Positions 1 to 64,000 of a stretch of DNA of 64,000 bases are shown one piece after another. Under the pieces are notes generated by a model. The model did not search any database and had not been told where the DNA came from. It worked only from the letters and a program-made list of their open reading frames with translations. Source of the stretch: Basidiobolus meristosporus CBS 931.73 (Eukaryota > Fungi > Basidiobolomycota); NCBI GenBank assembly GCA_002104905.1, contig MCFE01000466.1, forward strand, positions 6,334 through 70,333, written 5' to 3'. Position 1 is the stretch's first letter, and each line of letters starts with the position of its first letter. A program made the position numbers and the translations under genes.

Positions 1-3000
1 TCCAGAGCCTTGTATCAGCCCTACAGTCCAGAACTGAAGATTCAACCTTAAATTGCATATATGGAAGGCTCCTGGATGAAGAGTTAAGGAAATGAAGCGC
101 CAATAAGATAGATGAAGAAGATGCTTTAAAAAGCAATGATAACCAACTTTGGAGGTACCCAAGACCCTACAAAGGCAACAGCAACCTGATTTTCAACTAC
201 TGCAAAAGGAAATGACACACATCAGACCAGTTTCTCAAAAAGAGAGATAATCAGCAAAAGAAGCCTGAATATGGAAATGCTACACCAGCTGAGGATAGAC
301 TATTCATATCTGCACTAAATATGACCACAAACAAGGATTCTCAGATGTTGGACATTGACTCTGGAGCATCTCAACACCTTGCACACCAAAAAGAACTCCA
401 TGCTCAATATCAAGAAATTCCAATTGAGAAGGTTTTCATGGGTGACAATAGTACACTTGATGCAGTAGGAGAAGGAGCTATCCAAGTAAGCCTTAGAAGC
501 AGTGAAGGAAGCCATACACCAACCTTTCAAGAAGTGCTCTATGTACCACAAATAGCCAAGAACCTACTATCTGTAAGCAAGGCCACTGCAAAAGGACTCA
601 GTTTCAGTGTTGGCAATTCTGGATGCAAGATCACAGATCAAAATGGTGTTCATATTGCTTTGGGTATCAGAGATGAGAATCTGAACAAGTTGACTTATAT
701 TCCATCATATTTTGAAGCTAATATAAGTAACTTGAAGGAAGAAACATCAATGCTTTGGCACAGGAGATTTGGGCACATCAATTTTGATTATTTGCGCAAA
801 ATGATCAAAGATCAGCTAATTTCTGGAATAATAATTGATCCCCCAGATAGTTTGGAGCACTGTGAAGCCTGCATACATTGGAAATAAGCCAGATAACTCT
901 TCAAGAGCTCTGGGATAATCAAAACTCAGAAAAAAATTAGTTCTAATTCATTCAGATATGTGTGGACTTATGCCAATTTATCCTTAGGTGAATGAAGTAT
1001 TTGATCTTTTTTATTGATGATTATACAAGATACACGTGGATATACTTCATGGAGAGAAAGAAAGAAGCTCTGTCTAAGCTCAGGGAGCTTAAAGCCATGT
1101 TGGAGAGAGAAACTGGTAAAAATCAAGAAAGCATGCTCTCACAGTGGTGGAGAATATACCTCAAAACCATTCATCAAATTCTGCAAAATTCATGGGATAA
1201 AGCAAGAGACTACTGTACCATACTCCCCACAGCAAAATGAAGTAGTAGAACATGCAAACAGATCAATAATTGACATGGCAAGATCTATAATCCATGATCA
1301 AAAAATACCCTACAATTTTTGGGCAGAATTAGTTGCCACAGCTGTATACCTTAAAAATTGGAGTTATAACCAGATATTTTGTGATTCTAGTCCATTTGAA
1401 GCATAATATGGTTACAGACCATGTGCAGAACATCTAAAAATACTTGGGTGTATAGTAGATGCAAACAAACTGCCCAGAAATCAGTCAAACTTGAGCCAAA
1501 TTATAAAATGCATATTTTTGGAGTACTGCAATAAGAGTAGAGCATACCTACTCTACAATACCATCAAAAAGAAGCTAATCAAGGCCAGGGGTTTGTTGTT
1601 TGATAAAAATTCATAATTTTCACAAAATATGACATCAGATAATGACAAAAATCCAATCTCAGGTCAACAAATTATCAGGATAGAATCAGGGCAAAACAAT
1701 GAAAATTTTTTCACTACAGAGAACTCTACAACCATGGTTCAGCCTGAAGCAGTGCCCAGCAATATTTTAGAAGAGATTATTCCAGTATCAAATGCCTGGA
1801 GATCCAGCCAGAGAAGAAATGGGCCAGATTACTATATCAATGAGGGTACAAATTTAGTCTTTGTCTAATCAGTCCATATTGATGAACCCCACTGTAGAAG
1901 AGGCCCTAAGTAGCCCTCAGACAAAGTTTTGGAGACTTGCAATGACTGAGGAATATCAGGCCCTGATAGAAATTAAACTTAGAAATTAGTCAAATTACTA
2001 GTCAACCAAAAATCAATTGGATGCGGATGGATCTTCAAGACAATATACCAGGTTGATGGTACAATTGAAAGATACAAAGCAAGACTTGTGGCCAAAGGAT
2101 ACTCTCAAACAAAAGGACTTGACTATACTGAGAGCTTTGTACCAGTAGCCAAGTTTAATTCCATCAGATTAATATTGGCTATTGCAGCCAAATATAAGTT
2201 TTTTGATCATCAAATGGATGTAAAAGCTGTGTTTTTGAAGGGAGAACTTGATGAGACTGTGTATATGAATCAGCCTGATGGGTTTGCTGACCAAGATAAC
2301 TCCCATTTAGTCTGCAAGACTAAAAAGTCACTATATGGTCTCAAACAATCACCAAGAGCCTGGAATTGCAAGACAAATTCTTATTTGGAATCTTTGAGTT
2401 TCAAAAGGGGTAATGCTGACTATAGTATATACTAGATGCCAGATAGAGTAAATCCAGCTCTACTAGCTCTATATGTGGATGATTGTATTATAGCTGACAA
2501 TAGCCTAGAAACATTGGAAGAGACTAAATTCAGCCTATCTAAGGAGTCAAGATGTCCAATCAAGGAGAACTCAGTAACTACTTAAGGCTAAAGTTCTCCA
2601 TAGACAGAAGTACTCAGACTACTACCCTAAGCTAATCCAAGTATACTCAAGATAGACTACAGAGGTACAGAAGGAAGACTGTCAACCGGCAGCTACCCCA
2701 AGGGATACAAACCTTGATTTAGTCAAAACCCAACAAATCAAGAGAGCTTGGTGCCATCTGAAAGCCCTGACTTTTCTTATCAATCTATGGCTGGCATTCT
2801 TATGTATATTATTAGTAGAACATGTCCAGATATCTCATATTCAGTGGAAGTTGTCAGCCAACATTATCTGAAATATGGAACTAATCATATTGCATTGTTG
2901 ATTGGATTTTTTTTAGATACCTAAGAGGAACTACTGATATCTGCTTAAGATACACTTATAAGGACTGACAATGGATCTTGTAGGATACTCTGATGCTGTT

Positions 3001-4180
3001 TGGGGATAAAATTTCAAAGACAGATGATCCACCACAAGATACACCTTTCTTGACTGCAAAGGAGCAATTTCATGGATTTCAAGAAAGCAACCAACTGCAG
3101 CACTTTCTATCACAGAGGCAGATTATATGGCAGCCTGTGAACCTAGAAAAGAAGTAATGTGGTTAAGAAAGCTTCTTACAGATTTAGGTCTATGTCAAAA
3201 AATGCCTATTACTTTATTTCAAGATAATCAAGGATGTATACAGTTAGGTAGAGATTCAACTATTTATGCTAGAACTAAGCACATAGATATTTGACATCAT
3301 TTCATATGTGAAGCTGTACAGAGCAACTTAGTTAGCTTAGCTTACTGTCCTTCAGATGAAATGGTTGCAGACACATTTATCAAACCATTGGCTAGAGACA
3401 AATTTGAATATCCTAGGTCAAAATTAGGACTAGTCAGTATGAACATGAAGCTGAGTGGGAGTGTTGTACAAATCTGTAATACCACCTAGATATTCACCTA
3501 CCTTAGTCACTTAGATCAGTATCTTCATATACTAGAGAATACTGACCAAATTCCTTGTTGGGATTTACTTAGAATTTTTTCACCAAAGTACCAGGTACCT
3601 AGAAGATCAATTTCTCAAAGTTGTCTAAACAGCCCCAAGCTTTGCACACATGCTCATGGGACCTTCCTTAACCTATGCTATGTGTATGTTATGGCAAGAC
3701 CATGTTAAAGTATAAACACTACTTTTACATTCAATATATTATTAAGTGAAAACCACATGATATACTTGTCCTCCCAATCACTTCCAATATCACCAGTCAC
3801 AAGTCTTGATACAAGAGTTGTAGAGGAATACGGAGTTTAGCTAGTATTGTATTCACTAAAACCTTAACTGATATTTTTTGAGATTCCAACAGCTCCTTAT
3901 ATACACTTTGCCAGATCAATTGCTGACTAGTTTTATTTCCTAATGTAGGCTGCGGCTGATGACCCAATTGATTGCATCATCATCACCCAATAAGATCCTA
4001 CCCAATATATCTATTTCTGTCTGATAAGGATCTGCTGATTCATTTGCTGACTAATGCTACTGATTGATAGATAATACTGATACACTGATACTCTAAACAT
4101 ATAACTAATTGATTTGACTGAAAACTGATCTAACTTAAACATTCAAGTAGCAGATCATAACATCTAAGACTCTTACAACA
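1..4180 (+). mobile_element. Degenerate Ty1/copia LTR retrotransposon (gag end, protease, integrase, RT, RNase H, 3' LTR)
   Basis: ORF fragments occur in copia order: DSGAS protease and LWHRRFGH GAG-pre-integrase (321-887), integrase FIDD..GGEY..PQQN (992-1406), RT MDVKAVFL/KSLYGLKQSPRAW (2088-2435) and RNase H (TKHIDI region, ~3000-3420). PPT GCTGAGTGGGAG precedes TGTTGT at 3462. The LTR ends CTCTTACAACA at 4180 and is interrupted by another LTR. Many stops and frameshifts. Confidence 0.93.
3795..4162. mobile_element. Solo LTR (family B) inserted into the copia 3' LTR
   Basis: Near-copy of 4388-4756 (CAAGTCTTG.TA.AAGAGTTGTAGAGGAATA ... GCAGATCATAACA). The copia LTR sequence resumes immediately after it. 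Confidence 0.8.
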
Positions 4181-4387
4181 GCCTAGAGCTTTTTGCCACT
4201 GTTTATGCACTGGTTCCCATATGTCCTGGTCTTCAGCTGGCACTGCAGGGTCTACCACCTCATCTACCTGTCTTTGCAATAAATCCTTGCTATATTCTAT
4301 TGCTTTTTCTTGAGCACCACTCTGCAAGAAGTGCTACAACCTAGGTGTGCCTATTAATATTCAAAAACTCCATTGAAAGCATTGTGA

Positions 4388-4756
4388 TGTTACAAGTCTT
4401 GGTATAAGAGTTGTAGAGGAATAGGGAGTTTAGCTAGTATTGTATTCACTAAAACTTGAACTGATTTTTATTGAGGTTCCAGCAGCTCCTTATGTACATT
4501 TTGCAAGATCAATTGCTGAAAAATTGTATTTCCTAATGTAGGTTGTGGCTGATGACTCATTTGATTGCATCATCATCACCCAATAAGATCCTACTTAATA
4601 TATCTATTTCTGTCTGATAAGGATCTGCTAATTCATTTGCTGACTAATGCTACTGATTTCAAAGATAATACTGATATACTGATAACCTAAACATATACTA
4701 ATTGATTTGACTAAAAAACTGATCTAACTTAAACATTCAAGCGGCAGATCATAACA
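4388..4756. mobile_element. Solo LTR (family B) with 4-bp TSD GTGA
   Basis: Termini TGTTA...TAACA; GTGA lies at 4384-4387 and 4757-4760. A short third fragment starts at 11059. Confidence 0.88.
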
Positions 4757-4759
4757 GTG

Positions 4760-5680
4760 ATAACCTTTGAGCTCTTGATGCTGTTACCTTGTCTGTCAGT
4801 GGAATCTCCACTCTGTTAGCAATGAAGGACATGGAGGCTGTGGTTGACAAGTTGCCTTTTTCTGAAGACTCATCTACCTCACTGGAGTGTAGCTCAGATG
4901 GCTGAGCTTCCAATTTTTGTAAAAGTGGCTGCTCTCTGGTTGGCAAATCTTCTTGTCTATGATGGGAATCAGTCTGTTCTGGGCTTATGGCATTAATTTG
5001 CAAGAACTGCAGGTTTTCCTTATGCTTCTCTGTCTCTGAACCTAGGTAGACTTTTTCTCTTTAACTTTTTCTTTTTCACTGCTAGGTTTTTCACTACTAC
5101 TTTGTTGGAGGGCCTTATGCATTGAACTACATTCACTTGTTGCAAGATGCTGCACTGAAGAATCCATTTTGACTGTCTTCTCCCATGCTAGCACTCTACA
5201 GGTAGCCTGACACTGCTTTCCGTGCATGTTTTAGGCTCTCAGCCCAAGTTACAGCAGGCTCCTGAAATAGCTGCTGGTTTTTATCACTGCAAGGTCCTTC
5301 ACTGCTACTTTGCCTGAGTGCTTCTTAAGTGGAACTACACTTTCTCCTTGATAAAGGTTGTGCTGGTGCATCTGTGTCTGCCTGCTTGTCCCCTATTGGT
5401 ACTACTCCAATTACCTGATGTCTCTTTGACATTTCTGTGGAGATTATAGCCTTGTTTATAATGTGCTCTTGAAGAAGCCACTTAATTTTAGCCATTGCAC
5501 CCTTGCTCTCCTGCCTTTGATGGTTTCTGCTATTCATGAGATATTTTTTTAGCATACCAATGCTGGCCCAAATCTCTTTGCTTGTTTGAATCCAGGATAA
5601 TGCTCATGGAACAAGTCAAGCACATTCTGCTTTGTCTTGAGTCCCTGGCAGTCCCATGGTATGCCAGTGTAGTAAGGTTA
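4760..5680 (-). other. Decayed coding remnant, probably TE-derived (gag-like, low complexity)
   Basis: Chain of short Q/S/E/K-rich ORF fragments (4749-5003, 5042-5227, 5325-5555) in CpG-free sequence. No diagnostic motif recognised. Confidence 0.3.
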
Positions 5681-6284
5681 TTGTGACACCCACTGACAGA
5701 TACGCCTATTCCCATATCTTCTTACTTCCCTATTCATCTAATACCCTTATTTTGATTTTATCCCCTATGTCTTAGCTGATCAGTACAATTCCATAAGCCA
5801 GTTGACTATGATACCTGCTAGTTTATTGTATAAGTTATCCCTCACTTTATGTGATATTACTTGTTGTAAGGTCTTCTATATTAGGCAAGTACCTTCACCA
5901 GGACCTGTGAAACAAGATCAAGTTGTGCCACCATCCCTACCATTTTTATAACATATATGGTATCCCTATGTTACTCAGGTCTCAGAATACTAATCCCTGA
6001 TTAGTTGGATGTGCTGTTTCTCATCAAACTCTGTGGCATCTACTTGAAACATTCTTAGCTCATCTGATGTAATTTGAGTTCAATTGATCTCTGGAACCTT
6101 CTGGAGCACCATGATTAGTAATCACTTGGCCAGTGAGAAAATGAATAGGGGAGGAAATCCCTCAACAATATATCATTATGACTTTTATCAATATACCAAC
6201 TTGTTAATTAGTGTGATCACTGCAACCAGCTGTTATCTGAGCTTCCAATCCCAAACCACAGGTCACTTCCAGGAATTCAAGTTC

Positions 6285-6637
6285 TGTGTTAATCAGACTG
6301 AGGAATACAAAAGAGGGGAATAGAACTATATTTACATTCAGCAAAATGGATGCTGAGAGATAATGACCAATACTGATGGGGTTTTGGGGTGAGGCACAGT
6401 AAGTGTGCCAAGATAGAAATATACCAAACTACAGACTATAACATTACACAGGGATTTGCCATGAGTCAGTTGATCATGCAACTAGGTCATGTAACATGCT
6501 ATTTCCATATATGATAATGAGTTACATAAATTCCAGAGAGAAGCTTTCTAATGAATTTTCTAGAAGGAACTAGGATCTCTTCACCAACTTGATTTGGTCA
6601 GATCACAAGAGCTCAAGGATGTCATATGATCATGACA
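6285..6637. mobile_element. Partial LTR (family C)
   Basis: Shares TGTGTT.ATCAGACTGAGGAATAC..., TGGGGTGAGGCACAG and the terminal GATCATGACA with the solo LTR at 17045-17572. Confidence 0.7.
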
Positions 6638-8199
6638 ACACCAGTCTTAAGGTGTTGGCATACTCAACTTCTAATGGTCTCTTGAACATCAGCTTGCTCT
6701 TCATCATTGCACGCAATAACTTCACAGAACTTCAACATCTGTTGACTTATAGGCTTTGGTATAACACTGCAGCTTCACCCTTCCATGCTGTGATAGCTTT
6801 TCCTGTGGGTGTTATCTCTGGACAATGTGGTTATGCTTCAAAGACTGTACAGTGTTCCTCTGCTGTTGGTTTGGGAAATGGCTCAGTTCTTGGCTGACAC
6901 ATTGATCAACTTGATTCCCACTATGCAGCAAGGATACCGCTTTCTCTACCTGGAGTTTTGATTGCTCTACATATGTTATCAGCTCATCCTGTTTCTGGAC
7001 TATTCCCAAAGTTTTCTGGGTCATTGCATTGATCCTATTTGTCACTGCACCTAATTGCCTTATTGATGCTTTGGTATGAGCTGACCACATACTTACTATT
7101 ATGGGTGGTGGTGATTCATGATGGTCACTTGCTGGTTGTCAACTGAAGGTACTGCTTTTTCAACATTCTTCTCTGCCTGAGCACTATGGTCAGCTTGCAA
7201 GTCTGCAGATATTCTCAATTGCCTACTTGACTGAGAGCCCAAGGAGTTTACAGAACTTCCAGAGGGCAATAGAAATCTTGATGGCATCAGAATAACCTAA
7301 GAATGCTCTAAGTATGTGCCAGAAGGTTCCAAAATGTACAATACATCCAGCCAATCCAAAATCAGTATTCTGAGAGCTGTGTAACATAGGGATACCATAA
7401 ATGGTTCCAAAATGGTAGGGATAGCAACACAGATTGGGCATGTGTCTTGGGGACTGGTGCATGCACTTGCCTAATGAAAAGCACATGCTTCTAGTAATTG
7501 TACATGAGGTAGGTGATAACTTATGCAATTAGGTAATCAGGTGTGATAGTCAGCAGGTTTGTGGAATAGTACTCATCAAACAAGTCAAATGGGATAAAAC
7601 TCAAATATGGGTAGAAACAATTAGGGTAGTAGAAAATATGTGAATGAGCACATCTGTTGGTGGGTGTTGCTGTGACCCCCACTACAACATGGTGCCACAG
7701 CTCTATTTATTATGCTAACTATGGCACGCCATAACTGCATCTTATATTCATGTGGGTGCAATATCTCAAATACAGGACTATCTTAAACTGACATGAGTAT
7801 TCACAGGAAAACTGATATAAGAGAGTTACATTGTTGAGTGTCAAATTGACTGCCCCATGGACAAGACTACTTTTATTTGATGCCATAGGAGAAGAGAAAA
7901 AGACCATGTGGCTATTGTAGCAAGCCTCTCGGCCATTCAGCATATGGCTGCACAGAAAATATTACAAGGATCACAGCCAGTATTTTGCAATACAAGTCAT
8001 ATCTGACAGCTCATCAGCTAGTACTGTACTAACAATATCTTGCCAGCCAGTTAATACTCCTCTAATGGGACTTGGCCATATGCATTACCTTGCTCAAACT
8101 GAGCCAGGTGAGTTTGTGATGCCTTTAGGCTCATACCAGCCTTCTGAATATGGCGCACAGAGTGATAGCTCTGAAGAAGCAGGCTCACTGATGGATTGT

Positions 8200-9480
8200 G
8201 AGCCTATCTCCCCTAACAATAGTACCCTGCATGAGCCTGGCAAAATCCTAATATTTGATGAGAAAACACCTATGAAAAAGAATGCTCAGGACACTTTATG
8301 GAGTCAAGTGAGCCCAGTTATCCATCTACTAGTGAGTGATGTGATGTTATAGCTAGAAAAGTGTTGCATTCCCACTAAATTTAGTAATGTGGACTTTGAG
8401 GATATACTGCTACTACTTGCCAAAAGTATCTTGGGATGCAACTTACCATGTATATGGTATAAATGAACAACCATCATATGGCTGGCAATATATGACCAAG
8501 AGACCATCCTGATACACGCATGTGTTAACAGCTGCATGGTATTCACATCAGAAAATGCTGCCATTATAGGGTGCCCAACATGTCAGGAATCCTCCACTGT
8601 TGGGGGCAAGCATTGATCACACTATGGATATATCCCAGTAATACCCCATCCAAGGAAGCTCATGCAGTCCAGCAAATATTGCAAAGCTATAAAGTACTGC
8701 ACACAGTATCAATCAGGTGCAAGTATATTCAACATATTTGATGACTAACATCACAAACAGCTGGCAAGCAAGGGCTACTTTGATGATTTGTATCACCATC
8801 CCTTTGCGTTGGCACTCAATGGATTCCCACTAAACAAGTACTCTATCCGCTAATCCTGCTGGCCACTGACTCTCATCAACCTGAATCAGCTGCCTATCTT
8901 ATGGTATCAGAGCCAATATTTAATGGTTGTCTCATTGGTATTGGGACCTAAATCTCCATCTAGCCTGAACAGCTACCTGTATCCATTACTGGATGAATTT
9001 TGTATGCTTTCCAGTGGGATAACAGTAATGTCCATCATGTCAAGGTGCCAATATTTGTCTGCATTGGAGATACCTTAGCCATCAGTAAGATATCCAGCTT
9101 CTCTGGATACAATGGATGATATTGCTGGTGAATGTGTAAGATCTAGTGGATTTACAGTATAACTCACACACTGAATTACAATCCAAACACCAACACTAAC
9201 CAGAATGTTTTACAATCAGCAAGTATTTTACCATCAAATCCTGCTGGCCACCATCACAAGAGCAATACAATTGCTTTTCAGCAATAATTGTATGCTGATG
9301 AGCAAGTTTTACATGGGGCATTTCAAGCTAAGTGAGCCCTTTGAGATATTAGAGATACTTGAAGGAATTGGCAAGATATTACAGAGTATCTGCTGCCCTA
9401 AGTACGTCTTACAGACTCCAATCAACATTTGTATGCATATGAAGCAACACAAGTGCAAGGACTGGAAGAACTGTATATAT
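8200..9480 (+). mobile_element. CACTA/En-Spm (tnp2, Transposase_21-like) transposase remnant
   Basis: Conceptual translation gives HACVNSCMVF..CPTC and LALNGFP..YS..SCWPLTLINLNQLP..LVLGPKSPSSLNSYLYPLLDEF, matching tnp2-family motifs. Riddled with stops. Confidence 0.75.
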
Positions 9481-9486
9481 GTTTAT

Positions 9487-10374
9487 TCTGTTGCAATTTA
9501 AGAAGTGATTTGAATATAAGGAACTTATCAAGAAATAGTGAGAATAGTTGAAGAAGCTCAGTATTTATACCTTTGTAGAAGTAAAACAGCTGTAACACGG
9601 GAATAATCATAGGATCATAGATCTGAAGAAAGTGGCAAAGTTAGAGCTGCAAATTAGTCCCACAGTGACCAAGACTAGTCCAAAATTGTTAAGTAAATTT
9701 TCAGCTGCAGAATGATACCAAATAGTTCAATATTTCAACAGCATTGTGGCCTGGAACTGTGCAGCCATTGCAGAAATCTCAAATTTTGTGTGAATGCTAT
9801 TTAAGGCCTCTTTTATGTGTAGGAGAACACTCATAAGGACTGAATTAGAATAGACCATGTTTGAACACTCATAGGGACTGAATTAGAATAGACCATGTTT
9901 GAACACTCATAGGGACTGAATTAGAATAGACCATGTTTGAACACTCATTGATACGCAAATCTGCACTATTTCAAATATGGCTGATTCTCCTGAATGTTGA
10001 TACTACTGAAATATCAAGCTATTTGGCATCATTCAGCAGCTAAATTTACTCAACAGATCTAGGCTAGTCTTGGTCACTGTAAGACTGAATTGCAGCCCCA
10101 ACTTTGCCAGTTTCTTCACAAATATGATCCAATGATTACTCCCCTATAGTTAAGATCAAATTAAACACTTTTTTGCAAACATTATGTACTAACTCTGAAA
10201 CTGTGACAGAATGCTCTTGAATGTCAAGAAACCCTCCTTACTTAGTGTTACAGCTGTATTACTTCTACAAAGGTATGAATACTGATTCTCTTTATGAATA
10301 AACAACAGCTCAACTATTATCACTATATCATGATATGTTCTGTATATCCAAATCACTTCTTAAATTGCAACAGA
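9487..10374. mobile_element. Foldback element with ~290-bp inverted arms
   Basis: ~9487-9770 is the reverse complement of ~9975-10374 (e.g. AAGTGGCAAAGTTAGAGCTGCAAATTAGTCCCACAGTGACCAAGACTAGTC versus GGCTAGTCTTGGTCACTGTAAGACTGAATTGCAGCCCCAACTTTGCCAG). The right arm carries a ~100-bp insertion. Confidence 0.75.
9825..9948. repeat. Tandem repeat, 38-bp unit x ~3.3
   Basis: GAACACTCATAGGGACTGAATTAGAATAGACCATGTTT repeated head-to-tail with no spacers. Confidence 0.95.
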
Positions 10375-11940
10375 CACTAGAATGCATAGTCAAGGGAAGT
10401 TCTTGAGCATTGATTCAAGCTAAATCATGGCATGTAGGCCTGTGAAGTGAGGACCTACTTACTGGTAGGCTCCAATTCAATCTGCATTATTGGCAGACTT
10501 GAGCTTGACTTCTGTTGGCTTTGGATGTCTTTATTTGTAAAGTACCTAGACTTGATCAAGTACTTTGCTTTGATGTTTCGGATTTTGTATTTCTTGTACA
10601 CATTGTACAGCAGAAATGTGTGTGTTTTGCACCTTTGGTCCAGATTCTGACTGACTGGTGAGTTACCTCTAGGCATCAGCTGTGCATTCAAGCATTTTCA
10701 AGTGCTCTGTATATGAGCTTTATCCACACCAAGCAGCAAACAGAGTCTAACCACAAAATACCCTGCTATAGCCCCTATAGTGGCACTGTACAGCTACAGA
10801 AACTTGATTGGCGCAAAAATAGTATCATGATTTGTGAACATATATTTTTCTTACCACATGAAGGCTGGATGTATTTCCACAACCTTACACTCCCTTTTCC
10901 GGTTGAGAGAATGGTACAGTAGTGTGTTGCTCTATCCCTTTGTTTATGAGGCAATGGATGAAGAGTTAGGAGATATATTCTCCAGCTCTTTCAGTGTATA
11001 ATATATTGATTTCTCAGCAGCTTCTATCCCAGTCAAAACTTTTAACTCCCAAAGCTTGTGTTACAAGTGTTGGTATAAGAATTGAAGAGGAAATAATTTA
11101 GCTTCAAAGACCCCAGGTGCAGCTTGGCTACTGGTTTAGGGATGCTGCTGAAGTGCAAATGCATTGCACCCAATGAAAAGCTTTTACTCTTACAGATTCC
11201 CTCTATTGAATCTTCTCCAGTGGTTTGTCAGCTTGGTGGCATTTGCCTGCTGACTTCTGTATATTTTCTTGGTTTGGATGATGATATACTTTGTGTTTGG
11301 ATTTGGAATATGATAACTCGTGTAAGCCACAGAGAAGATACCTTTGATTGCGTACATTCACAGCAATGTTGTTCATTTTGCCCCAAAATACTAGTTGTCC
11401 TGCTTACGGCCAGGGTTTTTCTAAACAGTTATTAATATATTCTTTGACATGATTGCCAAATATTAGTATCCTGCCAGTTAGCATACAAAATTCATGTAGC
11501 AATGAATAAAGGTTGGTATGTAAGTCAGATAGTTATTCAGGCACTGATATCAATGAGACTATTATCAACTTGTGCTCTGGTGCTGTAACATGGAATGCAG
11601 ATTTAGGTTGATGAGGATCAGTGGCCTGCCAGATTTACTGGTTGAGTATTTGTTCCATGAGAGTCCAGCCAATACCAGGGTAAAAGCTTGGTTGTATGTC
11701 CTTTCAAGGTAGCCCTTGTTTGTGAGTTGCTTTTGATATCAGCCATTAAATATATAGAAAATTTCTCAGCTTCACAATAATTGTGGACTGCACAAGCTTC
11801 TTTAGATGGGCTACTAATGGAATATATCCGGAGTGTGAAGTCAACATCAAAAGAAAATATTTCTATAACAAAAAAGCTGCCATTGAACATAAATCTTTCT
11901 TTAACCAAGGAGCCAACTTGGTCTGTATCCATGCCATGCT

Positions 11941-14206
11941 TCAAATTGGAGTAGAACAACAAATCATTCTGTTATAATTCTGGCTTTTAAGGTATACAGC
12001 AGTGGCAACTGATTCCGCCCAAAAATCATAGGATAATTTTTGATCATGGATCATAGATCTTGCCATATCAATTATTGAACTGTTAGCTTGTTCTGCTACT
12101 CCATTTTGCTGTGGGGAGTATGGTACAGTAGTCTCTTGCTTTATCCCATGAATTTTGCAGAAGTGGATGAAGAGTTTTGAGGTATATTCTCCGCCATTGT
12201 CAGAGCGTATTTTCTTGATTTTTTCACCAGTTTCTCTCTCCACCATGGCTTTAAACTCCCTGAACTTAGACAGAGCTTCTTCCTTTCTCTCCATGAAGTA
12301 GACCCATGTGTATGTTGTATAATCATCAATAAAAGTGATTAAATACTTCATCCTGCCTAAGGATAAATTTTGCATAGGTCCACACAGATCTGAGTGAATT
12401 AGATCTAATTTTTTCTTAGTTTTGATTAACCCAGAGCTCTTGAATAGTTGTCTGGCTTGTTTCCCATATATGCAGGCTTCACAGTGCTCCAAATTAGCTG
12501 GGGGATCAATTTTTACTCCAGAAATTAGCTGATCTTTGATCATTTTATGCAACTAATCAAAATTGATGTGTCCAAATCTCCTGTGCCAAAGCATTGGTGT
12601 TTCTTCATTTAAGTTACTTATATTGGCTTCCAAATATGTTGGAATATAAGTCAACTTGTATAGACTCTGATCTCTGATGCCCACAGCAATATGGTCACCA
12701 TTTTGATCAGTGATCCTGCATTCAGAATTGTCAAAACTGAAACTGAGTCCTTCTGTTGTGGCCTTGCTTACAGAGTGTAGGTTCTTGGCTATTTCTGGTA
12801 CATAGAGTACTTCTTTAAAGGTCAGTGTATGGCTTCCTTCACTGCTTCTAAGGTTGACTTAAAAAGTTCCTTCTCCCACTGCATCAAGTGTTCTATTGTC
12901 ACCCATAAAAACCTTCTTAATTGGAATTTCTTGATATTGGGTAAAAAGTTCTTTTTGGTGTGTAAAGTGTTGAGATGCTCCAGAGTCAATATACCACGTC
13001 TGAGAATCCTTGTTTGTGGTCATATTTAGTGCAGATATGAATAGTCTATCTTCAGTTGTTGCAGCACTTCCATATTCAGGCTTCTTTTGCTGATAATCGC
13101 TCTTCTTGAGACACCGGTCTGATGTGTGTCCTTTCCTTTTGCAGTAGTTGCAAAATAGGTTGCTGATGCCTTTGTAGGGTCTTGGGTACCTCCTTTGTTG
13201 GCTATCACTGCTTATTAAAGCATTTTCTTCTTCCTTCTTATTGATGCTTGATTTCCTTAATTCTTCATCCAGGAGCCTTCCATATACGTAATTTAAGGTC
13301 AACTCTTCAGTTCTGGACTCTAGGGCTGATACAAGGCCCTAAAACTTGTCTGTCAGGCTATTCAGGATGGTTACTATCACATCCTCATCAGTAGTTGGTA
13401 CGCCCACATATTCCATCTCATCTACCAGCAGGGTAATTCTGATATTAGATTTTTCATTACTTCTCCTGGCAGCATCTTTGTTGTAAAGAATTTTTGTCTC
13501 AGATGCATTTTCTTGGCAGCTGAACATGACTGGTGGGTGTCTTCTAATGCTTTTGAGGCATTCTTTGCCGTCTTTGCTCTTGAGCATTGAACTAGCAATT
13601 TGTCCTTGACATTAAGGCAAATGCAGTTAAAGGGACTTTGTTCTTTCTTCTGGTACTTTAAGGCTTCCTCTCTCACATTTTTAGGAGGGCATTCTTCTCC
13701 CATGACAATATCCCAAAGGCCTCTTTCTTGTAGTAGCATCTTCATCTTCACCTTCCTCACTTGGTAGTTGGATCCATCCAACTTTTCAGCAGAGGGAAAG
13801 ATTCCAGTAATAGCAGTAGTAGACATTGCAGCGAGTGACAGCTTGGGGCTCATAACCTGTTGTAAGAGTCTTGGAGATATTGGAAGTGATTTGGAGAACA
13901 AGTAGATTTTGTGGTTTTCACTTAATGATTTATTGAATGTAAAAGTAGTATTTACACTTTTACCTGGTCTTGGCATTACAAACATGTAGAATAGGTTAAG
14001 GAAGGTCCCAAGAACATTTGTGCAAAGTTTGGGGCTGTTTGGACAACTTTGAGAATTTTCATTTTCTGGGTACCTGGTTTTTTGGTGAAAATATTCTAAG
14101 TAAATCCCAACTAGGATTTTGGTCAGTATTCTCCAGGATTTAAGGGTAATCATCTAAGTGACTAAGTTAGGTGAATATTTAGGTGGAATTACAAATTTTT
14201 ACAACA
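11941..14206 (-). mobile_element. Truncated Ty1/copia element: 5' LTR (13858-14206), PBS, gag, protease, integrase
   Basis: 349-bp LTR with TGTTGTAA/TTACAACA termini, then PBS GGTTATGAGCCC. Gag has LDGSNY..MKMLLQERGLWDIV, the CNYCKRKGHTSDRC zinc knuckle, WYIDSGASQH protease, and integrase HSDLCGPM..FIDD..RSDNGGEY..PQQNGVAE. Confidence 0.93.
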
Positions 14207-14209
14207 AGA

Positions 14210-14560
14210 AGTATGTTACCACCAATATCAGTAATGGGAGCTTTGAGGATTTACTGCTACTTCTGGACAAAAGCATTCTGCAACATAACTTACCATGTGC
14301 ATGGTACCAATGGACAACTGGGATGCAGCTGGCTAAATATGACCTAGAGACTGTCCTGATGCTAGTATGTGCCAACAGTTGCATGGTATTCATATCAGAA
14401 GTTGCCACCATTGCAATGTGTCCAACTTATCATGAACCACCACTATCAGTGGAAAACAATATTCACACTCTGAATATACACCAGCCATCAGCAAGATAGC
14501 TGGCTTATCTGGGCACAATGGATGATATTGCTGTGAATATGTGAGATCCAAGGAATTTAC
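14210..14560 (+). mobile_element. CACTA/tnp2 transposase remnant
   Basis: Homologous to 8350-8600 (LLLLDKSILQHNLPCAWY..CANSCMVF..CPTYHEP). Confidence 0.65.
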
Positions 14561-15099
14561 ACCCTGTGATAGATAACTTGGTCTTGCAGGTGGATCTTAC
14601 CCAGATCAGCCAGCAGGATCCTGTCAGGAGACCAATATATTTCTGGCTGCTCTGAATTAATGATCCTTAATATGATCATATGATAGAATCACAACAGCAT
14701 TTGGCTAATTTACCACCAAATAAAGTTAAAAAGATACCGGTTTTTTAGCAGTGGTTTGCCAAGGGTTGCATGGGAATCTTGTGGTCTGGAGGTGCTCTAT
14801 AACTATTGGAGTGAATCTAACTGGCCAGTACATCCAATTGTCTTATATGGCAAAGAACTTGGTGGTGTTTTAACAGTCTCATTGCAAGCCTTGGATGGCA
14901 GTATTACAGCAGTATAGCAGTCTACATCCAGTACTATTTAATGCTACTTTACCAATTTACCAAATGGTATTGCCTTTTTCTACATCCCCTGCGCAATTCA
15001 TGTTTTCCACTGTAGAAGCACCCCATTTTATTTGGTTGCTCACTACTACCTTGGGTATTCCATATATAGTTTGAATCAAAAAATATCAGGGCCCCCTTC

Positions 15100-17030
15100 T
15101 TACTAACCTTGCTAGATGCAAACACCTGTCACAGTTGACATATTTCTATCACCTCAGCTTTATGGCTTTTTAGTGTGATACTTTCAAAGTTGCCATCTAC
15201 TGTATTGCTGGTAACATATACATCTAGCAAACATATGTGTGGGTGCCACCACTTCTGCCCTGAATACCTCCTGAATATCTGCAAAGTACTTTCTGGTATT
15301 TGGCCAGTATATTCTTTCTGCCTGCTGAATTCTGGTCCCCCTTACTGGTGTGCTCTGGCTCTTGTTTGTGTGAGTCCTTACAGAATGGTGTAGAAATTGG
15401 CTTGTGACCAAGAGAAACCTGGCATACATTGTTTGAGTTTTCCTGATTAAGTTAGCTGCTTGTTGCACCCTACCCCATTTTGCATTACTTGACTCATTAC
15501 CCATGTATGGGGGCTACTAAGCTTCTGAATGCCATAGGCATGGGTGTCTCAATGTGTACCTCTATCCTTAGTATTTTCCAACTCCTCCTGCCTGCCTTCC
15601 ATGTGCCAAATTACCATGTCTGTGATGGACTTGAAGTTAATATTCTTGATGAGATTGAAATTTGATAGTACCTGCAACTTGACTCTTCTTCCTATTGCCC
15701 CACCTATCTGCTCCATAGGAAACTCCAAAATGATGATGCATGGACCAATTTTCTCCACACACTAAGCAAGATGGAATGAGAATGGATACAGTAGCAGCAG
15801 AGATCTACAAATTCAGCTTTATGTTGGTAGTACAGCTGCTCAAATCCCTTTGCAAACTCCTTGCACAACAGCTGTAGATGTGTCAAGTTGGCATTGGTGA
15901 TCTGCTTGTGGATAAATATTTCTACAATGTCCACATATGACTTCCATTTCTTCCAATGTACTCTTGGTAGGAATGGCTTCAGAACACCACTTGAATAACA
16001 CATATCCAGTTCATCCAGTCTTTTCACTTGTATTGTTGTATATGCATATAAATATTGATTGGAGCCCACAAAAAGGAGTATATCCCCCAGATCTCACACT
16101 TTCAACTGTAATTCTGTTTGTTGTACCCAGAAGAGCTGGCTATCTGGCTAATGGCTGAGGTACCTTCAATATAGATAACAATATGCGCTTTGGCATGATG
16201 GCCATTTAGTGTCATCCTGCTGGAATGCACACAAAATTCATCCAGCAATGGATATAGGCAGCTATCCAGGTTGGACAATAATTAAGGCCCAGATACCAGT
16301 GAGACTACCATCTGGTTTTGGCTCTGATATCATAAATAGGTGGCATATTCAGGTTGATGAGAATCAGTGGCCAGCAGGATTTGCTGGTAGAGTACCTGTT
16401 TGATGAGAATTCATCAAGTGCCAAGGCAAAGGCATGGCCATACATACTATCAAAGTAGCCCTTGTTTCTTAGCTGCTGTAGTATTTGCCATCACATATAT
16501 TGGATATGTTTGTGCACAATTGTTACTAAGTGGGCTACTCTGTAGCTTTGCAATGTTTGTCATACTGTGTACTTCTTTAAATGGGGTATTACTGGAATAT
16601 ATCCAGAGTGTGAACAATGTTTTCTGACAATGGTGGTGGATTCCTGATATGTTGGAAACCTTGCAAAGGTACCAGTTTCTGATGTGAATGCCATGCTAAT
16701 GCTAACACATGCTGGTATCAGGACAGTCTCTGGGCTGTATATTGCCAGCCACTTGACAGTTGTTCATTTATACCATGTACATGGTAAGTTGCATCCTGAG
16801 ATGATTATGGCTAGAAGATGTAGTAAATGCACAAGGCCTTCATTACTGATATTTTTATAATTACACCACTTCTCTGGCCACAACATTATATCACTCACCA
16901 GTTGATGGATTACTGGGCTCACTTAACTCCATAAAGTAACCTTGGCATTTTTTCTCACAGGTGTTGTATCATTGGCTATTGGGGTTTTGTTGGGCTAATG
17001 CAGAGTACTGTTGTTAGGATAGATAGGCTC
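15100..17030 (-). mobile_element. CACTA/tnp2 transposase remnants (inverted copies)
   Basis: 16640-16990 is the reverse complement of 8230-8590. 15750-16070 matches the downstream transposase segment also seen at 19860-20060. Confidence 0.55.
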
Positions 17031-17044
17031 ATAATACATACAAA

Positions 17045-17572
17045 TGTTATGAATAGACACAAGGTAGTAGAGTAGAGCTAGGCAAGGCAGGATCAGGAAA
17101 GGACTTAGGTGTGGATCATCAAGGCAAGGCAGATTTCCAAGGCAAGGCTGTTTATTCAAGACCTGTGTTTATCAGACTGAGGAATACTTAAGGGGGAATA
17201 GGACTATATATACTTTTTGGTTATACTGATGCCAAGAGATATTGGCTAATACTAATGGGGTTGTGGGGTGAGGCACAGCAATGTGCTGGGGATAATGATA
17301 CTGAAGGCAAGGCACTGAGACAGGATGGGGAAATGGATTGGGTCACCTGATCAAGTGACTAAGTCATGTGGCCTGGTATATCCATATATGGTACTTGACT
17401 ATGAAAAATACAATGGGAAGCTTCCATGGAATGTTCCATTGTGTAACAATGGTTTAGAATGGTCAGGAACTTTCTGGAAGGTGGTAGAGGGTTCCAGAAG
17501 GAATCTCTTAGAAATTGAGCTAGGAAGCTGAAACTTGGCATGGGTGTTCATGGTTGTCATGTGATCATGACA
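17045..17572. mobile_element. Solo LTR (family C) with 5-bp TSD ACAAA
   Basis: Termini TGTTATGA/TCATGACA; ACAAA lies at 17040-17044 and 17573-17577. Confidence 0.8.
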
Positions 17573-18480
17573 ACAAATATGTAGGATTCAATGATGCACT
17601 GCCAATGCAAGCATTGTAAATAAAGTTGTTGCACCATATACACACATATGTAACACCATTTCCCCTTTGGTTTGACTCACTTCCATATATATGCCACCAA
17701 AAAATAATGCAAAGTTGTCTGGTTGCCAACCAAACCCCACAACTGACAGCAGCAGATGAACTATTGGACAACAGCTTGCTTTGGCATTCAGTGCAACAAG
17801 CAGGGCCACAACCAAAAAAGACCATGTTCATAGTGTGCCCACTGAAAGTAATAGTATGGACTCCTTAAGCTCTTAATCAAGTAGGCAATTAAGACCCTCT
17901 GCAGAGTCACAAACTGACCATAATGCTCAAGCAGATGAGGATGTAGCAAAAGCAGTACCTTCAGCTGAAATCCAGTAAGTGACCATCATAATATCACTAC
18001 CACCTGTATTAGCAGGTATATTGTTAGCTCATACTAAAGCCTTAATTAGGAAATTAGGTGCAGTGGCTGATAGTTTAGATGCAATGGTCCAGAGAAGTCA
18101 GGAAATAGTCCAGAAACAGGACAAGCAGATAATATGTGTAGAAAATCAATGTTCCCAGTAGAAAAAGCAATTTTTCTGCTGGAAAGTAGGAACTCAAGCT
18201 GCTAAATGTCACAGCCAATAACTGAGCCATTTCCCAGTGTAACAGCAGAAGAATACTGTACTGTCCTTGTCAGCACAACAACAGTGACCAAAGAAAAAGC
18301 TCACAGAAAAACCTATCACTGCATTGGGGGGAGAATCTGCAGTGTTTGTACCAAAGCCTCAAAATCAAAAGTCTTTGAAGATTTGTGAAGCTGGTGAGTT
18401 CAATCAGTACTACATCAATAACAATACTGCAAAGCTCACAAGAATCCAATCTAAGTTCTAAAAGAAAACTACCACTTTTC

Positions 18481-18637
18481 TGTTGGAAAAGTCCCTCTAA
18501 GATACCTCTCTACTCTAAAGAAGCCTCTCAAGGCACCCCTTTAGTGTAAAGTCCACTTTAGAGACCACTACAAGAAGCCCCTTTACTCTATAGACACCCT
18601 GTTAGGTCTAAAGACCCCTTTAGAGACTTCTACAACA
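18481..18637 (-). mobile_element. Short 157-bp LTR (family D) with adjacent polypurine tract
   Basis: TGTTG...CAACA termini. The right flank CTCCCCCTTT reads AAAGGGGGAG|TGTTGTAG on the minus strand (PPT plus 3' LTR). Internal short repeats (CCCTTTAG/TCTAAAG). Confidence 0.55.
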
Positions 18638-19489
18638 CTCCCCTTTAGGTTGAAGGGGAGTTTGGAATTTCCATATTAAGAACTATTATTTCAGAAAGGA
18701 AAGTGACTTCCAAATAAGCAAAGGTTACTATAAAAGTAAATAAGCTCAATAGTTGACAGAAGGTCAGAACACTGCTGTAGAAGTGAGAATCACTGCCTAT
18801 AGTATATTTTGAGGCTAAGATTGAGAATTTCAGTGAAAGTTATATCTTCTATAGGGATATCAATCTCCCAATAAACTGTTTCAGTATTAGCATACTGGAA
18901 GTTGTTGTATACTGTTGATTAGCCTCTACATTATAGAACAAGCCCCAAACTAATCATAATACAACACAATACATAAAGCTGTGGGGTTCCTGCCAATGTC
19001 TTAGAAACAGAGCATTACAGCAGAAACACTTATTGAGATGTGGATTTTAATGGAGTTACTTGTTGAGTGTGGGGTTGGGCTTAATGTTGGTGTAGGGTAT
19101 AGGGACTTGTATAGGTCTATAAGATTGTCAATTGAGGTACAACTGAAGTTTCAACACAAATTAATCAATTTGTATGGATGAAAAGTAAGAGAAAGGGCCA
19201 AGTCAGGAAGTAAGGAGTGTGGAAAAGAGGCAATAGCCAATCAATGGACACAGACATAGGAGGTGCTAGAGTGTCCAGGACTGGAAAGTGAAAAAGTTGG
19301 CAGGGAACCAATCAGAACCCATTTATTTATTGTTATGATGAAGAATTTTGATTAAGTTTTTTGTGAAATCTGGGGTGCAATTATTTTTGACAGTCTTTGC
19401 ATGGTGTGCTGATGGGAACAATACCTCTTAGTCACAGGACTTAGAGTTTATGAAGGCCTTTTAATGGGATCATCAGAATTATTTCTCCT

Positions 19490-20080
19490 AGGGTACATCA
19501 TAACTGACACACACACTATTATTATCTAACACCAACACTAAGATTATCATCTTTTCACAGAGATTGTACAGAAGCCAGCATACAATTGTAGTAAAGTTGG
19601 TAGGCCACAAGTCATTGGCCAGAGTATGGAATATTATACTGATGACCAAGTTGTACATAGGACATATAAAGCAAAATGAGCCCTTTGAGATACTGGAGCA
19701 CTTTGAAATAATTGGCAAGATATTTCAGAGTATATACTGCCCCAAAGCACTTCCCATGAGCCCCAATCATTATCCACATGCAATTGCAACAATACTATTG
19801 CAAGAACTGGATGGACTAGATGTGTAATTATCCAAGTGGCCTTCAGAGGATGTTTCTATGTCAAACTCATTAGAAGTATTGGGAGGCATTTATTGGTATT
19901 GTGGGAAAATTTATTCAGAAGCAGATTAGCAATGCCAATTTGAAGCATCTAATGCACTTATGAAAGGAGTTTGTAACAGGATTTAAGCAGCTATACTAAA
20001 ATTACAAAGCTGAACATTCAGATCTCTGCTGCTACTGCATTTATTATCTAATCCATCTTACTTTGTATGTGGACAATATT
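19490..20080 (+). mobile_element. CACTA/tnp2 transposase remnant
   Basis: Homologous to 9180-9480 (KLYIGHIKQNEPFEILEHFEIIGKIFQSIYCPK). Confidence 0.6.
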
Positions 20081-20312
20081 AGGCCTTGCTTCACCATTTA
20101 GCAGTCTCCTATGGAGTGAATGTGAATGGATATAGTGAGACAAGACAAGTTGCAGGTATCACCATATCCCTATCTCATCAAGAATATAACCTTTATGACT
20201 GCTATGGATGTCAGGAGTTGGCAGATGGAGGACAGCCAGCACATGTGTGTATGTATGTAGTGGCTAGAAAGCAAGAGGCTATAGTTTTTTTTTGACTCAA
20301 ACTCTATGTGGA

Positions 20313-21559
20313 CTACCCATGGTAATGGTGGGTAAGCAAAAAACAAAGGTTGACCCTACAGTGGAACTTATGAATGGCACTTTTGGCACTTGATTTTCTT
20401 AATTCTTCATCCAGGAGCCTTCCATATATGTAATTTAAGGTCAAATCTTTGGTTCTGGACTCTAGGGCTGATACAAGGCCCTGAAACTTGTCTGTCAGGC
20501 TATTCAGGATGGTTACTATCACATCCTCATCAGTAGTTGGTATGCCCACATATTCCATCTCATCTACCAGCAGGGTAATTCTGCTATTAGATTTTTCATT
20601 TCTTCTCCTGGCAGCATCTTTGCAGTAAAGAACTTTGGTCTCAGATACATTTTCTTAGCAGCTGAACATGACTGGTAGGTGCCTTCTAATGCCTTCCAGG
20701 CATTCTTTGCTGTTTTTGCTCTTGAGCATTGAATTATCAATTTGTCTTTGACATCAAGGAAGATGCAGTTAAAGGCCTTTGTTCTTCCTTCTAGTACTTT
20801 AAGGCTTCCTCTCCCACATTTTTAGGAGGGCATTCTTCTCCCATGACAATATCCCAAAGGTCTCTTTCTTGTAGCAGCATCTTCATCTTCAACTTCCACA
20901 CTTGGTAGTTAGAGCCATCCAACTTTTCAGCAGAGGGAAAGATTCAAGTAATAGCAGTAGTAGACATTAAACTTGTTCCATTGTGCCATTGATCATAGTG
21001 CCAGAGAGTGCTGTATATTTTGTTATTAATTTGATATTTTAGGGTCATATGCATGTCAATTTTGATCTCAAATTGGCACTGTATGGCACCATCTGGCACT
21101 CTGAGGCATGATCAGGCACCATCTGGCATGCTATGGCACTATTGGGCACTATGATCAGCTGGAATGATGGAACAAGTCTATTGCAGAGAGTAACAGCTTG
21201 GGGCTCATAGCCTGTTGTAAAAGTCTTGTGGATATTGGAAGTGATTGGGAGGGCAAGTAGATTATGTGGTTTTCACTTAATGATTTATTGAATGTAAAGT
21301 AGTATTTATACCTTACATGGCCTTGGCATAACAAACATGTAGAGTAGGTCAAGGAAGGTCCCTAGAACATATGTGCAAAGTTTGGGGCTGCTTAGACAAC
21401 TTTGAGAATTTTCATGTTCTGGGTACCTGGTATTTTGGTGAAAATATTCTAAGTAAATCCCAACAAGGAATTTAGTCAGTACTCTCTAGGATTTGAAGGT
21501 AATGATCTAAGTGACTAAGTAAGGTGAATATTTAGGTGGGATTACAAATTTTTACAACA
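20313..21559 (-). mobile_element. Truncated Ty1/copia element: 5' LTR (21213-21559), PBS, gag fragment
   Basis: Same LTR family as 13858-14206; PBS variant GGCTATGAGCCC; gag MEYVGIPTTDEDVIVTILNSLTDKFQGLVSALESR. The LTR abuts the RT of a plus-strand copia. Confidence 0.9.
20969..21179. mobile_element. 211-bp MITE with 13-bp TIRs and 3-bp TSD ATT
   Basis: TIRs AAACTTGTTCCAT / ATGGAACAAGTCT; ATT on both sides; repeated subterminal GGCAC motifs. The empty site AGACATTGCAG is at 13821-13831 in the paralogous gag. Confidence 0.8.
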
Positions 21560-23384
21560 AGAAGAGCCTCAAATTGCAACATAGATTCTTATTTGGAACT
21601 GTTGAGTTTCAAAGGAGTAGTGCTGACTATAATATATACTATAAGGCAGAAGGAGCAAATCTAGTTCTGTTAGCTCTATATGTGGATGATCTTATTATAG
21701 CTGCCAATGAGCTAGAACCATTGAAAGAGACTAAATCTGGCCTATGTAAAGAGTTCAAGATCTCCAATCTAGGAGAACTCTGTTACTACTTGGGGATAAA
21801 GTTTGCCATAGACAGCAGTACCCAGACTATCACCTTAAGCCAGTCCAAGTATATTCAAGATACACTAAAGAAGTACTTATTGGACAAATGTAAACCAGCA
21901 GCCACCCCAGTGGAGACATACCTTGACTTGGATCAAAACTCAACCAAATCCAGAGAACTTGGTGCCTTCTGAAAGCCCTAAGCTTCCTTATCAGACTATG
22001 GTCAGCAGTCTGATATATAGCATACTTGGAGTATGTCCAGATATCTCATATCCAGTGGGAGTTGTTAGCCAGCATAATCAGAACTATGGATCTGATCATA
22101 CTGCAGCAGTTAGGTGGATTTTTAGATACCTAAAAGGAGCTTCTTATACCTGTTCAAGGTACTCCTATAAGGATTCAGAGCAGGATCTTGTGGGACACTG
22201 CAATGCTGATTGGGGACAAGATCTAGAAGACAGAAGATCCACCACAGGATACACCTTTCTTTACTGTCAAGGAGCAATTTCATGGAATTCAAGAAAGCAA
22301 CCTGCTGTAGCACTTTCCACCACAGAGGCAGAGTATACAGCAGCCTGTGAAGCTGCAAAAGAAGCAATGAGGTTGAGAAAGCTTTTTAAAGATTTAGGCC
22401 TATGTCAAAAAATGCCTGTTACATTTTTTCAAGATAATCAAGGATTTGTTGTAAGAGTCTGGAGATATTTGAAGTGATTGGGAGGACAAATAGATTATGT
22501 GGTTTTCACTTAACGATTTATTGAATGTAAAAGTAGTATTTATACTTTCACATGGTCTTAGCATAACAAACACATAGAATAGAATTAAGGAAGGTCCCAA
22601 GAACATGCGTGCAAAGTTTGGGGCTGTTTGGACAACTTTGAGAATTTTCATGTTCTGGATACCTGGTATTTTGGTGAAAATATTCTAAGTAAATCCCGAC
22701 AAGGAGTTTAGGTCAATATTTTCTAGGATTTGAAGGTAATGATCTAAGTGACTAAGGTAGGTGAATATTTAGGTGGAAATATGAATTTTACAACAGGATT
22801 TATACAATTAGGTAGAAATCCAACTTTTCATGCTAGAACTAAGCACACTGATAATAGACATCATTTCATACGTTAAGCTATAGAGAATCAACTGTGTCAG
22901 CTTAGCCTACTGTCCTACAGGTGAAATTGATTGCAGTCACATTTACCAAACCATTAGCTAGAGACAAGTTTGAAATATCTTGGGTCAAAATTAGGACTAG
23001 GCAGTATGAGCATTTAGCTGAGTGGGAGTGTTGTAAGAGATTTGTAGTTCCACTATGAATATTCACCTAAGCTTGAGTCACTTATATCATTACCTTCAAA
23101 TCCTAGAGAATACTGACCAGACTACTTGTTGGGACTTACTTGGAATATTCTCACCAAAACATCAGGTACTCAGAAGCATGAAATATTCTCAAAGTTGTCC
23201 AAACAGCCCAAACTCTGCAAACATGCTCTTGGAGATCTTCCTTACACCTATTCTATGTGTTTGTTATGCCAAGACCATGTAAGAGTATAAATACTACTTT
23301 TACATTCAATCAATCATTGAGTGAAGACCACATAATCTACTTGTTCTCCCAATCACTTCCAATATCCCTAAGACTCTTACAACA
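21560..23384 (+). mobile_element. Ty1/copia 3' half: RT, RNase H, PPT, 3' LTR (23029-23384)
   Basis: ALYVDDLII RT; NADWGQD..RRSTTGY..SWNSRKQ..ALSTTEAEY RNase H; PPT GCTGAGTGGGAG|TGTTGTAAG. Confidence 0.92.
22447..22795 (-). mobile_element. Solo copia LTR with 5-bp TSD GGATT inside RNase H
   Basis: 349 bp, TGTTGTAA...TTACAACA; GGATT at 22442-22446 and 22796-22800. The RNase H sequence (compare 3231-3260) resumes after it. Confidence 0.93.
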
Positions 23385-24068
23385 CTTACAAGAGCCTTCA
23401 CATGAACAACTTACTGAATATGGTAAGTGGTCTCAATAATTTGCATGGACTTGGCAGAGCAGGCATATAAAGTATACTTAGAACAATCCCAAGAACATAT
23501 GTGTAAAGTTTGGGGCTGTTTGGCCAGCTTTGAGAATATTTATGTTCTGGGTGCCTGATATTTGTGAGAATACATCCAGTCCATCCCCGCAAGAGATTGA
23601 CTCAGAGTTCTCTAAGTTGTGTAGGTAATGATACAGGTGACTAAGTTAGGTGATCACTTGGGTGCCATTACAAATCTTTACTACACATTGGATTTAAGCT
23701 TGTTAGATCCAATTTTTCTTAGTTTTCATTAACCAAAAGCTCTTGAACCGCTTTCTGGCTTGTTTCCCATATATGCAGGCCTCATAGTGCTCTTGATTAG
23801 CCAGGGGATCAGCTTTTACTTATGAATTCAGCCAACCTTTTGATCTGTTGGCTCAAATGACCAAAACTGATGTGTTTTGGTCTCCTGTGCCAGAGCATAG
23901 GGTATTTCCTCATTGAGGTTGTGCTATTGGCTTCCAGATACAATGAAAATAAGTCTGCTGGTATAGATTCTGATCTCTGCTACCTGAGGAAATATGAGCA
24001 TCATTGGAATCAGTGGTTCAGTGTCCAGAACTGTCAGGGCTGCCAATGGGCACCTCTGATGCTCTAAA

Positions 24069-24419
24069 TGCTGTAAGAGTCTTGGAGATCTTGCAAGTGA
24101 TTGGGACAATTAGTAGACAATGTGGATTTTCACTTAATGATTTATTGTACGTGAAAGTAGTCTTTATACTTTTACATGGTCCAGGCATAGAAAACATGTA
24201 GGATAGGTTTAGGAAGGTCATAAGAGCATGTGTGCAAATGTTTGGCGCTGCTTGGACAACCTGCCTAATTTTCATATTCTGGGTAGCTGATATTTTGACA
24301 AATGTATTCCAAGTAAATCCCAACAAGGAATTTGGTCAGTATTCTCTAGGATTTGTAGGTAATGATCTAAGTGACTATGTTAGGTTGATATTCAGGTGGA
24401 ATTACAAGTTTTTGCAACA
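24069..24419 (-). mobile_element. Copia LTR copy
   Basis: TGCTGTAAGAGTCTTGGAG...TTTTTGCAACA, colinear with 22447-22795. Confidence 0.8.
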
Positions 24420-25650
24420 CTTCATTGGAGTTTCTGGATATTATGTAAGTCGCTCATTTTGGTGTGTAAAGTGTAGACATGCTCCACAGTCAATATGCCG
24501 TATCAGAGAATCCCTATTCATGGCCATACTGAGTGTTGGTTTGGATGGTCTATCCTCAGCGGTGGCAGCATTCCTATGGTCATGCCATTTTGGCGCATTA
24601 TCACTTGGTGAGGCATTGGTCCATTGAGCATCCTTTCCTTCTGCAGCTGCTACAAGAGAGATTTACTGCTTTCACTAAAGGGTCTTGAGTATCTGCTCCG
24701 GGGGACCTCGTAGTGGTAAGAGTTTTACTGATATTGGAACCGATTGGGGGAACAATTCGATCGATTGGTTTTTGGTTGAAGATTTATAGATGGTAAAGGC
24801 AGTATTTGTGCTCTTACACAGTGGTGGCAAAGCAGACACAACGAATATGTTGAGAGTGGTCCCAAGAGCATGTTTGCAGAGCCTGTGGCTGGTTGGACAG
24901 CTTCGAGATATTTCATGTCTTGGGTGCCAGGTGGTTCGGTGAGATTATTCCAGGTCAATCCCAGTGTGGAATTTGGGCAGGATTCCTCAAGATTTACGGA
25001 CGATGATCCGAGGGACCAAGTCAGGTGAATATTCAGGTGGAATTAAGAACTTTCACAACAGTACGGAGCTCAGATATAGTTAGGCTAGCTCCAGTGGATG
25101 CGGCACCGCCAAATCAATGCATCTGCTGTGGTTTTCTCACTGTCTGAAGCACTTTTCCAGTGAACGACCTTTCCTTTTGCTGTGGCAGCTGGACAGCAGG
25201 ATGATCCTTTCGAGAGGTCTTGAGTACCTCAATCAATGATGATCACTGCTTATTATAAAGTGCTTTCTGCTTCCCGCTTAGCAGGGCATGGTTTTCATGA
25301 TTCTTCATGCAGGAGCCTTCTGCAGACTTGATTTGGGTCCGATCCACGGATCGGGATTTTAGGGCTGTCACAAGGCGCTGATACCTGTTCCTCCGGGTTT
25401 TCAGGAGGGTGACGATCACAGGACCATCCGGATTTTGGAACCTCTTTTTAGTGGGGAATCCCGGTGTTGAGAGCATCTTCGTGGCAGCTGGGCATGACTG
25501 ACCGGTGTCTTCCGAGGTCTTCCAAGCATTCCTCGCCGTTTTGGCTCTTGGACATCAAGCGAGCAGCTTGTCTTCGACCCTCAAGCGGATGGAGTTAAAA
25601 CGCACTTTGTTCTGTCTTTTGGTACACCAGAGCCTGTTCTCCCACACCTT
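24420..25650 (-). mobile_element. Diverged GC-rich copia gag/protease remnant containing an LTR copy (24712-25060)
   Basis: 25240-25640 aligns with gag at 13210-13700 (VIVTLLK..YQRLVTALKSR versus VIVTILNS..FQGLVSALESR). The 349-bp LTR is colinear with the other family members but CpG-containing. Confidence 0.75.
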
Positions 25651-26374
25651 CGGAAGGAGCTGCGTATACGGCTGCCCGTGAGGCTACAAAGGCTGTACTA
25701 TGGTTGAGAAAACTCTGCTTTGCGGGGGGGGGGGGGGGTTTCGGCCCATGGTGGACAAGGTTGAACCTTTGGTGTGCTTCCGGTACCTGGCCAATCCGGT
25801 GAGTCCGGTGATTTATTCCGAAGTGAACTGTGAGTCGAACCAAATCGTTTCAGCGAATCGGGTGCATGTTTAAAAGCAGGATACTCCAGGTAATATGTAG
25901 GCCATCGCATGACCGTGTCGCGAAGCCACGAACACCGGCGAAAGATCCCCCGGGGGCGGGGGGGGAGAGGAGAATCCGGTTTGGGGATTTCCGTTTGGAC
26001 ACGCTGGGATGGGGAGGGTGTTTGCGATGGGGAACTTCCCCGGAGGTTGTCAGGATATTTGTCTGCCTGGTTGGTAGGCCAGCCTGACTCCCCTCGCAAA
26101 TGGAATGGCGAGGCATCGTTCGGAGGGAATGATGCCGGGGAGCGGATGGGCTTCACTGGTCCGGTCTGGATGTTCCGGGTGGTTTATACATGTTGATGTG
26201 GACCGGGATTCATGGGTGGGTACAGAATGGGGGTTGGGTTGGGTGGTAGGGACACGAACACATGGTGGGAGGGTCTAAATTCGATTTGCCAGGGGGGATG
26301 GGCGAGGGTCAGGTAGGTCGGGAGGCGGTGGCGGTGGCGGTGATGGTGATGGTGGGTGGAGGTGGGGTGAGGGT

Positions 26375-29008
26375 TCAGTGGGTGAAGGATCTCTCCACGG
26401 AGGGGTGGATCTCGGTCTCCATGAAGGTGAACGCGGTGTCCATCTGATGCTGCAGGTGGAGGAGTTTCATCCGGATGGAGGCCGCGGTATCCGACCGGGA
26501 GAGACGCACCCTTCTCCCCGGGGCTTTCTTGAGGGTACGTCGGTGGGACTTCCCCGGGCGTCTGGCCATGTCTACGAGGGGGCCCGAGGGAAGGTTCGTC
26601 CCTTCCCGGCGGTAGTGATCCCCCTGGACGACAATCGGGTACATGTGCTCATCCAGACGCTGCTCCCCCTCCTCTCCCTCTTCCTCTTCCTCTTCCTCCT
26701 GGGCCTCACTTCTCCCCAGCCTCTCGAGCCTGGCCCAGTGGAGCACCGGTGAAAGTCCTCGCTGGGGGACTCCTCCTCGGAGTTGGTCTCGGAGTCAGTC
26801 TCCGCCGTCTCCGGGAGCTCCATCTGCTCCTGGAGGGCCTCCAGCTGCTGGATGGTGACGCTGCGTCGGGGCGGGGTCTCCACGTGGTTCGCCACCGCGT
26901 ATTCGACCCCCTCGAAGCTGGGCCTCAGCCCGTGCTGGGTGAGGATCCTATCCCCGATCTCGATCAGGCTGGTGGTATCGTCAGAGGAGTCGAAGGACCC
27001 CGACCCCTTGCCCGCACGAGAACCGGGCGGTCGACGCGGGGCCAACCCGCCGAGGGTGCTCTGGCGACGATGCAGCCCCACCGAAGGACGGGACCCAAGC
27101 CCGGTGAGGGTGGAGGCGCGCTTCCGGAAGTCAGCCAGGATGGGCTGGGGGGTAGGGTCAGGTTCAGTAAAGGTGACCGGGGAGTCAGGGTTGGTCACCC
27201 GCAGGATCATCCGAGACATCTCCGCGGGCTCGCACAGAGTGCCAATCGAGCTGGGTCGCACCTTGTGACGGACGGATTCTTTTCGGGTGAGTATGGAGGC
27301 TGAAAGGGAAGGGGGAGGCGTGAGTAGTGGGATGGAGAGGCAGGCCTCGAGCATGGCTTACCTCTTCGTGGGTTCTTGCCCGTGTTGGGGGCAGGACTCT
27401 CTCTGACGGGGACCGATGAATCGAATGGTGTACGGGCGGTTGCATCGATGGTCGAAATGTCTGGGTCCCCCGTGGTGGCGGGTCCGAAGCACCGAGGTGC
27501 CGGATGGAATATATTGGGTGGGGTGTCGCTCCACGAGGAGGGGTGAGCTATGTAGATAGGTAAACGGAGGGGTTTCCATTTACTTCGTACGTCCCGTAGT
27601 GAGCGAGGGTGGGGGAGTTCGGTGAGATGGACAGCCACTTACCAGAACGGGGTGATTAGGTCGATCTGGACCTCATAGGAGACCTGAATGAGGGAGGTGT
27701 TTCGTAGCGAATAGCACGAGGGCTGAGGAGAAATTGGAAGTTAGCGTGGCTTAGAGTCGACGGCGGAATTCCTTTGAAATTCTCCCTACCGGCACACCAA
27801 GTGCAACCACCGAACCACGGTTCTCCCCCGCGGGCACCGCCCAATCGTGACCTTGGTAGACCGCCTCGGTGACCAGGATGCGATTGTCCATCCCTGGCGA
27901 CAATCGACCGCCCGAGTCGGTCCTGGTCAAATCATGGTTGCCAGAGATCTGCTGCCACAACGATAATTTCAGCCCACCAACCTAATTTTGAGAAGTTAGC
28001 CGGGGTTGCGAAGGCTTGACTATCCGTGCAGGTGCAGATGTCGGTGCTGGACTACCCACCGTTTTTTTCCCAAGGTTGCTGATCAGGGCTTGGACATAGA
28101 TCAATCCACCCGCCGCAACCATCCCCCTGGTCAGCTCCGCGCTCATGGAGATCCTCTCCTTGGTCTCCCCGCGGACCTCCTCGGAGTTGTTGACGATCGC
28201 GGGGATGGTCCGGGCGTTGGCCACCTCGAACTCGGTCCACTTCTCGTAGACCTGGGCGAACCGGTTGTGCGCCAGGTTCTCCTTCCTGTCGTTGGACTTC
28301 ATGGCGACCGCGCTGCAGCTCAACTGTCAATTGGGGAACGGGGCTTTGGATGCATGGTCAATGGAACCCCACCTACCCTGAGACAACGTAACGAACCCCG
28401 CCTATCCTCGACACGTAACTGCTGGGGAGGTTGTTGGATAACTCGATAGAAAATGGGAACGTGGTCTTCCCGGCTTTCGCCGGGTAGTACCCGTCAGCGT
28501 CTGTGGACCGAAGGTTAGCTCGGTGCTGAGGCGGAAGGAGAAAATGGGTGGTGGACGGGTGCGCTACTCACCGGACGGGGTGTTCGGTTTCACCGCGTCG
28601 GAGGGGGAACCCGGTTCCTGGAGGACCAGGCGGGACTTGTAGAAGATCCTACGTCGAAGCGAGGTGTTTTTGCTGCTCCTTTCTACGTCTAGGTGATGTT
28701 TGGGGAACCGGTTAAGTAAGAGAAACGACCCCCCCCCCTCACGAGGGTAAAGTGAACAAGGACCCACCTTCGAAACCGGTCACCTCGACCACGACCTGGC
28801 CCAGCCTGACCAGCTCCTCCGAGGCGCAGGTCAGCTCCAGCCTACCGCTGAGGTGACCGCCTGCGTTGTAGAAAGGTTTGTCGAAGAACAGGTTCACCCG
28901 GACGTTCCCTTGCTTGCTCCCCTGCTTTCCGGGGGCGAAGATGAAGGAGTACTTCTCCGAGGTTTTCACCACGGCTACTGACTGGGTGGATCTCGTTTCC
29001 GGGGCCAT
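26375..29008 (-). CDS. Multi-exon arrestin-fold (alpha-arrestin-like) protein with long disordered C-terminus; 3' end uncertain
   Basis: N-domain VRVNLFFDKPFYNAGGHLSGRLELTC..VVVEVTGFE, TTFPFSIEL..LPSSY..GGVRYVVS; C-domain NTSLIQVSYEVQIDL. GT-AG introns near 28690-28766, ~28500-28570, ~28325-28375, ~27985-28070 and ~27290-27360. Frame discontinuity near 26700-26750. Confidence 0.7.
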
Positions 29009-29709
29009 CTAGAGGTGGAGGTAAGGTTCTTTGCCGACCGCTGTGTAGTGGGAAATGAAGAAAATGCCCCCAAGTCACGCCGAGCTGCAGCCCAAAAAAA
29101 CCCACCAGCCCATCGAGCGCAGCCGCTGCAATCCATGAGATTCTCATCTGAAAATTGACCACCCCCCACCCTCCCCTCCTTCAATGTTGCACATCCTGGA
29201 ATATGGCCATTATGCGTGATTCGTCTCACTTGCCAATAAGCATGTCCTACATCACCAACTTAATTCCCTGGAAAATCATCGACTTCGGGAGAATTACCGA
29301 TGTTTCTTCTCACCGCCGATTGGACTCGATTGAGAGGATTTCCAACCCCTAAGCGTTTCGGTTTGGTTGCGAGCATTGGCCTGTGTCGTACGGATTTAGT
29401 TAGACTTCAACACGCGCCATTTGTGCGATCACTCCGGGATGTTTACCCGGGCACCCAAAGAAGCACCCGACTCCGTTGAATATGGTGAACGACTTCCCCC
29501 TCCACTACGCCAGCAATCCGGGTATTCAGTTTAGCAACGAAGCCCTCTACTGTTGGGGAAGATAGCTTTTAATCGATTGGTGAGTTAATTAGAAATGATT
29601 GTGGCTGCTTTGTACATGGATGGGATCAGCTATTTACAGTAATGGTCAGAAATTCTACGAGCGGGATGATTAGCAATGTTGTCGAATTAGTTGACGAAAG
29701 GGAGACTCT

Positions 29710-30507
29710 CTATTCTTCATCCTCGCTACTACTCTCGACGAAGGGAGGGCTAAGCTCGATATTATGCTGAGAAGAAAGTGGGTATGGGTTGCAGGTGAAT
29801 GAGTGATGGTATTTGGGTCGGATGGAAGGATAAGAGGTGAATGAGCCAGGATTGCTCCGCTTCTTATGGTTGGTCAGAGCGACAGGAGGCTGAACGGGCG
29901 TTTCAACTCTGGGAAGCGACTCTTTAACCTCCAGGGAGTTGTCGACTTTGTTGATGAGGAGCGTGGACCACCAGGAAAATAGTGGTGAGGACACGAAGAT
30001 GTTATAATTCAACAGCTTCAAGAATCCTCGCTCGTTCTCGTTGATCTCCTTGACGCTCAATCCAGACAATCGCGCCCATCCTAAATTGGTGGTCCCTCGG
30101 TCCTGGAGAAACTTTGTAGCGACGATAATGGCGGCTAGAAACATCCTACGTCCGCATCCGTAATGGCCCCGGCAGCCTTCCAGGAGAGATTGATTGCATT
30201 CCTTGGCCAAAGCAGATTTCAGGCGAAAAAGATAGATCAGGGCGATAAGTAGGGTGGAGAACGAGGTGCGAGAGCGGCGCAAGACCTCCTGGATGTATAT
30301 TCTCAAGGGAACCGCTTGCTGCTCGGAAGCCTCGCTGGGCCAGATGTATTGGATAAACAACACTGTCTCATCTGCAAGAAAGGAATGATTAGAGCTCGGA
30401 GCTATGCGAACGTCTACACGCTGACAAGACCTACCTATTAGTATGTTGATCAGCTCAGGTCGAGAGAATTGACGAGGCTTCGCAGGGAAGTGGGATTGTG
30501 TATTCAT
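29710..30507 (-). CDS. PCL/Pho80-family cyclin (Pas1/Clg1-like), copy 1
   Basis: IWP..LRIYIQEVLRRSRTSFSTL..CGRRMFLAAIIVATKFLQD..WARLSGL..EINENERGFLKLLNY. Predicted 63-bp intron 30372-30434 (GTAGG..CTAAT..TTGCAG); ATG at 30507. Confidence 0.9.
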   Translation of the reverse strand: MNTQSHFPAKPRQFSRPELINILIGRSCQRVDVRIAPSSNHSFLADETVLFIQYIWPSEASEQQAVPLRIYIQEVLRRSRTSFSTLLIALIYLFRLKSALAKECNQSLLEGCRGHYGCGRRMFLAAIIVATKFLQDRGTTNLGWARLSGLSVKEINENERGFLKLLNYNIFVSSPLFSWWSTLLINKVDNSLEVKESLPRVETPVQPPVALTNHKKRSNPGSFTSYPSIRPKYHHSFTCNPYPLSSQHNIELSPPFVESSSEDEE

Positions 30508-31783
30508 TGAAGATTGATGGCTGAGCTTCAGACAGACCCACTGATTTAAATACGTCCCTCTCGGGTTCAATGGATAGATTTACCCTTATGGCATTATTGG
30601 CGTGATTGGTCAGCAAGTACGGAAATCACCAACAGCGCTGGCATTATCTAGGCGGAATTGGGGCCTCTTATCACTTATTATAGCTTAATATATTTAGCCC
30701 AGTATTCGGGCTCACTAGATCATCACCACCCGAAGAAATGGGTTTGTTGTGCATACAACGTCTCTCCGAGTAGCACCAGATTGATCAACCTTGAGGGTTA
30801 GATATGGCCAACTTGTTTATGCAAGTAGCCGGTTCCTCCCCAACTCTAAGCTTGGTAGTGCTAATGAATAACATAGGAAAGACGGGCCGACACCGATTCG
30901 AAGATTCCGATGTAGAATTCCCAACAATTAATCTATATTTCAAACGCAGCACGGCGGTGGTGGTTCCCATTCCATCAGTAGCGGGATAAACGGTTCTGGC
31001 AGCTGCAACGTGTCACGAGGAGCCCTACAATCAACTGGATTTCAGTAACCTTTTCTAGCAATGAGAGTACCATCAATGTCGGGTAATAGACCTTCCGACT
31101 AGCAAGATTAATATTAATTCTGCTGGATTCGGAATAATACGTCGTATATTTATCATCGCTCATTCATTCAGCCGAGGGATGCTGGTAGTGTTGGATGCTC
31201 CTACCCCATTTCTATTGTGCTGATTGGTAGCTAGGAGTGCTCTTCACCCGGGTTGCTTTCTTTAAGGTTTTGATGATGCAGTGGTGATTTGTTTAAAAAT
31301 AGAACTACCCCCAGACCAGGGAGTAGGACATTTTCCCCATATTAGTCACCACTTCGGCTATCTAGATGGCGAGGTATATTACCAAGAAGCTTAAGTATGT
31401 GTGATGATTTGAGCAGACTTGGTCCGCTGTATGTCGTATAAATGTCCAATACCTGCTGGAGGATGGCCAACAACCACAACACCTTCTCAAGCCTCTTCCT
31501 TGGCACAGCTCTTCCCGTTCGTGGAGGTTGGCTTTACTTTCCGGTCTTTTCTCGGCCGCCGAGTGTTTTCCGATGTTCGGCAGAGCTCTCCCGAATATTT
31601 CCAAGAAAAAGGAATTTTCTTTATTGGTAGCTGAGAATAAACAGAACATAGAAAATCCAACGGAACGAATTTGAAGAAAAATAAATAAGTATGCAAATAA
31701 CCCATCGTCCACAAAAAAGCAATACGGTATTGCCAAGTCTTAGCGTAATTGATTAACCAGTGCAAAATGTTCCTAAACCCGGC

Positions 31784-33970
31784 CTACCCCCGGTCACAAT
31801 TGGTGGAACCCCCTCGAAGAACAGGCGAGGGTGAAGATAAGGCTGGGCTCAAGTTGACAAAATGCATTGGTTGGTTTGGGCAAAATTCACTCGACTGTAA
31901 GCCAGCGATGCTTTTTGTCTGCGAAGCTGTTGGATAAGGTGAATATTGCGCATGTGGCTTACAACGATATCCAACTGGCACTTTGACCCCAAGTTGCTTG
32001 GAGGTCGCGGAGTCAACTGAGCTTCTGACTGAACAGCTACGCTGCTTGCTTTCGCAGTGGGCATGCTGCTTCCGAATGTTGCTGATACATTCACGAACAT
32101 ACTTGATCTTGCCGATCTGCATCTGTTGGACGAGTGGGAACTCACCTGTCTCGAGCTGACGAATATGACCCCCGGTAGTTGCTGTAGAAGAGCATTGGAT
32201 TGAACTGGCACGAGATTCAGATTGTACGCAATTTGCAATGGAGCGTTTGCTGCAAACGGCTTCGGTAGTGGCTACGCCAATTGATTGCCTATTTTGCTGG
32301 CAGATGCTACTTGGTTCTAGAATCTTCTCTGAGGTGCTGCATGCAGTCGATACATTGTCTGAATGTACAGAGGCTCTCGATTGAGGACATCCAACGCCTG
32401 GCTTGACAGGGTTGCTGCACGCAGTGTTAGCATTAGATTCACCACTGAATTGCGCGACAATGCCCGACTTCATCACTGACAGGCCACTCGAATCACCACC
32501 TGCTGCATTCGCAGCCTTCGCAGCCTGGCTGTGATTAATATAATTAATCAACATCGAGGACCAGCGTGCAAACACAGTTGGAGGTACGAAGAGGCGATAG
32601 TCAATCAGGCGTAAAAAGGCAATTTCGTTATGGTTGATCTCAGACGAGCTCAGCCCTGTGATCTTTGCCCAGGCCTTGTTGGAGTAGTTTTTATCCTGCA
32701 AAAACTTGGAAGCAACAATGAGAGAAGCAAGAAACATTCTGCGAGCACAATACACGGGATCCAGGGAGGTAGAGTGGCATTGCTGATTCCCCTTGTTTGC
32801 CGAGGCCGAATCTTGACTACCAGGACCATGGTTGATCACTTGGGCTGGAGTCAGGGGTGGAGATGGGAATGGAAACCCTGTGGTGGGCAAAGCAATCCCG
32901 TCAAGGCCAATATCAAACACCGAGATGACGGGGCTCATAGGTGGGGATGTTTGGCCCATCTCCTTGGTTGCCGAAGAAAGACCGCCAGAACGTGGTATCA
33001 GATCTTTTACACGAAAAAGATAGAATAGCGCAGTCTGCAGAGTGGAGAAAGACGTTCTGGATCTCTGCAATGTTTCCCGGATGAAAACTCGGAGTGGGAG
33101 AATTTTCGTCTTTGTGGAAGCAGAGTGGTTCGGCCAAATGGATTCGATGATCATGGCAGCAACATCTGTTGTTCGGGAAGCGTGGAAAAACCGAGATATA
33201 AAGAAAAACAAAAAAATCAGCACCGGTTCTGTGAGCTATCATCAAAGTCAATGGCTAGTGCCTCAAAGTCTGTGCACGAATCGAAGAGTGAAAGGTGAAA
33301 AAGTGAAGTGTATGTGTGTGGCCGAAAAAAAATATGGGACAAGGGTAGCCATGACTTCTAAGCTTGATAGCAAAGCTTATATCAAAACACTCTCTCAAAC
33401 GTCACGTCTTCGATTAATCATGGAGAAATAGGTAAAAGTATAGAAAAATGGGTACAGAAACCCTTCCAGCAAATATAATACAGAAGTGCACAGAACAAGA
33501 ACTCGATGGAATGAAATTACTAGTAAACAGAACTCACCGACAAGAGATTCCACAAAATCAGCTTTGTTACACTTCACAGAGCCAGGAAGCTGGCCGCTTG
33601 GTGTTGGAGGGCATGACTGAGGCTTGTGATTCTGACGTGCAGCTTTGGGGAGCGTTTCGTGAGACGAGGGCGCGAAGTTGTTTGTCTGAGGAATAGGTTT
33701 AGTTTGAGGTTGTCGTAAATATCCCGGGGGAGCGTTGATATTGAATGGTGTGACAGTATTTTCCTCGAACGATATTTTGTCTTGAGTGGTGGAAGGGTTT
33801 TGGGAGAGAGGCGGAACTTCGATATGTTGTTGCGGTCCACTCAGAACCCGGCTGTCGCCGCTCCCGCAGAAGGCCGCTTGGCGGCGCAGGAGGGGAGCGG
33901 AATCGTTATTCCAGTGCTGAGTTTGTCCAGTCACCAAGGTATATCCTGTGGGGAAGTTTTGCGTTTGCAT
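31784..33970 (-). CDS. PCL/Pho80-family cyclin (Pas1/Clg1-like), copy 2, ~604 aa
   Basis: join(33538-33970, 31784-33165), with a 372-bp intron GTGAG..ACAG. FVESLV|DVAAMIIESIWP..RSRTSFSTLQTAL..CARRMFLASLIVASKFLQDKNYSNKAWAKITGL. Confidence 0.92.
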
Positions 33971-35571
33971 ATCGTAGGAAAAGGCGGGCTGAAAGAAGAG
34001 GTTCAAATACTTAAAGTCTTACTGAATCTTATCTTTCAAGCCTATATGAGAAATGTGTGTGAAAGGGAAGAAAAGGTGGGAGAAAAAACGGTTCAAAAAA
34101 TACTTTGTCAAGTATTCAAGTCTGTAAAATCGCTAACGAACAGTTAGCAACGTAGGAATAGAAGGGAAGGTGGGGTGGTCAAGGGACTTTTTCTTTTTTT
34201 TCCAAGAGTCTTAGTAGTGCGAAAATAGGTAACGCTGAATTACCATAAAAAGTGGGTAATTGAGTAGAGAAGTGGTGGTAGATGTTTCGTAAAGTACGAA
34301 TCTCTTTGTTGGACAGAACTAATATAACCTTTATGGTTTTAACACAAGCAGTAAGCCATCTTCGTACTTTGATACTATAGTTGTGTGTTACAATAAAGGC
34401 CTGAATAACAGAAAAGAAGGGTAAAGGGGAGAATTCGTAATTAGTTATGGAAAACAGCGAAGAAATTTGGGCAAGTGAAGGGTGGACTGAAAGTGCGGGT
34501 ATTTGCTTACGAGTAGCGAACACTAGCACCAAGATGAAATAGTTGGCAAAAAAATAGCACGAAAGTTCAACAAAAGAGCGTTGCTAGAATAGCGAAAATT
34601 TTACCAAGCTAACTCAAGTCAAGCTAGAGCTAGAGCACGAGTTAAGAGATTCAATAAAAAAATCAGCCGATTCGAGGACTCAGCTATCCAAGACTGTATG
34701 CGCAATTTTCATTTCCGAAACAATCAATCAGAGACGCAGCACTTAATCATGGCATCTAGAATTACCCCGAATAACTGCTCACTTCCTGGCAATATTCTCA
34801 TGGAACTAATGTAAATACAATGAAACATGTTTAGAATAACTCGATGCTGCAGTTTTTAAGTACAATACTGGAAGCTAGATTAATTATTCGTGTGGGTTGG
34901 TGGGCTATGCCTAATGATTGGCCACCACCCCAGCTCTCATCTGATTTGTCGAGGCCTCCAATAGGCCATGGGATGACCAATTTATTTCACAAGCGATCCG
35001 CAGCAAACGAATGATCTCGTTTGACACCGCTTTCGTAGGCTCCAGCAAAGGAACAATCCATTTGTGCTACTGGTGTCCATACCCACAAGTGTGTGCTGGT
35101 GAGAGAATTTTCATCCGCTGCGGTGCAAACATCTGCTGATTAATTAGCTGAACCGCCTTCAAATTGCTTGATCTGCCTGCGGACGGGTGCTGCGGACGGA
35201 CGCCCCTGTCATATCGAGGGGATGATTGGGTGGTGGTGGATGTTGCGTGAGCCAATGGGGCAGATGCTGCCTTGGCATATGAATCAGGAATTGATGCACT
35301 AATATGTGTCTAATCCAATCCACCTTGCTCTTTGAGTGGTCGACGAAGCCACGCAACGTATGGTGTTCCAAAGACAGGCAGATAACATCCAACAACCAGC
35401 ATATAGTGACAGTGGCATTGTGCCAAGGGGGAATAGGCAAACTAGCGGCCGTGATTATTAATTCAATGTGTATGAGGGACGATTAGTGTTTGCATCAATG
35501 CCTGGGTTGCGGGTGGGTTTGCGAGGGGATTTACACAGAAGGGGTCAAAAGTTGCACATCCTAAGTGTGAC

Positions 35572-36273
35572 CTACGGTGTGAATGGTTGCTTCTTGCTGG
35601 GGGAGAGTAAAAAATCGACCGAGCATTTGTTGCTCTTGGATGGGTGATTGATCTTGTTCTTGGGATACGGGCTGAATCGTGATTTGCTGGGGTTGGCCGG
35701 TTGAATGCGATCTCTCCTGATTGTTGGGGACCACAATGGACGCAGGATTTGTTGAGCGTTGGTCAAGGAGGCGAGCAATTTCGACCATTGACGAAAAATC
35801 GAGTCCGAGACAAACAGGCGATGGTCTATCAATTCCAGGAATGCAATCTCCATGGAATTCACCTCAGACACACTGGTATTGGTGATTCGGGCCCAGTGGG
35901 AATTCTTGCTATTCTGATCCAGAAGAAATTTGCTCGCCACCATGATCGAGGAGAGCAGCATCCGACGCCCGCACTTGCAATGGTCTGGGGTGCCCTGTTG
36001 TGAAGATTTGTGTCGGCTTGCCAGCTTAGCTCTCAAGAGATAGAGTAGCGCGGTTTGAACTGATGAATGTGCCTATAGATACCAATTGGGATTTCCTGCA
36101 GCTTGAGTGGTTTGGCCAAGATAAATCAAGAATAGTCACCACTACGCCTGAAATTGGGCTTAGTAAAGGGAGAGCAATATCGAGGGTGACTGGTTACCGA
36201 TCGTACTATCAACCGCTTGTTGGTTCACAGATTGCGAGTGAGATATCAGAGCAATGATTATGAGGCTGGTCAT
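35572..36273 (-). pseudogene. PCL-family cyclin copy 3, frameshifted by an internal deletion
   Basis: Exon 1 MTSLIII..QAVDSTI (36198-36273), 50-bp intron, then GVVVTILDLSWPN..GTFI. It then jumps frame to VQTALLYLLRAK..CGRRMLLSSIMVASKFLLD. The segment matching RETLQRSRTSFST of copy 2 is absent at ~36060. Confidence 0.75.
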
Positions 36274-36511
36274 TTAGTTAAATATAGGATAGTCCTTCTA
36301 GGCCGGTTATGTAATCTGGCCATGACTAATCCCTCGAATGGCATTATTGATGAGCCATAGCGGGCCGTAATAGGCAATGGCAAAGCAGATTTGGTTGGAA
36401 TATGTGTATTAGGTATGAATGTTTGCATCCACAATATACATGCAGCTGGTGGTTCAGTATTTACAAGCGGCGACTATGAAATACAAGTGACAAGCGACAG
36501 GTGGCCCGGGA

Positions 36512-37405
36512 TTATTTACGGAGAGTGGCGGTAAGCATGTCAAAAGTTCTATACGAGTGGGCAGATTCAATGAAAAGGAGATCACACGTCCCCAGCACGA
36601 ATAGCAGCTTCCTAGCCTTGAACGAGTGGTGATCAAAATGTGGAAACATGTGAAGGATCTGTTTGGAGTAGGAGTTCTCCTTGGCGAATTTATATGACAC
36701 AATCATCAGCTCGCCATTGAGCAGGTTGTATAGGGCGATCACTCGTTTGCTTTCGTCAATTGCGCACAAGTCGTAATGCCTATTAAGGGTGAGTTTGGGT
36801 GTGTTGTTGATCACGGAGAGTGGGATGTTTCGGATGGTATCGTGGTAAATCTCGGTGCAGTTCGTAAGGAAGTTCTCGATGACTATCAAAAGCCTCTTGT
36901 CGCTTAGCTGGAAAACCTCAGACACGTTGTGTGTTCTGGGGTTAATGTCTAGCACCATGGAGGTGAGCACTTCATCATCGTGTGCCGAGGAATTCCAGTT
37001 CGCAGATTGGAATCGCGAGCCGCCAAGCAGCTTGGGCTGGGAGAAAATAAGCTGTGGACAGGTGCGGAAATCCTGAGAGTGCTGAACACCAATAAAGATG
37101 GCCTCTTCGTCTATATGACTCAAGGTGGAGAAATTGCTGTGCTTCCTGGTACGACAGTATATAGCTGAGTGATCAGAGAGCGCCGAGCACGCACTGCTTT
37201 TACGTGATTTAGGGGGGCTAGGGAGGAAACTCAGTTCTGAAGAGTTGGATGCCCAGCTGGACTTCCTATATCTTTGCGACGGGCTGTGTTCGAAAGCAAA
37301 GGGGTCGAAGCCAAGGGAGTCGGTCTCTACGGTGGGGATATCCATCGGAAACCTGTAGCTCTGCTGGGCAGGAGTGAGCCCATTCGTAGGTACAACAAGC
37401 GTCAT
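36512..37405 (-). CDS. Hypothetical protein (~297 aa from the ATG at 37405; ORF open to 37501)
   Basis: Long uninterrupted ORF with an S-rich N-terminus and a globular-looking C-terminal half (CAIDESKRVIALY). No family recognised with confidence. Confidence 0.5.
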   Translation of the reverse strand: MTLVVPTNGLTPAQQSYRFPMDIPTVETDSLGFDPFAFEHSPSQRYRKSSWASNSSELSFLPSPPKSRKSSACSALSDHSAIYCRTRKHSNFSTLSHIDEEAIFIGVQHSQDFRTCPQLIFSQPKLLGGSRFQSANWNSSAHDDEVLTSMVLDINPRTHNVSEVFQLSDKRLLIVIENFLTNCTEIYHDTIRNIPLSVINNTPKLTLNRHYDLCAIDESKRVIALYNLLNGELMIVSYKFAKENSYSKQILHMFPHFDHHSFKARKLLFVLGTCDLLFIESAHSYRTFDMLTATLRK

Positions 37406-38350
37406 GTTGGACAGTAGAGCGATGGAACAGATTACTGGGAGATAGGTTATTCTTGCGAGCGCTTCAGGAGGAACACGAACCCATTTATATGCAACAAGCA
37501 CCCGATCATTGATCCGCTCGTTAACATCTATTCATTGATCCAAAGCCTCCTGAGTCAACAGGTTGGTGGAGGGCACAAGCATAAGCTGAAGCTATTGGTG
37601 GATTATTAGCTGGGACGCGTTAATGCCGTAGTGATTGTTACATCATTGCCCAACGAATATATTGTTTCCTCAAGACAAAACTTTGTGGCATAAATTGGTT
37701 AATTTGAGTGAATTCGATTCATTCATTGATTCTAAGAATGAGCCAAGACCTTCTTCATAAAGGTTGAACAGGGCATTGTTATGTCTCACAAGCCCGATCA
37801 TACTGCCTAACTTGATACTAATTGAGTACGAGTCAAACACACCAAGGAGTACAAAGCAATGCTAGAGTCTTCACACCAAAGCGATTGTGTACCGACAATC
37901 AAAATAGACACTTGACTTATTACCATTAATATTCATCCATTTAAATAGACACTTGACTTATTGCCACTAATAGGATCAGCACAACAAACATTCCTGTCTG
38001 AAATCGGTCATTATCAAGTGTCACTATGGCATTGTCTAGTATGGTCTCTTTAATATGATGTGGATTGTGTGCAACTCGATGTTGCCGACATTTTCTGCAT
38101 CTGGTAGAGTCTCCATTGGCTCGATCATAATAAATGGTGTAACGATGAGTGTCGGTAATGAATCATTTCTATGCCGTTGTAGCTCAGCAGCGGCTTTGTC
38201 GTGCTACCAAACTTGCTATTTGCAATACACTCTTAGCCCATTTCATGATCAGCTTCTTGCATTCCTGACGTATTACAGCGATACTAAGTTTCAATTCCGG
38301 TATCAATTTTCGTCTACAGTATGTAAGGTGATTAAATTTGAATGAAGAGA

Positions 38351-38471
38351 AGCCACCCCTTAGAGGCGGCACAAAAAATTGTGCAACTCTCTTAAATGCT
38401 TCCCCTCCACGGAAATCTTTAGTAAAAGGCGAAAGATTTATCCGACTAGATGAAGAGGAAGCGAGAGTGAT
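38351..38471 (-). ncRNA. U5: U5 snRNA, copy A
   Basis: GGATAAATCTTTCGCCTTTTACTAAAGATTTCCGTGGAG (invariant loop I GCCTTTTAC), stem ACTCTC/GAGAGT, Sm site AATTTTTTG, 3' stem-loop GCCGCCTCTAAGGGGTGGC. Confidence 0.93.
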
Positions 38472-38811
38472 GGAGTTTGTCGATGTCTTGCATTTGGATT
38501 TTATGGACGAGGTCGTTGCAACAAAATTATGGGTTTCCTTTTACTGCAGCGTTCCATAGAAAACTATGTATGTTACGTGATTTCAAATTGCTCACACCAA
38601 CCAATCATAGAAATGTGTTTTTTCTACATGCTGTATTGAAAGTTTCAGACAAAGATGCCAAACATATTGACTGGTTTATGAAAAGATGATGTAGACGAAG
38701 CTAATGAAGGAACTGAATGTATCTTTCCGAGGACAACATGTCGTACATTCAGCTGACCCTTCTAATTACTGGATTATTCTTTTTCTTGTCTTAAGCTTTG
38801 ATTAAATGGAT

Positions 38812-38937
38812 GCCACTCACAAGGAGCAGCGAGTGAAAAATTCCTCAACTCTCGTAAATGCTCCTCCTCCACGGAAATCTTTAGTAAAAGGCGAAAGATT
38901 TATCCGACTGATTGAAGAAGAAGCGAGAGTGCGTAAT
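38812..38937 (-). ncRNA. U5: U5 snRNA variant, copy B
   Basis: Same loop I core; stems re-paired; Sm-like AATTTTTC; different 3' stem-loop CACTCGC-TGCTCCTT-GTGAGTG; TATAAA at -33..-28. Confidence 0.85.
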
Positions 38938-39537
38938 GCTCCTCTTGCACCTCTCCTCCCTCCATTTATACCATTCACCGAGAGATCGGTGGAGCTTATG
39001 GGTTGCCACGATTTTTCTGTTCCCTTTCACTTGCAACCTCGCCCCCCCCCACACATGCATCCCATCTATCTGCACCACCTGTCCATATCACCCCCGCCCC
39101 GCCCCATATTGAGTAATCGATAGGTAGCTGCATAGATCCATGCCATCAGCATGGACCACTTAAAGTGAGGGCATGGCCTCCTTTTTGCATTGCGCCGTGT
39201 CAAGTTGGGCAGCCAAACCGAATCAAACTAGCAATCGTAGTGGCGCTCACACCTGCAACCTCTAGTTGCATACAGTTGCATAGAACATCTCATCACCTCA
39301 ATCGCACCGCACTGCACCACACACCCCACTCCACCCCCTTCTGACCACCCAACATTTGACGAGCAGAGTACATTGCATCAGCCATTCCGGTTGGCAGTGT
39401 CCGTCACTAATCGAACACACACCAACAAAGCCAAAGTTACGACTGAAAGCATACCCGACCATGTTCCCAGCTAAACAATCATACAACAACCCAACTACCG
39501 AGTTCACATTCTTTCATTTCGATTTTGAGTAAAGAGA

Positions 39538-39659
39538 AGCCACCTCTGAGAGGCGGCACAAAAAAATTCGACAACTCTCTTGGATGTTTCCCCTCCACGG
39601 AAATCTTTAGTAAAAGGCGAAAGATTTATCCGACAAGATGAAGAGGAAACGAGAGTGAT
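39538..39659 (-). ncRNA. U5: U5 snRNA, copy C
   Basis: Loop I core, Sm site AATTTTTTTG, 3' stem-loop GCCGCCTCTCAGAGGTGGC; TATATA ~30 nt upstream. Confidence 0.94.
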
Positions 39660-39794
39660 GTGGGGGTAGTGTGGTGAATTGGGGGCTATATATCGCCACG
39701 GATCGGCCCATCAGAGCTTATGGTATTGGGATTTGCAATTTCCGAGTGCGAAAAAAAAGAACGAAAATTTGATAAATAAAAATATGAGCATTGC

Positions 39795-42105
39795 TCAAGA
39801 CTTTTGATCTATATTTATATCACAGGTGATGAATTCCACCGCATTCAGAAGGCTTAGACGGCTCAGGCTTTTGGGATGTTTAAAATTATCCGGTATCTCG
39901 CCACCGAGACATTCGACGTAGGTTTGGTATTTGATTAGTTCATGGAGGATGTATTGGGATTTACGTTCCCAGTTGGAGAATGCTTTGGCCATACTGCTTG
40001 GGAGGGAGGAGAACTGAGGGATATGGTAAGTGAGTGCAGGACTGGATGTGCACGGATGAAAGAAAACTTACGCGCATCTGCAGAACTGCGTGTAGGCTCA
40101 TATGTTTCTCGAGGTCTTGTTCCAACTCTGACACATGTCTTGCTAGGGATTCGTATTGTTGTATCTATGTACCGCGATTAGCATGGGCGTTATTTACCCC
40201 GACAAAGATATTTACCATGGGTAGCCCCGATTGGACCATGGGGTTGGCCGGTTCCGCCCAATCATGTAATCCGACGGCTTCCTCATGTTTACCACCCGCC
40301 GATGGTGGCGGCATTTGGTCAGAGCCCCATCCGTAGTCCACATTTGACACCGCACCAGACAATGGCTCCTTGCTTTCTTTGGCAGCCCAGAAGTTACATG
40401 TTTTGACCCACTCCTGAACCTCATCGCTGCTTCGTACTTGAAACAGATACACTCCGCCATTGCTCATTTGTAGGGCGAATACGTGCGGCCTAGAGCTGGA
40501 GTGGCCGGGAGGAGGGAGGCCCGAGGCCAACGTATGGCGCAGGCTAAGTCTTCCCAATTGATTGTTCGTTTCTTTCAAGACTTCGGGGCCAAGCTTCCCT
40601 CCCTTCTCAGCCTTGTACATCCGAAACTCTCCTTTGTCTACCACAATGAAGCAGTCCCTCCATTGTCGGTTCGGGGCTTTTTTCCCGGCTTTTTCGAACA
40701 GATGTTTCCGTGTCACATAGCCCAGCTTGGTATATCGAACGCTCTCTTCGTCAATTGTACACAGCGTGACCCCGTTGCGGACGGCCGAATCGTCCTCAAC
40801 GTCACTGTATACGGTGGAGCAGCTTAGCTGGGTGGAGCTTCGGCAAGAGGCATCCTCATTCACCTGTAATACCATGGGATCAGTTGGCAAGCTGTGACGG
40901 ATGGGGTATCAAAGCTACATACACTTGAGGGGCTGGAGCATAACGAGTTGTTCCGTTTCTTATCCCTGTTCGATTTAGATCTTTGGAACCTGAAGCCAAA
41001 AGTGGAATTGGTTGGGCTCTCTGAGGTCGAGGTGGTGGTTGGTTGCGGGACGGGGGTATGTTTAATTGAAGTGTATAGTTCCTAAAGCGAAACATTCATT
41101 ACTCACGGGTTCCCCCGGATCAGGGATACCCTCGAGCTTACCTTCAGCAACTCGGTCAAGGCTTCTTCTCGGAAGAAGGGCTTGCTGCTTTGTGTTTGCT
41201 CTGTATCGCTGGAAGTGTGTGCGGAGCTCAAGGAGCTGACCTCGGAGGAGCTTTCATGGTCCTTGCTCACCCGGTTGGTGGATTTAATGGTGGCCAGCGT
41301 GTTTCTGACGAAATGGTTTTTACTGATCCTGTGGTGATTCTGGGCCACATGGAGGTCCGTATTCAGCAGCAGCACCGAGTATACAATGGTGTGAAGCACG
41401 TCTGTGTCGGAACATTTTAATCGACGTGTTTTGCCAATGGGATGCAAAATTCGTTACCCCAATCTGGTATATTTCGATCCCGATTGCACAGCCAGTATCG
41501 CTCAGCGAAGGCGGACAGGATGCGATCAATCATCTGGGACTCCCCATGCAATAGCAAATGGGAGCAAAAATATCTAAACCATTGAAAGATTCAGAACAGG
41601 GCGATATTTGTGGTCCTTCCAGTCAAGGCTTACCTAAACGCCTGCTCTAACCTCATGCCAGTGAAGTCAAAGTTTTCCATATATTTACGCAAGACGACCC
41701 GGTTCCATTGCTCACTTAAACCTAACAAAGGTTAATTTCCTTTGGCGAGTTGACCGTAATGAACGTGGGTACTGACGGTTTTCCCAAGATTTCGGCAATC
41801 TCACTCATTTGGCTTTCCTCGGTTTGTAAGAACAATTGCTTTGCTAGCTTGTCCGACTCATCTTCACTCTCCGCTATCTCCATATTGATTGCTTCGGCTT
41901 CAACTGGGATGAAGGCCAAGGGTGGCGCTGGCTTGGTTAGACTTGTCTTTCCATTTTTATAGCTAGGAGCTCGTTGAAAGCGGAACAGACTGCTTGCTCT
42001 TCTTTCTCGCTTTGGCTCAAGCAAATGGGGAAACATCTCAGTATGGAAGAAATTCGAGGAGGATTTCTGCACCGAGCATGGTTGTTCCCGAAAGTTAGTC
42101 GCCAT
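39795..42105 (-). CDS. Sec7-domain plus PH-domain ARF guanine-nucleotide exchange factor (Syt1/Yel1-like), multi-exon
   Basis: Sec7: YMENFDFTGMRLEQAFR..LHGESQMIDRILSAFAERY..VLHTIVYSVLLLNTDLHVA. PH: GYVTRKH..RQWRDCF..LRHTLA..RPHVFALQ..YLFQ..EWVKTCNFWAA. C-terminal coiled coil AFSNWERKSQYILHELIKY. The start codon is uncertain. Confidence 0.88.
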
Positions 42106-42796
42106 ATGGGTTCCTTCTGTATGGTTCGAGTTAGCTGCAACACCAATGATTTCTTGAATAAGCAATCGGGTTTTATCGACCTTGCGCTGGGGAATCTCCG
42201 CTACTTAGCCAGCAACTTGAGCAAAGTATTTTGATTACAATACTTGGCCAAATGGTTAGTATCAGAAGTGATATAGCGATGGGAAATGCGATGGGTTTAT
42301 GGAAAGGAACGCAGGCAAGGAAGGATGGTGGTATAGATTAGAAGAAAGAGTTGAAATATGGTTGCTAGATACAGTCTTCTTCATGAATGTTCACTCCTGT
42401 CGATCACATAAATACTTATTCCGTCCCAATCCATCAGGCTTGTGTATTTTACCGAAGCCAAAATAGAAAACATAACAAGGTTCTCCAAGGGGGTGCGGAT
42501 CAATAAGACCTGCAGGCGATTAGTGGAAGGGACCGTTGGATGTCGATTATTTTCTATGGCCAACTCTCAATGTTGTTGAGGAACCATTGATGTGAGTGAT
42601 ATTTGGCTATATTGGCATAGAATCCATGGTTTCTAGATAGGATAAGAGCATACTAATTACCCCCGCATGAATGGACGGATCATTCAACATAGGGATGGGA
42701 TAGCGATGCATTGCTGAAATTGCTTCTTGCATCGATTTTATTGTAATTTGAATCGCCGGTCAAAAATTCCTCTATTCATTAATTCTAATACTTATA

Positions 42797-42833
42797 CCAT
42801 AAGCTCTGGTGGGCCGATCCGTGGCCATATATA
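42797..42833 (+). promoter_or_regulatory. snRNA promoter: PSE-like CCATAAGCTC (-64..-55) plus TATATA (-33..-28)
   Basis: The same motif and spacing occur upstream of copy E (CCATAAGCTC 43523-43532, TATAAA 43553-43558). Copy A has CCATAA at about -61 and CATAAAA at -34. Confidence 0.65.
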
Positions 42834-42860
42834 GCCCCCAATTCACCACACTACCCCCAC

Positions 42861-42982
42861 ATCACTCTCGTTTCCTCTTCATCTTGTCGGATAAATCTTT
42901 CGCCTTTTACTAAAGATTTCCGTGGAGGGGAAACATCCAAGAGAGTTGTCGAATTTTTTTGTGCCGCCTCTCAGAGGTGGCT
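42861..42982 (+). ncRNA. U5: U5 snRNA, copy D
   Basis: ATCACTCTCGTTTCCTCTTC..GCCTTTTAC..GGAGGGGAAAC..GAGAGT..AATTTTTTTG plus 3' stem-loop. Confidence 0.94.
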
Positions 42983-43585
42983 TCTCTTTACTCAAAATCG
43001 AAATGAAAGAATATGACCTCGGTAGTTCGGTAGTTGTATGATTGTTTAGCTGGGAACATGGTCGGGTATGCTTTCAGTCGTAACTTTGGCTCTGTTGGTG
43101 TGTGTTCGATTAGTGACGGCCACTGCCAACCGGAATGGCTGATGCAACGTACTCTCCTCGTTGAATGTTAGGTGGTCAGAAGGGGGTGGAGTGGGGTGTG
43201 GTGTGGTGCGGTGCGGTGCGATTGAGGTGATGAGATGTTCTATGCAACTGTAGGCAACTAGAGGTTGCAGGTGTGAGCGCCACTACGATTGCTAGTTTGA
43301 TTCGGTTTGGCTGCCCAACTTGACACGGCGCAATGCAAAAAGGAGGCCATGCCCCCACTTTAAGTGGTCCATGCTGATGGCATGGATCTATGCAGCTACC
43401 TATCGATTACTCAATATGGGGCGGGGCGGGGGTGATATGGACAGGTGGTGCAGATAGATGGGATGCATGTGTGGGGGGGGGGCGAGGTTGCAAGTGAAAG
43501 GGAACAGAAAAATCGTGGCAACCCATAAGCTCCACCGATCTCTCGTGAATGGTATAAATGGAGGGAGGAGAGGCGCAAGAGGAGC

Positions 43586-43711
43586 ATCACGCACTCTCGC
43601 TTCTTCTTCAATCAGTCGGATAAATCTTTCGCCTTTTACTAAAGATTTCCGTGGAGGAGGAGCATTTACGAGAGTTAAGGAATTTTTCACTCGCTGCTCC
43701 TTGTGAGTGGC
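43586..43711 (+). ncRNA. U5: U5 snRNA variant, copy E
   Basis: Inverted near-copy of B; loop I intact, Sm-like AATTTTTC, alternative 3' stem-loop. Confidence 0.85.
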
Positions 43712-43827
43712 ATCCATTTAATCAAAGCTTAAGAGACAATGATAATCAATAATTTCAAGGAGTTGACAAAATACGAAGGATTTATTCAAACAGTTGTCAG
43801 GATTAATATTCAATAGATTGCAAGTGA

Positions 43828-46014
43828 TCACTCGTTTGAATGCATGTTTCTTGCTTCATGTAAATCGTTTTTAGCTTCATCATGCTTGGCTCCGCCTTCC
43901 TCTTTCATCTGCTCATTACCTAAAATCGACCCAGCTACTTCCTTGATCTTCCCCATTATCATGCTTCCCAAAGCAGAAGCAGTGCCTGTCTCCGCATTGG
44001 TAGACTCATCACGGTGAATTGGAGTGTTGTTTGTTGCATCACTTAGGCCATTGTCATTATGCGACAAGTTGGTGGTTGTGGAGGTAGGAATGGAGCTGGT
44101 AGTGTTTTCTGTAGAGCGAGCGGTTGAGGCAGGAAGGGAGCTGGCAGCATTTTCAGTAGGGCGGATTGATGAAAGGTTATCGTGCGTTCCACTCGCTCTG
44201 CTGCCATCCTTAACTCCCACATCAGAGATCGGGCTCGTAGTAGAATGAAGATCACGATTAAGATGATCCGTGGTGCCTGTGGTGCTGGCACCTCCTTGTG
44301 GGTAAGTGCTTTGGCTATGACCAGTTGATGCTAACTGGGTGTCTACTTGGGCAGGATCGACTTTGGACGAGATCAAAGAAGGCGCAAGTTCATCATCATG
44401 GCTATGGGCCACATTGAGCACACCAGGAGTGGTGGATGGAACTGCTGATTGTGGATTGGTGGGATTAAAAGTGTTGTCCACCGCACGGTTAGCGACATGA
44501 CTGGTATTCCTGTCACTATGCTGCTTACTACCAGTTATATCGGTAATTTCGTTCGATTCAGCAAGCTTCATATCCTCGAGAATTGTATTGTGTGGTGGAT
44601 TACCGAAGCTATCAGTCAGCACTTCGTCCGTTGTCAGCTGATGTCCATCCTGGTTGAGGTTGGTGTCAATGGGCTTGTTAGAATGAGCATGTCCAGTAAC
44701 GTCAGTTATGGCACTGGATCCAGCAAGCGTGTTGCCCCTGAGGTTTGGATTGTGAGGGGAGTTTCCAAAGCTGTGGCCAAGTACTTCTTCGGTGGCAACC
44801 TCACCATAGTGCGGTTTAGCTCCTCGGTGATCGTTTGATAGATCACGAGAAGGATGACTGGATAAGTCCTTTGCAACACCTGAGTGGGTTCCCGAGATTG
44901 CCGACCCGCTCAATTCACTCTTAACGTTAGTATGTTCAGCGGGATTGCTGATGTCTCTCTTGTATTCATTGATCTTGTCATCGATTCCAGCGCCAAGTCC
45001 GGATGTGCTTCTTCCTTGAGGTTCAAATTCAGAGGGACGATCACTCGTTCTGGTATTGAAGGTGTTGAGATGATGAGAACTATCTTCTTGGCCAGAGAAA
45101 CCAGAGCCTATGGGTGAAGTAGTCATCGGTGCATTGTGCAAAGTGCGGGTGCTTATGTCATCATCGGCTCTGGGGACAGTACTTTGGTGATTGTCTGTGT
45201 TCTGAGTGGATTTGGGATCAAGTGAGATACGGTGAATATCATGGATAAGCTGACTAACATCCTGGTTTCCGCTATTGATGTCTCTGCTAGCAGATGTGTG
45301 AAGGCTACCAGGGTTAGTATGCTGTCCATATTGACCGTGGTACTTGCCATCGCCAAAGCTTGTGTCATGTTTATCGAAGAGCCCAGAATCGATATGGCGA
45401 TCAGAGTCACTGAAAAGCTTGCCTTGTCCAATGGACTCACCAGGATTAACAGTAGAGCCGGTGACACCACTATAAAGCCCGGTACCCTCCTTACCATTGT
45501 TCCGTGTAATGTCAGCCCCAATGGTGTCACGAGTATCCTTCAAAGAGGTTAACACATCAGGGTCCACTCTGCCGGTGGGCCCAGTGCGATCGTGAAGACC
45601 TATGTCATTGGTATTTTTAGCATACTGATTGTTGGTCCCAATATCAGCGCCAATGGTATTTTCAACGGTACGCAGGGCTGGGGCGACACCAGGATTTGCT
45701 TGATGAGTTCTGTGGTGGTCGGTAAGGTTTTGGTCTTGAGTAGAGAGATGTTCGCCAGGGAAAGAACCGGGGATATTTACAAACGAATCCTGCTCGCTGG
45801 CTAGAGACTTCGAATTGTCGTGGCCAGGTAGGATGTTATGTGCTGGAGTTCTCTGCGAAGGCTTTTCAAAGTTCTGAGTGTTGTCTCTTAGCTCCGTGGT
45901 ATTTACAAAGGAGGGATCAACAGCGCGCTGTTGAACAGATCCAGAGGAAATCGGATTGGATTGAAAATCCTGGGAGCGGTCATCAGAAGGACGAGTAGAT
46001 TCAAAGTTGTTCAT
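43828..46014 (-). CDS. Large hydrophilin-like disordered protein with C-terminal CsbD-like motif
   Basis: Single ORF of ~728 aa rich in G/S/T/D/N/H. The C-terminus GSMIMGKIKEVAGSILGNEQMKEEG resembles CsbD/Hmp1-type stress proteins. Confidence 0.75.
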   Translation of the reverse strand: MNNFESTRPSDDRSQDFQSNPISSGSVQQRAVDPSFVNTTELRDNTQNFEKPSQRTPAHNILPGHDNSKSLASEQDSFVNIPGSFPGEHLSTQDQNLTDHHRTHQANPGVAPALRTVENTIGADIGTNNQYAKNTNDIGLHDRTGPTGRVDPDVLTSLKDTRDTIGADITRNNGKEGTGLYSGVTGSTVNPGESIGQGKLFSDSDRHIDSGLFDKHDTSFGDGKYHGQYGQHTNPGSLHTSASRDINSGNQDVSQLIHDIHRISLDPKSTQNTDNHQSTVPRADDDISTRTLHNAPMTTSPIGSGFSGQEDSSHHLNTFNTRTSDRPSEFEPQGRSTSGLGAGIDDKINEYKRDISNPAEHTNVKSELSGSAISGTHSGVAKDLSSHPSRDLSNDHRGAKPHYGEVATEEVLGHSFGNSPHNPNLRGNTLAGSSAITDVTGHAHSNKPIDTNLNQDGHQLTTDEVLTDSFGNPPHNTILEDMKLAESNEITDITGSKQHSDRNTSHVANRAVDNTFNPTNPQSAVPSTTPGVLNVAHSHDDELAPSLISSKVDPAQVDTQLASTGHSQSTYPQGGASTTGTTDHLNRDLHSTTSPISDVGVKDGSRASGTHDNLSSIRPTENAASSLPASTARSTENTTSSIPTSTTTNLSHNDNGLSDATNNTPIHRDESTNAETGTASALGSMIMGKIKEVAGSILGNEQMKEEGGAKHDEAKNDLHEARNMHSNE

Positions 46015-46461
46015 AATTACTACTTTGTACAAAATAAGAGGGGATGGTGGAGTGGATATACACTGTTTGAGTCTGAATTCTAGTCAGTCGCTTCGCAGAT
46101 ATTTATACCAAGCTCATGGTATTAAGTCCACATCACTTCTCGTCATCATCACCATATATGCTCTTTTGCTGCTAACTACTTATGTCATCGTAGATGTCAC
46201 CTTGTAATCTAACCGCAACGTCATAGAGCTAGTTGAGATGACACTTAGATTGGATTGGTGTAATTTTATTATGATTATTTATACTTATTCCAAACCAGAT
46301 TAATTTTTAATTTCACCTGGCTACTCATCAAATTAGCGAATGAATTCATCATTTCCTCGAAAAATAGCTAACCTTTGCAATTCTGTTTAACATGCCTGAA
46401 TGAGTGATCAACGTAGCCTATTTACCAACCACTTTATTAGTTAGTTGACACTGTACCCAAG

Positions 46462-48983
46462 ATGAACCGGCATAGACGTAAACCTTTCAGCGCTAAGCAG
46501 AAAAAAAACCAGCTACAAGAGAAGAGAGCTCGAAAACGTGACCAAGGGAATTCTGATGACGGTACGTCCATACAATAAAAAGAATCTCTGGTTTGGCCAA
46601 GAGCCAGCTTACTGACTGCTCGCATTTGCTCAAAGAGCCAGAAAGAGACCACGCAAACAATGAGCACCAGAGCGTAGAGGAACTCGAAAAAAAACTGTCT
46701 ACCCAGCCCAAGTCTTCGCGTTCTAAGGAGCCCACCTCCAGCAGGTTACTGAGCGTTTCGTCTTTGTCTTTGCGATATACTATCACATACCAACCTATTT
46801 TCCACAACGACAGACTTCGCTCCGTATTTGAAAAAATGACCCCAGCCCAGATAAAAATCAATAAGGAGTTGTCTATGCAGCCACTTGTCCGACTCCCCAA
46901 GGTACACTCCTTCCATCTAAGCCTGATTCTGTAGAAAGTAACACAAGTGGGGCTCTAGGAAGCTTTAGAGGTATCCCTTGAAGAAACCTACCCGAAAATC
47001 TTGGACTTCCCAAAGAGACCCTCCTGGAGCTATCAAATGTCGAAAAACGCACTGGAGACACGTGAGAAAGAGTATTTCGAAGAGTGGTTGGAGAAAATAT
47101 ACTCGGAATTTCCGGTGGACCAGCTTAGCTTCTTTGAGCATAACTTGGAAGTCTGGCGGCAGCTGTAAAGTTTCGGTCATAGCCAGTTTATCCATTCGAT
47201 GACGTGCCTAACATTGGTCAAAAATAGTTGGAGAGTGGTGGAAATCAGCGATATTATTCTTATTGTGGTCGACTCCCGCCATCCGATTCTTCACTTCCCG
47301 CCAGCGCTATACCGCTATGTTGTAGACGAGCTTAAACGCAGCTTGGTTCTTGTATTTAACAAGGTATCGAGTTGAAGCATGTGATGTGAGGTGCAACTGG
47401 CTAATTTGTTTGTAAGGTTGATCTGATCAATGAGGTTACTCTTGATGCCTGGAAGGAGTATTTCCAACAAAAGTTCCCCGATCTTCACGTGGCTTCGTTT
47501 AGTAGCTACAAGCGAGAAGAAGACCTTGACGATGTCAATCAGAGTAATTGCGGTTTCTTTGGCCTTTCGCGATTTCAATATTCACCATCTTGTAGAGGTC
47601 AAAAAGCGCAAGGCGGTGAAGCGCAAGTTCCGCGCACTGGGTATCAAGGATGTGCTGAAAGCTTGTCGCACAGTGAGTATCACCAAGAAAAACATCGAGA
47701 TCAATTGGGATGAAATTATCCGGCAATACGATGAAGAGACGCTGGATGAGAATGAGGATGAAAACGATGAAAGCACTGAAAGTGATGAAGACACGGATGA
47801 AGAGATTGAGCGGTTGGGTATAGCGCCGGGTTGTGTATATATTTAACAATTCTCATGGTGATTAACCAACCTTCTGCTAGCTGAAAACACCGATAATGTC
47901 ACCATCAGCGAGCAAGAGACCGCCCCCAACAGCGACTATATCACCCTTGGATTGATTGGTATTTTCCCCGAATTTCTGGCTTCACAGGATTATGGTTCTG
48001 AAGGTGAAATTAATTCGATGCGCAGGCCATCCGAACGTTGGGAAAAGCACCCTGATCAACGGAATCATGGGTCGTACCGTGGTCAGCACTAGCAGAACTC
48101 CAGGTAACTGGCTCTTTCTGATGGCACTGCAGCTGCATGTTTGACACAATCCCATCAGGTCATACGAAGCATTTCCAAACGATCCATCTAACCAAGAATA
48201 TACGGCTTTGCGATTGCCCTGGTCTTGTATTCCCGAGTTTACTACCAAAGCCACTGCAGGCACGTGGAGTATCATCTATTTCTACTGTGTGTTCATTGGC
48301 TAATTTATTGGACAGATTCTAAGCGGAATGTACAGTATTGCTCAAGTCCAAGAACCATATACCGCTATCCAGTATTTGGTAAGTCTCGTGTGGATGGATC
48401 TTGTTGACTTCCCGAATATTGATTATCTACCATTTCCAATGGCTTCCTGGGTATCAGGCCGAACGAATCCCAATCGAATATATACTTTCCCTTAAGCATC
48501 CTGATGATGAAGAATCCGAGTGGTCGGCATGGGAAATGTGCGAAGGTAGGGGTTGGCTTTAGCTAGAGCCCTTCAATTCAGCTAAGCTCACCATTCCTAC
48601 AGCGTTTGCCTTACAAAGAGGGTTCCTGACTTCCAGAGCCGCTCGACCTGATGTCTATCGAGCAGGTAATCCTTTTTGAGCATACAGTTTCCCTTGCCCC
48701 ACACTTATCTTCTTGAGTAGCCAACACTCTGTTACGCTTTGCCAACGACGGTCGATTGATTCTATCGTTCAAACCACCTGGGTTTTTCTCTTCTGAGAGA
48801 TACAAGATGGCTCAGAGCCAATCGTCCAAGGATTCGGGACAAATTCAACCCGGATCTCGTCATGATGAGAGTGGCAACACCGATGACGATGAAGATGACG
48901 ATAATGATGATGCCATGGAGTCACCCAAGTATAGGGTAGGTGGGTTGTTTGGCTTACTGGGCCAAATTGATGAGAATGAATGA
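46462..48983 (+). CDS. GNL1: Guanine nucleotide-binding protein-like 1 (circularly permuted GTPase), multi-exon
   Basis: N-terminus RRKPFSAKQKKNQLQEKRARK; WRVVEISDIILIVVDSRHP; GHPNVGKSTLING..VVSTSRTPGHTKHFQTI..LCDCPGLVFPS; acidic insert and tail. Confidence 0.88.
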
Positions 48984-49628
48984 AATAAAATGAGTTTCCA
49001 TTCACTGTTCAATTCCCTAATATCACTACATTTCATTGAGCTGGGTGGCTTAGATGTTGTCTTACTACTACCAATCGATGATTGATATCCAAAATAGATG
49101 GTAAATCATCTGCTCAAACTACCATCCAATTGAATACAATCACCAGGTGTGACAATACGGCTGAGTGAGTATTATCTACGTTGACAATAATTTGGTCAGA
49201 GGAAGAATACGATCTTCGTCCATACATTGCGCCTTTATGCTAGCTAATGTCAAAAAAAACCCCCGCTGCAGGATTTTCGAATCCAGGACTTGATTCGGAT
49301 GCACTTCGAGCGAATGGGTGCAGTAGGAAATGGGCTTTTTAAGCGAAAGTAATCAAGTCATTGATCTGCATCTTGAACAAAATCTATCCGATTTCCAACT
49401 TCAAAATATTATGATATGAGCACCATGGATATTATAGTATAATAATTGTAGATTGCTATGATACTTGAATATTGTTACAACCCAATAGGGCAACCAATCA
49501 GAACAGATATCCAAATAATTTCGTGAACAGCATCAATAAACCATGCAGGCTTCTCTCATTAGCGAATATAGTGAACAAGAACAAGAATTTATTGAATGTC
49601 TATCTACTTTATACACTGGTATAGCCCT

Positions 49629-50357
49629 CTAGAGGCTCGAGAACACCTTGATGGCATCCTCGGCGGTGGATCTTGCGCTTGCTGGGTTAGCTCCGGTGAC
49701 AACTCGGCCGTCAGTTTGCGTGAAGTCGGCAAATGGAGTAGGTGGTGCCACGTACTCGGCCCCAACGGCAGCCGCTCCTTCTTCGATTGTAGCCACATTG
49801 GCTGACTTGATAATGTCAAGCAGGCTCAACATCACCTCACCCTCGGTAGTGAACCCGGTGACCTTCTTGCCAGCGATGATGGATTTGCCTGTGGTGCTGT
49901 CAACGATGCCAGGGAGAATGGCTGGCCCATGGCACACGGCTGAAACAACCCCTCCACGCTTGTATATGTCCTCGGCAATATGCTGCAGGCCACGAGCCGT
50001 GGGGTAGTCCCACAAGGTCGCGTGCCCGGCAGAAGCAAAGAATAGGCCATAGTCGGCAGGGTTGAGGTCCGACGCCTTGCGAAGCTGTGAGTTCAGTTTG
50101 ACATTGAAAGGATGCTCTGGATCGTCTAGCACTTTTTGGTCATCCTCGGTGAGAAAGTCCTTCGACAAGGAGTGCTCGTCCACTCCATAAGTGCCAGTCT
50201 CGGAGGCGAAGTCGACCTCGAACCCGGCCTCGACCAGTGCTTCGTATGGATGCAACGCTTCCGTATAGAAGAGCCCAGTCTTGCTGCCATTGGCGTAGAA
50301 GGGCTCGTTATAGCTGGTGATGGCAAGTAGTGCTCTGCGTGGAAGATTGGCTGGCAT
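49629..50357 (-). CDS. HSP31: DJ-1/PfpI family glyoxalase III / Hsp31, copy 1 (242 aa)
   Basis: TGLFYTEALHP (catalytic E), ASAGHATLWDYP, AVCHGP (nucleophile C-H), VVTGANPASA; intronless. Confidence 0.93.
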   Translation of the reverse strand: MPANLPRRALLAITSYNEPFYANGSKTGLFYTEALHPYEALVEAGFEVDFASETGTYGVDEHSLSKDFLTEDDQKVLDDPEHPFNVKLNSQLRKASDLNPADYGLFFASAGHATLWDYPTARGLQHIAEDIYKRGGVVSAVCHGPAILPGIVDSTTGKSIIAGKKVTGFTTEGEVMLSLLDIIKSANVATIEEGAAAVGAEYVAPPTPFADFTQTDGRVVTGANPASARSTAEDAIKVFSSL

Positions 50358-50999
50358 TGTTGTGTTGTACTGAATACCTACCTGAACCCATTGTATCGCT
50401 TTTTTTATACTGGGTTCTTGCATTTGGATGACAAATGCTTGGAAATTTCTGGTTAATTTCCCAGATTTTCACCTGACACGTAACCCATTTGGCAATCGAG
50501 TTATCAATCCATTTATGGTCAGGGATGGTGCTGCTCTGAACGCATGCTGATAAATGGCATAAATAGCGAGTGGCAGTACGGATAAGTAGCGATCAAACAG
50601 ACGTGAGAATATGGTTGATATGACTCTTTTGTACTAACCATACTAGGTTATCTCTTCGATACGCATAAAATTCGGGGTTGAATAGCCAACATTTACACTT
50701 CCAAACAAGTGGTGATTACTCTAAATTCAGCATTGAGCGTTGTACTCAGCATCATTAAACTAAACTTACGTGTTGTCATCGAAATTGTTGTAGTAGCCAA
50801 TCGATAGGGCTGACAATGTCTGCTCAACTTGGGATACCTTCAAACCATGACATATTATTTATCTCAAATGATTATCATTAAGGGAAGGAACGGTTTTGAT
50901 TACCCTCGATTATCTTGACCTCCTCTCTGACTTGGTCCAATTAAAAACTTTGATTTGTCCAACCACGGTAAAGTATAATATATCCCGTTTCTCTAACAG

Positions 51000-51320
51000 T
51001 GTTACGTACATGAAGAGTAATGCCTTTAAAGAGTACGGAATTAGATAGCGTGTATGTTATCTCGTAGATTCGACGGGGTAGTGTAAGAATATCTCTTAAA
51101 AGACTAGGATGGTAACTAGTAGAAATATCTTCAAAATAATATTCGTTTCTACCGCTCTTCCTGCTTCTAACCAAACTTCAACTTTATTTGATTGTTTGTT
51201 CGGTATTTATACCTTATTGTGAGTCTGGTGATTTGTCTTGTTTTGCTTTTCCCTGGCTACTAAGTCGTCTTTGTATGCGTTGATGTCACTTAACATCGAG
51301 TGACTCCTTACTCTATGACA
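51000..51320. mobile_element. Solo LTR (family T1) 10 bp upstream of tRNA-Leu, 4-bp TSD ACAG
   Basis: TGTTAC...ATGACA; ACAG at 50996-50999 and 51321-51324; homologous to 56933-57247. Confidence 0.8.
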
Positions 51321-51330
51321 ACAGAAAATT

Positions 51331-51412
51331 GGTGAGATGGCCGAGTGGTCTAAGGCGCTGCGTTCAGGTCGCAGTCTCTCCGGAGGCGTGGGTTCGAACC
51401 CCACTCTCATCA
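51331..51412 (+). tRNA. tRNA-Leu(CAG)
   Basis: Acceptor GGTGAGA/TCTCATC, anticodon arm CTGCG-TTCAGGT-CGCAG, long variable arm, GGTTCGAACC T-loop. Confidence 0.96.
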
Positions 51413-51991
51413 AGAATATTTTATCAAAATATAGTGCGGTAGAGAATCAGAACATATTGCCAAATAAATTTAGTCTGAGATATATGTAGAAGATAGGCCA
51501 ATAAGTTTTTGCCATTCCATCGCATTATGTAAAGTTACAGCAAAAAACTATAATTCTATTTACATCACTATGCTTTTGTTATCAAGTGGAAGCAGAGGCT
51601 CTGATTAAAATGTTGTGATACAGACCATTATTATACTGGAAAGATGAAGTAATATAGTCTGTGCAGGATTTATTTCCTATGATGTTATTTATCTGGGGGA
51701 AGATTTATGATATCGTTGATATGCTTCACAAGCCAGATTGAGTGAATGGTAATAGTGATTACATAGCTTTTCAATTATTACTGTTGGCTATTTGAGTAGA
51801 ATACTACAAAACCATCTTTACTGCAAATTCGTCTTGTCATATGGCTTGACAGATGGTGTTGGCACATGTGTTTATTCTACACTTGTAAATTGTACCAATA
51901 ATGAATTATTGGTCAGATTGTAACCATTGATACAGATACCACAGAGGATTAAGCTTCATTTTGAATACGTGTCCAGTTCTCCAGTTGTTTG

Positions 51992-52329
51992 TGTTGGAAA
52001 ATTCTAGGGAGTATTGGAAGTGATGTGGAGAACTAAAAGAATCGCATGAGATTCACTTGTTTCATTGAGTTCATTTAAACTTTTAGGTGAACTTTGTTTA
52101 CGCGAATTGTAAGAGTGTATCAAGAAAGGTCACAGGAGGCTGTGTGCAAAGTTTGGGGACTTTTAGACAAGTTTGCGATTATTGAAAACATCCAGGCCAT
52201 CACGAATTCTGATAATTAACCAATAACTTACGAACTAAATCATAAATAAATAATTCATAACTTAGCAATAAGCTAAATAGAATCTTAAGGTATATGAATG
52301 GTTTAGGTGTAAACTGAATATTAACAACA
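51992..52329. mobile_element. Old copia-related solo LTR
   Basis: TGTTG...CAACA termini; shares TATTGGAAGTGAT and GTGCAAAGTTTGGGG with the copia LTR family of the first 25 kb. Confidence 0.5.
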
Positions 52330-53202
52330 GATTAATATAGGTGCTCAATGACCATTCGTAGGATACTTGATATACTGCATGCTGAAATAGGACTCCATGC
52401 CAAATTGGTGATAAATATTTTCCTGTCTGTTGTTGCTCAATATGTGTGAGGATGGTCAGAGTTGATCTTTTTAAGATGTAGATGATTGGTCTACACTTGG
52501 TGATCTCCATTTGTGCCAAAGGTATGTTTGACTTGTGTTACAATATTACAGTGTTGGGCTTGGTTGTGGCAGCATATTCCACAAGCATACAGTTGACATG
52601 CTCAGTATTCATGAGAATAGCCACGTATAGTAAGGACCATCGAGTTTTGTGTACTCTTTGCCAAAAACCCTTGAGCAGTTCTGACTTGGGAACTTGTTGC
52701 TTTTAAACAATATTCATAACACCTTAAATTGTAGTCGTTGCACTTGTAAAGAGATAAAAAAATAAAGTTAATTTACATTAGAAGGGAGAGGATACTTTAA
52801 TTCGTGTACAAGTCTGTCCTACTAGTGCTATTTCTGGGGATAGGCAATCACTAATGTTGTTGGCTGATGTTTCTGGATGTGAGATACAGGCCGAGGATAC
52901 CATGATGCCCTTTATGACTCCTGCTTAACTCTACATTGCTGTCGTGGTTATGTTTTCTAAGGATATGGGATGGTAAGAAGATCAATGCCACTTGAATAGT
53001 CAAAAGAACTCCTTTGTTATGTGGGTCTTCATCAGTTTATATCATGCCTCACCGCACTTTGTTCCAGGTACTCCATCTTCTATTCCAAATGATTGTCATT
53101 TGATTAGAGACTCAATTCAAAATAGACTAACTTCTGTGTAGTACTAAGCTATTATTGCAGACAGGGTTGTGGTACCAGGGCCTTTCAGCCCTTGAGCCTT
53201 CT

Positions 53203-53588
53203 TGTCACAACATGGAAGTGTTACAATATGGCGCCCGACTTCAGACCATATTAGGAACAAGCCTCAGCCCAACGATATATTATTTAGTAACAGAGCCAAA
53301 ACATGGATAGGACACTTGAGACCCAACCTTTCCTGAACCTTGAATCTTATACGAACTCTGAAGTTCCTACCTACAGAATTGCCCTGACCGCCTCAGATTC
53401 CCGAACTGTTTATTGGGATCAATTCAGGTGTTCAGGGATTCACAAGGGTCAAGAGGGTTGTTCTGGGATTCGGGGAAGGGCTGTCCTAACGGTACCTTAA
53501 GTAGGTTATTAGATACTATGTTGCTTGGCTGATACTTGATCCTAAACCGAGCTTGAGGGCTAAGCTCTTAGTGGGCGATATTGTGACA
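53203..53588. mobile_element. Solo LTR-like element (TGTCACAA...TTGTGACA)
   Basis: Perfect 8-bp inverted termini, 386 bp, ending 7 bp before the next LTR. No TSD seen. Confidence 0.55.
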
Positions 53589-53595
53589 GAAGGAG

Positions 53596-53897
53596 TGTTA
53601 CGCTCGTAGGGGGTAATACCGGTTAAGCAGTATATCTCTAGGGATTCCGGTGAGGGCAAGAGTTAATCAGGATGCAAGGGAGAAGATACTTTATTTGTGT
53701 ACAAGCCTGTGCATGGCGTGCCTTTTATACTGTGTGTGCTAAATAGGTTTCAGTGATAAATTGGTGATAGATAGGGTTTTGGTCAGAGTAACTCTATTTG
53801 GGTGCAGATCGGCATGGTTGGCCTTATATCCATAGAGATGGTTGTCCTTTGCGGAGTGCCTACCACTTATCCTACTGGTATACTTTACCCTGTAGCA
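53596..53897. mobile_element. Solo LTR (family T2) 9 bp upstream of tRNA-Arg(CCG)
   Basis: TGTTAC...GTAGCA; flanks GGAG / AGAG (4-bp TSD with one transition). The paralogous locus at 61456-61467 lacks it. Confidence 0.78.
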
Positions 53898-53906
53898 AGA
53901 GGAAAT

Positions 53907-53979
53907 GGCCCTGTAGCTCAGTGGAAAGAGTGTCTCCCTCCGGAGGAGAAAGTCGTGGGTTCGACCCCCACCTGGGTCG
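53907..53979 (+). tRNA. tRNA-Arg(CCG)
   Basis: GGCCCTG/CTGGGTC acceptor (one T-T mismatch), anticodon arm TCTCC-CTCCGGA-GGAGA, GGTTCGACC T-loop. Confidence 0.9.
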
Positions 53980-54493
53980 CAAATATTTTATATAATTAGA
54001 TTCAAGATGTATATCTGGTACAGTCGGAATCATTTCAACATCTCCGTTGTCATAAGTTGTTTACCCAGTTTCCTAGTATCTATGGGGATATATTCCAGAG
54101 AATATGGTTCCGACTGGTATTGTCATTGATTTGGGTCGAGGAAAAGTATACAACAACCCTTTGTAGTACTACTACGCTACAGTAAAAGCATGCGTCTGGT
54201 CCATATACATGGAGGAGGCTTCATTGCTATGGCACAGCACAGTACATCCCATTATTCCAACTCTCGCCAGTGGAAATGCGGTAGTCCAATGCTGCTACAG
54301 TTGGTCAGAAGTGTAGCCCGCTATTTCTTTTTGGTACTCTATGGCATTCAACAGGTTTACCATTGTCGGATGCAAGAAATCGTTCATCATGGTCGAAGCT
54401 CAAATGTATTGCAGTATTGCGAGTTAGAATTGATACTGAACAAGTACAAGAGTTTATTGAATGTCTATCTACTTTATACACTGATATAGCCCT

Positions 54494-55222
54494 CTAGAGA
54501 CTCGAGAACGCCTTGATGGCATCCTCGGCGGTGGATCTTGCGCTTGCTGGGTTAGCTCCGGTGACAACTCGGCCGTCAGTTTGCGTGAAGTCGGCAAATG
54601 GAGTAGGTGGTGCCACGTACTCGGCCCCAACAGCAGCCGCTCCTTCCTCGATTGTAGCCACATTGGCTGACTTGATAATGTCAAGTAGGCTCAACATCAC
54701 CTCACCCTCGGTAGTGAACCCGGTGACCTTCTTGCCAGCGATGATGGATTTGCCTGTGGTGCTGTCAACGATGCCAGGGAGAATGGCTGGCCCATGGCAC
54801 ACGGCTGAAACAACCCCTCCACGCTTGTATATGTCCTCGGCAATATGCTGCAGGCCACGAGCCGTAGGGTAATCCCACAGGGTCGCGTGCCCGGCAGAAG
54901 CAAAGAATAGGCCATAGTCGGCAGGGTTGAGGTCCGACGCCTTGCGAAGCTGTGAGTTCAGTTTGACATTGAAAGGATGCTCTGGATCGTCTAGCACTTT
55001 TTGGTCATCCTCGGTGAGAAAGTCTTTCGACAAGGAGTGCTCGTCCACTCCGTAAGTGCCAGTCTCGGAGGCGAAGTCGACCTCGAACCCGGCCTCGACC
55101 AGTGCTTCGTATGGGTGCAACGCTTCCGTATAGAAGAGCCCAGTCTTGCTGCCATTGGCGTAGAAGGGCTCGTTATAGCTGGTGATGGCAAGTAGTGCTC
55201 TGCGTGGAAGATTGGCTGGCAT
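54494..55222 (-). CDS. HSP31: Glyoxalase III / Hsp31, copy 2
   Basis: Identical protein except V->A near the C-terminus. Confidence 0.93.
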   Translation of the reverse strand: MPANLPRRALLAITSYNEPFYANGSKTGLFYTEALHPYEALVEAGFEVDFASETGTYGVDEHSLSKDFLTEDDQKVLDDPEHPFNVKLNSQLRKASDLNPADYGLFFASAGHATLWDYPTARGLQHIAEDIYKRGGVVSAVCHGPAILPGIVDSTTGKSIIAGKKVTGFTTEGEVMLSLLDIIKSANVATIEEGAAAVGAEYVAPPTPFADFTQTDGRVVTGANPASARSTAEDAIKAFSSL

Positions 55223-56204
55223 TGTTGTGTTGTGCTGAATACCTACCTGAACCCATTGTATCGCTTTTTTTATACTGGGTTCTTGCAGTTGGATGACAAA
55301 TGCTTGGAAATTTCTGGTTAATTTTCAAGATTTTCACCTGACGCGTAACTCGTTTGGCAATCGAGTTATCAATCCATTTATGGTCAGAACTAGAGTTGCT
55401 CTGAACGCATGCTGATAAATGGCATAAATAACGGGTAGCAGTAAGAATAAGTAGCGATTAAACAGACATGAGAATACGGATGATATGACACTTTTGTGCT
55501 AACCATATTAAGTTATCTACATCACTTCAACGGGTATTTTTATTATTCTAATCGGGAATTATGTTCCACCGTAGAATTCAGGGATAGTGAAGCCACTCTA
55601 GTGCAGTAATTTATGCTCACTAGACTATATCATTGGCCTAGTAGAAGAGAAACACAAGCTGGTAAAATGCAAAATACCTGTTGAACCCTAATGCGAGATA
55701 CCCAGATCGGGCCAGTATAAAATAAAGTTCTACTCTTTCGCAACAAATACTGCATTATTGGTCATCAATATCTATCAAAAGGTATTTCTTCTACGCACTT
55801 TCGGGTTTCTAACACTATCGAGCGCTGTTGCTAGGAATTAAGGCCTGTGTGATATTACAAGACCCTCGTTTGTTTTCAAGCTCACCACCGTTTAGTATAT
55901 GATCACTACCATACAGCTTTGGCTTTGGTTTGAACATACACTCTTGAGCCTCGCTACTCCATATATTTGCGCCAAAATTTTGTCATGAAACCCAAGTCAA
56001 TCCCGGCATCGTTTTGGTGTACCAAGACCTTCCTTCATTTTGAGCGTAGAACCTGCTTTTAGCTCACTTCTTGTTTTACTTGCAGTTACAAATTTCCATC
56101 TTTTGGCATTCATGCAGGCGAGATTATGGGCCAACATACCTATATGTGTTTCGATCACCTGCACATTCTGGTCAGGTTTAAGAGTGCATCGATGGTTTGC
56201 AACT

Positions 56205-56277
56205 GGGGCGTTGGCCTAATGGATAAGGCATCAGACTTCGGATCTGGGGATTGTGGGTTCGAGTCCCATGCGCCTCG
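56205..56277 (+). tRNA. tRNA-Arg(TCG)
   Basis: GGGGCGT/GCGCCTC acceptor, TCAGA-CTTCGGA-TCTGG anticodon arm, GGTTCGAGTC T-loop. Confidence 0.95.
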
Positions 56278-56932
56278 TGAATATTTTGTAACCTTCATGA
56301 AATACCAGTCCTGCCCTAATGCTCAGCGATAGGTTTACGAGTTTATTTTCACCTCTTTGTTTACTGATGAATGTTTATAGCGATATACATGGTAAAATGA
56401 TGGATCTCATCGATCCTCTGTCAAAAGTGTAGTTCTTGTAGAGGGTTTGAAATCATGATCTCACCGAAGATAATAACTGAACCTTTCAAAAGGGGTTTGT
56501 ATTCTCAAAGAGCTCAAAAACAGCGATAAGTTCTGGCAGACCGGGCTTTGACAAACATCCAGGCATAATTGGGATGAGGTGGTTCTCTGAAATTGTTGGA
56601 TGGTGGCAATTACTTTGTCAGAATGTTGTGCACGCTATATAATGAACGGTTAAGCACAGGCCTGACTACAGAAGCTATGCATATACAGCATTCCCAAACT
56701 AAACCTGATCCATTTAATGCAGTTACATTAGGATTTTAACGAACTCAGTATAGAGCACAAGTAAAATGTTCAAGATCACGTAGTTTGAGTTGGTCTACAA
56801 TACTTGGAATTCATATGGATTCTAGAGGTTATCAGTTTCAAAGCATAAAGCCTGGACCTTACTAAAACTTAAAGAGCAGATTGAATTGATATTTTGGTGG
56901 TTTGGAAGCTAAGCTTGAGAGTGGTTTATTTT

Positions 56933-57247
56933 TGTTACATGCTTAAAAGAATAATGTCCTTTAAAGAGAATGGAATTAGATAACATGTATGTTATCTTGT
57001 AGATTTGATGGGGTAGTGTAAGAATATCTCTTAAAAGGTTAGGATGGTGACCTGTAGAAATATATTCAAAATAATACTTGTTTCTACTGCTCTTCCTACT
57101 TCTAACTAAACTTCAACTCTATTTGATTGGTATGTATACCTTATTGTGAGTCTAGTGATTTGTCTTGTTTTGCTTTTCCCTGGCTACTAAGTCGTCTTTG
57201 TATGCGTTGATATCACTTAACATTGAGTGACTCGTTACTCTGTAATA
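56933..57247. mobile_element. Solo LTR (family T1) 17 bp upstream of tRNA-Pro
   Basis: Aligns end-to-end with 51000-51320 (TGTTAC...GTAATA); CpG-depleted; no clear TSD. Confidence 0.78.
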
Positions 57248-57264
57248 ATAACAATTTATACGGG

Positions 57265-57336
57265 GGCTCAATGGTCTAGTAGTATGATTCCTCGTTCGGG
57301 TCGAGGAGGTCCCGGGTTCAATTCCCGGTTGAGCCC
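57265..57336 (+). tRNA. tRNA-Pro(CGG)
   Basis: GGCTCAA/TTGAGCC acceptor, CCTCG-TTCGGGT-CGAGG anticodon arm, GGTTCAATTC T-loop. The D-loop has AG where GG is usual. Confidence 0.88.
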
Positions 57337-58794
57337 GTTTTGCTACACAAGTATAAGTATGCATTTATCAGCGATTTTTTTATACATGGACTTATGAAAA
57401 TTCCCCAACCCTCCCAAAATCAGTGACTTCCCACTAACAAAAACGCCTGACAAATAAGCGATGCCTTTCCCGGAAAACGTCGGATCATGTGCACATGCCA
57501 CGGTGATTAGGTATCTTACGGCCAAGTCACTGCCATGATAGCTAACATAGCTATCCAAGTGCTCTAGATGGCAAGTCAACAATTAGGAACCAACTACCAG
57601 CAACCATTCATTTGGTCTGTGGGAAATTGTGCCGAAGCGTTGACCATATCTCTATTCTCCACCAACTACAAAGATAAATAGCCAGAGAAACCGGTTCCAT
57701 GGTAGTCCGCAATGCAACCCAATCCATAGTGGAGCTACATAATAGGTGCTCTGCTGTAAGAGAGCCCCATGAACCATACTTCTGCGATATAATATGGCTT
57801 TAGGGCTACTGTTGTGCATACCCAGAAGGAGGGGAATTGATCCAAAATCCAAGTGAAAAGCCAGCATGCTTGTGAAAGATGGATGAGCTAAAAAAGAAAT
57901 CCCTCAACGGGACGGAGTTCGCAACCACAATCCTGGATCAACCCATTCTCCGCGGCCCGACATTCTTTTCACTTCACGCAGCCAACCATCATGTTGACCA
58001 AGCCACGGGATTTCTTCTTCGGTGCGGACAACTGCTTGTACCCGCCGGCGCTCGGAGTATACGATGAGGTGTGAATCAGGTTCGGCCCTTGATTCTTTTT
58101 TACCCCGAAGGAAGACAGGCCAATAATAATCCACAAGCAAAGTTCCGGAATGATCTGCAATGTACATCTATGATTACCAACGTATATTTCAAGCTGATGC
58201 TAAGCAACCTGGGCGTATTTACAGTATTTAATCGCCTTATCCACTTTAGTTTTGGGGCTGAATATTAAAGTCAACTATATATCCTCAAATCCATCTTTAA
58301 ATTAAGAGACTATGTAAGTATCAGATTCTGCATGTTGCCGCTACAGGCCATTGTTTACACAAATGCTCCCAGTCTCTCTTTTGCTGTTTCCACTATTGAG
58401 CAGTTTGTAGGTCTGAAGGCAAGCATGTGCAAGCCAGGGTTTTCTAATTAAATTTACCAGGTCATTGGACATCTATTAATAAAATTGATACGAGATTTGT
58501 CCCTACATGGTAACATTCTTAAGAACCCAATATTGCATGGAACCCCCACTTCGCTATCAGCTTCTGTATCACTGGTTTAAGAAGATTCAGGCTGGTATGA
58601 TAAATTGCCTTCGCTTGTGTCAGAGTCACTATCATTTGCCAGAGCTTCCTCATTGATATTGATATTTTGCGATGGGTCCATCGCGGGTAACCCAAATACA
58701 TTTCTAGACATTATATGAGCATTTTCTATCAAGTGAGGTTTTATTCGTATAGCATGAATATATGCCAGTCGATTGGCGGTTGCATGCTTAACGA

Positions 58795-60036
58795 TCAACT
58801 GGACAGCTTCTCCAGCAGCCAGTCAAATGTCACCTGTGCCAACCGTGATCCCGCACCAATATGACAATGCAAGCTGCCTCCTTCTTCTTGTGTTATCGTG
58901 ATGAGATCTTTTTCACACTGCAACTTCTTATAGATCTCTTCCGGCTGACCCTTAAGGAAGTGGTCATCCGGGGCATCCAGGACAAGCGTCGGGGTCTTGA
59001 CCTGGTCTATTATGGCCTCCATTGTGTACTTCTGTGCCCGACGAATCGCCTCCACTTCCGAATCTACTCCAAACACCCATTTCGCGTTGGACAAAGCCCA
59101 CTTGGTCCCTGTATTTTCCTGTTGCATTTTGCGAATAAAAGCGTTGACTTCGTCATCCCACTCATTGCTAATGAGGAAATTCCCGATCTGCGGGCCGCCA
59201 TCCTGGGAGTTATCCATGTCCATGCCCTTGCGAAAAACGCTGCCAAAATCGAACACACCGTCGTTGAGTACGACTGCAGCGAGGCGGTGCTCAAATGCGC
59301 TGGCGCGAGCAGCAAGGTACCCACCCATACTGATGCCAATTAGGGCAATCTTATTCTTCTTGACGAATGGCTGAGCGAGGCAGTAGTCAACGACGGGGGT
59401 GACAACCTTTTCCCAATCTGGATGGAAGAGGAGCTTTTGGTGACGGACAGCACTTCCTTGGCCCGGGCCATCGAAGGCGAGTACATTCATGCCGAGCTCG
59501 AGGGCGGTGGCGCCAACAGAGTAGCTGACTTCTTCCATGGTCGAATCAAACCCTCCATTGACAATAATGAGTGGTCTAAGAGTGTCGCTGTTGTCTGGAC
59601 GCATCAAGATACCAGGTAGCGTTGTTCCCTCATACGGTATCTTTACCTTCTCCGTCACATGCCGCATCAGCCTCGTCGCCTTGTAAAACATCTCAGAGCT
59701 TAAATCCGCCAACTTGTTGCTTAGGTCATCCGCCCACGGATTATCACGACGATAAAACTCAGCGGTGCGATAATAATTTGATGCGCGAAGAAACGCCTCC
59801 CTTGCGGCGGGGGTGTTGCCCTTGGTAAGACTAGTATTCGCATTTGCCACGGCACGGTCAGCAGCTGTCTGCCATTCGAGTAGCCAGCAGTCTGTGTCAC
59901 CAGCGGGTATGCGTGAGCAAATTTGGATGACTTCGCCAATATCTGCTCCACCACAGTTGGCATACGCGGCTGCGCGAAGGGCCTCGAATCCAAAGGACTC
60001 GTCTTCAGGGAAGAGGAATTTAAGTAGATGCGCCAT
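58795..60036 (-). CDS. Alpha/beta hydrolase, 2,6-dihydropseudooxynicotine hydrolase/FrsA-like (413 aa)
   Basis: FEALRAAAYANCGGADIGEV, FLRASNYYRTAEF, NGGFDST, FDGPGQG, nucleophile GISMGG, C-terminal HCHIG; intronless. Confidence 0.88.
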   Translation of the reverse strand: MAHLLKFLFPEDESFGFEALRAAAYANCGGADIGEVIQICSRIPAGDTDCWLLEWQTAADRAVANANTSLTKGNTPAAREAFLRASNYYRTAEFYRRDNPWADDLSNKLADLSSEMFYKATRLMRHVTEKVKIPYEGTTLPGILMRPDNSDTLRPLIIVNGGFDSTMEEVSYSVGATALELGMNVLAFDGPGQGSAVRHQKLLFHPDWEKVVTPVVDYCLAQPFVKKNKIALIGISMGGYLAARASAFEHRLAAVVLNDGVFDFGSVFRKGMDMDNSQDGGPQIGNFLISNEWDDEVNAFIRKMQQENTGTKWALSNAKWVFGVDSEVEAIRRAQKYTMEAIIDQVKTPTLVLDAPDDHFLKGQPEEIYKKLQCEKDLITITQEEGGSLHCHIGAGSRLAQVTFDWLLEKLSS

Positions 60037-61467
60037 GGTTGAGATGAAATACACTGGAATGCTACCATCGATGGCTTATTTATAGTGCATATGAGAACAC
60101 TTCGCTCACAATATATTTTCTAGGGCTTCACATCTACTGCCATATTTGGCGCATTAAAGTAATCAACGGGTATTCGGCGTCAGCACAGATGCCGGTGGAG
60201 GAAATCGCTTGTTTTTCTTTTCGTATTGCGATTGATCAGAACCCTGCTCAGTCGCAGTTTGGGTTAGGGTTTGATGGCACGCCAGGTAACCAATGCATTG
60301 GACGAGTTTTAAAACACAATCACATGCCAACAAAGCTTCCAAAATAGTAGACATTGAACCAAGTATTATGGGCAATAATGGGCAATAATTGGCAATATCC
60401 CGGGCTTTCGATAAAGGAAAATCGCTGATTGGAGTTGGAATGGACAGATGTGAAAGTACGTGGTTCAGCACATTGTTAAACTTGAGAACGATAAATATTG
60501 CGGACACGTGAAGGAAATAAGGCTGACCATGCGATTTCCAATATACGGAATAATAATGACAAAGTAGTTGGTGAGGATGGTCGATCCATCCTGTGAAAGC
60601 ACATCTCCTTTGATATCCTATAATATCACATTGTTTGTTACCACTGTTGGTGGTTCAGTCAATGATGGTGTCGATTCATTATAAAGGCTTGGGTCAAGTA
60701 CACTGTTTTACAGGTGGTGCATACTCTTAGCTTACCAAATAATGCGAAGACACACTTTCATTGAATTATCACCAATTCCACTATTGGTATAGCGGCGTGA
60801 AATGTGTGTAATGGGCTGAAGTTGAACTCCAACATGGCTCACTATATATGGATAAGTGGGTTTCGTAATGCTAGCAATGAACAGAGTGGTGATCATTCAA
60901 GAAAGTAGGTGTGTTCCTGATGCCTGAGAGATCAAGCCATTGGGAGGTGCGTTACCCACAGATGAAGCAAGCATTCGCTAACCTAATAAAGAAGCCGTAA
61001 TATATAGCATGATATATAACAACATGTATCTATTATGTCATTCTTCTAGCCTCCAGAGCACTTCCAATACTCCCTAGAGTATTGCAATATCTATGTCCAT
61101 CGACTTTCTACAAGCTTATACTTTCACCTTCCAGCTCAATGTTATGCAAATTTGAAGGTATGCTAATGAGGTATGCACATAACTAGTCTTATTCAATCGC
61201 TGAAAACACTGCTGATTAAACACCTCAGAATTCACTCTTGATAAAAACACACAAGTTACTTGACATGTCTTGAGCACTACTTTGGGAAGCTTATCCTACA
61301 TTACCAGAACCCTTTCTTCCAGAACCGTCTCTGTATAAACCTTGTGAAAGATCATAATTAGTTGTTAATATTCACAGTTTCTCAGCTCTCCACATTTGCA
61401 TAAGATTCCATTTAGATATGTCTCTCACTTCTCTGCTTACCCTTGATTCATGACAGCAGGAGAAAAT

Positions 61468-61540
61468 GGCCTTGTAACTCGGCAGAAAGAGTGTCCGCCT
61501 CCAGAGGAGAAAGTTGTGGGCTTCACCCCCACTTGAGTCA
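61468..61540 (+). pseudogene. tRNA-Arg(CCG) pseudogene
   Basis: Paralog of 53907-53979 with ~15 substitutions. The T-loop TTCGA has become CTTCA, the D-loop GG is lost and the anticodon CCG has become CCA. Confidence 0.9.
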
Positions 61541-62056
61541 CTAATATTTTATCTAATGAGATTAGTTGAGAGGTATTTCTGGTACAGTCGAAATCATTTC
61601 AACATCTCTGTTGACATAAGTTATCTACCAGTTTCCTAGTATCTATGGGGATATATTCCAGAGAATATGGTTCCGACTGGCATTATCATTGATTTGAGTC
61701 GAGGAAAAGTATACAACAACCCTTTGTAGTACTACTACGCTACAGTTAAAGCATGCGTCTGGTCCATATACATGGAGGAGGTTTCATTGCTATGGCACAG
61801 CACAGTACATCCCATTATTCCAACTCTCGCCAGTGAGAATGCGGTAGTCCAATGCTGCTACAGTTGGTCAGAAGTGTAGCCCGCTATTTCTTTTTGGTAC
61901 TCTACGGCATTCAACAGGTTTACCATTGTCAGATGCAAAAAATCGCTCATCATGGTCGAAGCTCAAATGTATTGCAGTATTGCGAGTTAGAATTGATACT
62001 GAACAAGTACAAGAGTTTATTGAATGTCTATCTACTTTATACACTGATATAGCCCT

Positions 62057-62785
62057 CTAGAGGCTCGAGAACACCTTGATGGCATCCTCGGCGGTGGATC
62101 TTGCGCTTGCTGGGTTAGCTCCGGTGACAACTCGGCCGTCAGTTTGCGTGAAGTCGGCAAATGGAGTAGGAGGTGCCACGTACTCGGCCCCAACAGCGGC
62201 CGCTCCTTCTTCGATCGTAGCCACATTGGCTGACTTGATAATGTCAAGCAGGCTCAACATCACCTCGCCCTCGGTGGTGAACCCGGTGACCTTCTTGCCA
62301 GCGATGATGGATTTGCCTGTGGTGCTGTCAACGATGCCAGGGAGAATGGCTGGCCCATGGCACACGGCTGAAACAACCCCTCCACGCTTGTATATGTCCT
62401 CGGCAATATGCTGCAGGCCACGAGCCGTAGGGTAATCCCACAGGGTCGCGTGCCCGGCAGAAGCAAAGAATAGGCCATAGTCGGCAGGGTTGAGGTCCGA
62501 CGCCTTGCGAAGCTGTGAGTTCAGTTTGACATTGAAAGGATGCTCTGGATCGTCTAGCACTTTTTGGTCATCCTCGGTGAGAAAGTCTTTCGACAAGGAG
62601 TGCTCGTCCACTCCGTAAGTGCCAGTCTCGGAGGCGAAGTCGACCTCGAACCCGGCCTCGACCAGTGCTTCGTATGGATGCAACGCTTCCGTATAGAAGA
62701 GCCCAGTCTTGCTGCCATTGGCGTAGAAGGGCTCGTTATAGCTGGTGATGGCAAGTAGTGCTCTGCGTGGAAGATTGGCTGGCAT
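62057..62785 (-). CDS. HSP31: Glyoxalase III / Hsp31, copy 3
   Basis: Protein identical to copy 1. Confidence 0.93.
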   Translation of the reverse strand: MPANLPRRALLAITSYNEPFYANGSKTGLFYTEALHPYEALVEAGFEVDFASETGTYGVDEHSLSKDFLTEDDQKVLDDPEHPFNVKLNSQLRKASDLNPADYGLFFASAGHATLWDYPTARGLQHIAEDIYKRGGVVSAVCHGPAILPGIVDSTTGKSIIAGKKVTGFTTEGEVMLSLLDIIKSANVATIEEGAAAVGAEYVAPPTPFADFTQTDGRVVTGANPASARSTAEDAIKVFSSL

Positions 62786-63766
62786 TGTTGTGTTGTGCTG
62801 AATACCTACCTGAACCCATTGTGTCGCTTTTTTTATACCGGATTCTTGCAGTTGGATGACAAATGCTTGGAAATTTCTGGTTAATTTCCCAGATTTTCAC
62901 CTGACACGTAACCCATTTGGCAATCGAGTTATCAATCCATTTATAGTCAGGGATGGTGCTGCTCTGAACGCATGCTGATAATTGGCATAAATAACGGGTA
63001 GCAGTAAGAATAAGTAGCGATTAAACAGACATGAATACGGATGATATGACACTTTTGTGCTAACCATATTAAGTTATCCACATCACTTCAACGGGTATTT
63101 TTATTATTCTAATCGGGAATTATATTCCACCGTAGAATTCAGGGATAGTGAAGCCACTCTAGTGCAGTAATTTATGCTCACTAGACTATATCATTGGCCT
63201 AGTAGAAGAGAAACACAAGCTGGTAAAATGCAAAATACCTGTTGAACCTGAGTGCGAGATACCCAGATCGGGCCAGTATAAAATAAAGTTCTACTCTTTC
63301 GCAACAAATGCTGCATTATTGGTCATCAACATCCATCAAAAGGTATTTCTTCTACGCACTTTCGGGTTTCTAACACTATCGAGCGCTGTTGCTAGGAATT
63401 AAGGCCTAGTGTGATATTACAAGACCCACATTTATTTTCAAGCTCACCACCGTTTAGTATATGATCATTACCATACAGCTTTGGCTTTGGTTTGCACATA
63501 CACTCTTGAGCCTCGCTACACCATATATTTGCGCTAAAATTTTGTCATGAAACCCAAGTCAATCCCGGCATCGTTTTGGTGTACCAAGACCTTCCTTCAT
63601 TTTGAGCGTAGAACCTGCTTTTAGCTCACTTCTTGTTTTACTTGCAGTTATAAATTTCCATCTTTTAGCATTCATGCAGGCGAGATTATGGGCCAACATA
63701 CCTATATGTGTTTCGATCACCTGCACATTCTGGTCAGGTTTAAGAGTGCATCAATGGTTTGCAACT

Positions 63767-63839
63767 GGGGCGTTGGCCTAATGGATAAGGCATCAGACTT
63801 CGGATCTGGGGATTGTGGGTTCGAGTCCCATGCGCCTCG
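63767..63839 (+). tRNA. tRNA-Arg(TCG), second copy
   Basis: Identical to 56205-56277. Confidence 0.95.
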
Positions 63840-64000
63840 TGAATATTTTGTAACCTTCATGAAATACCAGTCCTGCCCTAACGCTCAGCAATAGCTCTGC
63901 GAGTTTGTTTTCACCTCTTTGTTTACTGAGAATGTTTATAGCGATATACATGGTAAAATGATGGATCTCATCGATTCTCTATCAAGAGTGTAGTTCTTGT

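Follow-up and report, generated by a model that had tools for sequence, protein, structure and literature searches.

Five U5 snRNA genes, two of them copies of a divergent, probably functional paralogue, around a Sec7-PH gene of Basidiobolus meristosporus

Five genes in the 64-kb window of Basidiobolus meristosporus CBS 931.73 DNA analyzed here (the window being the whole stretch) are genuine U5 spliceosomal RNA genes. The two most divergent, B and E, are copies of one variant that probably represents a functional, species-specific U5 paralogue, as judged from the conservation of its core, its base pairing, and its promoter motifs.

Identity and classes of the U5 genes

The covariance model RF00020 (U5; gathering cut-off 40 bits) matches five full-length genes at 79.0-91.6 bits, each spanning model positions 1-117 of 117:

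38351..38469, minus strand, U5 snRNA gene A, class 1 (RF00020 91.6 bits, full length; Sm site AAUUUUUUG; 8-bp 3′ hairpin on folding)
38811..38930, minus strand, U5 snRNA gene B, variant class, left palindrome arm (RF00020 79.0 bits; stem Ib fully paired)
39538..39657, minus strand, U5 snRNA gene C, class 2, left arm (RF00020 91.6 bits; RNA identical to D)
42863..42982, plus strand, U5 snRNA gene D, class 2, right arm (RF00020 91.6 bits)
43593..43712, plus strand, U5 snRNA gene E, variant class, right arm (RF00020 80.8 bits; arm alignment)

A preliminary description of this DNA had proposed five U5 genes in three sequence classes and suggested RF00020 as a check; all five copies score above the cut-off at these positions (79-92 bits), and the classes hold. 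A permissive scan of 30-52 kb revealed no further U5 copies or remnants. The variant class shares 75-81% identity with every other copy and is the most divergent of the three. Within the Rfam-defined RNA, B and E differ at a single position (G/A at 43677); with a transcription start at ~43586, the RNA would also include a second one, at 43588. The two positions do not covary. An antisense ORF over B is spurious, and an exact look-up gave no match for it.

Palindromic organization of the locus

A ~945-bp inverted repeat, identified by repeat search and global alignment, carries B with C in one arm and D with E in the other; its spacer holds a called gene for a Sec7 and PH_9 (ArfGEF) protein:

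38789..39733, left arm, from ~22 nt past the B 3′ end to the PSE-like element of C
42787..43734, right arm, from the PSE-like element of D to ~22 nt past the E 3′ end
~39800..42200, minus strand, Sec7 + PH_9 (ArfGEF) gene with introns, approximate limits
41103-41447, ORF of the Sec7 domain exon (Pfam)
40165-40890, ORF of the PH_9 domain exon (Pfam)

The Pfam assignments were made on single exon ORFs, one by one. Since the two gene pairs are arms of one repeat, B and E are a single variant present twice, and neither B/E nor C/D count as independent observations, a point missed in the preliminary description. The arms are 96-100% identical, and their global alignment contains 25 differences in 949 columns, indels included, arranged in a divergence gradient. 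Only one of the 25 differences falls inside the U5 bodies, which total 240 nt (P ~0.006).

Conservation of the core and of stem I

Comparisons were drawn across 13 copies, namely the five B. meristosporus genes of the window and eight genes of B. ranarum. The invariant GCCUUUUAC that marks U5 was found within an 11-nt loop I closed by stem Ic. Both loop I (CGCCUUUUACU) and the 8-bp stem Ic are unchanged in 5/5 copies and in 8/8 B. ranarum copies; alignment columns 30-71, which cover loop I, stem Ic, and internal loop IL2, are identical throughout. The variant B differs from the consensus of the other copies at 25 positions, none of which lies in the 35-nt core (P ~2e-4 if the changes fell at random).

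The remainder of stem I (Ia and Ib, with internal loops IL1 and IL2) is also maintained, stem Ib being 100% and stem Ia 98.6% paired across the 13 copies. A differs from C/D in stem Ib by one compensatory swap, C-G vs U-A. In B/E, stem Ib reads CUUCUUCUUC/GGAGGAGGAG: a C-G pair has become U-A, a U-A pair has become U-G, and every position remains paired. Over the whole 13-copy alignment from the two species, paired cells amount to 99.5%, vs 48-58% when the partners are slid, and four pairs are changed on both sides, two of them in stem Ib. The preliminary description had claimed an exact loop I and stem in all five genes, a compensatory change between A and C/D, and a re-paired stem Ib in B/E, and had proposed a covariation test; these results agree with it on each point.

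Sm site and 3′ stem-loop

The Sm consensus used was AAUUUUUGG (R-A-U4-6-G-R, then the 3′ stem-loop), and a 3′ stem-loop was found in every copy. The site of A (AAU6G) lies inside the consensus, that of C/D (AAU7G) has one U past the U4-6 range, and that of B/E is AAUUUUUCAC, which lacks the G. The B/E region as a whole reads AAUUUUUC, a U run with no G following it, as had been described before. The G directly after the U run is likewise missing from 8/8 B. ranarum U5 copies, and because the G-less state is the rule in that species, it is no mark of a special assembly route in B/E. In the account given by PMC5311505, citing Jones and Guthrie 1990, the yeast U5 Sm site AUUUUUU tolerates 18 of 21 single substitutions, so AUUUUUC is plausible as a working Sm site. 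That all U5 copies of the B. ranarum locus lack the Sm G agrees with this genetic tolerance in yeast, and the B/E RNA would be expected to bind Sm proteins.

The 3′ hairpin of B/E had been described as fully paired and completely different from those of the other copies. A stable hairpin is indeed present, but it is not unrelated, as its 3′ strand, GUGAGUGGC, is homologous to the corresponding strand elsewhere. The helix of lowest energy is shifted in register, an 8-bp stem (CACUCGC/GUGAGUG) adjoining the Sm site. In this fold the hairpin takes in the end of the Sm heptad, which could impair loading of the Sm ring. The hairpin has a folding energy of -10.6 kcal/mol, vs a mean of -3.2 after 13-14 random changes (P ~0.009).

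Promoter and 3′ motifs

Each gene is accompanied by motifs expected of an snRNA transcription unit. PSE-like elements were located by exact-motif search and by position relative to the RNA body, and 3′-box-like motifs by aligning the sequences downstream of the 13 copies of both species:

38527-38535, minus strand, PSE-like AACCCATAA upstream of A
38996..39004, minus strand, PSE-like AACCCATAA upstream of B
39716-39724, minus strand, PSE-like ACCATAAGC of C, one base shorter
42796-42804, plus strand, PSE-like ACCATAAGC of D, one base shorter
43520-43528, plus strand, PSE-like AACCCATAA upstream of E
38498-38504, minus strand, TATA box of A, 35 nt before CACUCUCG
38964..38970, minus strand, TATAAAT box of B, 39 nt before CACUCUCG
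39686-39692, minus strand, TATA box of C, 35 nt before CACUCUCG
42828-42834, plus strand, TATA box of D, 35 nt before CACUCUCG
43553-43559, plus strand, TATAAAT box of E, 39 nt before CACUCUCG
38796..38806, minus strand, 3′-box-like TTTAATCAAAG after B (motif only)
43717-43727, plus strand, 3′-box-like TTTAATCAAAG after E (motif only)
39523-39533, 42987-42997, and 38336-38346, 3′-box-related motifs (TTTACTCAAAA, TTCATTCAAAT) after C, D, and A, respectively (motif only)

The exact AACCCATAA occurs three times in the window, each time upstream of a U5 gene, and the PSE-like motif also precedes 8/8 B. ranarum copies. The motifs of a Pol II snRNA gene unit recur across the 13 copies of the two species: (A)ACCCAYAR between -53 and -69, then a TATA-like box between -35 and -39, with TTAYTNCAAA on the downstream side at a distance of 5-15 nt. 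Among the five genes, B/E possess the most canonical promoter motifs; the exact AACCCATAA paired with TATAAA precedes B and E and is found nowhere else in the 64-kb window (0.05 expected). The spacing between PSE and TATA is 29-30 nt in B/E vs ~26 nt elsewhere. The view that B/E keep their promoter and 3′ signals is thus upheld at the level of motifs. The longer 5′ end of B/E in the preliminary description is a prediction from the TATA spacing: transcription would start at an A ~33 nt past the box and 6 nt before CACUCUCG, so that the leader would be 4 nt longer and the RNAs of B and E may begin at ~38937 and ~43586, respectively. Folding B and E with this predicted 5′ extension gave no extra pairing.

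Comparison with Basidiobolus ranarum

The syntenic locus of B. ranarum contains 3 + 5 U5 genes facing outward around the orthologous Sec7-PH gene, for a total of eight U5 genes and one decayed pseudogene. The B/E class was sought in this one related genome and is represented by 0/8 U5 genes at the syntenic locus; its absence from relatives is half of what the preliminary description had named as evidence against a functional isoform. Metagenome contigs searched with a B/E-specific pattern, then with a Basidiobolus-type U5 pattern, gave no match. Each odd feature of B/E turns up singly among the B. ranarum copies: all eight have the G-less Sm site, two have the TATA box 4 nt further upstream (-39), and one has C changed to U in the 5′ strand of stem Ib. 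In the tree, the B/E branch measures 0.29 vs a median of 0.03 and is placed, weakly, as sister to A.

In the decayed U5 copy of B. ranarum (L001, ~14851-14915), loop I is mutated, the stems are broken, and a U run resembling an Sm site was not seen downstream of the stem. These features provide a picture of neutral decay at such loci. In the collection searched, homologues of both flanking proteins occur only in B. ranarum and B. meristosporus. No U5 was found near the paralogue of the neighboring 297-aa gene on contig MCFE01001048, in 14.8 kb of its 18.8 kb.

Proposed origin of B/E and alternative explanations

The explanation we favor, with somewhat better than even confidence in the whole of it, is that B and E are palindromic copies of a fast-diverged, functional paralogue that is broadly redundant with the other U5 genes. 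The window holds part of a conserved U5 array with genes facing outward on both sides of the ArfGEF (Sec7-PH) gene. An A-like gene is the most likely source of the B/E paralogue, which has since diverged ~10x faster than its sisters, with the divergence limited to the regions that vary among animal U5 paralogues, namely outer stem Ib, IL1, the linker, the Sm tail, and the 3′ stem-loop. Selection would have kept loop I, stem Ic, IL2, stem Ia, the pairing of stem Ib, a stable 3′ hairpin, and the PSE and TATA promoter. Given this retained core, pairing, hairpin, and promoter, B/E RNA is most likely made and incorporated into a working U5 snRNP, which would be broadly redundant with those of A and C/D. 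The statistics on core, stem Ib, hairpin, and promoter thus lend indirect support to the earlier proposal that B/E are selected and functional. Even so, relaxed constraint could equally account for the long branch, and the unchanged core could in principle reflect short-tract gene conversion from functional neighbors instead of selection.

It is unlikely that B/E are non-functional or fading genes under relaxed selection, silent or degraded by snRNA quality control, with a core left intact by recent conversion or by the short time elapsed. Their ~10x longer branch, the lowest Rfam scores of the five, and the missing class in B. ranarum would fit such a fate, as would an Sm heptad that ends in C, has no G after it, and is partly sequestered in the lowest-energy hairpin. 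Dead copies do occur in such arrays, as the L001 pseudogene demonstrates, and among human variants, those whose Sm sites deviate are less occupied by Sm and less stable (PMC8457000). However, decay of this kind is hard to reconcile with 0/25 changes in the core, with the compensatory swap in stem Ib, or with a hairpin that has stayed stable against random drift, and the PSE, TATA, and 3′-box motifs of B/E are intact and nearest to the consensus of the five. A G-less Sm site is moreover shared by all eight B. ranarum genes, at least some of which are necessarily functional. An artefact of assembly, in which the inverted repeat and the second copies of B and C were mis-assembled, is hardly credible: the arms are near-identical and the 70-kb contig belongs to a draft assembly, but the arms carry their 25 differences with indels and a gradient, and the independent B. 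ranarum assembly has the same outward arrays flanking the orthologous gene.

We also consider it rather improbable that B/E form a specialized isoform, whether specific to a stage or condition, altered in Sm-core assembly, or preferring one spliceosome. The class is the most divergent yet structurally intact, both palindrome copies have been retained, and its promoter differs both in PSE-TATA spacing and in a TATA box 4 nt further upstream; regulated U5 isoforms are known in fly, mouse, and human (PMC4291461, PMC8457000). Against this, B. ranarum lacks an orthologous class and shows every odd feature separately in its ordinary copies, including the G-less Sm site (8/8) and the TATA box at -39 (two). 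The elements known to contact exons and Prp8 (loop I, stem Ic, and IL2) are all unchanged, so altered substrate recognition is not expected. We know of no spliceosome-specific U5 in any organism. A U5 specialized for a life stage (conidia, zygospores, or yeast-like cells) or for the minor spliceosome, with the longer leader and the hairpin-adjoining Sm site altering assembly or stability, would be very unlikely. The distinct, stage-specific or differently assembled isoform put forward in the preliminary description therefore finds no support, given the absence of the class in B. ranarum and the G-less Sm rule there.

To our knowledge, B. meristosporus is the most minor-intron-rich fungus known. 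Its U5 array is multi-copy, heterogeneous, and syntenically conserved, and together these properties could make it a fungal system in which the importance of snRNA paralogues can be tested. The B/E finding itself is descriptive and is expected in a multi-copy snRNA family.

Comparison with known U5 and Sm systems

In fly and mouse, variation among U5 paralogues resides chiefly at the 3′ end (PMC4291461), and human U5 variants with divergent 3′ stem-loops are expressed (PMC8457000). The human variants (U5A, B, D, E, F, and minor variants; Sontheimer and Steitz 1992; PMC8457000) resemble the Basidiobolus genes in being multi-copy, in conserving loop I and stem I, in varying mostly in and around the 3′ stem-loop, and in keeping snRNA promoter signals. 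They are also expressed, Sm-bound, and differentially regulated (PMC8457000), whereas the Basidiobolus copies are known here from their genes. Drosophila and mouse U5 isoforms (Chen et al. 2005; Lu and Matera 2014, PMC4291461) likewise comprise several paralogues per genome with a variable 3′ region and form no stable orthologous groups between species, which matches the absence of B/E from B. ranarum. Developmental switching is documented for the fly and mouse isoforms.

The U7 snRNA, with the Sm site AAUUUGUCUAG (PMC7026596), is the precedent for a deviant Sm sequence that specifies a different Sm/Lsm ring. The U7 deviation, which animals share, falls within the U run, whereas B/E differ only at and after the seventh position, a state that is normal for B. 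ranarum U5; nothing points to an alternative Sm/Lsm ring for B/E. The U5 gene of Saccharomyces cerevisiae (SNR7), also fungal, is single-copy and encodes a much larger RNA than the ~120 nt of Basidiobolus, which is the size of animal U5. In contrast to the dispersed U5 genes of the fly, those of Basidiobolus form a palindromic array around one protein gene. The picture presented by the B/E family is one of ordinary snRNA gene-family variation, unusual only for being in a fungus.

U5 snRNA Genes and Their Inverted-Repeat Arrangement

An Rfam scan of the whole window recovered five U5 snRNA genes (A to E), each scoring 79-92 bits for RF00020, for which the gathering score is 40.

U5 genes and other features of the window
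38351-38469, (-) strand: U5 gene A, full-length RF00020 match
38811-38930, (-) strand: U5 gene B, full-length RF00020 match
39538-39657, (-) strand: U5 gene C, full-length RF00020 match
42863-42982, (+) strand: U5 gene D, full-length RF00020 match
43593-43712, (+) strand: U5 gene E, full-length RF00020 match
39716-39724 and 42796-42804: PSE-like element of C/D, ACCATAAGC, one base shorter than AACCCATAA
49629-50357 and 54494-55222, (-) strand: two tandem DJ-1/PfpI paralogues of 242 aa each, adjoining a tRNA cluster

These matches bear out the location of the genes given in the preliminary description. The genes fall into its three classes: A; C and D, whose RNAs are identical; and B and E, which have one difference in the Rfam-defined RNA. 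The fold of every gene is that of a U5 RNA (z-scores -3.4 to -4.5 relative to shuffles), and a permissive scan of 30-52 kb of the window found no sixth copy or remnant. In the lowest-energy fold of C/D (window 39536-39659, minus strand), stem Ia gives way to a 10-bp hairpin, AAGAGAGUUG/CGAAUUUUUU, in which the Sm site is sequestered. This predicted hairpin resembles the compact pre-snRNA structures overlapping the Sm sites of human snRNAs (PMC10584915). The tRNA cluster, at 51-64 kb, holds five tRNA genes, including two for tRNA-Arg(TCG) with equal Rfam scores (57.0 bits each).

Although the five genes are real, B/E and C/D are not the separate observations they were first taken for, since B+C (38789-39733) and D+E (42787-43734) are the arms of an overlooked inverted repeat, 96-100% complementary. 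B and E are therefore two copies of a single variant, and their agreement cannot count as independent evidence. The arms run from the PSE-like element of C/D to ~22 nt past the 3′ end of B/E, so each comprises two complete snRNA gene units and a spacer. The 3 kb between them is occupied by a minus-strand ArfGEF gene (Sec7 and PH_9 domains; Sec7-PH). An alignment of the arms spans 949 columns and shows 25 differing sites, of which a single one falls within the U5 bodies (240 nt; binomial P ~0.006, or ~0.013 without three edge sites). Divergence in the spacer is also uneven, at ~4% in the half beside C/D (39315-39530) vs. 0-1% beside B/E (38979-39322), as expected if gene conversion between arms were patchy.

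The Syntenic Array of Basidiobolus ranarum

The corresponding locus of B. ranarum (JASJQH010000181.1, 7761-16049) contains eight U5 genes by Rfam, in a block ordered GTPase gene, 725-aa gene, Sec7-PH gene, and 296-aa gene; the 728-aa ORF adjoining the window U5 genes has a B. ranarum orthologue at 45% identity. Sec7-PH is preceded by three minus-strand U5 genes and followed by five plus-strand ones, every one of them directed away from it. The window has the same outward-facing layout (E, D/Sec7-PH/C, B, A); two Basidiobolus species thus share a syntenic, palindromic U5 array. That the copies nevertheless group by species suggests concerted evolution or independent turnover.

One further copy in the B. 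ranarum array has decayed (~14851-14915, within 14826-14935; 77% identity). Its loop I is mutated to GCUUUUUAC, its stems are broken, and its surroundings show neither an Sm-like U run after the stem nor a correctly positioned TATA box. In another copy (15928-16049), the first 38 nt are tandemly duplicated just upstream (15890-15965), and it is the first of the two repeats that the spacing of the PSE and TATA box suits. This gene would produce a 5′-extended, probably aberrant U5, unless the duplication is an assembly slip.

Origin and Features of the B/E Class

B/E share 75-81% identity with every other copy of the two-species set, whereas the others share 80-96% among themselves. In a maximum-likelihood tree of U5 copies, the B/E branch is long, at 0.29 changes per column where the median is 0.03. 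The topology fits a separation of the copies by species and attaches B/E weakly to A (60/90 support), which together suggest that the class most likely arose from an A-like gene within the B. meristosporus lineage. B/E and A have in common a C-G pair at stem Ib position 2 and a CAUUUA bulge. No B/E-class orthologue was found among the eight U5 genes of the B. ranarum locus, and two pattern scans of metagenome contigs (B/E-specific and Basidiobolus-type U5) gave no match.

Within the genus B/E are an outlier class, yet the features first singled out in them each recur in ordinary B. ranarum copies. The C-to-U change on the 5′ side of stem Ib occurs in one such copy, where it is still paired as U-G. 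The G after the Sm U run is indeed missing from B/E and present in A and C/D, but its absence is not peculiar to the class: in this two-species comparison, none of the eight B. ranarum copies has it (AAUUUUUUCCUUG, AAUUUUUCCUAG and similar; AAU5-7 then C). Yeast U5 tolerates 18 of 21 single substitutions in its Sm heptad, AUUUUUU (Jones and Guthrie, 1990, cited in PMC5311505). An SmD1 arginine that contacts the downstream G can be lost without effect on growth (PMC5311505), and a G-less site is thus plausibly functional. The B/E 3′ hairpin, described earlier as completely different, does have a register-shifted lowest-energy helix (8 bp, beginning where the Sm U run ends), but it retains the family 3′ strand (GUGAGUGGC) and cannot be called unrelated to the hairpins of the other copies.

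The 64 kb contain three exact copies of AACCCATAA, located 62-72 nt upstream of the U5 bodies of A, B, and E, and most B. ranarum copies share this consensus with them. Within the window, B and E are the sole matches to the composite ACCCAYAR-N14-26-TATAWA, against 0.05 expected. C/D carry the shorter PSE, so the highest-scoring U5 bodies go with the promoter furthest from canonical. Downstream of each of the 13 genes is a TTAYTNCAAA-like motif. Counting ~33 nt from the first T of the TATA box leads to a purine in the copies of either species: with TATA at -35 it is the A two nt before CACUCUCG. In B/E and two genes of B. ranarum, whose TATA box lies 39 nt upstream of CACUCUCG, it is an A six nt before. 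This spacing backs the earlier proposal that the B/E leader may be ~4 nt longer (AUUACG/AUCACG + CACUCUCG), an extension predicted by folding to add no pairing.

Selection, Decay, or Specialization

B differs from the consensus of the other 11 copies at 25 positions, all of them outside stem Ia and outside the 35-nt core formed by loop I, stem Ic, and IL2 (P for the core ~2e-4 under random placement). The four changes in stem Ib of B/E form two compensated pairs. Across the 13 copies of both species, standard pairs fill 99.5% of pair cells (48-58% with partners slid), and both partners have changed in four pairs, including two of the 3′ hairpin. After 13-14 random changes, the A or C hairpin has a mean stability of -3.2 kcal/mol; the -10.6 kcal/mol of the B/E hairpin was retained in 0.9% of 20,000 such trials. 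Core, stem Ib, hairpin, promoter, and downstream motif lend indirect support to the part of the preliminary interpretation that saw selection on B/E. The intact core could also have been kept by short-tract gene conversion from neighbouring copies. That B/E are defective copies appears unlikely; they have the long branch, but neutral decay in these arrays looks quite different, as the B. ranarum pseudogene illustrates. A specialized role is rather improbable: the class is distinct and shows signs of selection, but it is absent from the syntenic B. ranarum locus, and nothing found here ties it to the minor spliceosome. On the sequence evidence, B/E are probably a functional, species-specific, fast-evolving U5 paralogue, duplicated by the palindrome and redundant with the other copies.

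Multi-copy U5 families with variation concentrated in the 3′ stem-loop and with regulated isoforms are found in human, mouse, and fly (PMC8457000, PMC4291461). Since each snRNA comes from just one locus in many fungi (PMC8457000), a heterogeneous U5 array in a fungus is uncommon, but it is not a new kind of thing.
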